This document shows positions 1 through 13,361 of a stretch of 13,361 nucleotides of DNA, one piece after another. Both the position numbers and the translations under genes were made by a program. Position 1 is the first letter of the stretch, and the number at the start of each line of letters is the position of its first letter. Under the pieces are notes generated by a model. The model saw nothing but the letters and a program-made list of their open reading frames with translations. It did not search any database and was not told where the DNA came from. Source of the stretch: Archangiaceae bacterium. GTDB taxonomy: Bacteria; Myxococcota; Myxococcia; Myxococcales; Myxococcaceae. The DNA is taken from the NCBI GenBank assembly GCA_043750125.1, contig JAYVCD010000167.1, forward strand, positions 1-13,361. Reading direction: 5' to 3'.

Positions 1-461
1 AGAAAAAGTTCTGGAGCATTCCGGGGGTGGTTTCCACTTCGGTCGGCTACGCGGGAGGCACGACCCAGGGTCCGACGTACAGGGACGTCTGCTCGGGCAA
101 GACCGGTCACGCCGAAGTCGTGGCGATCGAGTTCGACCCGGCCCAGGTCAGCTACCCGGCGCTGTTGAAGGTCTTCTGGGAATCGCACAACCCAACCCAG
201 CTCAACCGTCAGGGCAACGACACCGGCACCCAATACCGCTCGGGCATCTATGCCTCGACCCCCGAACACCGTCGCCTCGCCGAGGCCTCTCAAAAGGCCT
301 ACCAGGAGCAGCTGAGCAAGGTGGGGCTCGGAACGATCAAGACCGAAATCCTCGATGCCCCGCCCTACTGGCCGGCCGAGGAATACCACCAGAAATACCT
401 CGCCAAGAATCCAGACGGGTACTGCGGCCTGGGCGGCACCGGCGTCTCGTGCCCCATCTAG
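1..461 (+). CDS. msrA: Peptide-methionine (S)-S-oxide reductase MsrA, 5' end outside the window
   Basis: Frame is open from the window edge ([19 protein letters not shown]). MsrA motifs GYAGG, PTY..VCSG.TGHAE, RQGND.GTQYRS, AEEYHQ.YL.KNP.GYC are present. The catalytic GCFW motif would lie just upstream of the window. Confidence 0.96.
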
Positions 462-492
462 CTTTGGTCCCTTGAACCGCAGCGCGGGGTGT

Positions 493-726
493 CTAGGTGT
501 GAACAGGCAGGAGCTGCTCGGCGGGAAAAAAGTAGCGTGCGTGAGTCCTACGCACGTTCTCTTCCGAGTGGGCGTTAAGAACGACAACTTCGATATCGGG
601 ATCCCCAGCCTTGGCTAATTCTGCTTCAAGCCTGCGTCTTGAGGAGATTGCCCTGTCTGTGCCCAGATCCTCGAAGAGTTCCAGAACCCCGACAGAACGC
701 CGATAGATGATGAGGAATTGTTTCAT
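493..726 (-). CDS. 77-aa protein, candidate CapRel-type toxSAS antitoxin (ATcapRel / Phrann Gp30-like)
   Basis: ATG preceded by a strong SD (AAGGGAGGAGGGG). The pattern FLIIY...helix ending AE...DIEVVVL..S...R.THARYF resembles, from memory, the CapRel antitoxin domain (FLL.....VVLV....AYPNYF). Coding status is well supported; the family call is moderate. Confidence 0.62.
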   Translation of the reverse strand: MKQFLIIYRRSVGVLELFEDLGTDRAISSRRRLEAELAKAGDPDIEVVVLNAHSEENVRRTHARYFFPAEQLLPVHT

Positions 727-934
727 CCCCTCCTCCCTTACTGCTCAGACCCGAAAGATCCTTCCTAATCTTCTCGACGATCTGGGTCCAGTTGGTGCGT
801 GCTTCTTCAGTGGCAAAGCGGATTTCCCGCCACTCCCGCTCTCGCGCAGGGTCGCCCTCTAAAAAAGCTCGTCCTTCATGGATTCTTGCTTGCTGCTGAT
901 GCAGCTCTACGTCCTGAATCTCAGCTTCGGCAAT
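626..934 (-). pseudogene. Headless ORF remnant directly upstream of the 77-aa gene, possibly the C-terminal tail of the cognate toxin
   Basis: Stop-free minus frame without a start codon: IAEAEIQDVELHQQQARIHEGRAFLEGDPAREREWREIRFATEEARTNWTQIVEKIRKDLSGLSSKGGG. It is helical and charged, has the same lower GC as the 77-aa gene, and begins at the junction with the truncated methyltransferase. Confidence 0.5.
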
Positions 935-1412
935 GGACGTGGTCTTCAGCGCCGCGACGTTCCACTGGGTCAGAGATCACGCCGCCTTGTTCAAGGGCCT
1001 CGCGGGGCTGCTCAAACCCGGCGGCCGGCTGCACGCCCAATGCGGCGGGGCGGGAAATTTGCTCGGGTTTCTGACCCTCGTGCGCGAAGTCGCCCAGAGC
1101 CCGCCGTTCGCGGTCTTCCTCTCGAACTTCGAGTACCCGACCCGGTTTGCAGAGCCGGACGAAGAGCTGCCGCTGTTGGCCGCGGCAGGCTTCACCGACG
1201 CCAGAGCGTGGCTCAAGAACGCCCCCACTCCATTCGCAGCTGCCGAGGACTTCCGCACGTTCATCGCAGTCGTGGTGCTCCGGCATCCGCTCGCGCTGTT
1301 GCCCGAGAGCTTGAGGGACAAATTCCTGGACGCGGTGACCGAGCGTTGCGCGCTGGACTACAGCCTGGACTACGTCCGACTCGAGCTGCGTGCGACGCGT
1401 TCGCACGACTAG
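933..1412 (+). pseudogene. Class I SAM-dependent methyltransferase (trans-aconitate methyltransferase-like), 5'-truncated
   Basis: Begins abruptly at the internal motif DVVFSAATFHWV followed by LKPGGRL and the C-terminal DYVRL motif. The N-terminal SAM-binding motif I (LDxGCGxG) is absent, and there is an in-frame TGA at 915-917. Confidence 0.82.
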
Positions 1413-1421
1413 AGTCCCCTC

Positions 1422-1823
1422 ATGAGTCTCGCCATCGACTGGGATGCCTTGTTCGTCGCAGCAGAAACGGCTCGAAAGCGCGCCCACGCCCGCTACTCGA
1501 ACTTCCAGGTCGGAGCGGCGCTGTTCTGCGACGACGGGTCGATCATCGCCGGCTGCAATGTGGAAAACGCCAGCTACGGGTTGACGTTGTGCGCCGAGCG
1601 AAACGCGGTCGGGCACATGGTGTGCGAGGGAAAGAAGCTGGTGGCGGTCGCGATCGTGGTCGACAGCGTGAAGCCGACTCCGCCTTGCGGAATGTGCCGC
1701 CAGGTGATGGCCGAGTTTGGGCCCGCTTCGATGGAAGTCCGCAGCCGGAACCTCGCCGGCGCAGAGGAGCGATACACGCTGGGCACCCTGCTTCCCCACG
1801 CCTTTACGGCGGAATTTCTATAG
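1422..1823 (+). CDS. cdd: Cytidine deaminase (homotetrameric type)
   Basis: YSNFQVGAA, GCNVENASYGLTLCAERNA and PCGMCRQ zinc motifs; 133 aa. Confidence 0.96.
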   Translation: MSLAIDWDALFVAAETARKRAHARYSNFQVGAALFCDDGSIIAGCNVENASYGLTLCAERNAVGHMVCEGKKLVAVAIVVDSVKPTPPCGMCRQVMAEFGPASMEVRSRNLAGAEERYTLGTLLPHAFTAEFL

Positions 1824-1894
1824 CGGTTTCGAGTTGTTGGCGGAATGGGATGTAAGTTTGCGGTTTTGGGTCTAGCGGGGTGTCAAGCAACCCG

Positions 1895-3604
1895 ATGAGT
1901 ACTGAAAATATCGATGGTCGATTCGTAGTCAAAGGCCCGCTCCGTTGCGCTGGAGTGGGCTCGTTGGTGTGCGCGGAAGACACCGACGGCGCCCGCACCG
2001 CGATTCGGCTGATTCCTCAGCTGGCGCAGGGAAAAGAAGCCGTCGCGGCTGCGCTGCGGATGCCGATCCACCCGGTGCTTCCGCGGGCGATTGGTTCGGG
2101 CGCGCTCAACGGCACGGCCTGGGTAGCGCTCGACTTTCCTGAAGGCGAGCTGCTGACGAATCAGATTCCGTTGAAGACATCGGCATTGCTGACGATGGGC
2201 GCGATGATCGCGGGCGCGCTGGCGGCGTTGCACGAGAAAGACATCATCCACGGTGAGCTCTCGAGCGAATCGGTGCTGGTGGTTCCTGCCACTGCCGGAG
2301 ATCGCTTCGTATTGTTCGACGCCCCGTTGGTGGTGATGAACCGGCTGACCGACCGCCGCGGCGAAGAACGATTGCTCTCGCAGCTGACGGTCCTCGTCCC
2401 GTTTCTCTCGCCCGAGCGCGCGCGCGGAGCGAAGGCCAGCCGGTCCTCGGACGTGTGGGCGCTGGGGATGATCATCTCGATTGCCAGCGGAGCGAAGGGC
2501 GTGCCGGGCACGTCGACGCTCGAGAAGATTGCCGGAATCGTGACCAACAAGTGGCGACCGGCGGTGTCCGGCACGTTGCCCATTGCGCTGCGGCTGCTGC
2601 TGACCCGAATGCTCGCTCCCGAGCCGTCCGACCGCCCGTCGGCGATGGATTCGGCAATCGAGCTCGAGCACCTTTGTGTCGCGCTCACTGCGGTGGATCC
2701 AGTCGCCGCCTTCGAGGCCCCCGTCGTCGAGCGACTGCCGTTCGTCGAGAAGACGGTGATCGTGGACCCGTTCGAGGCACTGGTCGCAGAAGGAGTGACC
2801 GCGGTCGAAGTCACGGACCCCCAGACGGCGCAGGTCCCGGGGCCCACTGCTCCTTCCGGCCCGCTGTCGGACGAGCCCACGATGGCCTCTCTGATGCGGG
2901 GGTTGCTGATTCCCGCGCTCCCTGCAAAGCCTCGGCGCCGCACTCCCCTGCCGCTTCCGCCCATTCTCGACCCGGCGGCCCTCACCGTCCCTTCGCAGCC
3001 GGCACGCCACCCGTCCCCGGCTCCGAGGCCCGGGGTCGTGGCGTCGGTGCCTGAATTCGAGTTGCCGAATTTTACGTCGATTCAAACGATGCGGTTTGGA
3101 GCGCTGCCGGGTGCCGTGCGCCCACCCAAGCCACTGGCCGTGCTGACCGAAGATGTCGCCGATGAGGCCGCCGCGGCGCGGGCGTCGATCGAGGCTGCGG
3201 CGCCGACTCCACTGGTCGACGCCCCTTCGATTCATGACCAGGCCGAAGACGCGTTCGCCGCCAACGTTCGCCTCGGGCAGCAGCATCGGTTTCTCGCGGC
3301 GGGAATCATCGCCGGACTGCTCTTCCTCGCCATCGCCGGCCTGGTCGTGAAATCGCAGTACGACAGCCCCTCGGAGCCCAGCAACGCCGCCGAGCCGGTC
3401 AAAGCCGAGCCGGTCAAAGCCGAGCCAGTCAAAGCCGAGCCAGTCAAAGCCGAGCCGGTCGAAGTCGAGCCGCTCAAAGCCGAACGGACCCGGGCGAAGC
3501 CGGTGGCTGCCGCGGCCCCGGTGAAGGCGGCCAAGCCAGGCCACAAGACCGCCGGCGAAGAGGGTCCACGCCGGCCTGCCTCGCGCCTCGACGAAGGGGA
3601 CTGA
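1895..3604 (+). CDS. Membrane-anchored Hanks-type Ser/Thr kinase-like protein, probable pseudokinase
   Basis: N-terminal kinase fold (LAALH..IIHGEL, SPE, SDVWALG, RML..P..RP), Pro/Ala-rich linker, one TM helix ([20 protein letters not shown]) and a repeat-containing tail. Start may be the GTG at 1880 or the ATG at 1895. Confidence 0.85.
3389..3484 (+). repeat. In-frame 15-bp tandem repeat (GCCGAGCCRGTCAAA), ~6 copies, encoding AEPVK
   Basis: Four near-exact units at 3389-3448 plus two degenerate units and a partial unit, inside the kinase-like CDS after the TM helix. Confidence 0.95.
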
Positions 3605-3623
3605 AGCGGTCACAGCCGGTGCT

Positions 3624-4421
3624 ATGAGCGAAGGCTCTATGAGCCAGGTCGCCCTGATCACCGGAGGCACCCGCGGCGTCGGCCGCGCCCTCGCCCTCCG
3701 CCTCGCCAAACGCGGAATGGACGTAGTCGCCACTTTCCGCCGAGACACCGAAGCGGCCGAGGCGTTGAAGAAGGAAGTCGAAGCGCTGGGTCGCAAGTGC
3801 ATTGTCGCTTCGGCCGATCAGCTCGAGCCGCAGAGCCTCGAGCCCGTCTTCGCCACGATCAAAGCCGAGTTCGGTCACCTCGATGTCTTCGTCGCCAATG
3901 CCGCCTCGACGAAGTTCGCGCCGCTGATGGACACCAAGCTTCACCAGATGGACAAGACGTTCAACGTCACGGTGAAGAGCTTCTTGCTCGGCTGCCAGAA
4001 CGCCGCGCCACTGATGAAGGGGCGCAACGGGAAAATCGTCGCGGTCTCTGGAATGGATTCCCGCATCGCCCTTCCCTTCCATGGCCTGCTCGGCGCGATG
4101 AAAGGCGCGATGGAAATTCTCGTCCGCTACCTCGCCACCGAGCTGGCTTCCGATGGGATCCGCGTCAACGCGGTCAACCCGGGCTACATCGACACCGACT
4201 CTTCGCGCTTCTACGTCGGGGTCGCGCAGTGGGAAAAGATGGTGAGCCAGTTGGGCGGCATGGTGCCCACCGGAGCCATCGGCACCGCCGATGAGATCGC
4301 CGCCAGCATCGAATGGCTCTGCATCGACGAGTCCCGCTACGTCAACGCGACCACCCTGGTCGTCGACGGTGGGCTCGAAGCGAACTACCAGATGTTTTTG
4401 TCGAGCAAGCTGGCCACCTAG
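3624..4421 (+). CDS. SDR family oxidoreductase, FabL (enoyl-ACP reductase III)-like
   Basis: [11 protein letters not shown] Rossmann motif, NAAS, K.A.E.L.RYLA.EL...GIRVNAV.PG.IDTD, VDGG. Alternative start ATG at 3639 with AAGG upstream. Confidence 0.88.
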
Positions 4422-4429
4422 GCCGCCTC

Positions 4430-5152
4430 GTGCGCTTCCTGGTCACCTTCTGGTACTGGCTCGTCTTTTGTCCGACGATCGTCTTCGGCTGGTGCCTCGC
4501 CGTGCCGCTGTGGCTGGCGACGATGGGGTTCGACCCCGCGGGGAAGATCCTCCATCTGTTCGTCAACACCTGGGTCTTTCAGTACCTGAGGATCTGGCCC
4601 GGGTGGAGCGTGAAGGTGCTGCACCGCGAACGCATTCCTCAGGGCCCGTGCGTCTTCGTGGTGAACCACCAATCGATGGCCGATGTGGTGGCGGTGATGG
4701 GCCTGCGAACCCAGTACAAGTTCGTCTCGAAGGACTCGCTGTTTGCGGTGCCGATCGTCGGCTGGACGATGAAGATGTTGAAGTACATCAAGGTCGAGCG
4801 GGGCAAGCCGCACTCGATGCATCAGATGGTCGAAGAGTGTCGCTTTTGGATTCGCAAAGGCGTCCCGGTGCTGCTCTTTCCCGAAGGCACCTATTCCTCG
4901 AACCCGAAGAAGCTGCTCCCGTTCAAGCGGGGCGCGTTCATGATCGCGATCGAGGAAAAAGTTCCGCTGGTGCCGGTGTTCCTGCGGGGAACGACCGAGC
5001 TCATTCACGAGGACGGGCCGTGGATGTCGCCCCGCGCGCGGATCACGGTCGAAGTGCAGGACCCCATCGCCCCCCTGCCCGATGAGACCGACGACGCCCT
5101 GGCCAGTCGCACCCGCAGGTTGTTTGCCAGGGGCCTCGGGAAAGACATCTAG
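4430..5152 (+). CDS. plsC: 1-acyl-sn-glycerol-3-phosphate / lysophospholipid acyltransferase
   Basis: NHQS..D (HX4D), FPEGT, PFK.GAF and VPV motifs with a hydrophobic N-terminus. The GTG at 4430, just after the SDR stop, is the likely start rather than 4313. Confidence 0.9.
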   Translation: MRFLVTFWYWLVFCPTIVFGWCLAVPLWLATMGFDPAGKILHLFVNTWVFQYLRIWPGWSVKVLHRERIPQGPCVFVVNHQSMADVVAVMGLRTQYKFVSKDSLFAVPIVGWTMKMLKYIKVERGKPHSMHQMVEECRFWIRKGVPVLLFPEGTYSSNPKKLLPFKRGAFMIAIEEKVPLVPVFLRGTTELIHEDGPWMSPRARITVEVQDPIAPLPDETDDALASRTRRLFARGLGKDI

Positions 5153-5156
5153 GCTT

Positions 5157-5306
5157 TCATTCAGGGCTTACCGGGCGAGGGATGAGCTGGGCTATCAGCC
5201 GACCTTCCGCCGAGCACTCGATCAGCGTCGCCAACCGTTTCGCCTTTGTTTCTTCTCTCTTCGCAGACACCACCCAGTGGGTAGCGACCCGCTGGTACCC
5301 CGGGGG
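5157..5306 (-). pseudogene. 3' fragment of a YdeI/OmpD-associated (bacteriocin-protection) family gene
   Basis: A frame absent from the ORF track reads PPGYQRVATHWVVSAKREETKAKRLATLIECSAEGRLIAQLIPRPVSPE*. This matches the family's C-terminal PP.Y.....W..SAK.EET...RL..LI..S..G signature. No start or N-terminal part remains. Confidence 0.78.
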
Positions 5307-6200
5307 CCGCGGCGTGCTCGAGCACCAACAGCGCCACGTCGTAGGTGGTCTTCACCCGCGTCGCGTAGTCCTTCCAGGAATGGGTTTCGACCAGCACCCC
5401 GAAGCGGTGGTGCGAGGCCCAGTACGCGTGGGAAATGCGCAGGGGAGGAACCCCGTACCCGAACCCGGACAGCGGCTCGTCGTTCTTCTAAAACGCGGGG
5501 CAGAAATCGAGCGGCATCTGGCCCAGCGCGGTCAGCTCTTTCATCAGTGCATCACTGAGCTCGAAGCCCAGGGCGTTGAGCTCAGCGGTGCCACTGAAGC
5601 GGGGCTCGGGTGTCACCCCGACGTCGGGTTGGAACTTCGCTCCGTCGGTGACGTGCAGGTCCGCAAAGAGAATCGGGTCGTACTTCAGCAGCAACTTCAA
5701 CATCGCCTGCATCTCGGGTGCGTCGGCCTTGATCCAGTCGCGATTCAAGTTCAGGTTCTGCGAGGTGACGCGCCACCCCATCTGCTCGGGGCCATTCTGG
5801 TTGGGGCGATTGTTGGGGCCGTACCGTTCGTGGCCGTCGACGTTGATCACCGGGACGAAGACGAAGGTCACCCGCCCCAGCAACCCCGGCGACTGTTTCC
5901 CGTCGAGCAGCTGGCGCAACAGCCAGAAGCCCGCATCTTTGCCGTCGATTTCTCCGGCGTGAATGCCTCATTCCATCAGCACGACCGGGCGCTGCCGCTG
6001 GCCACCAGCGCGAGCATCGGCCGACCTTCGGGCGTGGTGCCGAACTTCTCGCACTTCACCTTCCCCGGAAATCGCTTCGGAAAGGCCGCGCACAGCCGCT
6101 CGACTTCTTCGTAGCGTCCGGTCTGCTTCCACCCGGAGCTTTCGGCGGTCGTCGACAGCGGGTCAGCGGCGAGAAGCAACAGGGACACGAGAAGCGCCAT
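5307..6200 (-). pseudogene. M14 zinc carboxypeptidase pseudogene (secreted)
   Basis: Signal peptide and AGGAG SD; motifs FG.TPEGR, GIHAGEIDG (HxxE), NVDGHE, NLNRD, DLHVTDG, LVETHSWK. Lesions: frameshift near 5985-6000, in-frame TGA at 5968-5970, in-frame TAG at 5488-5490, and 3' truncation near 5307. Confidence 0.9.
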
Positions 6201-6217
6201 GATTGTCTCCTACTCCC

Positions 6218-6278
6218 GAGCGGTGGAGACAGCGATCGCTTTTGAGCGCCTGAAATGTTCCCACCCGGCCCCGAGATG
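6218..6278 (+). repeat. Duplicated leader segment, copy A
   Basis: Exact 21-mer GAGCGGTGGAGACAGCGATCG (6218-6238 = 7125-7145). Similarity continues through GCGCCTGA, ATGTTC and CCGAGATG. Confidence 0.88.
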
Positions 6279-6338
6279 CGAGCCGCGTGACGAAGAGGAC
6301 CACCCGACGCTGGGCACCCTTCCCCCCCTCGTCAGGTC

Positions 6339-6547
6339 GAAGAGCTTCGGCCAGGCACGTCGGCGGTTCGTCCTCGGTGGAGCACGAAGTCCCGAACTTC
6401 CCGAAGTGGCTTTTGTGTCCAGAAGTCGCAGCACCCCGCTTTTGTCCCTGCCGACGCCGGAAATCGCGGGGTCCGATGGCGACTCGATTGAGCAGGAAGG
6501 AAGTCGTTCGATCTATTCGCGCCGGGTTTCCCCCGGGGACGTCCCAC
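6339..6547 (+). ncRNA. Candidate structured ncRNA / repeat unit, copy 1 (unassigned family)
   Basis: About 83% identical to 6858-7062 by hand alignment. Several hairpins are shared by both copies, with G-U pairs on the + strand and pairing-preserving changes. The repeat itself is certain; RNA function is inferred. Confidence 0.55.
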
Positions 6548-6629
6548 CTTTTCAAACGGGTGATCGGCAAGTCCGAGCACGTGCCGGGCAGTTGAAGAAG
6601 TTGAGCGCCCGTTTGCATTGAACGGGTGG
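6544..6629 (+). repeat. Long imperfect inverted repeat (hairpin)
   Basis: CCACCTTTTCAA/TTGAACGGGTGG (11/12 pairs) followed by ACGGGTGATCGGC/GTTGAGCGCCCGT (12/13 pairs counting G-U). Confidence 0.75.
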
Positions 6630-6694
6630 AAGGGGTTCACCAGATTTGCCCAACCGCTGTTGGAATCGCTTCAAACGGCCAATGGCAACCGAGG

Positions 6695-6774
6695 TGGTGT
6701 GGGTTACCCCCAGTGGTGTGGCTGACCGTCGAACCGCGGGGGTCAATCAACACCAGTGGGGGTGGGCCACACCA
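6695..6774 (+). repeat. Long imperfect inverted repeat (~33-bp arms)
   Basis: TGGTGTGGGTTACCCCCAGTGGTGTGGCTGACC (6695-6727) pairs with GGTCAATCAACACCAGTGGGGGTGGGCCACACCA (6741-6774), with 3 mismatches, 1 bulge and G-U pairs. Confidence 0.88.
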
Positions 6775-6857
6775 GATGGACAAAACCGTGGGGTTTCCGG
6801 TGCTCAAAGCGTTCTTGGGGTGACCTGACAGGCGCGAACGCCCGGCTCCCACGCAAG

Positions 6858-7062
6858 GAAGAGCTTCGGGTCGGACTTCGGCGGTTCGTCCTCGGTGGAG
6901 CGCGCGAAGTCCCGCACTTCCCGAAGAGGTTTCTGCTTCCAGAAGTCACCGCACCCGCCTGTCTTCCCTGCCGACGCCGGAAGTCGCGTTCTCCGATGGT
7001 GACTCGATTGAGCGAGAAGAGAGTCGCTCGATCTGGGTGGGTTTCCCCCAGGGGCGTGCCAC
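6858..7062 (+). ncRNA. Candidate structured ncRNA / repeat unit, copy 2 (unassigned family)
   Basis: Second copy, 519 bp downstream of copy 1. Shares exact blocks such as CGGCGGTTCGTCCTCGGTGGAGC, TCCCTGCCGACGCCGGAA and GACTCGATTGAGC. Confidence 0.55.
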
Positions 7063-7124
7063 TAAAGTCGATTCACGGCCAATGCCGCCCAGGAGGTGGG
7101 GGTTACCCACGACCTCGACCAACA

Positions 7125-7202
7125 GAGCGGTGGAGACAGCGATCGGTTAATGAGTGCGCCTGAGGTAGATGTTCGAAGCACCCCAAACGGAGCACCGAGA
7201 TG
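7125..7202 (+). repeat. Duplicated leader segment, copy A', ending at the ATG of the 63-aa ORF
   Basis: Exact 21-mer shared with 6218-6238. Ends in GGAGCACCGAGATG (SD + start). Confidence 0.88.
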
Positions 7203-7391
7203 ATCAAAACACCCCTGCGTCCGAAGCCTGAATTCAATGCGGACAATTCGCGAAAGGTCCTGTTGGGCGTCGGCCTGCTGGGCGTCGGGCTGCTCACCGC
7301 CGCGGCGGTGGGTCTGGTCGTCGTACGACGGCGAGAGCTGGGCTACGAGTACGAGCACGACTTCTACGCGATGCTCGGCATCGGGGCCTGA
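7200..7391 (+). CDS. 63-aa single-pass membrane peptide, function unknown
   Basis: GGAG SD upstream of the ATG. Hydrophobic stretch VLLGVGLLGVGLLTAAAVGLVVV followed by RRR. GC-rich third codon positions in the 3' two thirds. Confidence 0.68.
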   Translation: MIKTPLRPKPEFNADNSRKVLLGVGLLGVGLLTAAAVGLVVVRRRELGYEYEHDFYAMLGIGA

Positions 7392-7420
7392 GCGCAAGGT
7401 TTTCTGCGCAGCGGTGAAGG

Positions 7421-8269
7421 CTATCTGGGGGCCGGAGCGAGGAACTTCACCGCTCCCGAGATGACTTCCGCGTTGCGCAGCGGTCGGTAGTGGCCCAACC
7501 CCAAGGTGACTTCCAGGTGGGCGCCGGCCCAGTGACGCACCAACGCCTGCGTCTCACTGAACGGAACTTCCGCGTCCTGGGGATCATGAGCGACCCACAG
7601 CGGGACTTTCAGCTGCAGGCGTTCCAGCCGGTAGCGGTCCCATTCTTTTTGAAACCGGGTCTCCAGCTGCTGCTGGAGGACAGCCATCGTCGCGGTCGGC
7701 AGCCCGACGATCGACTGAAAGCGTTTGGCCCCGGCTTCGAGGCTCGAACCCGGCGCGATCAACGCCACCCGGTCGATCTGCAGGCCGTCGGCGATTGCGA
7801 TGATCACGCTCATCGCCCCCAGCGAATGCGCGATCACCCCGCTGGCGGGCCCGAAGTGCTCGGCGGCCTTCTCGAGCGCCTGGGCGAACGCCAGAACCGA
7901 GGACTGAGCCGCGAACGCTTCCCCGTGGCCCGGAGCGTCGAGCAGCACCGCGGTGCGCCCCGCCGCGACCAGCGGGCCGACGAACGCTGAGAGCTGAAAG
8001 CCGCGCCCGCCCCACCCATGCAGCAGGTACACCGCGGGGCCCGAGCCGTACCGCCACGCGATCGCCCGCCCCCCCGCAGTCATCAGGTCGACCCGGTGCC
8101 CTTCCCCCGCCAGGTTGCGTGAAAAGGGAGGCCGCGGAGGCCGCAGGAACAACCGCCCCGCCGCGCGCGCAGCGACCGAAGTCGAGACCGCATCCAAAGA
8201 GGCCAGGCCGCCGCGAATCGCCATCAGCGACAGCCGCTGCCGCAGCGCCAACTTCGGAAGAGGAATCAC
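7421..8269 (-). CDS. Alpha/beta fold hydrolase
   Basis: LLHGWGG oxyanion motif, DAPGHG, AHSLG nucleophile elbow, HD..D.EVP and GLGH. GTG start with AAGAGG SD. Confidence 0.92.
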   Translation of the reverse strand: MIPLPKLALRQRLSLMAIRGGLASLDAVSTSVAARAAGRLFLRPPRPPFSRNLAGEGHRVDLMTAGGRAIAWRYGSGPAVYLLHGWGGRGFQLSAFVGPLVAAGRTAVLLDAPGHGEAFAAQSSVLAFAQALEKAAEHFGPASGVIAHSLGAMSVIIAIADGLQIDRVALIAPGSSLEAGAKRFQSIVGLPTATMAVLQQQLETRFQKEWDRYRLERLQLKVPLWVAHDPQDAEVPFSETQALVRHWAGAHLEVTLGLGHYRPLRNAEVISGAVKFLAPAPR

Positions 8270-8304
8270 CGCTGCCTCTTACGTCATCAGCGCCGCCCTG
8301 GGTT

Positions 8305-11300
8305 TCAGCGATTGATGACGAACGCGCACGCCGCGTCGAGCGTCACTTTCACCCCGGCCAGCGCTTGCAGCAGCGCGGTGTAGTGCGCGCGTTCGGCCGA
8401 AAGCTGCGCCTCGAGCACGTCGCCCTTCACCCCCTGGTGCGCCAGCGACAACTTCACCCGGCGCAACATCGTGTCGCGCTCGGTTTCGATCGCCGCGCGC
8501 GCCCGGCCGGCCCGCCGCTTCAGCTCGGCCTCGGCCGCCAGACTGCCCGCGGCGACGGCAAGATCCAATCCGGAAGACAAGGACGGAAACGCCGCGCGCA
8601 GGTCCTCCCCTTTCAAGGAACGCCCGACCGTGTCGTTGAGCGCGGCGAGCACTTTGGCGTCGGCCGGCTTCACCTCGCCGTTCTCGTCGATTACCACCGC
8701 GACCTGGACCAACAGCCGATCGAGAAACCGCGAGAGCTGCCGCGAAGGCACCCGGGCTCCGATCGTGGTGTCCGCCGGGTCGGGGGGACTCAAGTGGAAC
8801 AACAGCTCGACTCCCCTGGCCTTCAGCGGGCCGCGGACTTCGAGGAAGCGCGCTCCGTTTCGGCCGTAGGGGCCATCGCGCATGAAACCAAACAGGGCTT
8901 CGACGATCGGGTGACCGGTGGCGAAGTACTCGATTTCTTCCTGCTCGACCGCGGTGTCGCGCCAGAAGGTTCCGAGCACGGTTCGCTCTTGCGAGATGTC
9001 GAGCCCGGGCAGCGCCTCGACTTTCAGCGCGTGCCCGAAGTGAAACGCGCATTGAAACGCGTCGACCAACTGGTCGGTGTCGACCCCCAGGCCGATGCGC
9101 AGCGCGAGCTCGGTCACCGTCTCTTCCAACCGTTCGTCGAGATCGCGCGCGATCGCCCACAGCCCGTCTTCGAGGCTCTCGTCCTCGTCGTCCTCGTCCA
9201 TTCCGGCCCGGGCCCGGGCCCGCTTCACCAGCGCCGCCACTTCTTCGCGATCAAAGCTGCGCAGGTCGAGCAGCGGGTCGTAGGCCTCGAGCACCTGCGC
9301 GCGCGCGGCGGTCACTTTGTGCTTCAACTGCGCGACGTACGCACTGCGCGCCTCGAGGGGCTCGAGCGCCAGGTGGGTGAGCATCGGCTCGACTTCCTCG
9401 AGGACCGCGTCGAGGCCTCCGACGGTCTCCCCAAAGACTCCGACCGCGTCGGCGAGGACGGCCAGCACGTCGGACGACAAGGAGCCCCGGGTGTCGAAGA
9501 CGTGAATGTCCACCGGGTGGGTCTGGCCGATGCGATCCAACCGGCCGATGCGCTGCTCGACGGTGGCAGGGCTCCACGGGAGGTCGTAGTGGACCAGGTG
9601 GTGCGCGAACTGAAAGTTGCGGCCTTCGCCCCCGACTTCGGTGCAGAGCAGAATTTTCGGGCCTTCAGGGTCCCGAAAGCGGGCGACCTGGCGGTCTCGT
9701 TCCACCAGGGGAAGATCGCCGTGGTAGGCGAGGGTTTCGATGCTGTCCTCGAGCAGCCGTGACTTCAGGCTGTCGAGGGTCGCGTGGGCCTCGGTGAAGA
9801 CGAGCACCTTGGCGCCGGACTCTTTGCTCCAGATTTGTTTGAGCAGCTTCGAGAACGCGAGAAACTTTGCGTCGCGGCTGGGCAGCTGAAGCTTCAGCTC
9901 GCTCAACGCCTGCACGCCGGACAGCGCCTTGAAGAAGGCCGCCGGTGAAGACTCGAGCCGGCGAAGCAGCCCTGCCAGCGCGGCGCCCTTCAGCGTGCCA
10001 TCTGCCTTCAAAGCCGCGATCGCCGCCGCCCGCGCATTCTGTTCTTCCGCGGGCGCGAGGACCTCGTGGCGATGAAGCCGACGCTGGGAGAAGCCTCCCA
10101 CCACTGCGCGGCGGTTGCGCACCAGGCGGTCGGACAGGCTGTAGGTCTCGGCGAGGTGAGAGAGCAGCGCGGTGGGCTCGCGAAGGTTGTCGAGCGCGTC
10201 GTCGTTGGGAAAGCGGGCCTTCAGCTTCTTCACCGCCGCCATCGGCGCTTCGCCTTCGAGCAGTCCGCGCACGGCCAGCGCCAGCTCTTCCTGACGCTTG
10301 AGGCGCTCTTGAAACTCGTTGAGCTGGGGAGCGGTCGCGGGGTCAATCAACGCCAGCAGCGCGTGGTACTCGGCGGGATCCAGTTGCATCGGGGTGGCGG
10401 TGAGCAGCAGCAGGCCCCAACAATTCTTCGCGAGCGCCGCGACGGCCAGGTGGGCCTTTTCAGCCTTGAGGTGGTGGGCCTCGTCGATGATCACCAGGTC
10501 CCAGTAGGCCCCCGGGGCCCCGGCTTCCTTGCGCGCCTGATCATTGCGCTGAAGCTGCTCGAGGCTGGTGATGACCAGGTCGAACCGCGCCCAGGGGGAT
10601 ACGCCCGGTTGCTCTTCCAACGACTGCTCGTACCGCTCGCTGTCGAGCAGGGTGAAGAGGTGGTTGAACTTGTGGAACAGCTCGACCAGCCATTGCACGG
10701 TCAGATGGCTCGGAGCGACGACCAGCACCCGCCGCGCCAGCCCGCTCAGCCGCAGCGCCGAAAACACCATCCCCGCTTCGATCGTCTTTCCCAGGCCCAC
10801 TTCGTCGGCCAGCACGAAGCGCGGGCGCCGCGCCGAGAGCACCCGCTGCACCACCCCGACCTGGTGGGGCTTGACCATCACCCGCGAGGCCAGCAGCGCC
10901 CCCATCGCATCGCAGCGCCGTTCGTCGTCGAGCTGCAGCGCGCTTCGTCGAAGCAGGAAATTCGTCGCGTCGCCGACTCGACCCTCTTTCAGGCTCGAGA
11001 GCAGGTCTGGCCGGGGAGGCAACGCGCGCAGCTCGGACTCAGGCAATTCGTCTTCTGAGCCGTCGTCGAGGGTGAGACAATAGCGGCGCAGCCCGCGTGC
11101 GCCCTCGACTTCGGACTTCACCGACCCCGACTTGCCGGTGCTGGTGACCACCGTGTCGCCCGGCTCGAGAGGAACGGGCTTCAAGGCTCCTTGCCGATTG
11201 GCGACCAGAATCGCGCCGCCCTCGCGCGCGGGAAAGACCACCAGCGCCTTGGTATCGTTGTCTTCCAGGCGCAGCAGGTGGCCCACGCCCCACTCGGGCT

Positions 11301-11343
11301 GGGGCAGGTACCGGACTTTTTGACCAAGGATGAGCTCACTCAT
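8305..11343 (-). CDS. rapA: SNF2-family ATPase/helicase, RNA polymerase-associated protein RapA (HepA)-like
   Basis: N-terminal GQKV....PEWGVG, PHQ, LADEVGLGKT, DEAHH, LLLTATP, GGEGRNFQFAHHLV..DLPW and EQRIGRLDRIGQ; ~1010 aa. Likely start is the ATG at 11343. Confidence 0.9.
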   Translation of the reverse strand: MSELILGQKVRYLPQPEWGVGHLLRLEDNDTKALVVFPAREGGAILVANRQGALKPVPLEPGDTVVTSTGKSGSVKSEVEGARGLRRYCLTLDDGSEDELPESELRALPPRPDLLSSLKEGRVGDATNFLLRRSALQLDDERRCDAMGALLASRVMVKPHQVGVVQRVLSARRPRFVLADEVGLGKTIEAGMVFSALRLSGLARRVLVVAPSHLTVQWLVELFHKFNHLFTLLDSERYEQSLEEQPGVSPWARFDLVITSLEQLQRNDQARKEAGAPGAYWDLVIIDEAHHLKAEKAHLAVAALAKNCWGLLLLTATPMQLDPAEYHALLALIDPATAPQLNEFQERLKRQEELALAVRGLLEGEAPMAAVKKLKARFPNDDALDNLREPTALLSHLAETYSLSDRLVRNRRAVVGGFSQRRLHRHEVLAPAEEQNARAAAIAALKADGTLKGAALAGLLRRLESSPAAFFKALSGVQALSELKLQLPSRDAKFLAFSKLLKQIWSKESGAKVLVFTEAHATLDSLKSRLLEDSIETLAYHGDLPLVERDRQVARFRDPEGPKILLCTEVGGEGRNFQFAHHLVHYDLPWSPATVEQRIGRLDRIGQTHPVDIHVFDTRGSLSSDVLAVLADAVGVFGETVGGLDAVLEEVEPMLTHLALEPLEARSAYVAQLKHKVTAARAQVLEAYDPLLDLRSFDREEVAALVKRARARAGMDEDDEDESLEDGLWAIARDLDERLEETVTELALRIGLGVDTDQLVDAFQCAFHFGHALKVEALPGLDISQERTVLGTFWRDTAVEQEEIEYFATGHPIVEALFGFMRDGPYGRNGARFLEVRGPLKARGVELLFHLSPPDPADTTIGARVPSRQLSRFLDRLLVQVAVVIDENGEVKPADAKVLAALNDTVGRSLKGEDLRAAFPSLSSGLDLAVAAGSLAAEAELKRRAGRARAAIETERDTMLRRVKLSLAHQGVKGDVLEAQLSAERAHYTALLQALAGVKVTLDAACAFVINR

Positions 11344-11407
11344 GGGCGGCGGTTCTTTATCGGAGGGGAAGCGTCTGCGCATCCCTCGATTCGCCCGCCC
11401 GACCGCA

Positions 11408-11878
11408 CTACCGCTTCTTGCTTTCGAGCATCTTCACGTCGAGCAGATCCTTCTCGCGCCCCGCCGCGCGCTTGTTGACGAGCAAGGCGTCCCGACCGAG
11501 AAAGCCGACCGGGTGGCCGGCAATGCTCACCGAGGTCCGCGTGGCCCAGGCCGGCTCGAAGTCGACTCCACTGATCTGGGTGAGCACGTCGATGCGGCGC
11601 GGCGGCAGGCCCATCTGGTAGACGGTTCCAGGTTGGGCGAAGTCCGCGGTGACCACTCCGTGCATGGCCAGCGGAGCCCCGAAGGCGGCCAAAGCGGCCA
11701 TCACCCGCGCGGCATTTTCTTCGGTCGGTCGGACCCAGACATCGAGATCTCCGGTCGCCCTGGGAATGCCATGGGCCGCCAGGGCGTGGGCGCCTACGAC
11801 GAGGAACTCGACGCCGGCCCGGGCGAAAGCCTCGAGCACGTCCAGAAAATCCTGGTTGAGGCCGGTTTCGACGCTCAT
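11408..11878 (-). CDS. Small nucleotidyltransferase-fold protein (DUF6036-like)
   Basis: VVGA.A...HG..R.T.DLD motif, RIDVLT, and C-terminal L..NK.A.GR.KD..D. ATGA overlap with the upstream small gene. Confidence 0.85.
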   Translation of the reverse strand: MSVETGLNQDFLDVLEAFARAGVEFLVVGAHALAAHGIPRATGDLDVWVRPTEENAARVMAALAAFGAPLAMHGVVTADFAQPGTVYQMGLPPRRIDVLTQISGVDFEPAWATRTSVSIAGHPVGFLGRDALLVNKRAAGREKDLLDVKMLESKKR

Positions 11879-12120
11879 CGGTCACCCGCGCGGATGACCC
11901 GGCCGGGCATCTGCGCTCGGGTGTAGTCGGCGGCTGGCGTGCCCATCAGCGCCCAGACCGAGCTCGCCAGACCCCACATCATGCCCAGGCGCTGCTCGAG
12001 CGTGGTGCTGTCACTGAGGTCTTCGTCGCCCAGGCTCACTGAAAGCGTCGTCTTCCCACCCGGCCACGAAGCGCGGGCGGCGGCGCGCTGCGCGAAACCT
12101 TCCTCGTCGGGCCTGGACAT
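11875..12120 (-). CDS. 81-aa hypothetical protein translationally coupled to the nucleotidyltransferase
   Basis: MSRPDEEGFAQRAAARASW...EQRLGMMWGLASSVWALMG...PGRVIR. Its stop overlaps the NTase ATG (ATGA at 11875-11878). The ORF-track extension to 12174 is intron domain VI sequence. Confidence 0.72.
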   Translation of the reverse strand: MSRPDEEGFAQRAAARASWPGGKTTLSVSLGDEDLSDSTTLEQRLGMMWGLASSVWALMGTPAADYTRAQMPGRVIRAGDR

Positions 12121-12209
12121 AGGTGGATGGGGGCGCCGGTTTCGCTCACGCGATCCGGTTTCCCCCACCTCCATTCAAACCGTGCATGCGGATTTCCCGC
12201 ACACGGCTT
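12119..12209 (-). ncRNA. Group II intron ribozyme domains V and VI
   Basis: DV AAGCCGTGTGCGGGAAATCCGCATGCACGGTTT (12209-12177) with AGC triad and 2-nt bulge. DVI stem GGTGGGGG/CCCCCATC with inner CCGG/CCGG helix and candidate bulged A before CCTAT. Confidence 0.92.
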
Positions 12210-13360
12210 TCGTTTGAGGTTTCACGGTGCAGCGTGCACGGCTTCGGGTAACGAATTGTTCCACGCAATCGGTGCAGGCCCTTGGCTTCGTACTCCTCCC
12301 GCTCCCAGCAGATTCGCTGGCCGGGCTTCGCATGTCGCTGGTACCGCTCTAGCCGAAACATGTTCAGCCTTCGGACGACGTACTTGTCGAGCTGGTTAAA
12401 CTTCAGGGCCGCGTTCCCGGTGCGGAAGTAGTTGCCCCAGCCTTGGAGCACGGGGTTCAGGTCGTCGATGAGCACCTTGACGTCCTTCACTCCACCACGC
12501 CGTCGGTCGGTCAGCTCCTTCACCCTCGTCCGCACCCGCGTCATGCTTCGCTTCGAGGGCCAGCGCTGAAGGTAGTAGCGACGAATCCGCTTCTCCTCCC
12601 AGAGCTTCCCCGACATCCGCATGTGCAGGTGACAGCCGAGAAAGTCGAAGCCTTCCTTCCCTTCGGTGAGGTCTACCTTTCGCGTCTTCTCCGGGTGCAG
12701 CGTCAGCTTCAACCTCTCGAAGATGATGCGCACTCTTCGTTCGGCTTCTTCCACGTCTTCGCGGCTTTTGCAGAGCACCACGAAGTCGTCCGCGTAGCGC
12801 ACCAGCTTGCCGATTTGGGCGCACTGGCGTTGCCACACGGAGTCGAGGAAGTGCAGGTAGATGTTCGACAGCAACGGAGAAATGACTCCGCCTTGCGGCG
12901 TACCCGAGACCGTCTCTGAGTACGTGCCGTTTTCCATCACGCCTGCCTGAAGCCAACCACGCAGCAACTTGAGGACCCTTCTGTCGCTGACCCGCTTCGA
13001 GACCCGTTCCATCAGCAGCGACTGATTGATGCTGCCGAAGTAGTCGTGAATGTCCGCGTCCAGCACATGTCGCCACCCGGCGTTCACTTCTTCCCGGATG
13101 GTTTCCAGTGCCTGCAACGTGTTCTTGCCCGGCCGGAAACCGAAGGACGAGGGTTGAAAGTCAGCCTCGAAAATCGGCTCCAACACCAACTTCGCCGCCG
13201 TCTGCACGATGCGGTCTTTGACTGTCGGAATCCCCAGAGGCCGCTGCTTGCCATCCGCCTTCGGGATGTACCGCCTCAGCACGGGAGGTGGCCGGTACTT
13301 TCCTGCGTGGAGCTCTTCTTGAAGCTCGTTCAGCAGCTTCTCGACGCCGTACTCCTCCAC
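12146..13360 (-). CDS. ltrA: Group II intron reverse transcriptase/maturase, 5' end outside the window, no endonuclease domain
   Basis: [49 protein letters not shown] and maturase LN..L.GW.NYF motifs. No HNH domain. Confidence 0.97.
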
Positions 13361-13361
13361 C

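Follow-up and report, generated by a model that had tools for sequence, protein, structure and literature searches.

A modular, non-coding interspersed repeat family, probably confined to one lineage of Myxococcaceae, behind a tandem pair of hairpin-bearing sequences

The small mobile repeats of bacteria include MITEs (e.g., Correia/NEMIS of Neisseria and ERIC of enterobacteria), the REP/BIME repeats of proteobacteria, which are mosaic elements with RAYT transposases and palindromic units of 20-40 nt, and the BOX elements of Streptococcus pneumoniae, which consist of boxA-boxB(n)-boxC modules. The target duplications usually left by transposons are far shorter than 36-53 nt. We analysed a stretch of 13,361 nt (the window), which comprises all of contig C167 in the genome G000 (6.17 Mb, 460 contigs, 89% complete) and contains two look-alike sequences of about 205 nt. 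These two sequences are probably core plus tail members of a lineage-restricted, non-coding, modular family of interspersed DNA repeats, and the family itself, judged by analogy, is likely to be closest to the small mobile repeats of the MITE, BIME or BOX type.

With MITEs the family shares its small size (about 120-700 nt), its non-coding nature, its multiple copies and its intergenic position, as well as a presence that differs between close relatives and subfamilies of similar age; in the sister species G001 only, two inverted cores of about 145 nt bracket a central palindrome, in the manner of long TIRs. It differs from MITEs in that the units of G000 are one-ended, with no terminal inverted repeats found on them, and in that neither a short target duplication of fixed length nor a parent IS with matching ends was found. 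The likeness to REP/BIME lies in a mosaic of palindromic units and short motifs that vary in order and number, and in a palindrome (module M) that also occurs solo; however, M is 82 nt long compared with 20-40 nt, the core of about 115-145 nt is non-palindromic, and a Y1_Tnp domain (PF01797) was detected in none of the five genomes of the genus. BOX elements, which we compared by their description, are similarly modular and non-coding, with local hairpins and one module (here the tail module T) in variable number, but the family studied here has far fewer copies (nine in G000) and larger modules. The structured RNAs of Rfam resemble it only in being non-coding and in containing hairpins.

A repeat search of the window confirmed two direct copies, A (6339-6547) and B (6858-7062), at the positions given in the original prediction; they align with 80.1% identity over 211 columns (blastn, E 1.15e-46) and contain in-register blocks of 133 nt (82%), 30 nt (93%), 24 nt (88%) and 12 nt (100%). 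Contigs from public DNA runs, which may include the sample of origin, bridge the arrangement from 6085 to 6942 and from 6628 to 7500 with 0 differences each, indicating that it is no assembly artefact. The pair had been described as a tandem unit of about 205 nt; the two copies stand, whereas the boundaries were incomplete and the repeated unit is larger and modular, the sequence between the copies being also repeated and belonging to the same element family. About 870 nt of the window (~6254-7124) are missing at the orthologous sites of the sister genomes G002, G003 and G004, and this insertion forms a head-to-tail array with a period of 519 nt, in the order core A, T, L, M, S1, core B, T, truncated L and M. 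The features of the region are the following (coordinates in the window, strand, description):

5976-6200, - strand: flanking 74-aa gene (GC3 0.83), outside the element; its orthologue lies beside the empty site in G002-G004
6218-6253, no strand: left flanking direct repeat, a duplicated native intergenic stretch, of which the orthologous G003 site has a single copy
6254-6338, + strand: left junction stretch, absent from the orthologous sites in G002, G003 and G004
6339-6452, + strand: core module, copy A, matched by nhmmer and by the covariance model
6453-6522, + strand: tail module T, copy A, with a hairpin at 6486-6513
6523-6688, + strand: module L, with a small hairpin at its start; 6 copies in G000
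6689-6792, no strand: module M, with an 82-nt near-perfect palindrome at 6693-6776, itself a dispersed repeat
6793-6857, + strand: spacer S1, from the alignment of upstream regions; leads into core B
6858-6972, + strand: core module, copy B, of a young subfamily
6973-7038, + strand: tail module T, copy B, with a hairpin at 7006-7033
7039-7124, + strand: truncated third unit and right junction, absent from the sister genomes
7125-7163, no strand: right flanking direct repeat, continuous with the native sequence 5' of the 63-aa ORF
7200-7391, + strand: flanking 63-aa ORF for a small hydrophobic protein (GC3 0.80), outside the element

By eye, the left junction stretch (6254-6338) looks like a degenerate continuation of the duplicated native sequence, resembling 7164-7205, and S1 is the outer right arm of a long palindrome. 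Spacer S1 is similar in the elements on C231, C339 and C416, and a different hairpin spacer, S2, takes its place on C43, C337, C325 and C119. The truncated third unit contains the first 24 nt of L (7039-7062, 88%) and the first arm of M (7088-7108, 21 nt, 86%). Palindrome M has a fold z of -4.78 (0 of 200 shuffles were as stable), which accounts for the z of -3.83 obtained for the whole unit, and module L (z -0.78) is not unusually structured. Two candidate identities of L were rejected: as a diverged inverted core it scored 16 against a shuffle mean of 16.1 (273 of 500 shuffles were as high), and the GG/GC spacing of a sigma-54 promoter fits, by eye, only two of its six copies. A Pfam search assigned no family to the flanking 74-aa gene. 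The 63-aa ORF represents a genuine small gene, conserved with homologues in the same place in G002-G004; it includes a hydrophobic stretch, and a tandem repeat of 15 nt (7259-7288) within it gives rise to a duplicated five-residue motif.

The pairwise alignment of copies A and B contains indels of 1, 2 and 5 nt and leaves them no reading frame in common, and GC3 is only 0.57-0.69 in all 12 ORFs that overlap 6201-7199, compared with 0.80-0.85 in four real genes. Because of the low GC3 and of indels that are not multiples of three, the element is non-coding; a coding potential is thus ruled out, in agreement with the earlier statement that the copies share no intact ORF. The pair is also not the product of a local tandem duplication, since cores A and B are 79% identical, whereas core B reaches 91, 91 and 90% with the cores on C231, C339 and C416, respectively. 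Core A is the most diverged core of G000 (66-79% to the other eight), and the covariance model scored it at 118.7 bits compared with 147.4 bits for core B. A and B therefore differ as an old and a more recent member of the family do, and not as tandem genes that drift under constraint.

A BLAST search of G000 with copy A gave 11 matches, and an iterated nhmmer search found the core (about 115 nt) in nine copies on eight contigs of this genome, plus two tail-only matches. Full units of about 450-620 nt are present on C231, C416, C43, C337 and C325, and truncated forms on C339 and C119. Tail T occurs in five copies, once after each core in the window and twice in tandem at C231; each of the six copies of L has a core downstream, with M in between in five of them. 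Palindrome M is more widespread, with about 17 loci in both orientations, 12 of which lie outside core-bearing elements (C396, C415, two on C267, C232, C453, C207, C109, C434, C272, C135 and C356), and some of these solo copies are, by eye, extended by outer arms to about 130-140 nt. The order of modules varies as well: T-L-M-S-core-T-L in the window, T-L-M-S-core on C43 and L-M-S-core-T-T on C231. The cores fall into subfamilies (C119 and C43 93% identical; core B with C231, C339 and C416 at 90-91%), and their conservation is block-wise, with 39 of 143 columns conserved at 90% or more in copies whose identity is about 60% elsewhere, a pattern equally compatible with an RNA and with recognition sites for a mobilising protein. 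At the core loci the element is intergenic, its orientation to the neighbouring genes is mixed, and an all-against-all blastp of the ORFs within 4 kb of the eight loci gave no matches except inside the repeat itself, where they fall in several frames on both strands.

Among 151 genomes of the bacterial family, a covariance model of the core matched only G000 (nine copies) and G001, a sister species of the same genus (78% complete, 1060 contigs). A closer search with the model revealed at least 40 cores in G001, a single match of marginal significance (E 0.006) in G003, and no core in G002, G004 and G005. On seven contigs of G001 the cores form divergent inverted pairs, with their conserved 3' ends outward and a strong palindrome between them; elsewhere in that genome they are direct tandems. 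Three G001 loci (L065, L085 and L090) are multi-core arrays in both orientations with two or more palindromes of about 50 nt. Many of the G001 copies are located on contigs of 2-3 kb, suggesting that the family fragments this assembly. A pattern scan of the genomes of 185,579 species returned 12 hits, two of them G001 loci and 10 from unrelated phyla; the latter were rejected, because none matched the model at E <0.01 (the best, L038, had 19.5 bits and E 0.012). In a metagenome scan, five of eight pattern hits were true cores and three were chance. Among the papers listed by full-text searches on miniature or palindromic intergenic repeats of myxobacteria, none deals with such repeats.

At the orthologous sites of G002-G004 the orthologues of the 74-aa gene (- strand) and of the 63-aa ORF (+ strand) adjoin, with a spacer of about 30-95 nt. 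The direct repeat that flanks the window insertion (6218-6253 and 7125-7163) is 36-39 nt long and 87% identical over 39 columns (z 12.9-13.9; local alignment score 50 versus 16.6 +/- 2.6 in shuffles). The copy on C231, absent in G001-G004, has a flanking repeat of 53 nt with about 80% identity (z 13.4-14.0). Significant flanking repeats, 36-53 nt in length, were thus found at two of the eight loci only, the other six core loci of G000 having none. The copies on C119 and C339 take the place of 44-100 nt in the sister genomes; the loci on C416 and C325 were excluded from the empty-site comparison, as the sister contigs break or diverge there. Overall, four G000 loci are empty or much shorter in the sister genomes and five G001 loci are empty in G000, the five G001 insertions missing at the matching G000 sites being 470-715 nt long. 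The junctions in G001 are ambiguous (flanks about 80% identical), and when their termini and duplications were read by eye, one site had a duplication of 10-11 nt and none was evident at the other four looked at. Since each of the two species has filled sites whose counterparts in the other are empty, copies were gained by both lineages after their split. A dispersed non-autonomous repeat, one of the readings that the original prediction had offered, is therefore the one borne out by the copy-number search of genome and family that it had proposed: nine cores in G000 and at least 40 in G001, with unrelated flanks and with sites filled or empty in both directions. Another lineage-specific intergenic insertion of G000 is located at C59:27019-27490 (about 470 nt, compared with 14 nt in the G001 locus L073).

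The original prediction had favoured a new structured ncRNA, in which the differences between the copies preserve helices (named i to v) on the + strand. If the core, or core plus tail, belonged to a multi-copy family of small RNA genes with a conserved fold, the window would contain two tandem paralogues, an explanation that we regard as unlikely. It could account for the conserved blocks in otherwise divergent copies, for the complementarity of the two most conserved blocks, at the ends of the core, whose closing helix is paired in 85-91% of cells, albeit in an alignment fitted to the model, and for the tail hairpin, which is predicted in both window copies and in four of the five T modules, with stem sequences that differ. 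In the RNAalifold consensus, too, 12 pairs show double-sided changes compared with 5.6 in shuffles (0 of 500 as high), although this alignment was fitted to the structure, so that the test is biased. However, the fold energies of the cores are those of shuffled sequence, with no excess stability: against dinucleotide shuffles, the + strands of the window copies have MFE z-scores of +0.33 and -0.44, their - strands +0.14 and -0.26, and the mean over 51 cores from both species is +0.04 (+ strand) and -0.11 (- strand). RNAalifold on 11 sequences gave -9.08 kcal/mol, the covariation term being 0.1. In a MAFFT alignment of 11 sequences, the fraction of paired cells in helices i, ii and v is 74.1%, versus 72.5% when partners are shuffled (43 of 500 shuffles as high), with a covariation score of 0.179 versus 0.170 (145 of 500); in an alignment of 59 sequences the values are 60.3% versus 57.9%, within what relatedness alone gives, with helix i paired in 49% and the inner helix ii in 47% of cells. 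A structure-blind scan of APC-corrected mutual information (MI) detected three column pairs above the largest shuffle value, but only 16-45% of their combinations are canonical, which indicates a signal of subfamilies and not of helices. The deeper alignment thus shows no significant covariation as far as the applied tests reach, and the apparent compensatory changes are at the level of chance for two repeats of about 80% identity and 63% G+C. The real local hairpins are only the tail hairpin (helix iii, 6486-6513 and 7006-7033, the former predicted in both the MFE and the centroid structure of copy A), the small hairpin at the start of L (helix iv) and palindrome M; helices i, ii and v pair no better than shuffled partners in the alignment of 11 sequences. 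A scan of the element for promoter patterns of the sigma-70 type, the type that it covers, found none, and the sole hit that resembles an intrinsic terminator falls outside the element. Rfam at gathering thresholds, searched with the whole window, had nothing in the element, its only hit being a group II intron at 12117-12211; with E up to 10, the region 6100-7300 gave two hits at the level of chance, one of 16.6 bits against a cut-off of 50 and one of 12.2 bits against a cut-off of 60. Mixed orientation to the neighbours, and copies that come and go between sister species, also argue against a family of small RNA genes, and the claim of a new structured ncRNA, for which neither excess fold stability nor, in the structure-blind scan, Watson-Crick covariation nor a sigma-70-type promoter or intrinsic terminator pattern was found, is not supported. 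The core may be under some sequence constraint, possibly together with its closing helix.

It is highly improbable that the tandem element serves as a riboswitch- or attenuator-like leader of the 63-aa ORF, a cis-regulatory role that had also been suggested. Copy B does lie about 140 nt upstream of this ORF on the same strand, but the ORF and its divergent neighbour are kept in G002, G003 and G004 with a short spacer and no element, the ORF retains its native 5' region downstream of the insertion (from 7125), and at the other seven loci with a core the genes downstream are unrelated and occur in either orientation. The units might instead be remnants or satellites of an integrating element, with circular or multimeric DNA that enters the chromosome by recombination and takes along or duplicates some of the target sequence; such an origin would explain both the permuted head-to-tail order of modules, as the orders in the window, on C43 and on C231 read as circular permutations of one array, and the long direct repeats (36-53 nt) at two loci. 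We nevertheless consider such an origin quite unlikely, because no recombinase is linked to the family, the flanking repeats are confined to two of eight loci, the plasmid and phage collections contain no match to the family, and the target sequences differ, so that there is no common attachment site.

In the reading as an interspersed repeat family, which we favour, the insertion of about 870 nt lies between two divergently oriented small genes and is a head-to-tail array of a unit of about 520 nt (tail T, L, palindrome M, spacer, core): core A is an older core that stands alone, core B closes the one full unit, and a third unit is truncated. Copies might have spread by trans-mobilisation or by recombination via an enzyme, and any effect on the neighbouring genes would be a by-product, for example through promoters pushed about 870 nt apart or through hairpins added to transcripts. 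A REP/RAYT mechanism was rejected because the Y1 transposase domain (Y1_Tnp, PF01797) is found in none of the five genomes of the genus, whereas six of 14 control genomes match. The 19-nt terminus of the core, searched with up to 3 mismatches in the two assemblies (89% and 78% complete), revealed no further copy beside a transposase or IS-like gene; five extra fuzzy matches look like chance. Retroposition-like 5' truncation, in which copies share the core end, was likewise discarded, as it misfits the right junction, which ends inside the truncated palindrome. A more specific proposal, to which we give a low probability, is that the unit of about 520 nt is a mobile DNA that encodes no protein, moves by an uncharacterised route and produces target duplications of 36-53 nt, its head-to-tail arrays, which read as circular permutations, hinting at a circular or rolling-circle intermediate. 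If this were true, the conserved core might be the recognition module for an enzyme, or might correspond to a small RNA made by the element.

These results remove a false lead, as the element is unlikely to represent a new riboswitch- or ribozyme-like RNA, and they point to an uncatalogued repeat family in one genus of Myxococcaceae, with nine copies in one species, at least 40 in a second, a single marginal match in a third and no copy detected in two further species. Such families break short-read assemblies, can mark recent genome dynamics and reshape intergenic regions, as in the case of the two divergent genes of the window, which have been moved about 870 nt apart. What stands out as odd is the length of the flanking duplications at two loci.

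Some other features of the genome were noted in passing. Around the core on C119, a region of 3.5 kb (C119:22058-25528) is without any ORF of gene-like GC3, and the matching regions of the sister genomes contain internal repeats, with several overlapping matches. In the window, the 143-aa ORF at 5488-5919 (- strand) has a partial match to Peptidase_M14 (positions 85-182 of 286) and is possibly a fragment or mis-started. Other genes of the window encode a short-chain dehydrogenase, an acyltransferase, an alpha/beta hydrolase and a RapA-like SNF2 helicase. At the contig end (12117-13360, - strand) there is a group II intron, where Rfam Intron_gpII matches 12117-12211 with 43.6 bits; upstream of this match is a 404-aa ORF with RVT_1 and GIIM maturase domains, which runs off the window.
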